A stretch of DNA of 64,000 nt, taken from Octopus sinensis. Lineage: Eukaryota. The notes beneath the pieces were generated by a model, which saw only the letters and a program-made list of their open reading frames with translations, made no database searches and was not told the origin of the DNA. The translations under genes and the position numbers were made by a program. Location of the stretch: contig NC_043015.1 of NCBI RefSeq assembly GCF_006345805.1, positions 3,038,001-3,102,000 on the forward strand, read 5' to 3'. This document shows, piece after piece, positions 1 through 64,000 of this stretch. Numbering within the stretch: position 1 is the first letter of the stretch; every line of letters begins with the position of its first letter.

Positions 1-290
1 AATGCATGAGAGAGGGAGAGAGATAGATAGAGAGAAGCTTGGTACCATTTAAATAGTATAGAAGAGATGTTAAATTTCAATTTCATAAGTAAGAGATAAC
101 TTCCATTCTCAACTTACTCCATTCAACATCACTTCTTTTTGTTGAATACATTCTTTCTGTTCGTGTTCATACATAAGTGCATACATTGATACATTCCTAC
201 CTATATACAAATATGCATGCATACATTAACATACACACGCATATATATTATACATAATATATAGACACAAATCTTTATATAAATTCAAAC

Positions 291-327
<37 letters not shown>

Positions 328-1992
328 CTATATATATATATATATAATATATATATGTATGCTTCTCTATATATACACACCGTATATGTGTGTGTGCGTC
401 AGTGTGATAACAAACAAATAAATATCTATTTAATTGCATATAGAATGTTGGTTTACACATTTGTTATTTAAAGAAACAGCCATCACAATTTCTTATCTTG
501 TGTTCCGTTCCTTTAGCTACCAACTGGTAGATGTAATCATACATTTCTTTTTCTTTTTTTCTTTAGCTATGGCTTCTAGCTAAGAAATTCATTGATTTTA
601 CTTCACATCAATCAAAATGTCTGTGAGAAGAAAGAAATATAAAGAAAAAAAATAAAATTCACTTTTGAAACCACCTGCCTGCGCAGTTTACCGACTAGAC
701 GAAAATTAATCAACAGATAGACATCGGAGATAAAATCGCTTATTTGTGAAGAAAAACAACCATCCGTATTTAACTGCCAAACGACGGGGAATTATGTAGA
801 CGAAAGTTTAGTTGTAGACAGAACGTATATTCACAAAAAATTATGAAATAAAGAATATTTATCGACCCTATGACACAAAGAACAATTACGTATTGTAAAT
901 GAAACTAAAAGAAACAAAAGATTGGTACGAGCATTAACGACAACTATAATAGAGTATTCGCTTGATATGCCTACGTCTGAAAATCCAATCGATTTTGATT
1001 TCTTAACGCCAAATAAGACACATCATTTTTCTACTACCGACATGAGTATTTGCATCATTGCTTTATATTTTAATTGCAAACTTATATACAATATACCGCA
1101 AAGCGAATACCTGATTAGTGCTATTGGATGACATGTATAACTCACTAAATTTTAGTCTCTGAACTTTGAGCAAATCGCATTGCAGATAACGGAATGGTAA
1201 TCAATATTCGTGTCCTCAAGTTGACGTTGTACAAACTAGCATTCAATAAAATTTGAAATAAGTGGTTATAACATCATGAAATATTAAATACACGAAAAGG
1301 TGTTTCACGTACATTGAGTTGATCTGGAAGGTTGTGAGACATCGGTAAGTGCTGTCAGTGAAAAAGCAACGCATGATACAGTTGTAAAGTAAGTTGTTCC
1401 TTCTCACAGTGACAGGGATGCAATGAGACGAATGAGAATAAAGGACGTGAGTGTATTCTCAAGGAGCTATTATCCACCCTAATTCTTAAATCCACAGACA
1501 CACTTTATATTTGGATGTGTATTTTAGAACATAAAGCAAAATTGATCATCAAATCTCAATAGGGTATTCTGAAATTTCATATGTTAAGCTGCAGAAAACA
1601 ATGATAACAGAAAACAATCACTTCATTGTCGAGTCACGCAAAACAACTTACAAAGGAGACACTGCGGCAAACTCATAAAAAAACAGATACCTTTACACAC
1701 ATTCATATGTGTACGTACTTATCTACAAGCATACGTATATGTAAGCGCGCATTTATTTACGTATATATGTACGCGTGTATAGGTATGTATCTTTACACCT
1801 GTATGTCTATTATATATATATATATATATACAGATATATGCACAAATATACATGTGTGTTTTGTGTGTGTGTGTATGTATGTATATATATATACATATGT
1901 ATATATATGTATATTATATATTATATATATATATATATGCTTTAATATATATTTATTATTATTATTTAATTGAAAACGACGCATCCATTTTC

Positions 1993-2290
<298 letters not shown>

Positions 2291-2913
2291 ATGTTATGAT
2301 ATATTACACACACACGTGTGTGTATAACACATTTTGAAGGGAATAATTGATCATGACACCGAGGTTTTTGCTGTCATATCTTCCACTCAATTCGCGTTTC
2401 TTGTTTTGCTGAAGGGATTACGAACTCTTTCGCAAATTTTTCTCTCGTGGTGGGGTGATATATATAAAATAGCTATTGCCTGTATAAAATGTAATACTAT
2501 GCTGTAGTTACCTCGGAAGAAGTGATAGTGTTGGTTATGAGGGTTTTGTCTGATGTTTTGCGTCTTCATGAAAATATATTTTGTGTTTCGAATTGATTTA
2601 GTAATATTGTTTTTATTGAGGTCTCAGTCAAGAGTAACTTAAACTCTGCAATCAAATAACCTTGATTAAAATCCCCATTATTCTCACACATTTCTTTCGC
2701 TTTTCCTTCTTTTATTATTTATTTCTCTCTACGTGTGTACTCTCTACCCTGAAATATGCAACACACTTCTATCAGTGTATCGTACTTCGACACGATTATA
2801 ATCCACAACCTTTCGTTTCAAGATACCAATATTGCCTCTGAATTTTCTTTTTATTTACTAAGGTTTGCCTGAGGAAAACCTTCTTCCTACATTTCGATTC
2901 CTGAATCTCTCTC

Positions 2914-2967
<54 letters not shown>

Positions 2968-2991
2968 CGCACAAAAACACAATACATAATG

Positions 2992-3037
<46 letters not shown>

Positions 3038-3669
3038 GCGAGAAAGAAGCAACAAGAATGGATAGGTTTGTTAGTACAATCGTTTCATACAAGACAGGCT
3101 TTATTAAAAGTTGTAAAATTACAGCATATAAACGTGTCCCGTACTCATCAGCTAAAATACATGTGAGTTCTCTAGACATCCTAGTGGTTGAGGCTATACT
3201 CATGAAGTAATGTAGATAATTAAGTAACATAAACATATTTCCAAAGTTCATTAAAGTTCTTTAAAGATGATGTACAGTCTTATCACAGAATTTTAAAAAA
3301 GTTCTAATAGCATCACAGAGAAGGTGACCTAATCCATAGAGCACATATGAATTTCCAGAGATATGATGAGGGATTACATACTCACAGAAGATTGTTGTGA
3401 TTAACAATGGATAAATTCTGTGATAAGACTGTACATCATCTTTAAAGAACTTTAATGAACTTTGGAAATCTGTTTATGTTACTTAATTATCTACATTACT
3501 TCATGAGTATAGCCTCAACCACTAGGATGTCTAGAGAACTCACATGTATTTTAGCTGATGAGTACGGGACACGTTTATATGCTGTAATTTTTACAACTTT
3601 TAATAAAGCCTGTCCTTGTATGAAACGATTGTACTAAAAACCTATCCATTCTTGTTGCTTCTTTCTCGC
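3038..3669. repeat. Long inverted repeat (fold-back): arms 3038-3293 and 3413-3669, 119-bp spacer
   Basis: gcgagaaagaagcaacaagaatg... at 3038 is the reverse complement of ...cattcttgttgcttctttctcgc ending 3669; only a few mismatches/indels; the ORF track shows the same peptide (MNFGN.FMLLNYLHY...) on both strands; left end abuts (TA)n. Confidence 0.95.
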
Positions 3670-3827
3670 TTATAATCACCCCACATTACTGTATTGTTAA
3701 AACAGTATAGTTTTTTTGGTGCATCTAAGTTAGTACCATATTCAAGTAAATTCATTTAAATTAACTTGAATCTTTATGCTTTTTGTATATATATTATATA
3801 GATATATATATATATTATATATATATG

Positions 3828-3867
<40 letters not shown>

Positions 3868-3979
3868 ATATTATAATATACGACGGGATTCTTTCTTTTA
3901 CCATCTATCAAATCTACTCACAAGGATTGGTCGGCCAAATACACTTACCATAGTGGTACGCATATATGTGTGGTAATAT

Positions 3980-4038
<59 letters not shown>

Positions 4039-4186
4039 AAGATATAGATATATACCATTTATTTATATATAGGTATATATGAAGTTTCTGCATGTGCATT
4101 TTTGTAGTTGAAAACCTTTTCGGATTATTAATATATACAATGTAAAAGAAAAGTTCGGAAATTTTAATATTAAACATTTCATTAAA

Positions 4187-4606
4187 ACAGCTAGCTGGCA
4201 GAAACGTTAGCACGCCGGGCGAAATGCGTAGCCGTATTTCGTCTGTCGTTACGTTCTGAATGCAAATTCCGCGGAGGTCCACTTTGCATTTCATCCTTTC
4301 GGGGTTGATAAATTAAGTACTAGTTACGTACTGGAGTCGATATAATCGACTTAATCCATTTGTCCGTCCTTGCCTGTCCCCTCTGCGTTTAATCCTTTGA
4401 GGGTAGTACAAAAAAAGGTGTTTCGTCTGCCGCTATATTCTGAGTTCAAATTCACTCGAGATCGACTTTGCCTTTCATCCTTTCGGGGTCGATTAAATAA
4501 GTACCAGCTACGCACTGAGGTCGATATAATCGACTTAATCCGTTTGCCTGTCCTTTCTTGTCCTCTCTGTCTGTGTTTAACCCCTTGTGGTTTGTGAAGA
4601 AATAAG
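4187..4606 (+). mobile_element. Two adjacent copies (one 5'-truncated) of an octopus tRNA-derived SINE (family 'B' here)
   Basis: gctggcagaaacgttagcacgccgggcgaaatgcgtagcc...(g)ttcaaattcc...gtcgactttgcctttcatcctttcggggtcgat..aagtaccag motif, repeated at 11270-11647, 42921-44080 and 55381-55610; B-box-like GTTCAAATTC; central segment resembles the MetaSINE-type conserved domain (from memory). Confidence 0.85.
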
Positions 4607-5447
4607 TATTTCGTACGATCGGGGCCGAAAAAATTAATAGCATTTGCGTACTGGATTCGATCCAATCGACTTTCCTAATCCCCCAAAATTTCGGGTCTGT
4701 GCCTAGACTAGAAAGGAATATTAAACATTTAAATGATTCAGATAGACATAACGGTTTAGAGTAGAAAGTAGCAGTGTTTGGCGGAAATAATCAACAGAAA
4801 CAATCATCCCATAAATTATATTTTACAAATTTTACCCGTACAATATATAAACCAGTACATTGTATATCTATCAAATTGGACTAAACAGTCACTATAGAAA
4901 GAAAATAACTAAGTTTCAATACCATTATCCAGGTTTCACTGGAAGCATAAAAAACAAACATTCATCAGACGGTTGAATATTCGTTTATACTTGAATAACG
5001 TGATTTACACTGAATAACGTGATTTACACTGAATAACCAAGTTGGTTGTAATATGACAGAGAGTTTAGGAAAATTAATAAAATCTAGAATATTCCGCATT
5101 AACAAAAATATGGCCATCAATCGTAAAATAAACTGATCCTTGAAATTTTGAATTGCAAATCACACTAATGGTATTTGACATTCCGTATATTTTCTCGATA
5201 CAACTGCTGATTCAAAAAGACGTTTCCTGTCGAAAATCAATATTTCAATTCCAAACTGGCCTTGCTTCTCGCGTACCTTTTTTTTCTCTAATATCGCTAT
5301 TCCGGAGAATTTATTTTATATTAGGATTATTTGCACAGTGGTCCCTTGAATTAGTAATGTTACTGATTATTTTCAAACATATCTGCAGACACATTAGAAG
5401 GAAAACGCGTTAGGAACATTATTCGTCTTAACTTATTTCCATCACAG

Positions 5448-5542
5448 TCGTATATTTGGCAAAAAATGATACCAATGTCCGGACAAGAAGAAGTATCGGA
5501 TCATCTATAAATATTGAATGGATGGCAATTACTGAAATGCAA
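5448..5542 (+). CDS. Candidate isolated internal exon (VYLAKNDTNVRTRRSIGSSINIEWMAITEMQ)
   Basis: Acceptor ttatttccatcacAG, donor CAA|GTAAGT, 95 nt, open in phase 1->0, contains a furin-like RTRR site. No homology recognised. Confidence 0.25.
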
Positions 5543-6592
5543 GTAAGTTTGTGAAGTCATTGAGCTTTCGAAAGCAACGCAAAGGGTGTGACCACTTAAA
5601 TGTAAACATATAAACCAATATCCACGGAAGTGCGATCTGACTAATAATATATTATTTACGTTTCCGACATGATGCCAAATACTAACTCAAAATTAAATAT
5701 TGACTTACAATCCTTTCGTTTCAGATATAGTTACTGCTATCATCTGTAATTATGAAGAAAGAAGATTTGAAATACTAGCGTATGTTTGTCACCAAACTTA
5801 TTACTCATGCAGTCTAAAAATAATAATATAAAAATAACGGTTATTACCTTTGATCGAATATAACAAAAATCCTCAATAATCTTCTGATCCGTTCATTTCA
5901 AAAAATATTTCAAGTAATATATTTTACTAAAATTTCACATATTCTGAATTAACTTCTACTAATAGCCAAAATACTGTTAGAACAAATATGATTCTTTGAG
6001 AAAAAACGTCAGCTAAAATTCTATAAAGAGATATTTCAATATCATATCCATCATAATTTTTGTAAATTGTGGTGATAAAATTAGTTGAATGAATAAATGA
6101 TTTTAATATATTTTACTTTATAATTCGGAGTATATGTCTCGATACTTTTACAATTTTAATTTTCTGTCAACGTGAAATCAAATATAGCTTGTAAAGACAA
6201 TGGTTTCTGTTCAAGCAATTTGATGCCGCAATACGAGGCGAGTACATTCATAGTAATTCTGCAAATATTATCCCATCGATTCCTAGATTATATTTCGTAG
6301 AGTAGTTGTTAGTTAAATATCAATAGCATATACCATTGAAGTAAAAGAATTGCATATCACGGAAACTAAGTATTTGTTATGTTTCAGTAAAGCATACTTT
6401 ATCCCACGAATAATGTCATATGCATACATGTACATACATACATAGGCAAATATACCAGACGTGACACGGGATTAAAATGGCATATTGTGCCCGCACACAC
6501 ACTCACACGCACACACACACACTCATATATATATAATATAAATATATATGTATATATATCTAAATATATATATGTATAATGTATATATATAT

Positions 6593-6648
<56 letters not shown>

Positions 6649-6729
6649 TATTATATATAATATATATATATAAGATATATGCATACAATATATATTGTAC
6701 AGTTGTGCTGAAACAGGTGAAACAGGAAG

Positions 6730-7308
6730 GAGCAGCATCGACGAAAAAACATTTGTGAAGGACGTTTTAAAGCATTTGTTAAACAGCAATTTGAGTTTAG
6801 CACACCAATTTGGACAGAATTATCATTTTTTAAAGGAATGGGATGTATCATATCTCAAAGCAGCTTCAGGACTTGTGAAGAACGAATTTGTACGCCGTCT
6901 GTCTCTAAGAATAATTTTGTTGATCCTCTAAATAATCTGGCGTGCTAAATGTTATTTTAACGTTTCAGAATTAAGTGCTGCAGCATGTCTTTGCTGTTCT
7001 TGGGTAAGTCGCTTTCCCCTTCTCTTTTGATGTCCTGCAGCATATATTTGCTGATGTTGAAAACGTCTGCTCTCTCTTCTCTCATGAGACTGTATTTCAC
7101 GTGATGCAGCACACGTTTGGCCATGTTTGGAAAGTGTCATGTCCCTTCTGTATTGTGACTCAGTCCGTTTCCCTACACAATGTCTTTTGCAGATATTGAA
7201 AGCTGTCTCATGTCCCTTACCTATTGAGACTTCTCGCCTTCGATTTTTTGCATTCTTCATTGTTTTGTAAGTCTTTCTGGAGAGATTAACTCTTTCCTTT
7301 GGTGGCAT
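6730..7308 (-). pseudogene. Helitron RepHel N-terminal fragment (degenerate)
   Basis: MPPKERVNLSRKT... start (ATG 7308-7306), R/E/Q-rich STPR-like repeats (SHERRESRRFQHQQ..RLTQEQQRHAAA), then AALRYDTSHSF / NSVQIGVLNSNCCLTNALK...CCS, matching the Helitron AFxYDP...V.IG.M...C..C.ALK...CC motif; contains a stop and frameshift; truncated at a (TA)n tract. Confidence 0.7.
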
Positions 7309-8617
7309 ATGATGATCATGGGAGACATATACATTAATCTCTAGTTTTGTAAGCAGTTGTATGTATGTAGCATGTCTATATTTTTCTACGCAGTATAAAT
7401 TAACCAAATATAAGCAAATTGTAAACACTTTAGAAAATTGCAGCTTCTGTGATAATTAAGGACTATATTTTTTTTTATAAAACTTGGACCTACAGCATAA
7501 CCTTTTTCAACTCCTGTCGCTCTCGTCCCATGCGTATATGTATGTGTAGATTTATGTTTGTGCATAATAACGTAATTAACGGGCGCATAAACGCACCCAA
7601 TCTAACAGACACATACACATTCATATACAAAATGTGACGAAACGCACACATATACAGTCACATACATATGGTAAGAGTGACATATAGAGACATACATTCA
7701 CGCATATCATTCTTGATACGTGTATATGTATATGTCCAGGTGTATGCGTGTTTAGTAACGTACCTAATGCGGAAACACACACTGTAAGAGAGATATACAT
7801 ATTTATACACCACACACATACACTTAGAGTCATGTGCACTCATATATGTGACGTCGTCTTCGTATATGTAGTATAAAATGTCCTTTACTATCTCGTACCT
7901 ACTGAACTTCCAAGCACACGTAAGTGAAAGTATAAATGTGAAAATATATATCACACAAAGACATCAATCTCTAAACAGAAATTCCAAACTCCATTTCATT
8001 CTAGAAGAAAATAGCTTGAGTGAAAGACCTTGAGACACTTTAGGATATCATTTTCTAACGCATCAACAATGGGTGGCGAGTTTGAATTCTCATTGTTTAG
8101 TAATGAAGGCCGATTCAGAATGGTTATCAATAGAGGGAGAAATGTAAATAGGGCATTTAAATCGAGGGAGAGACAAAACTTAAATTACAGCAATGTTATA
8201 GCGGGAGCGTATAAATAACGTGAATAGAAACATGTTTACGCACGACAAAACTGAAACACGCTGCAGTCAATTTTCTGAGAGGAAGCGATAGATAGAGAGA
8301 GAGGGAGGAAGAGAGAATAAAAGAGATATAAACTGAAAAAGAACTGTTACAGAGGGAGAGAGGAGAAAATAAATGTTAGCAAGAGAAACAGCAAATGAGG
8401 ACAAGAGAGAAAAGACAGAAATAAGCAGAGAGTAAAACGAGATAATTGGTTGAAAACTGCAGAAGTCAAAACGAGATATTCGGTTGAAAACTGCGATTTT
8501 AAGACAGAAACATATGTGAAGCACATTTTCTCCCAGTTTCTCACTTTACGCAGTTGCTCTGAGCAAAATAGTATAGTGCACGAAAATAATTTGGAGATAA
8601 ATAATGTGTGTGTGTGC

Positions 8618-8669
<52 letters not shown>

Positions 8670-9802
8670 TCTATATATATCTATATATTATACCTTATAT
8701 ATATATATTATATATATATATATATATAATATATACATATATTATATATAACATAATATATATATATACATACATATAGATACATATATACGTATATAAA
8801 TATTTCTATATAAATGTAAATAATACTCATTAATAAAATAGAAAAAAACATTATATATTCATACTTGTATGTGTGTGTGCGTGGGAGTGTTCGTGCTTGT
8901 ATGTTCGTTCGTTCGTATCTATATGCATTTTAGTATATGCTTTCATGTTTGTATTTCTCTCACACCTTTTCATAAACTTAGTTATCACGTACTGAGGAAA
9001 CGTTTGCTGAGCATGGCTGTTTTTATACTCCTGTATGTTATTATATTGTAGACAATAACTGAAGTATGTAAAAGAACAAAATAATAAACCTCTACACACA
9101 AAATCATATGTGTGTATATATATATATGTATGTATGTGTGCATAAGTGTGTATGTGAGTGTACGGACGTGTTCTTCTTCGTATGTTTCAGCTGCAATACC
9201 TACAGGTATGCAATTATTACCGTCAGAATATTATATTTAGTAAATGTTATATTCTTTTACCTGAGTGTTGGGTTTCTTGGTTGTGTCTGATTATCTTAAG
9301 AAATGTGTGTATGAATCAGGTTTAAAATTGTCTGGGGTCCTATATTTATGATGCATTTAAAAAACTTTAATAAACCTATTTATATGCAAATGGAAGAAAA
9401 TCAGATAATCTTTGGCGGGATATTGAGGATTGTATTGTTATTACGGTGTCATTCAATAATAAAACAAAAAGATAATTCAAAAATATATTCGCCCCATTTA
9501 TACGTAGCTTGTATGATAATAATTCCTTAGAAATATAAGGTAGCATAGCAACATACCACACCTTTCAATTACGAGTAAATGTATACCAACGAATATAAAA
9601 ATGCACGCACATACATACACCCATTTCCACATGAATCGAGAAAAGATTACATTAAAAATATTAAATATCACGCGCCAGTATATTTTATTTTAATTCAAGC
9701 ATACAATATTCATATTCCAATTCCAACATTCACACACATGTATATATACATATATACATACATATATATTTATATTTATATATACATACACACACACATA
9801 TA

Positions 9803-9858
<56 letters not shown>

Positions 9859-9904
9859 CGTTATATATATACCGTTATATATATATATATATATATTACC
9901 GTTA

Positions 9905-10301
9905 GGCGCAGGAGTGGCTGTGTAGTAAGTAGCTTGCTTACCAACCACATAGTTCTGGGTTCAGTCCCACTGCGTGACATGTTGGGCAAGTGTCTTCTGC
10001 TATAGCCTCGGGCCGACCAAAGCCCTGTGAGTGGATTTGGTAGGAGGAAACTGAAGGAAACCTGTCGTATATATGTATATATATATATGTATGTATGTGT
10101 ATATGTTTTTGTGTTTGTGCTTGTCCCCCCAACATCGCTTGACAACCGATGCTGGTGTGTTTACGTCCCCGTCACTTAGCGGTTCGGTAAAACAGACCGA
10201 TAGAATAAGTACTGGGCTTACAAAGAATAAGTCCCGGGGTCGACTTGCACGACTAAAGGCGGTGCTCCAGCATAACCGCAGTCAAATGGCTGAAACAAGT
10301 A
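9905..10301 (+). mobile_element. Octopus tRNA-derived SINE (family 'A' here), full length
   Basis: ggcgcaggagtggctgtgt.gtaagtagcttgcttaccaaccacat.gttc.gggttcagtccc head (A/B boxes), internal (TA/TG)n, tail ggcggtgctccagca..gccgcagtcaaatg.ctgaaacaagta; closely matches 25409-25862. Confidence 0.9.
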
Positions 10302-11269
10302 ATATATATATATATATATATTAATATAATATATAATATATTATATATATATATAAAATGTGGTAAGGAGGATATAGCAGTTCGTATAGAAATGCAAGGT
10401 TCGATAACTGCTTCGGCTATGATGTAATGCACTAGATGATTTGGTTGCATCCACCTTGGTTCTATAACACTAATGGGGCATACAACACTGGGGAATGCAA
10501 CTCCCCATAAGAATAGAGTATTAGTTGAAACACATTCCTTAAGTGTTGTGCCAATTTTTTTTTTTTTTTTAATATTTTAAAATTTACAATGAATAAAATT
10601 GTGTACGACGTTCGAACAATGATATAAAAGGGAAAAGAAAATCCTGAACGATGTTTGTTTTTTTGTTAAAAATTGCAAAAGTCGGCCTGATCAAGAGGCA
10701 TATCTTCGCGAAAGGCATTTTCTTACAAGGGAAAAATAAAGAAAAATATATAAGACATTCTATTGTGAAACACTGCCCAGCAACGACGGTCTATTCAGAT
10801 ATTATACTATATAAATTATATTTCAACGTATTTTGCATTTGCATTCTGTACTTCTTTATCGACTGAATGATCCGATAGAACACTAGAATGTACGTTGTAC
10901 AATATCGAGAAAATTTCCTGTTTTCAGACATGTGAATTTAGGATAGTGTATTTATGTTAAACATCGAGAGGTTTTGATGCTTTCGCACCTATAAACAATT
11001 TCGTCTTTTGTGTCTATACACATATTTATTGTGATCTTTGGCATTGGATGGTATCTTTTAGATTGATCTCGGTATCTTCTTAATCTGACTATGTATGTCG
11101 GTCACTACTCAATATAAGTTTGTATAAAATAATTCAGTTATCACTAAATCTGCATATCATGCTTTTATTGATTTAAATATTTGTTCATACAAATACTAAG
11201 GATAAATGTGTTTAAAAATCGTTATTGATTACAAATTTTGGCACACGACTAACAACTTCGACGCCCGTA

Positions 11270-11647
11270 AAGACGATTACATCAGATCCATTATTCAACT
11301 AGTACTGTTTAATCGATCCCCAAAGGATGAACTGCAATGTGAAAGTCGGTGAACTCGGAACAAAAAGACGGATGAAGGACCACGAAATATTTTGCACAAC
11401 GTACACAGGTTTCTTATTTCTTTATTGCCCACAAGGTGCTAAACATAGAGGGGACAAACAAGGACAGACAAAGACATTAGGTCGAATACATCTACCCCAG
11501 TGCGTAAATGGTACTTATTTAATCGACCCAAAATGGGATGAAAGGTAAAGTCGACCTCGGCGGAATTTGAACTCAGAACACAGCGGCAGACGAAATACCT
11601 CGAAACATTTCGCCCGACGTGCTAACGTTTCTGCCAGCTCACCACCT
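11270..11647 (-). mobile_element. Family B SINE (near full length, 11405-11647) plus a degenerate fragment (11270-11375)
   Basis: Reverse complement of the family B motif (gaaaggtaaagtcgacctcggcggaatttgaactcagaac...gctaacgtttctgccagctc). Confidence 0.85.
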
Positions 11648-12462
11648 GTAGTGAAGTACTTCACCATTTATTGAAGTTCCAATTCCTTGAGGTGTAAGTG
11701 ATTCGGATAGAGACAAAACACATAAAATATTATCTCTGAGACAAAATCATGATTGAACCAATGGGAAATGTTAATGTATATTTCATTTTAAAATCAATTG
11801 ACATTTAGAGATGGAAAATTATCTCGCAAATTGAATTCATATTTTCTTAATAATCGAATAGATTTAATTGAATGAAGTTTGTAAATCATCAAGATGGCAG
11901 AGTAATATTCGTATTGTCTACACAGCCAAAACCATGTCCGTTGAAGTTACAATCAGTAACGAATTTCAATTCGGATAATTTGATTTGTAACCGAAAACAA
12001 ATTTTATTGATTCCTTGAATGATAAATAAGAAAATAGTATAGACATAGTGGAAGTATTACTTGAAAATTGAAGACGGATCATTTGTGTATGACCTGAGAG
12101 TGAACTGAATATATAAATGTTACAGAATTATGCTGCAAACCTTAAGATCATTAATCTGTACCTATGAATGTGGTCTCTAAAGGGAACGAAGTAAAAATAA
12201 CGTGACCGAAGACGATAATAAATGCATTTAATATCCAACAGTAGACGCGATCATGCTAACGAGAATTACTTCTAAAAAGCGTTGTGCAATATCCTACCAA
12301 AGCCGAGGCGAGGACAGTTTCAGTTTATTCGCAAACTCATGTATGGGCTTCGTAATATTTGATTAATGAATGAATGAATGACATGGAGAGGACACACACA
12401 TTTCACAAATAAATTCGTGACATATTCACTGATTTCTTTTTAATAGATGATGAAATATAATA

Positions 12463-14966
12463 TGGTATGATGAAATATAACATTAAAAAAAATTAGAATA
12501 ATTGTTGTACTGAAAACGGTGCATTTCCCTCGTGACAAGGTGGTATAAGAGCCATTATAAAGACAGACAGTCAGTTGTTGTAGGAGATCACTTGCATTAG
12601 AGTCGTTGTGCGAGTTCCCAGTTGGAGTCAACGTCACGCGATATGTACGAGTTCAATGTGCGGAGCTATGAGCGACAGCACGATAGACTAGTCAAAGATA
12701 ATAAGTCGCAGAATGTCACCAGGTGATATTGGTGACAAGATTATTACAGTGCCGAAGGCAAAACACAAGTGTACAAAAACCTACATTATAACAGTGGCGA
12801 CGAGGATATAACCGATTCACGCGGATAATGCTAGCAACTTTCTTTTTTGGTTTTCACGAGAAAATAAACAATTCACGCGGACGACGTCGAAAAATTCACC
12901 AGGTGGAGTTGTTAAAACTCGACAGAAGAGTAAATGACATTTTTGTTCCAGATATTTTATGAAAAATCCGTAAAGTTATGGAAAACGTGTTTGAGCTTCT
13001 AGCTGTATATCAGCAACAACAACAACTGAAAGAGCAACAAGAACAACAACAATTGTTACAGGAACAAATGTTACAACTAATGAAGTTGGTATCAAAACTG
13101 GAAAATACCTTTTCGCCAGATTACACAGCAAATTCAATAAATGAATTTAAATATGACCCGAGCATGGTATCAATTTCGAGGCATATTACTGACAATTTGC
13201 ACGCGTTTTCGAAAACGAATGCCAACAGAGGATGAACAGAATTAAAACGCGACTAATGTTGAGGAAACTGGTAACGATAGATCAGATTAGGCTGTTCCAC
13301 TAAAACAAAAACGAGGATAGCAGTAAAAGAAAAGGCAACACCTATTTGGAACGTAACCTGAGCAGCGTTGGACAAGGTCAATAAACAGTTAGAAAGACTA
13401 GAACATCTAGCTAAAATTGAAAAAGTCGACTATTGGAACTGGTAAAGAAAAAAGAATAATAAACTAAGAATGTGTGCCGACATTTAAACCGGATTAAATG
13501 ACTCTTTACTCGTACACAACTATCCACTATTAAGCACAGTAAAAGCGTTTTCAAAACTAAATGTAGGTAAAATTTTCTCGAGGTTCAGTTCTTTTGGAGT
13601 CCTATCTAAAGATAGCTTGCGTACTCATTTTCATAATCAAAACAGACCGTGGATTTTATAAATTAAATCGTTTTGGCCGGAGATGGACGAAGAAATTGAA
13701 AATGTAGAGAAGACTGCAGAGGCTGTCCTCTCGGAGCAAAAATGCCTGCTCAAAAATGGGAGCATTAGATAGAAGTAAAAATCCATGGACAAGACTATAC
13801 ATCGATTTTACGGGCCGTAGTATGTGACAGTTTTACAAATTGTCTGGAAATTGTTCAGATAAAATCTAATCTCCCTAACGGTAATATTTTTTTGGCACAA
13901 ATTTTGCGCTTGATTTGGCATCTTATACATAACTGTATCTGATAATGGAACACTATTTGTGTCCAGTGAATTTAGAAAATTTTTCGGAATTTTCACGGTA
14001 GAACATAAAACGACAGCACGCCTTAGCATCCAAGATCATATGACCGCATATGAAAGCGTTTTGTGAACAGTTTTAAAAGAGCCTTGAGAAAAGCAGACAA
14101 AGAAGCCACAAAGTCAATCTGCAGCAATTCCAAAAGGTTGCAAGGTAACACTAAATCCCAGCATACATTCAGAAACCTCAACAGCTGAACTAATGTTCGC
14201 GAGGAAGGTGGAATCAGTTTTTTTATGTACTGTTACCAGGAATGGAAAAAAAAGTACTAGGAAAGCAAATCCATAACTTTTCTGAATTAGTGATAATATG
14301 TATATGAGGTCATATAAAAGCAGAAAAAAATACTGGGAAGAAGGTAATATTATAAAGTACTTTGGGGAAATGATGTACGGTATTAAAAGCAGAAAAGGTT
14401 TGAAAAACGACACAGAAACCAATTGAAAAAGAGATTCATAGAAAATGAACCAGTCCGATCGCAAGAACAACTCGAATGGATGTATGACACATCCCAGGTA
14501 CCAGTACCTTTATAGGTGGTTGAAACCACGCATACAAGTCGAAGAAAACGAAAGGATATAGAGTTCTTACAAATACATGCAATGAGGAAAACAATATTAA
14601 ATCGGAAAAAAAATCCAAAAGGGAGGTGGTAGAATACAGTAATATAAAATTACTTGCTTCGTAAAGAACGAAACAAGTGGAGATATTGTAGTGAAAATGG
14701 TACACCTCCCCCCAGGTCAATCGTTGTAGAAAGTACTTAGTTGTACGAGTTCACAGCTGAAGTCAATGTCTCTTACGTGATATATACGAGTTGGAGTTAG
14801 CGTCACGGTAAACTATTCAAAGTCATTATCTTGCGGAGCTCTCAGCGATATGTTGATAGACGAACCAAAGATAATAAGTCACGGAATAGCGCTACAACAT
14901 ATTAGTGGTGACAAGAAAATTACAGTGCCGAGAATATACAAGCGAACGAAAATTCTCATTATAACA
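12463..14966 (+). mobile_element. Internally deleted Ty3/Gypsy LTR retrotransposon (K02A2.6-like/Mag-type) with both LTRs
   Basis: 5' LTR ~12463-12793 ending cattataACA, followed by PBS TGGCGACGAG at 12795; gag remnant 12978-13290 (NSINEFKYDPEHGINFEAYY..FENEC..KTRLMLRKL with frameshifts); RT remnant ~13335-13670 (AALDKVNKQLERLE..IEKVDY..VKKKNNKLRMCAD..TGLNDSL..NYPL..FSKLN.GKIFS); integrase ~13672-14170 (WPEMDEEIEN..NPWTRLYIDFTG..VSDNGTLFVSSEFRKF..HPRS); PPT aaaagggagg 14617-14626; 3' LTR 14627-14966 ending cattataACA. The 5' LTR start is approximate. Confidence 0.9.
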
Positions 14967-14990
14967 ATGATAAATATTATCTGCATCATG

Positions 14991-15067
<77 letters not shown>

Positions 15068-15171
15068 AATACTAATAAAGGACAAAGTTATATAATTAAT
15101 TAGTAATTAATAATTTTATCAAGCAGTGTGTTCAGTATTTAAAAGGACCCTCTCCGGTAAATTTAAACATA

Positions 15172-15286
15172 ACTTTATATAATTAGGGTTCGGCAAAAAA
15201 ATTGCTTTACCACATATTTACCAGCTATTTCTAAAAGTTCGTTATGTGGTAAAGCAAATTTTTTGACGAACCTAATTAGATAAAGT
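15172..15286. repeat. Short inverted repeat/hairpin (~45-bp arms, ~26-nt loop)
   Basis: actttatataattagggttcggcaaaaaaattgctttaccacata versus tatgtggtaaagcaaattttttgacgaacctaattagataaagt. Confidence 0.85.
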
Positions 15287-15287
15287 A

Positions 15288-15344
<57 letters not shown>

Positions 15345-16554
15345 TATATATTATATTATATATATATATATACAAATACAGAAAACGGTCACACCACATG
15401 TATAAGTTTAAAATATGTAGCAAATGCAGAAACGAAACATAGACACAGAATGGCAGGTTAAGCAACATATTCAATGTGCAGACGACTGGAAAATAACCAC
15501 AGTTCTCCATTACTTATCGACCGTTGGTGCTGACGCAGTTTCATATCTGTAGCGATAATATGAATTTCCATTTGGAGGCACCTGCAAGAAATTCAGGGTA
15601 TAGGGTACCGGGAACAGACAAACAATACACGGATAACAAGCGATACAGAAGTATGCATTCATTTTAGCTAACGTATTCTTATAAAAATATAGAACAAATT
15701 TGTATTGGCTACCGTCATATTATTAGCAGCACTACGCATAGAATAAATTTAAAGCGGGTTTTCCAATGAAATGTATGCATAGCGTACTTAATAAGAAAGT
15801 GGCTAGGTTATTAAGCGGATCTATTGAGTCCATTATGCGCAAAAGCTTTATGGAAATATGTTTCTAGAAACCTATACAATATATTCCTTAAATATTTTAT
15901 GGACTTTATAAGAGGAAGTAAAGTATTACTGTATAAACATTAAGAATTTACAGCCAAATTATTCATACACAAAATAGCAGATATTTATTGCATATAGCTT
16001 CACCTGAACACATTGCATTAATGAATTAGTAATCCAGAATTATTTTCATAAGATCGGGGTATAAGCTGGAAATTTTCTCATATATGCATTTCCCTATGAA
16101 TATGTAATATATTACAAACTATAACAACAAATCTATAATGTGCTAATGTTTATTCATTAAAAGATAAAAGATGATGTCGTACTGTAATACTTTCCCATAT
16201 TTCATATGGTGACTCGTACAAGATGAAGTAAATAGATGAGGATCAACATCGAAATCTTTCTTTAAAATCACGTTGTATGACTAGCATTGCAGATAAACGA
16301 TGGGAATTTAACAGAAACATTATACATTAAAAGGCATAAATATCAATAAACAGAAATAAATGCACGCTCAGACAAAATACCGAAGTGTATTTTGCCATGC
16401 GCAAATTATGTATGCATGTACGTATACATGCATACATATTTACATTCACACATTCATACTTATATACATATATATTTATTTATTGGTGCTCCAGCATCGT
16501 CGCAGTCACATGACTGAAACAAATGAAAGAAAGCAGAAAATATGCATATATATA

Positions 16555-16810
16555 TATCACCGTTATCAGATGTTGCTACACATCGCTGGTCACAATGCGC
16601 TTCGCATTGTTTTAGCCTTCAAATGACGCCACCCCGCTGGCTAAGCGAGCAGGCCAACAGAAGAACGAGTGAGAGAAAGTTGTGGCGAAAGAGTACAGCA
16701 GGGATCGCCACCACCCTCTGCCTGAGCTCATGGAGCTTTAGGTGTTTCCGCTCAATAAACACTCTGGGAATCGAAACAGCGATCCTACGACCGCAAGTCC
16801 GCTGCCCTAA
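16555..16810 (-). mobile_element. tRNA-derived SINE, family 'C', 5'-truncated
   Basis: Minus strand reads ttagggcagcggacttgcggtcgtaggatcgctGTTTCGATTCCcagag (B-box), then the body ...ggggtggcgtcatttgaaggctaaaacaatgcgaagcgcattgtgaccagcg, recalled as a common octopus repeat. Confidence 0.75.
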
Positions 16811-16811
16811 A

Positions 16812-17000
16812 CAAGGGAGAGTTTACGAAAAACACAAAAGAAGAAGACAGGCGGTGTACAAAACAAACAGATGTATTAGTATAACGCTCAGGAATATAAA
16901 AAAAACTTTTACGTTTCGAGCCTACGCTCTTCTACAGAAAAGGACACAGAAAAATCAAGGAGAGAAACAAGGAGAAAGAAATGCGTCTAGTGGATAAATA
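16812..17000 (-). repeat. Dispersed repeat with degenerate HHR-like motif; second copy at ~26270-26535
   Basis: Both loci share ggtgtacaaa.caaacagatgtatta.tataacgctcagga...ctacgctcttctacagaaa.g.acac..aaggagaga; minus strand gives CTGTAGA-A-GAGC-GTAG-GCTC-GAAACGT (16910-16937). Confidence 0.7.
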
Positions 17001-17374
17001 CATCAAGTAGTTTGTGCGAATTCCCACAGCACTGTCCTTTAATACAACAGCAAGTTTGATTGGTGTAGAATGATTAATATCCTGAAGACTAAACAACGAG
17101 GAAATTCGAGGTAAACTAATGGAAAAAGTCCGTGAAGAAATATGTTTTTCGAATTAACGGGCTCTCACAGGGCCCTTGACCATTATAGCTAATATATAAT
17201 GATATTCTATGAATGTGGTAAGATAGTCCCATGCAAATATATGCAATGCCGAAACATATGTAGCAACGGATTAATACAATTATAAAATCTCCATCCGTGA
17301 CATATTTCTCGTAATAACTGTATCTACATATACACATATATCATATTATATTATGTCATATCTTATTATATGAT

Positions 17375-17419
<45 letters not shown>

Positions 17420-19342
17420 TATATATGCAAAAAATCTGTATTACTCTCATAATAGACGTAAATGTGATTGTTAGCTCAGGTAACCCCGAGGAATAAAATA
17501 TTGGAAGCATTCTGATAGATTCCCATATGCAATGTTATTGTCAGGTAAAATACGGAGAATGTGATCTTGCATAATTTGTCTCTTTCTCAGGTGCCACACG
17601 TTTCGAAATAATGTTTCTTTGTGTTCGATAATTGCATTTTCCGGAGAATGTGAGTTTCCGACGGATGTAAGACTTTCCTACGTACAATAAACATTTCCCT
17701 CTTATCCGTATATATCATTGCCATGCTGTATTGAGTGTTCTTCGGTAGATCCAAGTTTTCTATTAGAGAATGCATATTTTAATATGAAAGAAAATATTCA
17801 CGCATACACTTTAGTGTGAAATTCAAGATAAAAGGCAAAAGTATCAAGTACAGTGAAACGACAATAAAATGTAGCAAGGTTATTAGTACGTGCGTGTCCC
17901 TGACGGTTTTTGCATGTGAAAGTGTTTATGAGTAGTGTACATACGTTTACACATAAAAAGTTATTGTTTTAATACAGATGGGGAGACGTAAGCAATGGCA
18001 TTTTATTATGTTTGTAAGAACATAATTTGAATGTAAAATGTGCGTACGTTTTTATATATTTGCCTGGGCAGATAATTAATTTTCACTTTTGTGAGAGAAT
18101 CTGTATATTCTTGAAGAGTGATTTCTGCATAGAACGCCTGTAGAAATGTAGATAACAGGCAATTCAAATTGTATATAAAAATGCCCGTTTAGAAATATCA
18201 GGAGATCAGTACGTTTTTAGAAAGAGAAACGACAATTAGTGTGATAAAAATGCAGAGAAGATGGTGCGAATATTGAATTCTGTGTTAATGTTAGAAGTGT
18301 ATGTTAATAACTGAATGCCTGTCACCTGAAAGAATTTAAGTGTCAAATAGATTGAGGAATCTACGAGTGTCATAAATATTAACTCACACTCGCTCTCCCT
18401 CACATCTATAACGAGGCCATTCAACTATGATTTCCTCACATATATAACGAGGTCGTTCAACTATGATTTTCATCGTCGACACAATCACCGCGTCAATATG
18501 CATCGACATATACTCAGAAATGCAAATTAAAAAACAAAACAAAAAAAGGAAACTAAAATAATATTTTAACTCGTTAATCTAATCTGCTCAATCTTTGAAT
18601 GTTTTAAATGAAAAAAACTCGCCCTGCATCTTAGCCCCTCAGGGACATTGCAGTTTTATTTGAATTCTAATCTCGTATTGGAATTCAAAACGTGTTATAT
18701 CTGTGAGTGGGTGTTTTCTTTTATACTAATGGTGATTTCAATAGCGAGGTCATTTCACATTTTAATTATAAAAGTAAACCTATATTGAAATTTATATTCA
18801 TCTTATGATATTTGAATTATACGTCATTTATTAAGTTATACGTTTTTATGTTTTTCGATTTCCTATAAACTATAAAATTATAATCAGTATTTTTTTATTC
18901 TTTTATTTTCAAATATATTGCTTTGTTTTTAAAATACTAAGTAATAATTTTAGTAATATTAAAGTAATTGTAAAATTTTTGTTTTCATGTATCTGTAATT
19001 TTTTCTGTATTATTCTTCGTTGTTTGTATTTCATCTAATATAATTTAAGGAAATCAACTTTATTTGTAATTAGATATTAACAATTGCGTTCAATTTCGGA
19101 TTCGGTATTTCAATGAACTGTATACAACTTCATTAATTAAAAAACCTTGTAATATAAACATAACACAACTCATAACAACAATACAAGAATTATAACAAAA
19201 TATTAATTTAGGAAAAATCTTTGAGGAATTAAATCTTATACGTTCTCTATAAATTTCAAATTAATAAAAAAACTATATATATATATATACATATATATAT
19301 AATATATATATATATGTAATAATATATATATATATTTATATA

Positions 19343-19373
<31 letters not shown>

Positions 19374-19459
19374 ATGTGTATATACATGTATACATATACG
19401 TATATAGATTTATAGATATGGATATGTAGACGCAGATAGATAGCTGCTATATATAATAC

Positions 19460-19492
<33 letters not shown>

Positions 19493-20027
19493 AGTGTTTG
19501 TCTGTGCGTGTGTGTGTGCGCCTGAACCTGTGTGTAAATACGTGTGTGTGTATGTGTTTGAATGTCATTATGTATATCATATATCAACAACTGAAAATTT
19601 TGAGAACAATGGTTTGTATTATTTAAAAGATATTTTAATACAGGGTATTTTATTATCAAATTTCAACACAGGCACATATATACGAACACACTTATACACT
19701 CCTGCACACACATGCGCACAAACCAGCGCATACACATATATGCACGTGCACACTAAATCACATAACTATATGTGGGCGTCTTTCCATGAACACACAACAC
19801 AAATATAAGTATTCCTTTGTGTATGTAGAAGTGTTAGATTGCAGTGTATACGTATAACTATTAATACTGTAATTGTTAATATCTTTATATGCCTCATAAG
19901 TAAATTAAATTCTCGCTAGTCGAGTCTCCTACATAAATGTGCAAGCCGGCGTACATACAGACACTATATATATCTGTGTTGTACTATATTTGTGTATAAC
20001 TCATTTAAGTTCAGAATAATCATTATA

Positions 20028-20062
<35 letters not shown>

Positions 20063-20316
20063 AGTTTAACATTAAGGATACTCTCTTAATAAGGGATCTT
20101 AACAAGAAATTAGCGGCTAGCTAGCGTGAAAACCTCATAAAAGAAAAGAATTCGAAAATAATTTTTTTTCTTTTGAACAAATTAATTATATCTATATTGG
20201 TATAGAGGGCATTATTACACATAAATGCCTCACACTAGGAGGGACAAAGTCATTACTACCAAAAATATCACTAATCATACCCAATGCAGTTTTTCAAAGC
20301 AAGACATTTAAAAAAT

Positions 20317-20385
20317 GAATTTAGTTCTGTATCACCGTGATTTCACATTCAACTTACGTCTAATGATCGTCAGCAGAACTGATTC
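20317..20385 (-). ncRNA. Type I hammerhead ribozyme, array copy 1 (minus strand)
   Basis: Reverse complement of AGTTCTG-CTGACGA-TCATTAGACGTAAGTTGAATGT-GAAA-TCAC-G-GTGA-TA^CAGAACT; predicted cleavage 3' of the nucleotide at 20330 on the minus strand. Confidence 0.85.
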
Positions 20386-20801
20386 TGAACACATCATAAA
20401 TAACTACCAACCTTACGTAGCGAAACGACGAACAGACAACTGCTCACTCCCTCCGCCAAGCACATGGAATGTTTTATAATCATATATCCGTAAATGGCGG
20501 GCTTTTTACGAACTGCATGTCGGGTAATGAAAAGTATTTCGGAATAAGTTTAACAATTAAGGATAATCCTCTAATAAGGGATCTTAACAAGAAATTATCG
20601 AGTAGCTAGCGTGAAAAACTCATAAAAGAAAAGAATTCGAAAATAATTTTTTTTCTTTTGAACAAATTAATTATATCTATATGTATAGAGGGCATTATTA
20701 CACATAAATGCCTCACACTAGGAGGGACAAAGTCATTACTACCAAAATTATACTAATCATACCCAAATGCAGTTTTTCAAAGCAAGACATTTAAAAAAAA
20801 T

Positions 20802-20872
20802 GAATTTAGTTCTGTATCACCGTGATTTCACACATTCAACTTACGTCTAATGATCGTCAGCAGAACTGATTC
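20802..20872 (-). ncRNA. Type I hammerhead ribozyme, array copy 2 (2-nt insertion beside helix II)
   Basis: Same motif; reads tttcacacattc instead of tttcacattc (real insertion or sequencing error). Confidence 0.7.
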
Positions 20873-21377
20873 TGAACACATCATAAATAAACTACCACCT
20901 TACGTAGCGAAGACGAACAGACAACTGCTCACTCCGGCCAGCACCATGGAGTTTATAAAATCATATATCCGGTAAATGTCTTGCTTTGAAAAACTGCATT
21001 TGGGTATGATTAGTATAATTTTGGTAGTAATGACTTTGTCCCTCCTAGTGTGAGGCATTTATGTGTAATAATGCCCTCTATACAATATAGATATAATTAA
21101 TTTTTTCAAAAGAAAAAAATTATTTTCGAATTCTTTTCTTTTATGAGGTTTTCACGCTAGCTACCCGATAATTTCTGGTAAGATCCTTATTAGAGATTAT
21201 CCTAATTGTTAAACTTATTCCGAAATACTTTTCATTACCCGACATGCAGTTCGTAAAAAGCCCGCCATTTACCGGATATATGATTTATCAACATTCCATG
21301 TGCTTGGCCGGAGTGAGCCAGTTGTCTGTTCGTCTTCGCTACGTAAGGTTGGTAGTTTATTTATGATGTGTTCAAAC

Positions 21378-21435
21378 AGTTCTGCTGACGATCATTAGAC
21401 GTAAGTTGAATGTGAAATCACGGTGATACAGAACT
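21378..21435 (+). ncRNA. Type I hammerhead ribozyme, array copy 3
   Basis: Helix I 21378-21384/21429-21435; CTGACGA 21385-21391; GAAA 21414-21417; cleavage after A21428. Confidence 0.85.
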
Positions 21436-21859
21436 AAATTCAATTTTTTAAATGTCTTGCTTTGAAAAACTGCATTTGGGTATGATTAGTATAATTTTGG
21501 TAGTAATGACTTGTCCCTCCTAGTGTGAGGCTTTATGTGTAATAATGCCCTCCTATCTATACAATATGATATATTAATTTGTTCAAAAGAAAAAAATTAT
21601 TTTCGAATTCTTTTCTTTTATGAGGTTTTCACGCTAGCTACCGATAATTTCTTGTGTAAGATCCCGTATTAAGAGATTATCCTTAATTGTTAAACTTATT
21701 CCGAATACTTTTCATTACCCGACATGCAGTTCGTAAACCCCGCCATTTACATTTACCGGATATATGATTTATAAACATTCCATGTGCTTGGCCGGAGTGA
21801 GCGTTGTCTGTAGTCGTTCTTCGCTACGTAAGGTTGGTAGTTTATTTATGATGTGTTCA

Positions 21860-21928
21860 GAATCAGTTCTGCTGACGATCATTAGACGTAAGTTGAATGT
21901 GAAATCACGGTGATACAGAACTAAATTC
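21860..21928 (+). ncRNA. Type I hammerhead ribozyme, array copy 4
   Basis: Helix I AGTTCTG 21865-21871 / CAGAACT 21916-21922 plus distal GAAT/ATTC; CTGACGA 21872-21878; helix II CATT/AATG, A.G mismatch, GAC/GTT, GUAA tetraloop; GAAA 21901-21904; helix III ATCAC-G-GTGAT; cleavage after A21915 (AUA). Confidence 0.9.
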
Positions 21929-22339
21929 ATTTTTTAAATGTCTTGCTTTGAAAAACTGCATTTGGGTATGATTAGTATAATTTTGGTAGTAATGACTTTG
22001 CCCCTCCTAGTGTGAGGCATTTATGTGTAATAATGCCCTCTATACAATATAGATATAATTAATTTGTTCAAAAGAAAAAAATTATTTTCGAATTCTTTTC
22101 TTTTATGAGGTTTTCACGCTAGCTACCCGATAATTTCTTGTTAAGATCCCTTATTAAGAGATTATCCTTAATTGTTAAACTTATTCCGAAATACTTTTCA
22201 TTACCCGACATGCAGTTCGTAAAAAGCCCGCCATTTACCGGATATATGTTTAAAAACATTCCATGTGCTTGGCCGGAGTGAGCAGTTGTCTGTTCGTCTT
22301 CGCTACGTAAGGTTGGTAGTTTATTTATGATGTGGTTCA

Positions 22340-22408
22340 GAATCAGTTCTGCTGACGATCATTAGACGTAAGTTGAATGTGAAATCACGGTGATACAGAA
22401 CTAAATTC
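22340..22408 (+). ncRNA. Type I hammerhead ribozyme, array copy 5
   Basis: Identical core to copy 4; CTGACGA 22352-22358; cleavage after A22395. Confidence 0.9.
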
Positions 22409-22523
22409 ATTTTTTAAATGTCTTGCTTTGAAAAACTGCATTTGGGTATGATTAGTATAATTTTGGTAGTAATGACTTTGTCCCTCCTAGTGTGAGGCAT
22501 TTATGTGTAATAATGCCCTCTAT

Positions 22524-22595
<72 letters not shown>

Positions 22596-22699
22596 TATAT
22601 ATATATAGAGAGAGACAAAGAGTACACACGTCACTATAATTTATACATAAAAATAGAAATATGGGGAAAAACACGCAAATCATCCAGACAGACGATACA

Positions 22700-23380
22700 A
22701 AGGAATCAAGGACGGATTATTCGAACTTTTCTATTCTTAGTCAAGTTCCAGTTTATCTTTGCAATTTCAGCTGGTCATACCCGAGATTGTTCCAATCTGC
22801 GAGCTCCAAGGAAAACAGTTAAGAGCATTAGCTTTCTTGTAAGAAAGCAGCAAATGTATACGCAAAGAAGGACGGAAAAAAGGAGAATTGTTACATAAAT
22901 ACAAATGCAATTAACAAGACATAAAAGAGGTGTCTTTCGTCCAAGGACGAAGTAAATATAGTTGGCGTGTGTGGAGGTAAAGCCTTGCGGCCGGGTCATG
23001 GGATAAGACAGAGACAGGAAGATATAGATGTTGCACGCATGTTAGTCGAACCATGAAAGAAAGGTCAGACTTGGCCGAACACCGGGTTAGAAGAGAAAGA
23101 GAGAGAGAGAGGCAGAAACAGAGGAATGGAAGATTTAAGGAAAAAATGAAAGAATCCTGTTAATTGCATTTGTATTTGTGTAACATTTATCCGTTATATT
23201 TTCGTCCTTGTTTTCGTATACATTCGCTGCTTTCTTTCAGGGAACATAATGCTCTTAGTTTAGTTTTTCGTTGAGGACTGGCCAGATTGGAGCAATAACG
23301 AGCATAACCAGCCGAAATTGCAAAGACAATCTGAAACTCGACTGAGGAGAGAAAACTAGGAATGACCAGTCCTTGTTTTC
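22700..23380. repeat. Two diverged copies of one dispersed repeat in inverted orientation (22700-22919 and 23155-23380)
   Basis: tctttgcaatttc.gctgg...gaaagcagc.aatgtatacg...ttaca.aaatacaaatgcaattaaca.ga is present on opposite strands, roughly three-quarters identical by eye; HHR-core-like remnant CTGAGGA...GAA...GTC at 23342-23371. Confidence 0.8.
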
Positions 23381-25408
23381 TTTTCTTAAGGTTCCTACGT
23401 CGATTAGTGTTAGACGTCTGATACCTACTTCTTTGGGTTGAACGAGATAGTGTTTGTCAATTTGGGCATTTTGAGTTCTTGCAGTCTAAAGGCTCTAGTA
23501 TTTTTCGACACTAGTGTGCATATCCGTCTTGCAAGTTTGAAGGCAATGTTTTATTTTAGTGTGTTTTGGGTGGCGTGAATTAAATAGTACATAATATTTG
23601 GCGTCTCTGGTTTAGTTTAGATTTCCTTTTTTAATTAGTATAACCAAAAATGGGAGCTCCTTATCGTGCCTAGGTAGCTCTAAATATAAATTTATGTAAT
23701 TGCTGTACCAATGGAATGCTGCCTCTCTTGTCCCTGCAAGTAGTTCATTCATTCCCAATGTATTATTATAGGAATACTTTAATGTTAAAACCTTAAATTC
23801 TCTGGATTTGTATTGCAGGATCTCTATTTCCAAACACAGGCATCCTGCCTGAATGGAACCTTTGCCAGAGAACGATGTACGCTAAAAATAGAGATTGATA
23901 TCAACAAAATCTATATGGAATGTGGACGTCTTCGAGCGGTAGTCTGTGCTGAAATGCTGGAATAATTTTTAATAAAGGTAAAACATGCAAAATATATCTT
24001 AAGATATGATATGCCAGAGCGTTTTGATCTGGGTCCCAGTGAGCAGTGAAAACACCAACCTTGTCTTTATATACAGATCTCTGTAGGTGAGACCCATTTG
24101 GAAATAAAATATTTTCAATACCACACCGCTGATTTTGTGGTTTTATGATTCATAACTACTTTTCGTTTTAGGTAAGAGTCTTAAAGGTGTTGTGGAAGAT
24201 CGTTTCTTTCTTAAAATTTCCTCACTGGTATTAATAATTTGGCAGAGATTGTGATACCCTTTTATCAGTCAACAACCACTGTGGTTTTGTCAGTGAATGT
24301 GTGTGTGGGGGGGATGTGCATATTTGTGTGTGTGTTACCATATTTGGTGTGTTACGCTGCATTTGTTTCAGTAAATTATGTAATACACAATCAAGATATT
24401 TTGGACTCACTTTTTATGAGTTTAATTACAGCGTTAAAAATATTTTGCCGTTTGATTAATGTTTTATATATTTTTATTTTCCTGACTTTTTCCCGTGGCA
24501 ATAATTTACTTTCCTGCAATCTCTTATTTAATTTTCAAATACCAAAGTTTGAATTTTGTATTTATATCAAGTAAATGTTGACTGACTATCAATATGAAAA
24601 TATTGAAGTTTTTCATTACCATTAAATACTCTGTGTTATGTCACTGCATGTTTGTATAGGAAAGAAAAAAGAATCTTGCTGGAACTTTTATAGAATTTTT
24701 TAACGAAGGAAATAATCATTATAAACCTACCATGGTAACACATATATTATCCGGTATTATTTTCAAAATAACGGTACTGAATGTACAAAAAAAAAAATAT
24801 TATTACTTAATTTCCCAATAACGTTTTGCTAAATACTGTCTTGCTCTTCGACATGCGCTGATAAGAGATGAGACGTAATAGGAAAAGGAGGAGGCGAAAA
24901 TATTTACAGCAACTAATACAAATCAAATTCCGAATTCGAGACGAAGTTGCACATCAAAAACGATCGTCTTCCATGAAATATATAATCCAAAGTAAAGTCA
25001 TTACAACTGCAGAATTTCGAGATTGTTTATCGTAAAGAAAAATAATGATAGAGCAATATCAATGTCTGGATGATATATGTCTGAAAGATATTACCTATAA
25101 TAAGTGGGAAATTAACGTTCGAATGATATTTAAGAAATTGTTGAATAAGGTTAGTCTCGTACCTTCTTAAAACTTTGATGAATATTAAAACATACTGAAA
25201 TAGTTGTTGTAAATTTATAGTATAGTATTTCATGAGAAAGACTGGTGGTATGAATTGTAAATAATTTATGGTCTCATCAATATATACCTGTATCATGTAT
25301 ATTTCTTACTCGTAATAATTTATTATCAAAATAGAATTTTAGCGCGCGGTGCACGTGTACATCATCGTATTTTACGTACATAAGTTCTAAGGAAATATGT
25401 ACGATTTT

Positions 25409-25576
25409 TGGCTGTGTGGTTAGTAGCTTGTTTACAGACCACATGGTTCCGGGTTCAGTCCCAGTGCCTGGCACCTTGGGCAAGTGTCTTCTACTATAAT
25501 CTCGGGCCGACCAAAGCCTTGTGAGTGGATTTGGTAGACGGAATCTGAAAGAAGCCCGTCGTATATATGTAAATAT

Positions 25577-25610
<34 letters not shown>

Positions 25611-25862
25611 ATATATATATATATGCGTGTGTGTGTTTGTGCGTCTGTGTTTGTCCCCCTAGCATTGTTTGACAACCGATGCTGGTGTGTTTATGTCCCC
25701 GTTACTTAGCGGTTCGGCAAAAAGATCCCGATAGAATAAGTACTGGGCTTACAAAAGAATCAGTCCTGGGGTCGAGTTGCTCGATTAAAGGCGGTGCTCC
25801 ACCATGGCCGCAGTCAAATGACTGAAACAAGTAAAGGAGTAAAAGAGTAAAAGAGTAAGAGT
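25409..25862 (+). mobile_element. Family A SINE with (TAAAAGAG)n tail
   Basis: High similarity to 9905-10301; tandem taaaagag tail. Confidence 0.9.
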
Positions 25863-26341
25863 ATTCATTGCTATTTCTAATATTTTCAATGACCAAATAG
25901 AAACTTCGTTTTCGGCCGTTGTATTGTATTCGCAATATGCTGATTTTCTACACTATCAGACCAGACAATTCAAATACTTTCTTTAGAATCGCAATGGTAT
26001 TCTTCCTTCTATATACTGAATACTAATTCAGGTTTGTATCAGTGAAGTCCTGTCACTGCTACCTAACAAAGTATATAGTAGTATTCGTTTGTTATTTTAA
26101 CAACGATGGTGGACGTTATTGGACGTGTTGTAATTCACAGTTGTTACGATATAGACATAGACATCTGATACCACGTACAACACCAAGAAGTCTTTTCTTC
26201 AGTGGTAATCTATGTGGATGCCGTTTAAACTTATTTATCACGGGTTTTCACGAGTTGTATTTAGGGGTGTGACAAGCGGAGTACTTATAAGAAAGATTTT
26301 TGCTTACACAAAAACACACACACACACACACACACGCACAG

Positions 26342-26375
<34 letters not shown>

Positions 26376-26562
26376 AGAGAAGGTGGTGTACAAACAAACA
26401 GATGTATTATTATAACGCTCAGGAACAGAAAACTTCATTTACGTGTGGAGTCTACGCTCTTCTACAGAAAGGGACACAATGGAAAGACAAGGAGAGAACC
26501 AAGGAGAGAAACATGTGTGCAGTGGATAACGACCTATCATTGTGTGTATATATACACATATG

Positions 26563-26598
<36 letters not shown>

Positions 26599-26610
26599 AT
26601 ATATATATAC

Positions 26611-26787
<177 letters not shown>

Positions 26788-27679
26788 ATATACAGAGAGA
26801 GGCTGAGAGAAATGGACGCATATATATGAATCTATCTAGCTAGCTAGCTATCTATCTCATAAAAACACACACTCACACGCACATGCATTTAGATATATAT
26901 TAATGGTAAGCTTGTGTCATGGAATGTTTGCTATACAAAATTGTATATTGATTACTCTGTCGCTCTTTCTTGCACACATTTAACACTCTTGCTTCCCTCT
27001 CGTCATATAATATATCTTTTGAAAAGTAAGATAATATAGATTTAACCAATCTTATTGTAGTAAAGCTACGTTCGTGCTAAATGCAATGCATTTTCCATAC
27101 GCATATCTCATCATCGCTGTCCTGACTTAAATAAAACATGGACTATCGTTCCAGCTGTGTGACCGTGTATTCCTTACCGGAACCATCCGTACCCTATGCC
27201 ATTTCAATGCACGCACCATGTTTCCAATTCAATAGGCAATGGAGTTTATCATTTGAGCAGGTGAATGTAGAAAATTATAGCCAGATCAAGAAGATCTAAC
27301 TGTGAGACTTCATATTTGGCTTTCATACATGACAGATTTACAGTAAACATCTAGAGACCTCATGTTGAAAGCAAAGTTACTGGTAGTTTGGTATGCAAGT
27401 GTTCCTCTCTGTTTCTCGTAGTAGTAGTAGTAGTGTGTTATGATGCAGAAAGTGTTGTTTCTTAGTTTTTGTACGGTTTTTCATTTATTTTATGCAGTTT
27501 TTGATTTATTGATTCTGCTTTTGTTGTATGTTATTAAAATAATTCGTCTGTGCAATTGTTGTATTTTGATGTTCACCTCTTCTTGCTTTTGTTTGCAAGA
27601 GAGCGGAAAGTGTGCCTATTATTCTAGAAACTTCTGAATTAAACAATATTTATTGTAGGAAAGGATAACAGTAACATCG

Positions 27680-27898
27680 ATTCTTGATGGTGATGATGTT
27701 GATGATTATGATGATGAGGATGAGGAATGCGAAGATGAGGGGGAAGAATATGAGGAGGAGGGTGACGACGACGACAGCGACGATGACAGCGTCAGCGATG
27801 ATGACGAAGACTGCGACGACGACAACGATGATGACGATGACGAATAAGATGATGATGCTGCCGATGATGATGATCATGACGATGATGATGATGATGAC

Positions 27899-27974
<76 letters not shown>

Positions 27975-28201
27975 GTGGTGATGATGATGATGATCATGAC
28001 AATGATGATAACTATGATGACGATGATGATGATGATTGTGATGATAACGGTGATAACGGATGAAGATGATATCACGGCGAGGACGACAATGGAAACAAAG
28101 ACGATGATAGATGACTATGATGATGAAGCAAACGAAAACGATGATGACAATAAATATAGTGATGGTGATGAGGAATATTATGATGATTGTAAATATGATG
28201 G

Positions 28202-28234
<33 letters not shown>

Positions 28235-28380
28235 CAACCACGACGACGACGACCATGATGAAGATGATGACGCGGATGCTGATGCGGATGGTGGTACAAT
28301 CTACAAAGATTATGGTGAATAGAGAGGCGACGATGATGTCGATGAATACAACACCGATGACGATGCTGATGATTACGACT
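27680..28380. repeat. Degenerate (GAT/GAC)n trinucleotide field
   Basis: Directly visible; source of the poly-M, poly-D and poly-H ORFs. Confidence 0.92.
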
Positions 28381-28659
28381 GCTTCTCTTAAAACACCCCT
28401 TGATGTTCAGCGAACACAGCAAAATATCCATAAATACATTCCATTTATATTATTCTGGGAACACAATTAATTCTATGATATCAATGTCATGCGTATTACG
28501 ATATACGATTTGATATCTACAATCGCAACATCTGAGGTAATAAAATGATACACTTCTCATGGGGTTAAACCACATTAGGCAGAGATAAAAGCATAACCTA
28601 AACAACAGCCTACTAGTTTATTGTAAATGTGCTGTTGTGATCATTGCTGTTGCTCTTAC

Positions 28660-28679
28660 TATTATTATTATTATTATTA

Positions 28680-28739
<60 letters not shown>

Positions 28740-28814
28740 TATTATTATTATTACTATTATTATTATTATTACTATTATTAGTGTTATTATTATTATTACT
28801 ACTATTATTATTAC

Positions 28815-28847
<33 letters not shown>

Positions 28848-29004
28848 CATTATTACTATTATTATTGTTATTATTATTATTACTACTACTATTATTATTA
28901 TTACTACTACTATTATTATTATTACTATTATTATTGTTATTATTATTATTAGTGTTATTATAACTACTACCACAATTACTACTACTACTACTACCACTAC
29001 CACT

Positions 29005-29085
<81 letters not shown>

Positions 29086-29095
29086 GCTGCTGCTG
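28660..29095. repeat. Compound (ATT)n/(ACT)n microsatellite
   Basis: Directly visible. Confidence 0.97.
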
Positions 29096-29594
29096 CTATG
29101 ACTTTTTTGTTTCGTTACTATTAAGCTTATTATGTTTGTTGTTGCTGTTATCATGCTCGTTATTCTTGTTACTGTTGCAGTTATTCAAATTGATGTATAC
29201 GCATTGTCTATTACGTCAGCATATTTCGCTGCCTTTGATATGCGATATATTTTCTCTTACAGCATACGTAATGGACATTGCTACATAATAAATTCAGAAG
29301 GTCAGTTTAATACTATTTTCTTTCTATCGTATGAATAAAGAAAGCCGAAATAACATTTTCCGTCACAATCGCACCGGTCTCAAATTCTGTTCAACTTATA
29401 TTCATATAATATATGCATGTATGTTATCAACGTGACTTTCAATATCACTATATAGATGCTCATGCTTACAAATCTGTTTCCATCTATCTCTATATACATT
29501 TCTCCTCCTCTCTGTATACGCACACATACACACATACATATACACTCACACACATGCACACTCTCCTACACATACATACAATCATATCTATATC

Positions 29595-29629
<35 letters not shown>

Positions 29630-31388
29630 TTATTTATTTTTTTATATATATAATTGAAATAAACTCGAATTATGTATTTAATTTGAAGCACCACGTCTTT
29701 TCGGTATTATCCGAACTCCTCGAAGTAAGGTAAATAAAATCAAAACAAACGACATGATATCAAGAAATGATTCACTACGACCGTTTCAAGCGGCTTCATC
29801 TAATTTCACATTGCAGTCATCACATCAATTTTATTTTTCTCAAATATTTTAGCAGAGCAAGAAGATGGAACACAACAATGTTGTCGCTATTGTAGCTAAG
29901 AATAGAATACACTTCCAAGAATCGCATGAAATTTATTGGTGTCATACTGCTGCAAATGATTGTAATTCATTTATAATTCATTCATCTCTTTATCAACTAC
30001 TAAATCCAAGACTTGAAAACTGGGTCAATTTTTAATAAAGGGCTGATATGAGTTGACAGCTCATGGCTAGATATGGTCATAAATATTGCCATATGTTTCC
30101 CTTTTCTTCCAGGAGAAAAGCACACATTACCCGTAGTCAATTGGATATAAAGTAACTGTCTATAAAGAGAGAGTGTATAAGGGAAGACTTTAAAGCATGA
30201 TGTTAATTACCATTTACAGGGACAAAGCTTTAAGTAACTGAGATGTTAAAACCGTGGAAATTTTATTCTGGAGCGCTATGGGTGATTGTTTATAAACAGT
30301 ATTTAACATTTTCAAAAATGATTCTAGATCGAAAACAGGTAAAATATGTGTATTTATGAATTATAAACATTGAAAGGAAATATTACATAGAATCACTTTA
30401 ATATTCATTCATGTATTTAAGTAATTACATTAATTAATTAATTAAATCTAACTAATTTATCTAATTAAGTGGTTTCAATAAAGACCGCTCAGGGCATTTA
30501 CTTATGGAATAGTTGCAAAGATAAACATGCTATCTATCTATTAATTTTAAGCTATGAATCAGAGAGAAGTAAAGATGCATACAGAAGCATATGCATTTAA
30601 ATATTTGCACACATGCACACATACACACACACATATGTATAAGTTTGTATTGATATAGTATATCCATCTCGAATAGACGTAAGTAACTGCAAAATTTTAT
30701 ATTTAAGAATATGAAAAATAACAATGTATACGGGATAAGAGGTTAATAGGTTATGCACATATATGCATATATACACATACACAGATATTTATGCGTTTAT
30801 ATCGATATAGTATAACCATCTCATATAGACTGAAGTACAGAAAGAGGGACGAATTAAAGAAGAACAAAAGTTACAATTTATAAGGGATAGTTGGTAAGGG
30901 TATCAAAATAAGAAAAAAATAAGAAGAATTTTTAGAGAACAATAAGAAATACGTATAACCTATATTTGAAGGGGCAGAGCATTAAAATTATAATTTATGC
31001 TTTTCACTGATAATGCAATACTTTAAATGAAATCATAAACAACCATGGATAGAAAGGGAATCAAAACACAAAAACACAGTCGGACATTGAAACTGACTGT
31101 GGGCGACTACTGCAGACAATCGCACTCGGTGAAACGATGTGTGGAAACGATTGTAGTGAATAATAGAAGAATCTGGCGATTGCCATTTCCTTCCTCTTTC
31201 TCTGTCCCACATATGTCTATCGGGGTGCGCCCGTGCGCTACTATAAATATACTATATAACATATCATAACATAATATATTAATAATTATACAACCCAATT
31301 ATAAATACCCATTTGTAGAAATGTTTACTCGGTTTGTTATTAATATATATATATATATATGTATGTATGTGTGTGTGTATGAATATAT

Positions 31389-31431
<43 letters not shown>

Positions 31432-31474
31432 TTATATATTTGTGTATGCATGTATGTATGTATGTGTCTATCTT

Positions 31475-31523
<49 letters not shown>

Positions 31524-33237
31524 CTGTCTCTCTATCTCTCTCTTTACCTATCCATATTTGTATATATATGAATTAATGATTCATGGAAAACCTGAATAGT
31601 GCATGTTCATCTATACATACATATATCAATTTCTACATGTATTTATATACATGTATTTACATGTATTTATATTTATATAATTATTATATAATTATTTATA
31701 TAATTAAAAAGTACGACATTGCTAATGATTTCAGACTCCCTTCTATGTAGATTATATCCAGTAAGATGTAATCCATTCAAAGACATAAAAAAACCCGGAA
31801 AAATAACGACTTACGATAGCTCCTGCTTGTAACCTCTTCTGCAACGTTTTAGAATTCAAAAAGCAATCTCGAATAGGGGTTTACTTGATTCAATCTGAAT
31901 GTGATAATTTAGATTTGTCTTATATGAAGACTGCTCATTTTGTGTGTCTCAAATTAATAGCAAGAATATTCTCTTAAAATTAGCATAATAATTACATTCT
32001 GTTAGATTAACATTTTGAAGTTTAGATAATTTTTAACAGTCTATTGTAACTTAATTTTTCTAATTTAATTAACAATTAGAATATTCCACCCTTTATCAGC
32101 ACATGGACAACACTCCTGCTTTTATTGATATGTTTTAGCAGACATTAAAAACATCAGTGTTTCCGACGATCTCCATCCATCCATCGACCCATCCATCCAT
32201 CCATCCGTCCGTCTGTCCTTCCATCCGCCCATCTTCTCCGCCCATCTGTCGAGTATTCATTCTCACGTCTGAATTTTATAATGTATTTCCTACTACTTAC
32301 CGGGTAAGTAGTTTGATATATTTCATTTAACGTTGTTTTTAGGTTTGGTCAGTAGCTATATTTGTATGGCTGCCATTTCTCGGCCAATCTTTCTGGTTTT
32401 CCGTCCGCTAAAGCATAATCGAGACCTTAATCCTTGTGTGTGTATAGTATTTTCAACAATGATGCCAGGGATTAGTATATTTATATAATTTTAATCCTAA
32501 ACATTCGTTACAATGTTTTTGAAATCTAAGTGACATTTACCAGGTTTCGATAATTACTTCGCATTACTATCACGTTGTCTAAACTTCGTATTTAAGATAA
32601 TCGGTTTCCTCGCGGATTTATTTATGTTCTTCAGCATGAAAACATTTGGAGAAACGCTACTTGATGTTCACACACTTGTTGCTTCCATTGAATTTGTGAA
32701 TTTCCGTAGAAATGTGTATAGAAATTCATTATCTATTGTGAAGGGTCCGAAATATCTTCATAATTTTCACTTCTTGAAAATTTTTCTAGCAGCAACATTG
32801 CTTTCAAAAAATGTGCTATATCAAAATTGAACGTTTTTAAGTAGAGATTTAATTGTGGATACAGAGTAATTCGATGATTTAGAGACAGGGAATAAACACT
32901 AATGTAGTTCGATAGAAAAGTATTGAATGAAACAACACGGGTTACAATTTACATATACAAAATTGTAGAATGGAATATGCATTCCAAATGCGGTAGAATA
33001 CATATTTCGAGATTTGAGTGTCTTGCCGTGTAATCATATTTAGCTGTAAGTCACGCAATAGTGAACACACACGACATTAGATCTTGTTACTGCATCTAAT
33101 ACAATTGATAAGCGGCTGTCCTCTGTTATCTTTCCTAAGTAGGCAGATGACGACTGTCATAGTTCGTACAATTAAATGAAGTTGCATGAAACGATCGTAC
33201 TGCAATACTTCTGGATATCCTTGTTACGTATTTTGAT

Positions 33238-33291
<54 letters not shown>

Positions 33292-33977
33292 TACATATAT
33301 ATTATTCGCTTCAGAGAAATCTTTGCTCATCTTCAGTTTCTTATCCTGATTTAAACGAAAACTTTAGTTTATTTTGTTATATATTGTTAATTTATCTAAT
33401 TTTTTCCCAGGAATACTTATTTGTGTTTCACGTTTGAAAACGCAATTTGTAAAACTACTTGTGTGTTTTGCTATTTCTATTCATTCAACGAGATATTCAT
33501 TTTCGCGTGTTACATTAATTATTTGATGAAGATGCTCTATTCACGCTTACCTCTAGTTGTTGACAAATTAATCTTGTTTTTCTTTAGGGTTGAAGTAGAT
33601 AGAAATACAGTGAATATATGCCTTGCTTATCTCTATCATATGTTACATGTACTCAACATCGCGCTGCGAATATAGAGATCATATCATTGTTATGATTTGG
33701 ATTCCTACTGCTCTATTACTTGTAGAGTTACCATTTTTAAAGATTGTCATATATTCTTGTCGAATTTATGCGTGTTTTGTTCCCTCATCTCTAACCTAAC
33801 TTTTCTGAATCGTATTTAAATTGTTTACTGTTGGCGTGACATGTAGTGTGGCAAACGCGTTATTTATATTTTCTTGCTGTGTTCGATTCTTACCTTAATC
33901 AAACGAATACATTTCGTATTACATTAGTTCCTATGATCTCCAAGTTTAATAATCACTTTTCTAAATATCCTGATATA

Positions 33978-34895
33978 CGATGTGTGTCTGAAAAGTAACG
34001 GGACTAGCAGTGACTTGTGATTTGCAGGCGAAAGTATTATGAGTGGATTGTGTAATTTTCTAACATGATAACTTGGGAGTATATAACTGTAATCTTAGAT
34101 TTCTGCAAACATTGAATATTTTTTCACCTACTTGTTTTTACAAATCCTCTTTTCAGGTCGAAAGTAGGTGTAAAGTATGTAGGTGTAAAAACGAGTAGGT
34201 GAAATGAAGAACGAATGATGAACACCGAGCAACGAAGAAACCTGGAATATTTTGTCAGGTTGGGAAAAACTCAGTCACAAGCAATTGAAATGTACAAATA
34301 TACCATCATATCGCGAATATGTGTTTTTGAGTAGTACAAGTTCAAAAAGAGACCAAAGTAGGTGGAAGTCGACTACAGGAGTGAAAAGCCTTCAACAAGC
34401 AGGTCTGCGGTCAACGTCGAGGGGTCAATCAGCAAATCTACAAAGATACCCTGCAGCGTTTGCTCCCCTCAGTGCATGAGATTAGACGAGTTCTGGAAGG
34501 ACAAACTGTTGATGTTTCACCATGAAAATGCATCGCCTAATAAAGCCTTATTATCCAGATGTTTTGAGTGAGAAGAACATCGCCATAATTGAATAACCTC
34601 CTTATGGCCCTGACTTGCTTCCTGTGACAGTATTCCTTTCCCATAGCTCAAGAAGATCATGATGGGGACTCAATTTCAGCGCGTGGAATTCATCAAGAAC
34701 GAACGCCGTGACGATTGATCTAAGGGGCATCACAGATGAAACCTTCCAGCAAAGCATAGAGATGTGACAGGGATGGATGGAATGTGCTTTAGACTTGAAA
34801 GGGATTACTTTGAAGGGAAAATCATGGAGGTTGTTCTTTGAGACTGAATTACATTATTTGTAACACTAGTCCTTGTATATTCGGTTTATATTTCT
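33978..34895 (+). mobile_element. Internally deleted mariner transposon remnant
   Basis: TA|cgatgtgtgtctgaaaagtaacgggactag 5' TIR, degenerate 3' TIR beginning ctagtcc at 34866; transposase pieces MMNTEQRRNLEYFVRLGKTQSQAIEM, ISRICVFE..VDYRSEKPSTSRSAVNVE, then after a deletion HHENAS..PPYGPDL...DYFEG (YSPDLAP-like motif). Confidence 0.85.
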
Positions 34896-36160
34896 TACAT
34901 CCCGCTGCACATTCCTGTCATATATATATTAGCTACATTCGCTCCCATAACCATTTAGCTCTGTCCGTAAACCTTATTGGCACAAATTGTAATGTGGTCA
35001 CTGTAAAGCGTAACTAAACTGCAGGGACCTCGGCTGCAATATTTCTTCATTTCGCTCCCCGAAGAAGTTGGATATCCACCAGAAATTGAGAGTAGCAACA
35101 GGTCGTTGGCATTCTGAATAGGAAATAATACAACATGTTTTCACTGAGAATAGTTCTGGCGATAAAAGAATGCCAGTTACATTCAGTGTATCACCGAATC
35201 TTCTAATCGTGCTATAGGCCTCAAACTAAAACATCAGTTGAAATAGGATTTCCTTTTTGTAAGATCAGTAAAGAAATTGGTGTCTCGCCAAGTCAAACAT
35301 ATATTTAATTCAGACAAATGTGATGCATATTCATGCGCCATCTTCCTAAAGAAAAGAACAACATATAGTTATACTTTTACTTACTTATCTATGCTGTATT
35401 TCCATTTACTTCTTCCCACGTTGTTCCTCTTTTATTGAGTTGTTATTTTTGCAAAGTTACTCATTCATTCAGAATTTGTTTGTATGTATATTTATGTGTT
35501 CATTTATTCATTCAAGTTTCCTTTAAGTTCATTTCATTTTCTGTTGCTTTCACCATTGATTTTTTAGTCAGTTCTTTCAAACTTATTAAAACAATCTGAC
35601 TACTTGTTTCATATATTTATATTTGTATTATAATTCCAATCTTTCTTGGAATCGTGACATTCGTTTTCCAATAAGAAATACAAAATACTATTTTAAAGTT
35701 GCTGCGTATTGAGCTACGATGGAGAATATATAAACCCACACGCCTAGGCATGCATACATATTCACACATTAAACACGAATACAGGTGTTAAGAATAAGTA
35801 TTCACAATTTTATTCATATGCATTCATATTAAGATATAATTTGCTATCCATGCACACCAACACTTACACAGACACACACATAATACATGCATACACAATG
35901 TCTTACATGCAATGTGATGAAGGTGGACATTGAGTTCTAGTTAATCATGAGTTCATGTGTAACTGGGAGAATAGTTCTTTTCACGAATATACGAAAGTAC
36001 GCATGAGGATAACGCATAGCACTTGGTACCTTATGTATATTCTACACAACACATTTACTAATTTGGATCCCTTTCATAACGAAGGTAGATTTCTGCTTCT
36101 AAAGTATTTTCACATACACACACACACACACACACAAATAAACACACACGCACAGGCATA

Positions 36161-36239
<79 letters not shown>

Positions 36240-36449
36240 TATACCTCGTAAAAGTTATAGATTTATACTGGAAGATTGTCTGTGGTATTTTGAACACCTT
36301 CAACTTTGCTAAAGTTATACCCGTTTACACCATACACGATACGAATAAGTTTCGTACGTACATTCATTCATCCTTCCATCCGTCCATCCATCCATCTATC
36401 CATCCATACATACATACATACACACATACGCACACACACACACACACAC

Positions 36450-36524
<75 letters not shown>

Positions 36525-36531
<7 letters not shown>

Positions 36532-36660
36532 TGATTGGATTTTTAAAGTTCATCCCTACAAATTCCACTCAGAAAACGTTGGTAGGACCATAGCTATCCC
36601 AGAAAACACCTTCCGTAGTGGCAACGGTGTGGGGCTGAACGCTAATGATTCTACGAATAA
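36525..36660 (-). mobile_element. Degenerate family A SINE fragment
   Basis: Minus strand gttcagccccacaccgttgccactacggaaggtgttttctgggatagc...tgagtggaatttgtag aligns to the family A body. Confidence 0.6.
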
Positions 36661-37073
36661 GTTCTAAAGTTCTTAATGCGTGTGTTGCTAAAGTTCTATA
36701 AATAAATCGCTTACGTCATATCACACCATGAAATATGTCTTCCATTTAATATTCAGAAACTAATTTCGCTTGCAATTCCGACATTGATGTAGGATAATAT
36801 TTGCATTCCTTCAAGTTGAAATGTTACCGTAGGAACAAACAGAACCTATATTCAATATATGGGTCTACAAGCTACAGTAGCATCCACCCTTCAGGGTTAG
36901 CATCATTTATGTGGCAAATATACTCACGAGGTTGTGTAGCTACTGTTTATACCTTGCTCAGAGATTTATTATTGCTTGTTTACACCTTTTTCGAAATCAG
37001 TGACATTTCGTCACTGGAAAAAGTATATATATTTGTAAAGGGAGGCCTACTTTTCATTGACAACCGGTGATTA

Positions 37074-37120
37074 TCACACGCTGATGACGGATCAATACCA
37101 AGAAACTCGCGTCTGTTTGT
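37074..37120 (+). ncRNA. Degenerate minimal (Penelope-type) hammerhead motif
   Basis: cacacg-CTGATGA-cGG-atcaata-CC-aa-GAAAC-TCGC-GTC^tgtttg; core intact, helices I and II weakened. Confidence 0.55.
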
Positions 37121-37273
37121 ATCATACAGGTTGAATCTGGGAAGGATGGGTTCCCTTTGCAAATACTGATAGGGCACACAAAGTGTATCAATAGCCAGAA
37201 GCAAGCTACAGAAGCAACCGTCCTCAAGGATTAGCAACATTAAAGTGGCAAATATGCTTCACTATATACACAC

Positions 37274-37323
<50 letters not shown>

Positions 37324-37332
37324 CACACACAC

Positions 37333-37375
<43 letters not shown>

Positions 37376-37554
37376 ATATATATACATGCATGCATGCATA
37401 TACGGGGACACGGCATCACCAACAGTGCAAACAGCATACACGCTTGAGATAGATACATGACGTATACAGTAATTACCGTACAAAAACCACTGAAATACGT
37501 AGACATCAAGAAAAATTGGAATGCAAAACAACTTAACACTGAAGAAGGAACATT

Positions 37555-38530
37555 CATCAATTGTCGGCTATCTATCTACACTTCATTTCAAGCTTTCATG
37601 CGATAGTCTAATCTTGAAATGCGGTAGTACCCATAAATTCTAATATATAACTTGGGATTTATGGTGGGTGAAAGGTGGGATCAAAAATAGGAGAGTGGAA
37701 AAATATAAGGAAACCGAGCGAAAAGTGACATGGGTAGTTATTAGACCAGAATGAAAGAATAGTGACCGATGGGAGATTTTTTTTTTGAAAAGAGAAAAGA
37801 GAGAAGAGAGAGAGGGAAAGTTTAGAAATCCGAGAAGGAAAAGTAAGAAGGTCACGTTCGGAAGACAAGGATGGACAATGGTCACGTGTGAGCAAAGACA
37901 GAGAAAGGGAAAGAAGGAAGAGAGAGAGAGAGTGAGAGAGAGATAATACAGTGATATGCGTACAGGATATCATGCTTATATGGGTACAACATGTCATGCT
38001 TATATGGGCACAGGCTGTCACCAACAGGTCAAATAACATACACACGCGAGATAGATAGAATTACGTACATCACAAAACTAGTGATATACGTAAACAACGA
38101 GAAAGAAATGGTAACCAGGTCACGTTAATGCAAAAACAGGCATTCATGGATTGTAGGCTGTCTATCTACTCTGCATTTCGAACCTTTCAAAAGACAATGT
38201 GTGCCTTCAAAGACAGTAGCTCCCATAAATTCTAAAATAACAATTAGAATTTTTGGGCGGTTAAAGCTGGAAACAAAAATAACAGTGGAGACATACAAGA
38301 AAAACGAAGGGAAAGAGTGGTGGGTGGTCGTTAGACCTGAACGAAAAATAATATTGGGCTGTGGGAAATATATATTTTTGAAAAGAGAAACGTTAGATGA
38401 GGCAGAGAAAAACTTCCAGCTGTATACACGTCTGATCAGGAAAAGAAAAATGGTCACGAAAGGAAAAGAAGGAAGGATGATGGTCACGTGTGAGCAAGGA
38501 AAAAATGAGAGAAAGAAAGGGAATGAGGGT
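37555..38530 (-). repeat. Two diverged direct copies (~37555-37940 and ~38150-38530) of a ~380-bp repeat, probably Penelope-type pLTR remnants
   Basis: Shared blocks gtag..cccataaattctaa, gttagacc.gaa.gaaa, tttttgaaaagagaaa, ggtcacgtgtgagcaa; both read GAAATG.AG.GTAGATAGA.AGCC.ACAA on the minus strand (HHR 3'-half-like). Confidence 0.6.
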
Positions 38531-38786
38531 ACAGCGCGATAGAAAACTGTGAAGGTTGAAGGGGGAATCGTGTGTATGCTATTTGTACCTTTGATGACAC
38601 CCTGTACCCATATGTGCGCGTACATATATATATTATATTATCTATCTAATTATATAAACCCTTGTTTTAATTATATATACATAATTAAAAATATTTTATA
38701 AAATATAGCTATTAAGGTTTTATTTCTGCACTGACTGACCACCTAGTAAAATTATTATTGATTTTACTCTAGATTAAAATTAATAT

Positions 38787-38824
<38 letters not shown>

Positions 38825-39959
38825 TATATATATGTATGTATGTATAATTACTTTTACGCTTACAATATTAATAACTAATATGAGTGTTGTAGATTCAGTA
38901 AATACATGCGTATTGATTGTATAAAATTATAATTAAATGTTATAAGCAGGTAAAAGATAAAAGATAATACATATTATCATTAATGAGTATAATGGATACA
39001 CGGAGATATGATTGCAGAATTGAAGATCCCTAAAAGCAAATGGATGTAAACGTTTACGAAGCAATAGCAATTTCACGATAAAATTCCCATTACCATATAA
39101 TCACATAGGTTGGTGCTATTTCAAACGCCTTATTGCAGTTCATTGAATTATATAAAGAAATTGTTATTACTAAAGATTCCCCTTCATTTTCCCTATATAA
39201 TTCTCTCTTTCGTTAAAAGGTATTTAATCAAAACTGCACATTAGATAATCCTAATAAATTTAATTATAACTTTATAGAATCAATATGCATGTATTTACAC
39301 TTATGTCTGTAATTCTTCTCCTCCAGTGGGTTTAGTTAATACATACATACGTGCTGTTCCTTTTCAAATCGTTTCTTCATACCGTTACCTTACAATTCCC
39401 TTTATATATATAAATGCATGTATCATGCACCTCCTCAGGAAAACTGTAATCACATAAATTACTTCAAAGCTTAAACAGAGATTGTATCAAATACAACTTA
39501 TCCAATTATCCAGACTAAGCGTGTGCGTCACTCCCTGTATATAAATTTCATCTACACATTTCGCGATAATTTATATAACTCGTCTTCTATATTATATGTA
39601 CCATTATTTTTATGTATTTATACACGAAATATAAAATACTAAGAATCTTATCTGGTGTATTTTCCAATCGTAGGACCCTTACGCTATACATCCGTATATC
39701 CGCATCTACAATTGATGCGAAAGGCAACTTGAAAAACATCAAACAATGTTAAGAACACGTTCTACCAACAGCTGATCCCTTATACTCAATGTACCCCTAA
39801 AGTAATCCCTTTCTCCTCTTCTTCCTCATTCTCCTCCTTCTCCTCTTTCTCCACCTCCTCGAGGATTTCAATGTGTCAGTAGGAAGGGGCAAAAGACTAT
39901 GGGAGAATGATTTTATCAAAGAAGGAGTCGGAAGCCGCAATGAAAACAGGTTTTGCTCC

Positions 39960-40350
39960 TTCAGCAGAGCAGACCACGTAGCAACAATGAAAGAGACCAG
40001 GTTGCCGTGTCAAGTTTTACATGGTGAAATTTCCACTAGAAGAAGATTCCGTGGCCATCCTCTCCATTGATACAATGATCAGCTGAAGCAAAGCCTAAAA
40101 TCGACTGGAATCGATACCAAAGCCTGGGATATTGAAGCTCAGGATAGACCCGGCTAGCACCATTCCATCTAGACTTTGACAATTCAGTTTGAAAATGAAC
40201 AACAGAAGAAAAGAGGAAGAGAAACGACAAGAAAGAAAATGGAATCTCCCACAAACAATGCCTTTACTACAGATCCCTGGTGAACTTTGCAACAGACGCT
40301 TCCACTAGACATCAGAGGCATAAACACGAACAGAGGAGCAAAAGTGGTAA
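39960..40350 (+). pseudogene. RTE-clade LINE ORF 3' fragment
   Basis: RADHVATMKETRLPCQVLHGEISTRRRFRGHP..YNDQLKQSLKSTGIDTKAWDIEAQDRP matches the RTE C-terminal WAGHV.RM...R.PK..LYGEL..GKR..G.P..R.KD.LK..L...ID...WE..A.DR motif. Confidence 0.8.
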
Positions 40351-40434
40351 AAAAGAAACCAAATATACTATAGGACACACGATAATACGACGGTGATATT
40401 CGTATTATAGACAAACACACACATGTATACATAC

Positions 40435-40498
<64 letters not shown>

Positions 40499-40515
40499 GT
40501 ATATGATATATATGT

Positions 40516-40587
<72 letters not shown>

Positions 40588-42920
40588 GAGAGAGAGAGAT
40601 ACAGACAGAGAGAGATACATATATACATATGTTCGAAGGTTGTAATGGTCGCAGGTTCGTGTGTCATATAGCTAGCTAGAGGCTATGGCCTCTTGGAGCT
40701 AATCAGTGACAGCTTTAGTCTTATATTTATAGACTTCCATATTAGTATGGTGATAACTATTAATATCCAGTAACGCTGCCGTAATCTTCTTTAGAGAGAC
40801 TTAGTAATGTAACAAGAGCGACTTAGGTATGTAACGATTACAAAAACCAAAGGCTTAACTGTCAGGATTTTCTTTAATATATTCTTGTTCCAGAATTTTT
40901 CCTGTAATTTGGAATTCTTAAATTCATTGTATATTTTATCTACATGTTTTTTCATAATTTTAAATATACGTTGTATTCACTGGGGAGCAAATTTTAATGT
41001 ATAATAAAGAATATTACTTCGTTGCAGGAGAAATTTTCCTTTTTCTTTTGCAAATGTCTCTCATTTTCTCTCACCTCGGTTTTCATTAATAATAATTTGA
41101 TATATATCCATTTCAATATTTTGATTTCAAGTATCAATTCGCTATTTTTCAAAAACCCAAGTTTAGTCTATAAACGTAATATAAAATAATTACATACTGA
41201 ATGAATGAATGCTATTAGACAATTTGAAAAATGATATCACTTTCCGGAGTTTGTTCAATGAATACATTTGATAAAATGATTTTTTTTTTCATTATAGCGG
41301 TATAACAAAAAAAAAACCCACAAAAGTTATTTTGTTGTTATGGCTGTTTTGAACGTTATAATCCTATGTGACCGTTGGTATTTCTAGCACGCTAAACGTA
41401 ATCGGGTTTCCTTGAAATATGTTTGAATTAGAAATATATTACAACTACAATAAATCACCGAAAGAAATGTTTAATAAGCGAATGAGATTTTCTATAAATT
41501 GAAATTTTCAGGGAAATTTACTCTCTAGACATCTTTTTTTATTGTATTCACAATTAAAATATTCGGTTCAAGATAGTCTTGTTTATTCTATTTATTGTCC
41601 TCAATGCTCGATTCCCCTCCCACGCTTACACACAGGCACTCCAGCTTTGAAAATTATACAAATATCTCATTAGAATTTTGAAATGCAACATGGGCCATTT
41701 AGTCGTAAAGATTCTCTGAGGGTATAAGAAATAAACCAAACGAAAATAAAAATACAGGAGATATATAAAAACATATTAACTAATTTTAAAAAATACATAT
41801 AAATACATGTAATATCACTTATATATATAAGGATGACATGTAAAAGTCATGCGTGACAAATATAAGGGACACAAAACGAATGTGAGGTTGACAAATATAG
41901 GAATAAATATGTCAATCTTCAAAATGGCAGACCGCCGAAATCGTCTGAAATAACGTGAGATAAAAGTGATAAAGTCAGTATATATGTACTACGTATGTAT
42001 GTATGTGGATATATGTATGTATATCCAAAGGAATCCTATTCAGACCAATCGATATTATTGCTATCATGTGTAGCACCTCAGATCCAAGGAAAGCAGGAAG
42101 CCGAATGTAGTATTCTGTATAATCAGTCTGTTCTGTGATGTTCGTTCTTTATTAAAAATAAGTATCACGCAAGGTTTTTTAAATATTAGTTTCTAAAACA
42201 TATTTCTTTATATTTTTGCATGTTATACTTTGTGTCCCGACTTTCATAAATATGAAAGCTAGTTTGTATACTGTGTCATTAAATTACTCGTCGTTGATAT
42301 TGTATCTCAATTCCATCCAGGGTATATTATTTCGGGATTATGAAATGAATTCAATATCTCATAAACATATTCCTAACTTTTCTCTAAATATTTATGCGGC
42401 AAATATTTATCATTTCCACCGAATATAATTTCAAGTATACAAAATATCTTCGTTTTCAGTTTTTATCTTCATATTAATCTTGAAATGTAAATAACAGTAT
42501 CGATTGCCGTACACCACATACACTGTACTATGATGATATACTTTGCCGTTATTTATCATAGGAGCTCTTTATAGACTTTCAGCTAATGCTACGTTTAGGA
42601 TACATTTTGAAGCGAAATAACCCCTGGCACAGAAAATGATACGTACATTTATGATTATTGCTCAACGAAGTGCGATAGAGATAAATTCATTTGCAGTACA
42701 TATTTGCTGATCCTCGAATTATAAAGGCAAAACAATGATTAGGTATATGTATTTGATTAATTAATTTTTCAACCCCATAGCGAAATTCAACGGCTTTTCG
42801 TTTCCGTAGTTGTCGTTGTTTCATACTTTAAGAATTATTTTCTCTTTTTACTGAGAAAATGTTTTACTGAAAAAAATGTGGAAACGTGGTTACTTTCCTC
42901 GTAATATTGTATCATTCCAA

Positions 42921-44080
<1,160 letters not shown>

Positions 44081-45574
44081 GGTTCGGGGTCTATAATGTA
44101 TGCATCAGTTACTCAATGATTCAGACAGAGCTAATAGGTCACAGTGAAAGAGAAACTGTAGGTTATATATCACATATCAATGCAAATATTACGTGAGACG
44201 GAGGAATACTCAGAGAAGATAAACTGAAAGTTCAGTAAAATAATATGTGACAATATAGAGATTTTATAATTCAGGTGGAAGGCATGCCGTTTAAATTATA
44301 TACAACTCGTTAGCCACAATGTTGATGGTTACACCCACATGCAAACACATACAGGCGCGCGAACTCACAAGCATGCAGACATAACATTTTTCTTTCTAGG
44401 GACTGCTAAAGATATGACATTTCAAACTATTATTTTAAATTTCGTAGTATTTTAAATTTCTTAGATAACTTTGTTATGTGTAAACAGTTGTGTAAGTATT
44501 CACACGAAAGAAATATAACAATAAAATACAGAGCGTATAAATATTCCTAATATATTCTATGGTAATAAATTCAACACTGGTAGCAAATATAGTTTCGAAA
44601 TATCCTCCTGTCATATTTTCTTCCATCGTACATTTATTCAACCATAACAACGTATTAAATTGATTCGTTCGCAAGGAAGATATATCTTTTTACATATAAT
44701 CACGTCAGAGATAAGCAACATCAGAAAATAGAAATATAAAACCAAAAAATGGTGACCTGACAGTAATTTTAGAATTGATAAGTTAAAAAGTATGACATTT
44801 CTCAAAGAAAGGAAAAAAAATGTTACAAACTTCAAGACGAATGAAACAGTGTTTTGCAGTAGTAGTAAAATCTTGGCACCTTACTCGTTGCAAGTTACAA
44901 ATTAATAAAAATGTACCAAATCACCATTCTCATTGCATCAAACTGAATGTCTTCTCCATGGCAAATATTTAAAGAAAGCGTTGCTGCTTCACGCCAATTT
45001 ATATTCGGTAGTCATTGCCAAGAAAGATTGCGGCTTTCTGATAGGAAACAACAGTAGGCACAAAAAACTCATTGAAATTTTCAGTTGCATTTGAGGCCAA
45101 AATAAAGATAAAAAAAACTCTGAAATAATTCCAATAATATAGAGTGTGATCTAAATAAGCATTACAGACAATTATACATGACGCTAGACAGTGCATTTTG
45201 GATGTGGCTTCTGAAACCATGAGATGTCGATAAATATGAAAAATGGACGTTAATGTAAATAAATAAATGCCCGCAAATCAAATGCTGTTAAGTACATTAG
45301 TACATTTCGTGTCGCCACCACTTGTGAAGCTTTTCAGCATTTCTAACAGTGGACGATTTTGATAATACAATGAGATTCAATGAAACAAGCACTACGGATG
45401 CCACCACACACACACACGCACGTACACACAAACACACAAGCTCGCGCATGCATTTTCGGCGAATAGACTGTCATCTAAATTAGTTAGAAATGAAAATAAC
45501 ACTGACGCCTCCTTTTAACAGATAGATAACAACAATTAGATAAAAATTTCTTGAAATACCAAAGTGAAAAATTC

Positions 45575-46080
45575 ACTCAAGAAAATCACCATTGGCTTCA
45601 ACCACAGCCTCCTAACGACTTCGAAAACTCCAGCAGTTCTTCTAGACGATCTACTTGTTTAAGTTGGTGAATACTACCTTAGTCTTTGTCTTCTGTCCAT
45701 CGTTGTTTTTTACAGGGAGTTTTGTTGGTCTCTCGCTCAAATCCGCACCACATATAATAACCAAGGGTGTTGCAAACTTTGGAGTAGTGTGACCCAATGT
45801 CAGTGTTGATGTGGTTACAGAAATAGCCTGACGGTCATGGGCTTGTTCTCCAGTTAGAGTGGCATGGTGTAGAATCCTGTTACCAGACATAGGTCTTTCA
45901 GCAGACACCCTCTTGACACAGGGCAGCACGAAATCTTCCACGCCCTTTAAGTAGACCACCGTGTTGAGTCTGTGACCGTGTGCGAAGATGAATAGAAGCA
46001 TAACGTCGCAATCACTAGTGATCAAGGCAAACAGTATGCTGTTGCTGGAGGTTTTATTTGTATCATTCCAGGTACATGTC
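45575..46080 (-). pseudogene. Tc1/mariner-superfamily (maT/DD37D-like) transposase C-terminal half
   Basis: ITSDCDVMLLFIFAHGHRLNTVVYLKGVEDFVLPCVKRVSAERP...VFTNLNK...FRSR*EAVVEANGDFLE matches the VITSDGDVMPPFIFPHGLRLN..Y...L...VLPW.KRV..GRP..EAVVEANGDF type of transposase. Confidence 0.85.
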
Positions 46081-46290
46081 CGCAGAATGCCCTATCCTCA
46101 GATTAAAACCCCAAAACTCTGAAATCTTCGTCGTATTGGGGCTGCTGGCGCAAAATCCATGCAGCACAACATAACGTTTCCAAATTTCTAGCAGAGTCAA
46201 TTGCGTCATGCAGCTGATTTTATCATACAATGTGCAGAACATACCCTACTATACTATGTAGTCGAAAAATCTATTTACGAATCCAAACCC

Positions 46291-46352
<62 letters not shown>

Positions 46353-46544
46353 TACAAAATTAGAGAATGGAGAAATATACTTAAATCAGTAAAACATCAA
46401 CTATCCGATGATACTCAATCCATACTTTAATACACCATTACATATGAGTAAGGCAATACATAAAATGAAATGAGATATACAGTAATAGTAAAAAGGTAAA
46501 GAGATATAAGTAAAAAATTTTCAAATATAATATGCGAATAAATC

Positions 46545-46660
46545 AAAACTGACAGCTGTTTCGGCAGTGAGGACAGTCATACCTCATTTAACCTATAAGC
46601 CATAAGGCAGGTATAAATGAGGCATTAACAAGGATGCCCCACGGCCTCTTCAGAGAATTA
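46545..46660 (-). ncRNA. Hammerhead ribozyme in left (inverted) pLTR
   Basis: Minus strand CTGAAGA (46652-46646) - GGC...GCC - GAAAC-AGCT-GTC (C17 at 46551). Confidence 0.75.
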
Positions 46661-47002
46661 AATTAAATTTGTTATAATAGTGAAAAATATTATACAATCA
46701 TATACATATAAATATAAAAATATAAAAATGTAAAATATAAAAACTTATACATCATAAAGCTACACTTATATAATATAATACACATTTGTACAAAAAAGGA
46801 AGGTAAACAGAACAAAATAAAACAAAATATATAATAGTGTATATATTAATATCAATAAGTACCGATATTATACATATTTGGCTAATAGTTTTTTTTATAT
46901 ATATAAAAAAAAAGGCTAACATATATGGAGATGAAAAATAATAATTAAATCCGTGGTACAGTTCATAAGATTCTAAAGCTATAAAAGTTAATAAAAATTA
47001 CT

Positions 47003-47066
<64 letters not shown>

Positions 47067-47513
47067 TATAATAAAAAATAGATACAGTTAAGTTAGCACC
47101 AAGTCCATCCTTACAAGATCGAAATAACTATGAGTTAAGAAATGCTGACCACTAGGTAAAGAAAATATAGATTAATTCGATTGGCTATTGGTTTGAAATT
47201 TAAATCACAAAAGAAAATTATACGGTTGGTTAGTCAGGGAACGCCAATATTCACACACGCATCTACAGATCAATCGCACATACACACATAGTAATATGTA
47301 TATGCATACACTTATACACATACATAATTACAAGCAACAACTAGCACATAGATAAACAAAAAGGGAAGCAACTATGCTACATTTAGTCCTTCAAAATTAT
47401 AATGTGCCTCAATAATAAAAGAAGAACCATCCATGCATTCCATAAAATATTTAATTTAGATATAAATATATTTTTAAATATCAATATGTTACTAAGTCAG
47501 ATACTTATTTCAT

Positions 47514-49175
47514 TAGATCTTCTGAAAAAAAGAATAAATAAATTCTTTAAAAGCTTCGGCCTATCCATTATCATTGAAAGTGAAAATTATTCTGCTAATT
47601 ATTTAGATGTTAATTGTAATATTACTAATGGTTTACATGAACCCTATATTAAACCTAATTCTAACCTAATATACATTACCGTTCAAGTAATCACCCCCCT
47701 CAAATTAAAAATGCACTAGTGAGGAGCATTAGTCAGAGAATTTCTAGTTTATCCTCAAACGAGGAAATTTTTAACAAACACTGTGATGGATACAATGCAG
47801 CATTGCTTAAGGCAGGATATAAAGTAAGATTTGGTTTATACCTAAGGGGAACCCCCCTAATGGAGGTAGAACTATCAGGAACAACACAAATAGATTTAGG
47901 ATAATCAACAATATACATAAGAATTGTAAAAATGGAATATATGATAACACCTATAATAAATGTAGAAGTGATGTTAACCTTGGAAAGGTGAACGGTAGCT
48001 CAAATAGATCTAAACATACGGGTAATAGTAAGAATATTAATAATAATATACGATTTAAAACTTATGGTAGACATGATAATGGTAAAGTTTACTTGCGCAA
48101 TAACCATGGTAATATTGATATAGATAAATATAACAATGACAGTGGTAAGAATAGTAATCCTATGAGTTGGTCTACGAATAGGATTTTTACAAATAACATT
48201 AATTCTATAGGCAATCCTAATTCTGATAAGGATACTCTTGGTTGATTATCCCATATGCAATGCAGATTAAAACAAACATAGTGAGAGCTTTGCATAATGT
48301 TATTTTTAGGCATTTTGGTAAGGATAAGAATAAATTTAGTCCTTTAATTAACAACGGTACTGTTAGAGTGGGATATAGCATTACTCATAATCTAGCCACC
48401 ATTATCTCCTCTTTTAATAACAAGAACTGGATCACTCTATAAGGATAGAAAATTGAATTCAGACCAGGTAAACTTGCCCCTCTTCATTAATAATAGGAAT
48501 AGAAACTTTCTTAGAACAAATGGGAACAACCTCCTTACTAATAATGAGTGCACCATACCTGTCAGAGATATATAAATGAAATAGATCATACTACTACTAC
48601 CAATACTAGTACTAGTGATAGGAATATAGCCGATAATGTGAAATTAACTCATTCGTTGATTTGGGTTTGGATGATGATAACAATTGTAACACTTATAATG
48701 TGAATAGTAGTATAGGGGTGTTGTCCAATTTTAGATTTCCTCATTCTGTTAATCTTTGTAATGCAGAAATAAAAATAAATGTGTATTTGGTAATCAATGC
48801 CTCAGGAAGGAGGTAGTTTACCATGCACTGTAGATACACAATTGAGTAGTAGGGTGTATATCGGGGCAACTATGAATAGCATAAAACAAAGATGGAATTA
48901 TCACAGATATACTTTTAGGAATAAAAATAGAATGTACTCTACAGGGCTAAGTGCATACATTTGGGAGCTTAAAAATAAGAACTTAGATTTTAGATTAAAC
49001 TGGAAAATACTAACTTCAGCACCTGTGTATAATGGAAAAAATGAAAAATGCTCTCTATGTATTAATGAAATTTTCTTCATTATTAAAGCGGGTCGGCAAA
49101 TTATTAACAACATTAATGAAAAAAAACTTCTTTTGTATTCATAGGCTACCGTTCACCTTTTCTAGATTCAAATAG
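47514..49175 (+). pseudogene. PLE ORF remnant: RT C-terminus/thumb, Asn-rich linkers, GIY-YIG endonuclease (several frameshifts)
   Basis: LKKRINKFFKSFGLSIIIE..NYLDV..PYIKPNS..Y / SNHPP..ISQRISSLSSNEEIF..YNAALLKAGY; PYAMQIKTNIVR..VRVGYS..NLATIISSFNNK; C(N)CRNKNKCVFGNQCLRKEVVYHA / TV..RVYIGAT..KQRW..H..TF..TGLSAYIWELK..W.IL..A..Y..KCSLCINE..CIH; stop TAG 49173-49175. Confidence 0.9.
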
Positions 49176-50898
49176 AACTTAGTACTTCCACTATTATTAA
49201 TTTTTTAACTCCCTTCTTTAACTAAATATACCTGTGGTCTTCTATAATTTCTAAAGTATACAATTTATATATTTTATAATTTTATAATTTTTATAGCTAC
49301 ATTTGTATAATAATTAATGGATGTGTCTAGTATTATTGGTTTCTTGTTTTTTGTATGTGGGTTTTTGTTTGTTTTTTAAGAGAATTGCAATATGACATAA
49401 AATAACATATTCATTTTGGTACTTGCCTTGTAATGTGTGATTTTTGAAGTTTTCCAATATTGCATAGTATATTGCATAGTATATATATATATCTTGGGTA
49501 GATACCTAGCTCTGGATAATGTAATGATATTGTATAATATGTAATATATGAGAGCCTTTTGTGAGTTTGGTGGGTTTAGGTTGAGATTATAGGTTTTTTG
49601 TATGTGTTTATTTGGAAGGTTTTTATTGTATATTTGTCTTTTTGTACTCACCTTAATTTGTATCTTATGCTATTCACTGATAAACCTTTTTCATTTTTTC
49701 ATTTTCTCATTTACATGCATTATGCTTTATAATTATTACCAGCCTCATATATTTAGTTTATATCTATAGTCTTCTGGATCTGTACTTTAAACTATCCTTC
49801 CATACATATTTACTTTCAACAATATAACATATATATTCACTCTATTTATTATTTTTTATTTATTTTCCATTTATTGTAATATTATCAATTTTTGCATCTA
49901 GTCTTCTATTTATTTATTATTTATTTGCCTATTTAAGTGTAGATGTTTACATACATATCAAGTCATCTAATTTGCTACCTATTTATTTTTTACTTATTTA
50001 CTTATACTGGGGTAGTTTTATACATACATATCTATCATTTATTTTTATTTAATTTTTAATAATATATGAATACATATATACTGGTTTGTACTTATAATTA
50101 TGTGTATAACCGTATTTATTCCTTCGTATTTATTCCTTCTTATTTATTTTATCTCTTTTCATCTTAAGTCTTTATAATATAAAATTTATTTTAAAAAAAT
50201 TTTTGTGATGTTCTCATAAGCGTTCACATTAATACTTCCCCTTCTATTCTTTAATGCCTAAACTGGTATATTATGGCACTATATTTATTAAGTTAATAAG
50301 TGACTTATTTATAATATTTAAATTAATATATATTTTATATTTTTATATTTTATAATTTAGCGTACTTAAAACCATAACAAACTTACGATAAATCTAACAA
50401 CCGTATGTTTACTCTGCAACAAACCGGTGTTATAAATTTTAAGTTACCCATGAAATAAGTATCTGACTTAGTAACATATTGATATTTAAAAATATATTTA
50501 TATCTAAATTAAATATTTTATGGAATGCATGGATGGTTCTTCTTTTATTATTGAGGCACAATTATAATTTTGAAGGACTAAATTGTAGCATAGTTGCTTC
50601 CCTTTTTGTTTATCTATGTGCTAGTTGTTGCTTGTAATTATGTATGTGTATAAGTGTATGCATATACATATTACTATGTGTGTATGTGCGATTGATCTGT
50701 AGATGCGTGTGTGAATATTGGCGTTCCCTGACTAACCAACCGTATAATTTTCTTTTGTGATTTAAATTTCAAACCAATAGCCAATCGAATTAATCTATAT
50801 TTTCTTTACCTAGTGGTCAGCATTTCTTAACTCATAGTTATTTCGATCTTGTAAGGATGGACTTGGTGCTAACTTAACTGTATCTATTTTTTATTATA

Positions 50899-50959
<61 letters not shown>

Positions 50960-51300
50960 AGTAATTTTTATTAACTTTTATAGCTTTAGAATCTTATGAA
51001 CTGTACCACGGATTTAATTATTATTTTTCATCTCCATATATGTTAGCCTTTTTTTATATATATATAAAAAAAACTATTAGCCAAATATGTATAATATCGG
51101 TACTTATTGATATTAATATATACACTATTATATATTTTGTTTTATTTTGTTCTGTTTACCTTCCTTTTTTGTACAAATGTGTATTATATTATATAAGTGT
51201 AGCTTTATGATGTATAAGTTTTTATATTTTACATTTTTATATTTTTATATTTATATGTATATGATTGTATAATATTTTTCACTATTATAACAATTTAATT

Positions 51301-51420
51301 TAATTCTCTGAAGAGGCCGTGGGGCATCCTTGTTAATGCCTCATTTATACCTGCCTTTATGACTTATAGGTTAAATGAGGTATGACTGTCCTCACTGCCG
51401 AAACAGCTGTCAGTTTTGAT
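51301..51420 (+). ncRNA. Hammerhead ribozyme in right pLTR, with ~85-nt extended helix II
   Basis: CTGAAGA 51308-51314; helix II base GGC/GCC; GAAAC 51400-51404; palindromic AGCT; GTC 51409-51411, cleavage after C51411. Confidence 0.78.
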
Positions 51421-51776
51421 TTATTTGCATATTATATTTGAAAATTTTTTACTTATATCTCTTTACCTTTTTACTATTACTGTATATCTCATTTCATTTT
51501 ATGTATTGCCTTTACTCATATGTAATGGTGTATTAAAGTATGGATTGAGTATCATCGGATAGTTGATGTTTTACTGATTTAAGTATATTTCTCCATTCTC
51601 TAATTTTGTAGTATTAATTTACGGTAATATTATTACCTGTACCCATATAATGCAATAGATGAACTGATTGTTTGACAATTTTTAACATCTATGTATTAAT
51701 TTTGTTGGGTACCTATCTAGCAGTATATTGGATATATATTATCCATGGTGGTTGAATTTTCAACCCCTATCTCATT

Positions 51777-51852
<76 letters not shown>

Positions 51853-51956
51853 TATTTAAATAATGAGGGAGATAAATTAATATTAATTTTAATATCAATT
51901 AAAACCAGTAGTCTATCATACCAAAAATCTGAGAAGTCAGAGAAAATTCTAATATA

Positions 51957-52271
51957 TGTGTATATTGGCAGGGCTTGACTACTAGGAGGTCGGCCGTATG
52001 CTAGAAACAAATCATCAACGATCAAACTACAAAGGAATTCTCTAGAGGAAAAATTCACCGAACACCAGAACCAAATTTGGCGGGCAGGACAGATGGAAAT
52101 TTATATAAAAAACAGAATTAAATGCATACCTCGGTTTCGGCCTTTAACAAAAGAATTACATAATTCAAATGTCCGTGCTTCATCAGTGCATTCTTTCATT
52201 GTAAATGTAAGCTGAAAAACTAACCCCAGCTTTCTGCGGCCGACTTCCTAGCAGTCAAGCCCTGCCAATAT

Positions 52272-52276
<5 letters not shown>
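51957..52276. mobile_element. MITE-like element with ~40-bp terminal inverted repeats
   Basis: tgtgtatattggcagggcttgactactaggaggtcggccg (51957-51996) versus cggccgacttcctagcagtcaagccctgccaatatacaca (52237-52276); non-coding interior; TA-rich ends compatible with a TA target duplication. Confidence 0.8.
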
Positions 52277-52328
<52 letters not shown>

Positions 52329-52417
52329 AGGATAATATCGATATTTAAGTGTCGAAATTATCAAGTGGCCAGCATGAAAGAAATACCTTACAAAGGTAAA
52401 GAATTTTTAGCAATTAT

Positions 52418-52675
52418 AAATGAGGGTGTCTAAAAGACACCAACATGCCGAAATAGCAGTCGAAACCCTGACTATAGAACCACGTTAAATGTTCATATCG
52501 CACCATGAGGTAAAGCGGAGGGACAAAACATACAAGCAAAAATTATTCAATAATTTTTGCTCGTATGTTTTGTCCCTCCGCTTTACCTCATGGTGCGATA
52601 TGAACATTTGACGTGTTATAGTCAGAGTTTCGACTGCTATTTCGGCATGTTGGTGTCTTTTAGACACCCTCATTT
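52418..52675. repeat. 258-bp near-perfect palindrome with essentially no spacer
   Basis: Centre gcaaaaattatt-c-aataatttttgc (52536-52560); arms differ by about 3 substitutions and a short indel; right end abuts (TA)n. Confidence 0.95.
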
Positions 52676-52683
52676 TTAATTAT

Positions 52684-52717
<34 letters not shown>

Positions 52718-52721
52718 ATAT

Positions 52722-52831
<110 letters not shown>

Positions 52832-52849
52832 AGTATATGTATATATATA

Positions 52850-52907
<58 letters not shown>

Positions 52908-55380
52908 TCATTAATCTGAGTTTATGACAACATATCTTTCTACCATAGACAATTTACATTGCTTTGTTCCATTGAGATAAGGTCTACGAGTTTCCACCTG
53001 ATGTTAAACGATTTAAGTTATTCCTTTAGGCGCCATACATATGCTGCGTGTGTTGTATAGCGTCTCTCCCGCACACTGAAAGAAGATGTATGGTTGCTCA
53101 GACGAATTTAAACTTTGGCTTCAAAAAATCCGACATAAATTTTAGTTTGTGTCCATGCGAAGGCATTTTTGTTACTGTTATTTGTGCTGCTTCTATTTGA
53201 GGTGTTACTTCGGCCCTCCACTGGGCATTAATTTCTAATCCTGCATGAACAACCAATTCTTCTTCGTGGTGTAGGAGTGCTGAGTAATTTTTTCGCAATA
53301 TTGAGTACGGAAATGAAAGATAACCTTAGATTATATCTGTTAAAGATCCTCCTATATTTGTGGGAAATGCTTATCCATTAACCTAAGAATACTCTTAGCT
53401 GCGTTTGTCTGGACGTTTAGAGAGTAGGCGGGTGCGAACCATTAAGTCTTGTGAATCCAAATTGTAAATTCGCCTAAACAATCACAGACCTTATTTCAAG
53501 TTGCCAATGAGAGGCAATGCAATGGTATTCGCGGTATATGTATGACTCTTAAAGGATGATCATACGTCATTTAACGTCAGGTGGTAATTATTAGAAACAC
53601 ATAGACCACATCGCAATTGAACGACGCTATTTAAATTGTTTATGGCGGGAGAGTATATCATCCTAATGGACTAATTTGAGACAAGAAGCCACCTATAATC
53701 CAGAAAGAAAGACACTGGGTGTTGTCGACATTTTCCGAAATTTTAAATTCTAAATTGGTATACATAGCTACGAAGCAGAGGGAGAAACCTTGATCGGCCA
53801 TAATTTGTAACGTGAATTTTCCTTCTGCTATCACCGACGTTCTTCTGTTTTTAAAAACATCTTTTCTCAAGAATAGACATTTTTTTTAAAGAAACTGATA
53901 ATATATCAAGTTCACACTAGATATGAAACCAATGGTATTTCTCTGAATTTGTTAGGTTACACACATAGAAGTAAAATAAAAGAAATCGTTTTATTTATTT
54001 TAAAGTATGCTCTTTCTGACTTATAACGGAGATATATACATACACACACACACTCACACATATATATATATATATATTTATATATTAAATATACCACATA
54101 TATATATATGTATATGTACACATGAATCTACATTCATATTTTCATATATGTATACTTACGGTAATGCCTATCATTTTAGAAATGCTCTAAAAGTAGATTT
54201 AAAATGACTAACATCAGCAAAATCAATTTGTTTTGTGAATGAAAATTTCAGCAACATAAATAAGAAATATCATGCTTTAATGCATGTGTAGGGAGACCAC
54301 TTTAAAAATATCAGTGCATTATTAGGTATTATTTCTTCCTGGAATATAGGAATAAGTGTGCGTAGTATTTTGCGTATTTGTGGGGTTTTTAATACATGGA
54401 GGCGGAAAATATCGTAGTAATGAACTATTTGAGAAACACGTGTAGAAACGAACACTTAGAAAATATAAAAGAACGTTATAAATATCAACTCAGATATAAT
54501 GAGAGCTTCGCACGTGCTTGTCAGTCAATTTGCTTATGGTATATACGTAAGTTACTGAAAGAAGTGAGAAAGAATATTCTGGAAATATGCTCTTCAATTT
54601 GGAGCCTCCGAATGCCGTGCCATTTTCGAAGTAAAGAGAAAAAAAAAGCATTCAGTAAATATGTATATTTTGTAAAATATTGCAACTTCTCGAACCTGGT
54701 TTTCCATTAAGATTCCTGGGAGACGCCCTTTCACGTAGCTAATAGGAATATGAATGATATAGTATAGTGTTTCTGACAGTTTGAGTGACAAATACGGCCT
54801 CGATTAAGCACAGCAATAGCTTCGATATTCTTTTCTTTCAGATGGAAGCTCTTTAGTGCATAATTCAATAAGGGATGCCGGGCGAAGCTATTTCACTTAC
54901 CGAACACACTGAGTGCAAAGATGCATAAAGTTGTGTCGCAAATAGAACAAAAGAGAAACGATGCTAAACTTTGCTTTAAGAGGTTTCTTGAGTAAGATTC
55001 CGAAACAGATTTTTACAAATGATGTGAATAATATAAATGGTATATCCAATACCTTTGTGTCCATAGGAATATATATACAGATTTGTGATGTGCCGAAAAA
55101 AATGTCTGTAGTGTTATATTGTTCGTAAAATATATATGCATTTCTCACGAAAATAAACACATACGTAAATCTTGTTTTCACAATAGCTGCATGGATAGTA
55201 AATAAATACTATTTACGGGAAACGTCTTCAATTTTGGCATAACTGCAGAACTATATACAGAATACCAAGGAAGTCTTAAATGTTCAAATATCTTATGGAG
55301 AGTGTGTCCGAAATTATACAATATATAATGTAAGTAGCAATACAGATACAGTAAAGATATATAGTAAAGATATATAGTTA

Positions 55381-55610
55381 AGGCGGCGAACTGGTAGAAA
55401 CGTTAGCACACCGGACGAAATTCGTAGCCGTATTTCGTCTGCCGTTACGTTCTGAGTTCAAATTCCGCCGAGGTCGACTTTGCCTTTTATCCTTTCGGGA
55501 TCGATAAATTAAGTACCAGTTACGCACTGAGTCGATGTAATCGACTTGATCCGTTTGTCTATCGTTATCTGTCCCCTCTATGTTTAGCCCCTTATGGGTA
55601 GTAAAGAAAA
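55381..55610 (+). mobile_element. Family B SINE, full length
   Basis: aggcggcgaactggtagaaacgttagcacaccggacgaaa...gagttcaaattccgccgaggtcgactttgcc...gtagtaaagaaa. Confidence 0.9.
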
Positions 55611-55681
55611 AGATATATAGTAAAGATTATTTACTTTATTTACAATTGACAGATTTTTGTTATCATCTTGTTTGTTGTTAA

Positions 55682-55720
55682 CACAATGTTTCGGCTGGTA
55701 TACCCTCCAGCCTTCATCAG
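55682..55720 (-). ncRNA. Penelope-type hammerhead remnant
   Basis: Minus strand CTGATGA-A-GGCTGG-agggtata-CCAGCC-GAAAC-ATTGTG; perfect 6-bp helix II but helix I not formed. Confidence 0.55.
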
Positions 55721-55791
55721 GTGTCTTGGGAAAATTTCGAACCAGGGTTCACATTCCTAAGGAATTTTACGATGGTGTTGTTGTTATCGTA

Positions 55792-55860
<69 letters not shown>

Positions 55861-55889
55861 CACACACGCATATATATATATACATACAT

Positions 55890-55921
<32 letters not shown>

Positions 55922-56230
55922 GTGTGTGTGTGTTTGTGTGTGTATATGTGTATGTATGTATTGGCCGCCAACACTTTTCTGCAAAATAGGGGTAGTTTAT
56001 CTTGCTCATGACATATTATTAGCATTATCCTGTGTTTCAGGATTAAAAAAAATACTTCTTTAACTTTCTAAGACAACTCAACACTTCCAAAGGCAGAACT
56101 TCCTTTGTTTGTGTACTTTCATCGTGACGTGGATTTATACACGCACACACAGACACACATATATATGTATTTGTATATATATATATATATATATATATAA
56201 ATATGTACACACATACACACACATACACAT

Positions 56231-56362
<132 letters not shown>

Positions 56363-57653
56363 TATATATATATACAGCGTTGTAAACCAAGTGTGATCAT
56401 TTTTTTCGCATCATAAAACGTCTGAATTTAGAAGTTTTCTATAGCATATGCATCTCACCTACATGTATTTCGCCTTCAGTGACTTCACATTGCTTGGTAT
56501 GCGATTATGCATTCTAGTAATTTCAATTGCTTAAAGGCTACTTGACCCACGACGTTTTCAACGCGAAATATTTTTTTTTTAAATGAATTATGCGTTGGCA
56601 TTTAGTTGAATGAAATACTGTTACACTTCATATTCGATAGAGTGCTGCTTTTGTAATCATCTGGCTTTGTATTACACATAAAGCGTGGTTTTAAAAATAT
56701 TTTCTGAGATTTAAATTAATTGAAATAGCTTTCTGCATATATTGCTGTATGAAGTTCATTATATGTCCAGAGGTATTTCCATTTTGGGGTATTTAAACCT
56801 ACTTTTAATATTATCATTATTATTATTAGAGGTTAAATATATGCGTGACTGCCACTCCCGTGTGGACTTCTGCAGTTGCAAGGGACAATTCACTAACATC
56901 ATCAGCTGGCAAGATTTCTTTGGGTGCAGATCCATAGCCTATCAAGACCGACATATCACTACTACTACTACTACTACTACTAGTACTACTACTACTACCA
57001 CTACTACTATTACTACTACTCCTCCTACTACTACTACTACTACTACAACTACTAATACTACTATTTTCCCTATCAATATCATTTATTATATTAATCATTA
57101 TCGTAACTCGTATAATTGCTATGGATAGTGACCTCTGTTTCTTTAAATCGTTTAATGTATATTTTTTTCTTAAATGTGGACATCTTAAAATATGCTCCTG
57201 TCTCGTGTTTATAAGAGAAAATATAGAAGTGAAGCTTTGGTACATTTCTTACACACAAAGATAACGTCTACTCTCTCCTATTCTATAAGGTTTCACTTTA
57301 CTAATTACTTTCCAGGCAATCGATTATACTCTGTTACTATCTTTTTTAATCAAATTCCTTTACTAAGGATCCCAGTATTCATTCTGTTTGTATATGTACA
57401 AGTTAAATGATTGGCACTTCATTAACGTCCGCTAAATCCGATGTAAGAATACTCTCTAGTCTCCCCGATAAACTAATATATGTATGAGATATTTTTATAC
57501 ATACAATTAGATTTAAGCGGGCAAACTATGTTCATTGTACAATCACATTCGATTGTTCTACTACCTCCATTAAGAGCGTCCGTTTCAGTTTCACAAACGG
57601 TTATTTCTACATTCTGCCGTTTAACATCCAACATATTGCTCTTTCCCACACAG

Positions 57654-57724
57654 ACAACATTGTGGGCACTACCTATTCTAGGATTCATACACTTCCACTT
57701 CCAGGCTTATACGCGTGTTTTTCG
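57654..57724 (+). CDS. Candidate isolated exon (71 nt)
   Basis: Acceptor ttgctctttcccacacAG, donor TCG|GTAAGT; two open frames; no recognisable homology. Confidence 0.25.
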
Positions 57725-58533
57725 GTAAGTTTCCATTTTATTGGTTGTAAAACCATAGTTCCAATCCTGATGTCTATATCGGACACTCATTAATCTATAG
57801 TTATAATTCTGGTAACTATTATTGCTATTATTTATATGGACACTAGCGCTGTGTGCAGCTATAACTTGTGCTAGATTTTTATTGTTAGAACAGGCTACTC
57901 TAACGTTGAGTTTATTACATATTCTGTATTATTTACTGCTTTTGGAAAATGTTTAGCTAAAGCAGAATAAAACAATTCAGGTATATTGGGAATTATTTGT
58001 TTCCCGAATGGCATTATGTGCTATTCGATATTGCTAGAGCTATCAATGTTATAGGGTTGTGTACATTTATTTCTACCTACGCTTATTGTAAAAGTGTTTA
58101 ACCTATTTACGTGTTTATTTTTTTTATTTCGGCATGTGTTTGCAGGTAGATATGTCATTTATTTGCGTAGGAACCTCTAGAATGCATAATTGTATACAAA
58201 GCAATGTGCAGTTGCTGCAGGCGAAACATATATATGTCAGATATATATGCTGTAGAAAACATTTAAATAAAGAAAATCTTAGGTTGTGGCCAAAAGTTCC
58301 CTTCAAGTCTTCGTTATGAACGTAATTAAATATTCTACAAAATATTTTCAATTACGAATTGAATTACTTAACGAGTTTAATTTATCAGCACAATAGATCT
58401 TTCGAAGTTTGAGTACTATATGAAGGACTGTTGTGGGTTGCTGGTTTCTAAACTAATTTGAGATATAATACTGTATCAGCCAGGATAACGTATCCGTTTT
58501 ATAGACCCTTTTTCCCTCCCTCCTTCATCTCTT

Positions 58534-58630
<97 letters not shown>

Positions 58631-58879
58631 AAGTTAAACACAAAGAGAATACGCAACAACGGGAGGACGTAGAACATGTATAGTGTTATGATCATGAGAT
58701 TTTCAGTATAGAAGACAGTAATGTTGAAAAGATTGAATCTTAGACTCTCATATCTTTAGAGTGCTTTAGTTTAACAGAGTAAAGGGTGGCTTTAAGTAGG
58801 ATCAAGTTGAACTGATACAAAGGCAATTATACGGATAAAAAATTAAGATATATTAAATATAACAGTTTGGTTACGAAAG

Positions 58880-58915
<36 letters not shown>

Positions 58916-59329
58916 GTATACTTGCAAAATGGGAGAAATCGAAACGTCGAGATTTTCAGGCGATGACTATTAAAGTATGGATACATAGATATATTTATAC
59001 TAATGGATCCAACTTACACAGGGTACACTGATAAAATTAAAGTGTTGAACTAAAGGCATTTTAAGTCCAACAACTGTTTCTTGAGGCTCGGAAAGTCATC
59101 GAAAATTTGGTAGAAGTAGTTCATCAGTTGTCAGTTGTGTTGGGTCCGTGTAATTGTGGCAATGTTTGGTGATAATATTTGTAGAGTTATTGGAATTTGA
59201 GATAGTGAGAAAAGGAATGGGACTATAGTTGAAGAACCGAAAGTCAGTAATTCCGTGGGAAATGGAGATTGTTGAGGTATTTAAAAAGTTATGCGTAAAG
59301 ATATAGGGTCGTTGTGAGTTAGTGGTCAA

Positions 59330-59555
59330 TATAAAGGAGCACCCCTTCGGTCACGGCGACGAGGCTTCCAGCTCGTAAATCAACGGAACAGCTTGCTCGT
59401 GAAATTAACGTGCAAGTACCTGCGCACTCCACAGACACATACATATTTAATATAGATCTCAGGGAGATTCAGCGTGGACTGGAGCAACGTGAAATAAAGT
59501 GTCTTGATAAAGGACACATCTCGTTGCCAGGAATTGAACTCACGATCTTACGATC
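59330..59555 (-). mobile_element. tRNA-derived SINE remnant, family 'D'
   Basis: ccaggaattgaactcacgatc (reverse-complement B-box GAGTTCAATTCC) and gcttgctcgtgaaattaacgtgcaagt body, recalled as an octopus SINE. Confidence 0.65.
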
Positions 59556-61529
59556 AATATAACAGTAGCACGAACGTCTATAATCACATTATTTGCAAAT
59601 ATGCTTGCTGAATATATTCGAATTTACTGTGGCCGTCATCTATTCAATATGTTGCATTCAATATGGGACGAATCTGTGTGACATATGTTTGTTAATAAAC
59701 TTTATTGATCGTATACCATGTACTTTGTGCTATTTATAAAAGCTGCAACTCTGTTCGCAGTTAATCAATTGCCTGTACGCAATCGTTTTTAGTCTTACTA
59801 CTTTCGAATATCACGTAGATAATATCACTGAATTTAAAATTCTAAACACCAGTGATCGAATCCTTTGCAACATCAACAGAAAGTAAAGCCAGGACGTATT
59901 CAATATCTGCTTAGGACCGTGTTTCAGTATCTTTGTATAAGCTTATGATTTTGTGCTGTGCATTTTTCTGGCGATAATACACTTAAGTTTGCCCAAATCC
60001 TGAGGCGATTTTTCAAAAAGCCACCTATTTATAAAACCATTTTGCCTTTTTTTATTCCAAGTCATACAAGCAAACAATGATAATCCAAAGTTTGCATAGA
60101 GTAGGCTATTACTCATTTCATCTTCATAAAAATTACGAGAATCTTACTCTTTTCCCAATCCATATCCCGATATTGGATTGTACACAAGAAATCTATAACA
60201 GTGTTTGCAGTTCTACTCATGATGCATCGATGTAGAAACACGTAATGATAATTTGCCAATGTATTGCCCAGTGAATACAACCACGATTCCTTGTCGAGTG
60301 TTTGATCTCACGAGTGCCCCAACACGTCATCCGAGATGAAACGCAAAGTTTGTAGCAGGTTTTATCTACTCAAACAATGATTCCAACAGCAGTTAAAGCT
60401 TAAAATATATCGGTAGTTGAGGTATATTATCATAACTCGAAACACTGATGACGGTTTTCTCGCCAGTATTTGATCAAACAGCAGCAAATGAAGATGCAAC
60501 ATATGAAGTCGGATTGCAAGCAGTGGAGCGTGGTAATGAATCCATGATAAATTAGGAGACTTCATTAAGTTACATGTGTAATCCCTTATTGAAACCCTTG
60601 CCGAGTTACTTTGAAGACACAAGGTGATTTGCAGTCCATTATTTATTAATCCTTCATATGAACTTTTTATATGCAGTTTCGTTATACTGAATAACTTTCA
60701 TCATTAACAGATATCTGCTTCTGAAAGAACCAGAATAGTTACGACTGCAAATTTTCGTATCCTGATGTCGAACATAGAAATAAACGTAAAATTGATCGAG
60801 ATTGAAATGAATATATCAGCTACTAATACTTTGATGCTTTGAGGGGTTCAATGACATATAACTGATATATTGCGTTATCGAAATATAATATCAGATCCGT
60901 TAATACAAATTAACGACCAAAAGTCATTGACATTATATGATAATATACGCAACTTAAAAAAAAATAGCGTATAAATGCCTTTGATTATTGTCTCAAATTA
61001 AATAGCAAGTATAGTAAAGCAGATGTTGAATTTAAATCTCGAATTTAGTATCTAAATTGATATCGGTTTGCAAGTAGATGCTTCTCGGAACAATCATGGT
61101 CGAACTCGTATTTCTCCAATCTTCTTAAACTTACGTTGGGAGTAAAATTTAGTAGGTACACCTTGTTTGAAATCTGGTAAGCCAACTGTTGCCATTAAAA
61201 TTCAATAATTTTATTTGAAAACTGCAAAACGCTCCCTATCTAGACAAAGAGTTCCTATGTCAGACTGCACTGTGTTTCAGTCATTTGTGTGGGATCTCTT
61301 TTCACAGCAAGATGTGCCTCGTTTTCAACATAAATCTAGAAGACGTTTAAAATTGCCATATAGAAGAGGTTTCATTAAACATTTCGCAAGATACACTTCT
61401 GATTATCAAAAGAAACAGACCTTGTATAGGAATAATTATACATGTCTCTACAAGTCACGTTGTAAATTGCAGCTTTCCACTAGTATTCGGTTGTCCTTTA
61501 CGGCTGCTGAATTGGAATAAAGTGTTATG

Positions 61530-62583
61530 TTATAATGGAATCAGTTAAACGCCAGTTTCTTATACTTGAAAAGTCGTACACCAAAAGAGACTTACGATGA
61601 GATGGTATCGTCATTTCACATGCGTTTGGACATCAGTGGAAATTGTTATTCCTAGTCGACCTCATTCCGCCATTGATGACGACTTCATCCATAAGATGGA
61701 AATCGCCATTTTGGGGGATGACCACAAAACTATTCGAAAACTAGCCCAAGCGGTGCTAGTAAGCGTAGGGTCCGTGGAAGAAAATCATTAACTACTATTT
61801 GCACATAAGAAAGTTGTCTACATGGTGGATTCCCTCGATGCTCATCCCTATTCAGAAGGAGGGGCTTGTCAATTGGCCTGAGGCTAAGTTGGCAATATTC
61901 CAAGAGAACGAGGAGGAAGGTTTCGACAGACTTATTATACAGAATAAAATATGGATTCATCACAATGTTCCTGAGATTAAAGTCCATTCGAACCAATGGA
62001 AGCCTGATAACTTACCACCTCCATAGAATGCTTTTATCCAACTCCCAGTAAGCAAAGTAATTCTCACAGTGTTTTTGGTCCCAGTGCGGAGTAGATATGA
62101 TGGATCTTCTGGTAAGGGGAACGAAAATTAATGGGACATATTATACTTCTCTGCTAATGATGTTCCGAGACGCCATCAATGATGGGATGCGTTGCATGCT
62201 GACCAAAGTAGTTCGCCTCCTCAAAGACAACACCCCAGTTCACAATGCACATGTTGCACAGATGAAAGCACACTCCTGCAGTAATGAAATCCTGTCTCAT
62301 AACCCTTACTCTCCAGACCACGTACCATCTAACTTCATTCTCTTTCCAAACGCAAAGTATTTTTAGAACGAGAAGCTATTTTCGGATGATGTTGAACTTA
62401 CATCCGCAGTAATTTCTTAGCTCCGGACGCAACCTACATATTTCTACAGACGTGGAATTCACAGATGCATAAATCGATGCAATAAGTGTGTCACCATTGG
62501 TGGTGGTTAGGTAGAGAACGAGTAAGTTTCGTTTATTCTAGTGCTTTGAACGTGTGTCAGAAGCTCTTCAGAAACACCGCTCG
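61530..62583 (+). mobile_element. Degenerate near-full-length mariner (DD34D-type) transposon
   Basis: MESVKRQ..YLKSRTPKETYDEMV; PSRPHSAIDDDFIHKMEIAILGDDHKTIRKLAQAVLVSVGSV; LHIRKLSTWWIPSML (WVPHEL-like); WIHHNVPE; KDNTPVHNA; HNPYSPDHVPSNFILFP (YSPDLAP); 3' TIR ...cagaaacaccgctcg|TA at 62583; 5' TIR not recognised. Confidence 0.88.
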
Positions 62584-63182
62584 TATATTGGTCCTCCGAA
62601 AAACTATTAAGTGGTGACATAACGTACATTAGCCTGTTACATATTTCAGTGGAGAAAGTAGGATGAATACACTGATATAGAATATAACGTCCTGGTGTAA
62701 ATAAATTTCAAACAATTGTAAGTAATGCCATGTTGGGCTGCATTTATGCATTTACAGATATAAGACCATAAAATTATATATGAGTTTTCTGTGGACATTA
62801 AGAATTATAATTCTACTCTGGATAATAAAGTTAAAATAATTAACTCCGTGTGGAAATTATTTTCTGCAAACATTCGGGCTTTGTTGTTATATATTCTGTC
62901 GATAATTTACTAATATACACGGAAGCAAATTCAATATGTAAATTACGCTGAAGGAGGAAGCATAATCGCATTAGCTAAGAAATTTCTATTACGTCATATA
63001 TGATATGGGGAAAAATCGGTTACAACTGTAATACATTCAAAGGTGTTTAATATTTCAAACAAAATATAGGGAGAATAAGTGTTGCGAATTTTATTGATTT
63101 ATGAAAATTTATCGAACTTTAGACAGAATCACATGTGATCTTGTTTGCATATATGTAAGTATGTATTCATGTATATATATAT

Positions 63183-63241
<59 letters not shown>

Positions 63242-63359
63242 ATACACACGGAAATAATAGTGACATTAAACAGAAAGAGTACCCGAGGACAAGGAATGTA
63301 AGATACAGTGGCACATTATAATTCAATGTGACACCCTCAAAGAAAAGGAAATTATGCAT

Positions 63360-63600
63360 ACTGCAAAACTAGAGGTTGCACAGATAAGGAATAAGGAGCA
63401 AGAAAAGGTTGAAAAGTACAGACTACTAAAATACAAAATTGCAAGAATTAGAAGAATGTCCGTCTTCCCAGTAGTTATAGGGGACACTCAGAACAGTAAT
63501 AACTTAGTTCTAAAAATATGGCAGAGAAATTGTTTTATCACGGATCATAGCAAGCTGAAAAAAACCGCTCAGCTGGCGATACCTTGGATGTGGAGATTGG
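63360..63600 (+). pseudogene. 3' fragment of an RLE-type (R4/NeSL-like) non-LTR retrotransposon
   Basis: IRNKEQEKVEKYRLLKYKIARIRRMSVFPVVIG..LKKTAQL matches the restriction-like endonuclease C-terminus KE.EK.EKY..LK.EI..LW.M..V.PVVIGALG..LQKTA.LG. Confidence 0.8.
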
Positions 63601-63857
63601 ATTATGTTGTTGTCTTCTTTTATTAAGTGCGTTCTTCAAATTACTTCTCGTACAGCCCTGTGTCACTTGAACAGGCACAGCATTGTTTTATTGTTGAATG
63701 GCCTCTCGGTTAATTAACAACGAAGTATGAATGCTTATAAAGTGCGGAAGGAGTCAATTTTTGACACCTGACAACAGGATGCTATCCACTCTCACGGAAT
63801 CAACACGAACAAACAAGAGCTAGCGTTCTGAGTATTATAAAACAGTTAAACAACTAC

Positions 63858-63889
<32 letters not shown>

Positions 63890-63911
63890 TAATAATAATA
63901 ACAATAATAAA

Positions 63912-64000
<89 letters not shown>
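63858..64000. repeat. (AAT)n microsatellite running off the window end
   Basis: Directly visible. Confidence 0.97.

What the first reader, a model, noticed from the sequence alone, without database searches (positions are those of the whole stretch)
20063..22531. ~480-bp tandem array with an intact type I hammerhead ribozyme in every unit: candidate cephalopod retrozyme/circRNA family
Seen in sequence: each complete unit contains AGTTCTG-CUGACGA-[helix II]-GAAA-[helix III]-AUA^-CAGAACU, with a perfect 7-bp helix I (plus a 1x2 loop and 4 more bp), and the catalytic core is identical in all five copies even though the rest of the units carry indels. Predicted cleavage sites at 21428, 21915 and 22395 are 487 and 480 nt apart. 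Established knowledge: HHR tandem arrays of this type (Schistosoma Sm-alpha, newt satellite 2, cave-cricket pDo500, coral and mussel non-LTR retrozymes) are transcribed as multimers, self-cleave to monomers and circularise. Inference: this is a ~480-nt octopus retrozyme, longer than most described metazoan ones; I do not know of it being described, but cannot search.
Basis: partly seen in the sequence, partly recalled or inferred. Interest (0 to 1): 0.92.

Follow-up and report, generated by a model that had tools for sequence, protein, structure and literature searches.

The report
Octopus hammerhead retrozyme, Penelope-style insertion
This 2.5-kb block is one insertion of a young, non-coding 480-base mobile element whose every unit carries a self-cleaving hammerhead RNA motif; it is a new cephalopod member of the known animal "retrozyme" class, and its insertion scars point to copying by Penelope-like retrotransposon machinery.

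Summary
The repeat and the five hammerhead motifs are real, at the stated coordinates. The block is not a simple tandem array. It has two head-to-head arms: 1.9 units on the minus strand (20063-21016) and 3.3 units on the plus strand (20973-22537), set in a (TA)n microsatellite.

The 480-nt unit is a dispersed family about 99% alike, with at least 776 ribozyme copies. A sister family of at least 2185 copies has two compensatory base-pair changes in helix I and a shorter helix II, with an intact core. That supports the fold, although Rfam models give no hit and pair 10.1/11.1 is U.U.

Arms have variable 5' ends. Their 3' ends sit at only two unit positions (~136 and ~269), always joined to (TA)n. 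Every two-arm insertion examined (42 across the genome, 9 in fetched loci, partly the same elements) has one end of each kind. Both arms share private variants. This indicates one reverse-transcription event on one template, with the layout known for Penelope-like elements.

Self-cleavage, circular RNA and expression remain unproven, because only contigs were available. The class is known (Cervera and de la Pena 2020); I found no paper describing it in cephalopods. This scan has already noted the same kind of element many times elsewhere in this genome.

The parts
20024..20061 (.). (TA)n microsatellite flanking the left outer end
20063..20329 (-). Minus arm, terminal partial unit (unit positions 269 to 1). 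The outer 3' end is of 'B' type (...TTAAACT(C)AT joined to ATATAT)
20330..20814 (-). Minus arm, full unit (95.7% identical to the reference unit)
20815..21016 (-). Minus arm, 5'-truncated inner unit (unit positions 276-480, 89% identical, indel-rich)
20973..21016 (.). Inner head-to-head junction. These 44 nt align to both arms because the unit carries an imperfect internal inverted repeat (positions ~20-80 against ~270-322)
20973..21428 (+). Plus arm, 5'-truncated first unit (unit positions 20-480)
21429..21915 (+). Plus arm, full unit (93.8% identical, many indels)
21916..22395 (+). Plus arm, full unit (4 differences from the family consensus); used as the reference unit
22396..22537 (+). Plus arm, terminal partial unit (unit positions 1 to ~136-142). 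The outer 3' end is of 'A' type (...CTATACAATATA joined to TATATA)
22532..22607 (.). (TA)n microsatellite flanking the right outer end
21378..21435 (+). Hammerhead motif, predicted cleavage after 21428
21865..21922 (+). Hammerhead motif, predicted cleavage after 21915
22345..22402 (+). Hammerhead motif, predicted cleavage after 22395
20323..20380 (-). Hammerhead motif on the minus strand, predicted cleavage between 20330 and 20329
20808..20867 (-). Hammerhead motif on the minus strand with a TG insertion in helix II next to GAAA (possibly impaired), cleavage site between 20815 and 20814

Best explanation
The block is a single insertion of a non-autonomous, non-coding retroelement of the animal (non-LTR) retrozyme kind.

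Inferred life cycle: genomic arrays are transcribed as multimers. The type I hammerhead in each unit cuts between A480 and C1. The 480-nt monomer is ligated into a highly self-paired circle. That RNA is then reverse-transcribed at a break in a (TA)n microsatellite by the enzymes of a Penelope-like element.

Shown by the scars: each arm starts (3' end) at one of two UAU-rich sites of the unit (~136 or ~269) joined to (TA)n. It runs round the unit a variable number of times and stops at a variable 5' position. The two arms of an insertion face head to head, use one site each and carry the same private variants. So both DNA ends primed on the same template in one event.

Inferred, not shown: self-cleavage, circularity of the template, and the identity of the reverse transcriptase.
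For: Motif
- Five hits in the window, all in the array, and 0 hits in 400 randomisations.
- At least 776 copies within 3 mismatches genome-wide; the reversed-pattern control gives 0.

Covariation with a sister family of at least 2185 copies (period ~476-485)
- Helix I here is AGUUCUG/CAGAACU. In the sister family it is AGGCCUG/CAGG(U/C)CU. Pair 3 changes from U-A to G.U or G-C (A-U in a few copies) and pair 4 from U-A to C-G.
- Helix II here carries mutually complementary extra segments (CAUU/AAUG). The sister family has a 4-bp stem, and both are capped by GUAA.
- CUGAnGA, GAAA and the AUA cleavage triplet are unchanged. Loop 3 varies (CGG or CUG).

Variants fixed in whole arrays, and so present in the templates
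- Within the ribozyme they fall only at free positions: N7 of CUGANGA (C, U or G, each in several arrays), loop 2 (454insA) and the helix I internal loop (429).

RNA fold
- The plus-strand circle has an MFE of -123.8 kcal/mol, z -5.9, 68% paired, 18 G.U pairs. The minus strand gives z -2.5.
- The hammerhead fold lies within 1.4 kcal/mol of the local MFE.

Insertion scars
- About 20 arrays in fetched loci all end in (TA)n at unit position ~136-143 or ~266-269. Their 5' ends vary from 15 to 446. Arms are always 'minus then plus', with 0-12 nt microhomology or short filler at the junction.
- Genome-wide there are 243 B ends and 270 A ends. All 42 end pairs on C1-C5 are one A plus one B, as are 9 of 9 two-arm arrays in loci.
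- The N7 allele is identical in both arms in 9 of 9 two-arm arrays with a non-C allele.

Match to published Penelope-like insertions (PMC8557442)
- 5' truncation, partial tandems, an adjacent inverted 5'-truncated copy, microsatellite bias and a one-sided 'tail'.

Precedents
- Penelope-like elements are the proposed mobilisers of animal retrozymes (PMC7229834; bioRxiv 10.64898/2026.07.22.740005).
- A U.U pair at the base of helix II occurs in the self-cleaving axolotl HHR_Amex2.
Against: - No Rfam hammerhead model matches, at gathering score or at E<=10.
- Pair 10.1/11.1 is U.U rather than G-C, and the 91-nt ribozyme region alone has no thermodynamic signal (z 0.08).
- There is no solid RNA evidence. 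All runs laid were contigs whose RNA status is a guess, one of them also holds element-(TA)n junctions, and no molecule ends can be seen.
- The only holder on record as RNA is a marine metatranscriptome with 13% of the words.
- No Penelope-like reverse transcriptase was found in the window, and no autonomous partner was identified.
- Target-site duplications cannot be read inside (TA)n, and no empty site was examined.
- Some arrays (C18, L007/L014) are internally heterogeneous, which a single circle does not explain simply.
Confidence: 0.75

Rival explanations
1. The element is a genuine retroelement, but the hammerhead no longer cleaves or is not needed. The template would be a linear multimeric read-through transcript rather than a circle.
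For: - Pair 10.1/11.1 is U.U and there is no Rfam hit.
- Heterogeneous units within the C18 array suggest that a multimer was copied.
- No RNA ends or circles were observed.
Against: - Covariation and complementary helix II extensions between families, and template-level variants confined to free ribozyme positions, indicate selection on the ribozyme fold.
- Most arrays are internally homogeneous for private variants.
Confidence: 0.15
2. It is ordinary satellite or minisatellite DNA spread by DNA-level processes such as unequal crossing-over, extrachromosomal circles or segmental duplication. The hammerhead would be a relic or a chance motif.
For: - The organisation is tandem and AT-rich.
- Every array sits in (TA)n tracts, which are recombination-prone.
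Against: - Hundreds of short dispersed arrays lie on many chromosomes, each with its own private variants.
- 3' ends are fixed, 5' ends are variable, and the one-A-plus-one-B rule holds in 42 of 42 pairs.
- The arms are not mirror images, so fold-back duplication is excluded.
- The motif gives 0 hits in 51 Mb of randomised sequence.
Confidence: 0.06
3. It is a foldback-type or Helitron-like DNA transposon with two defined termini and repeat-filled arms.
For: - There are two constant outer termini, inverted arms and a variable middle.
Against: - The two termini are unrelated to each other, so there are no terminal inverted repeats.
- There are no Helitron TC...CTRR ends.
- Single-arm and sub-unit insertions with random 5' truncation are common.
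- The termini coincide with TA microhomology, as expected for primed cDNA synthesis.
Confidence: 0.04

Closest known systems
Metazoan non-LTR retrozymes (coral, mussel, axolotl; Cervera and de la Pena 2020, PMC7229834)
   Same: - Type I hammerhead in every unit of short tandem repeats.
- Non-coding, with low G+C.
- Highly self-paired predicted monomer.
- Dispersed in many copies, in a genome where Penelope-like elements are also reported (Craig 2021 reports them in Octopus; an untested scan note reports a broken one beside another family).
   Different: - The unit is 480 nt, against repeats of 150-450 bp and circRNAs of ~170-400 nt.
- Helix II is long (about 9 stacked pairs, with an A.G and a U.U).
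- The host is a cephalopod, which those papers do not cover.
- Expression and circularity are not shown here.
Penelope-like elements and their pseudo-LTR hammerheads (Cervera and de la Pena 2014; Craig et al. 2021, PMC8557442)
   Same: - Insertion layout: 5' truncation, partial tandems and an inverted 5'-truncated copy at the 5' side.
- Microsatellite targets.
- Ends that differ between the two sides (the 'tail').
- A type I hammerhead.
   Different: - No ORF: no reverse transcriptase and no GIY-YIG endonuclease.
- Arrays reach about 9.5 units.
- The hammerhead has a 4-bp helix III and full-length helices, unlike the minimal dimer-dependent variants described for Penelope-like elements.
Newt satellite 2 / axolotl HHR_Amex2, Schistosoma Sm-alpha, cave-cricket pDo500
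   Same: - Tandem or dispersed repeats transcribed with a type I hammerhead.
- Axolotl HHR_Amex2 also has a U.U at the base of helix II and still cleaves, mainly as dimers (PMC7229834).
   Different: - The unit sequences are unrelated to those families, judged from recalled published motifs (no sequence comparison was run).
- Helix III here is longer than in the amphibian ribozymes, so monomeric cleavage is plausible.
L1 twin priming (5' inversion)
   Same: - Both DNA ends of the target prime on the RNA.
- This gives head-to-head arms with the 3' ends outside and a microhomology junction inside.
   Different: - The template here is repetitive or circular.
- There are two fixed internal priming sites instead of a poly(A) tail plus a random internal site.
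- The machinery is probably Penelope-like, not L1.

Membership tests
Hammerhead ribozyme, type I | Conserved core CUGANGA ... GAAA, and a UH cleavage site, in the right order | tested here: met
   All five copies have CUGACGA, GAAA and AUA before the cut.
Hammerhead ribozyme, type I | Three helices around the core, with helix I open | tested here: met
   Helix I is 7 bp (+4), helix II is 4+3 bp capped by GUAA, helix III is 4 bp with a triloop.
Hammerhead ribozyme, type I | Helices supported by compensatory changes in relatives | tested here: met
   Compared with the sister family, two helix I pairs differ on both sides, one inner helix II pair differs on both sides, and helix II has complementary insertions. 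This was read by eye from pattern matches, not from a formal alignment.
Hammerhead ribozyme, type I | G10.1-C11.1 closing pair of helix II | tested here: not met
   The pair is U.U here. In the sister family it is A-U, U.U or G.U. An active axolotl ribozyme also has U.U (PMC7229834).
Hammerhead ribozyme, type I | Match to the curated covariance models (Rfam Hammerhead_1 and relatives) | tested here: not met
   No hit at gathering score in the window, and none at E<=10 in 19900-22700.
Hammerhead ribozyme, type I | Self-cleavage | not testable with these tools
   This needs in vitro transcription, or raw RNA reads showing ends at A480/C1.
Metazoan non-LTR retrozyme | Short non-coding tandem repeats, each with a type I hammerhead, low G+C, no LTR/PBS/PPT | tested here: met
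   G+C is 33.5%. No ORF with a Pfam match lies in or near the array. Every complete unit has the motif. The 480-nt unit is slightly above the published 150-450 bp range.
Metazoan non-LTR retrozyme | Many dispersed genomic copies | tested here: met
   At least 240 unit matches on many chromosomes, at least 776 ribozyme copies, and about 250 insertion ends of each type.
Metazoan non-LTR retrozyme | Expressed as linear and circular monomer RNA | tested here: inconclusive
   Contigs of three runs guessed to be RNA hold the unit with wrap-around joints, but DNA cannot be excluded and ends are invisible. One metatranscriptome holds 13% of the words.
Metazoan non-LTR retrozyme | Highly self-paired monomer | tested here: met
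   The circular MFE is -123.8 kcal/mol, 68% paired, z -5.9. The plus strand exceeds the minus strand.
Insertion made by Penelope-like element machinery | 5' truncation, partial tandems, adjacent inverted 5'-truncated copy, microsatellite target, asymmetric ends | tested here: met
   against the description in PMC8557442.
Insertion made by Penelope-like element machinery | An autonomous element (reverse transcriptase plus GIY-YIG endonuclease) sharing sequence with the unit or present in the genome | not tested
An earlier scan note reports a different retrozyme family fused to a broken Penelope-like element; I did not check it.

The most novel reading that the evidence does not exclude
The strict rule that every two-arm insertion has one arm ending at unit position ~136 and the other at ~269, with the same private variants in both arms, would mean this: the two DNA ends of one break in a (TA)n tract prime simultaneously on a single circular RNA at two defined sites, and each is extended by rolling-circle reverse transcription. 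That would be the first genomic read-out of how animal retrozymes, and by extension Penelope-like elements with their one-sided 'tail' and inverted copies, are integrated.
Probability: 0.35. Interest if true: 0.65.

Novelty: new member of a known kind. Interest (0 to 1): 0.45.

Why it matters
- Retrozymes are the main known source of ribozyme-made circular RNAs in animals. How they are copied back into DNA is still only a hypothesis.
- This family is young (about 1% divergence) and abundant, and it leaves unusually legible scars. These are two fixed priming sites, a one-of-each rule for the two arms, and shared private variants.
- Those scars make it a good natural system for testing the proposed Penelope-like, circle-templated integration.
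- It also extends retrozymes to cephalopods, with a larger unit and a remodelled helix II.
- For genome annotation, these blocks should be labelled as retroelement insertions, not satellites.

Tried and rejected
- **Rfam:** at gathering score and at E<=10 there was no hammerhead hit, only chance microRNA-like hits in the (TA)n tract.
- **Local fold:** the 91-nt ribozyme region has no thermodynamic signal.
- **Wider genomic context:** Empty sites, target-site duplications and neighbouring Penelope-like ORFs could therefore not be examined.
- **Pattern searches that failed:** Searches for the sister family with helix II gaps of 18-28 and 29-58 gave 1 and 0 matches, because its helix II is only 12 nt.
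- **Reads:** Read laying gave contigs only. There were no molecule ends, RNA status was only guessed, and element-(TA)n junctions were present in one 'RNA?' run, so it says nothing on cleavage or expression. The second run search found only a weak metatranscriptome holder.
- **ORFs:** ORFs of at least 130 aa in the window have no Pfam match.
- **Rejected readings:**
  - Snap-back cDNA or palindromic duplication, because the arms are not mirror images and their ends differ.
  - A TIR transposon or Helitron, because the termini are unrelated and there are no diagnostic ends.
  - A second hammerhead at 55679-55720(-), because it has no helix I and lies in a SINE-like repeat.
- **First shuffling script:** it timed out and was replaced.
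Full report
**Observation**

The sequence at 20063-22537 is a ~480-bp repeat. Tandem Repeats Finder splits it into 20063-20978 (1.9 copies) and 20973-22537 (3.3 copies). Repeat finding and BLAST of one unit show why. The left part is the reverse complement of the right part. So the block consists of two head-to-head arms, not one head-to-tail array. Both outer ends abut (TA)n tracts.

- There are exactly five complete motifs in the 64-kb window, all in this block.
- Cleavage-site nucleotides are at 21428, 21915 and 22395 on the plus strand, and at 20330 and 20815 on the minus strand.
- 400 first-order Markov randomisations of the window (51 Mb, both strands) gave no hit.

The motif reads as follows:
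- AGUUCUG (helix I)
- CUGACGA (core)
- UCAUU-A-GAC-GUAA-GUU-G-AAUGU (helix II)
- GAAA (core)
- UCA-CGG-UGA (helix III)
- UA, then the cut, then CAGAACU (helix I)

- The copy at 20808-20867(-) has a TG insertion next to GAAA.
- The first plus-strand copy lacks the outer 4 bp of helix I.
- The closing pair of helix II would be U.U.

No Rfam hammerhead model matches, even at E<=10.

**A dispersed, young family**

In the window's own assembly (2.72 Gb, 13,516 contigs) the unit window:21916-22395 gives at least 240 matches of 94-100% identity on many chromosomes, out of 834 candidates. The 58-nt ribozyme occurs at least 776 times within 3 mismatches, and the reversed control gives 0. Fifty full units from 30 fetched loci give a 480-nt consensus with about 1% variable sites, many of them single-base indels that may be assembly errors. 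The unit has 33.5% G+C and no coding potential. ORFs of at least 130 aa in the window have no Pfam match.

**Is the ribozyme real?**

Four lines of evidence go beyond the motif itself.

1. Covariation with a sister family.
   - Loose ends in the read-laying led to a more abundant sister family, with at least 2185 copies, a period of ~476-485 and the same arm layout.
   - Its ribozyme region reads AGGCCUG-CUGAUGA-(A/U/G)UAC-GUAA-GUAU-GAAA-UCA-CUG-UGA-UA, cut, CAGG(U/C)CU.
   - Helix I pair 3 is U-A here. There it is G.U or G-C, and A-U in the few AGACCUG copies. Pair 4 is U-A here and C-G there.
   - The innermost helix II stem changes from G.U to U-A on both sides.
   - Helix II of the present family carries mutually complementary extra segments (CAUU/AAUG).
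   - The core, GAAA and the cleavage triplet are unchanged. Loop 3 differs.
2. Template-level variants. Variants present in all units of an array must have been in the template. Inside the ribozyme they fall only at N7 of CUGANGA, in loop 2 (454insA) and in the internal loop of helix I (429). N7 is C, U or G, and each allele occurs in several independent arrays.
3. Accessibility of the fold. The hammerhead conformation lies within 1.4 kcal/mol of the local minimum free energy.
4. Precedent for U.U. A U.U pair at the base of helix II occurs in axolotl HHR_Amex2, which self-cleaves (PMC7229834).

Against this stand the missing Rfam hit and the absence of a thermodynamic signal for the isolated 91-nt region (z 0.08).

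**The monomer RNA**

Folded as a circle, the plus strand has an MFE of -123.8 kcal/mol, 68% paired, with z about -5.9 against shuffles. The fold contains 18 G.U pairs and includes helix I. The minus strand reaches only -94.1 kcal/mol (z -2.5). The excess on the ribozyme strand fits selection at the RNA level and matches the 'highly self-paired' retrozyme circles of PMC7229834.

**Insertion architecture**

About 20 distinct arrays were examined in fetched loci.
- Every outer end runs into (TA)n.
- Outer ends lie at only two unit positions. The 'A' end is at ~136-143 (...CUAUACAAUAUA). The 'B' end is at ~266-269 (...UUGUUAAACUUAU).
- Inner ends vary from 15 to 446.
- When two arms are present they are always 'minus then plus', so the 3' ends are outside and the 5' ends inside.
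- The arms are joined with 0-12 nt of microhomology or 2-15 nt of filler.

Across the genome there are 243 B ends and 270 A ends. I paired each minus-strand end with the next plus-strand end within 10 kb on contigs C1-C5.
- This gave 42 pairs, every one consisting of one A and one B end, in both genomic orientations. There were no A/A or B/B pairs.
- The nine two-arm arrays in the loci, some of them the same elements as those pairs, obey the same rule. In this window the ends are B on the left and A on the right.
- Some pairs are only 110-290 bp apart. These are sub-unit insertions without a ribozyme.

Private variants are shared by all units and both arms of an array. Examples are 441C>U in L016 and L022, 441C>G in L018, and 454insA in L020. 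In 9 of 9 two-arm arrays with a non-C allele at N7, both arms carry the same allele.

The arms are not mirror images, so snap-back synthesis and palindromic duplication are excluded. The two termini are unrelated, so there are no transposon terminal inverted repeats.

**Interpretation**

These features are the published signature of Penelope-like element insertions (Craig et al. 2021, PMC8557442):
- frequent 5' truncation
- partial tandems
- an inverted 5'-truncated copy at the 5' side
- microsatellite insertion bias
- an extension present at one end only

Penelope-like elements are also the proposed mobilisers and ancestors of animal retrozymes (PMC7229834; bioRxiv 10.64898/2026.07.22.740005, which covers vertebrates only).

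The simplest model is that a break in a (TA)n tract provides two 3' ends. They anneal by TA microhomology at the two UAU-rich sites of one RNA template, and each is extended towards the RNA 5' direction, round and round the unit.
- A circular template explains the variable number of units and the one-of-each rule, but it is inferred.
- One heterogeneous array (C18, L007/L014) would fit a multimeric linear template or template switching better.

**RNA evidence**

RNA evidence is weak.
- The unit is held by runs from four organism labels and eight studies. All are kept as contigs, and their RNA status is a guess.
- Laying four of them shows full coverage and wrap-around joints. It also shows (TA)n junctions in one 'RNA?' run and no molecule ends.
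- The only holder on record as RNA is a marine metatranscriptome with 13% of the words.

**Literature and earlier notes**

No paper in the searchable library links hammerheads or retrozymes to cephalopods beyond a mention of Penelope-like elements in Octopus.

I reached the reading above before opening the scan's own notes. Those notes show that the same kind of element has already been reported many times on other pieces of this genome, as families of ~349 and ~481-505 nt with Penelope-style ends. They are unchecked AI notes and were not used as evidence.

I did not verify the taxon.

**Verdict**

This is a real feature, correctly interpreted in essence: a new cephalopod member of a known class. 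The added value here is covariation support for the ribozyme and a strict two-site, one-template insertion rule. Catalysis, circularity, expression and the autonomous partner remain to be shown.

Noticed in passing
G000, e.g. C1:38673733-38679428 (not fetched; seen in pattern matches): A sister retrozyme family is more abundant than the one in the window. It has at least 2185 copies, a period of ~476-485, a short 4-bp helix II, and the same 'minus then plus' arm layout. Position 10.1 varies (A, U or G) opposite a fixed U.
   Followed up: partly
window 55626-55800 (-): A SINE-like dispersed repeat (3198 first-look candidates, ~89% identity, B-box-like GGTTCGAA). It contains a hammerhead look-alike, CTGATGA-A-GGCTGG...CCAGCC-GAAAC, but has no helix I. 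It is probably not a ribozyme.
   Followed up: partly
G000 C1:918924-919060, C1:103851225-103851527, C3:85528190-85528418 and others: A-type and B-type ends lie only 110-290 bp apart. These are very short two-arm insertions of less than one unit, and they must lack the ribozyme.
   Followed up: no
G000 C3:37477808-37477861: A plus-strand B end and a minus-strand B end sit back to back within one short TA tract. Two independent insertions appear to share the same microsatellite.
   Followed up: no
window, whole length: (TA)n/(AT)n microsatellites are very dense, with dozens in 64 kb. Potential target sites for this element are therefore everywhere.
   Followed up: no
window 27685-28284 and 28656-29085: Long GAT/GAC-rich (18-bp period) and TTA/ACT trinucleotide repeat tracts. 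The ORFs across them have no Pfam match.
   Followed up: partly
run X25 (marine metatranscriptome): This is the only run on record as RNA that holds part (13% of sampled words) of the unit.
   Followed up: no
L007/L014 (G000 C18:17892065-17896446): A long two-arm array whose units share different subsets of variants (79G>T, 95G>T, 213C>T, 226T>C). It is not a simple copy of one circle.
   Followed up: no
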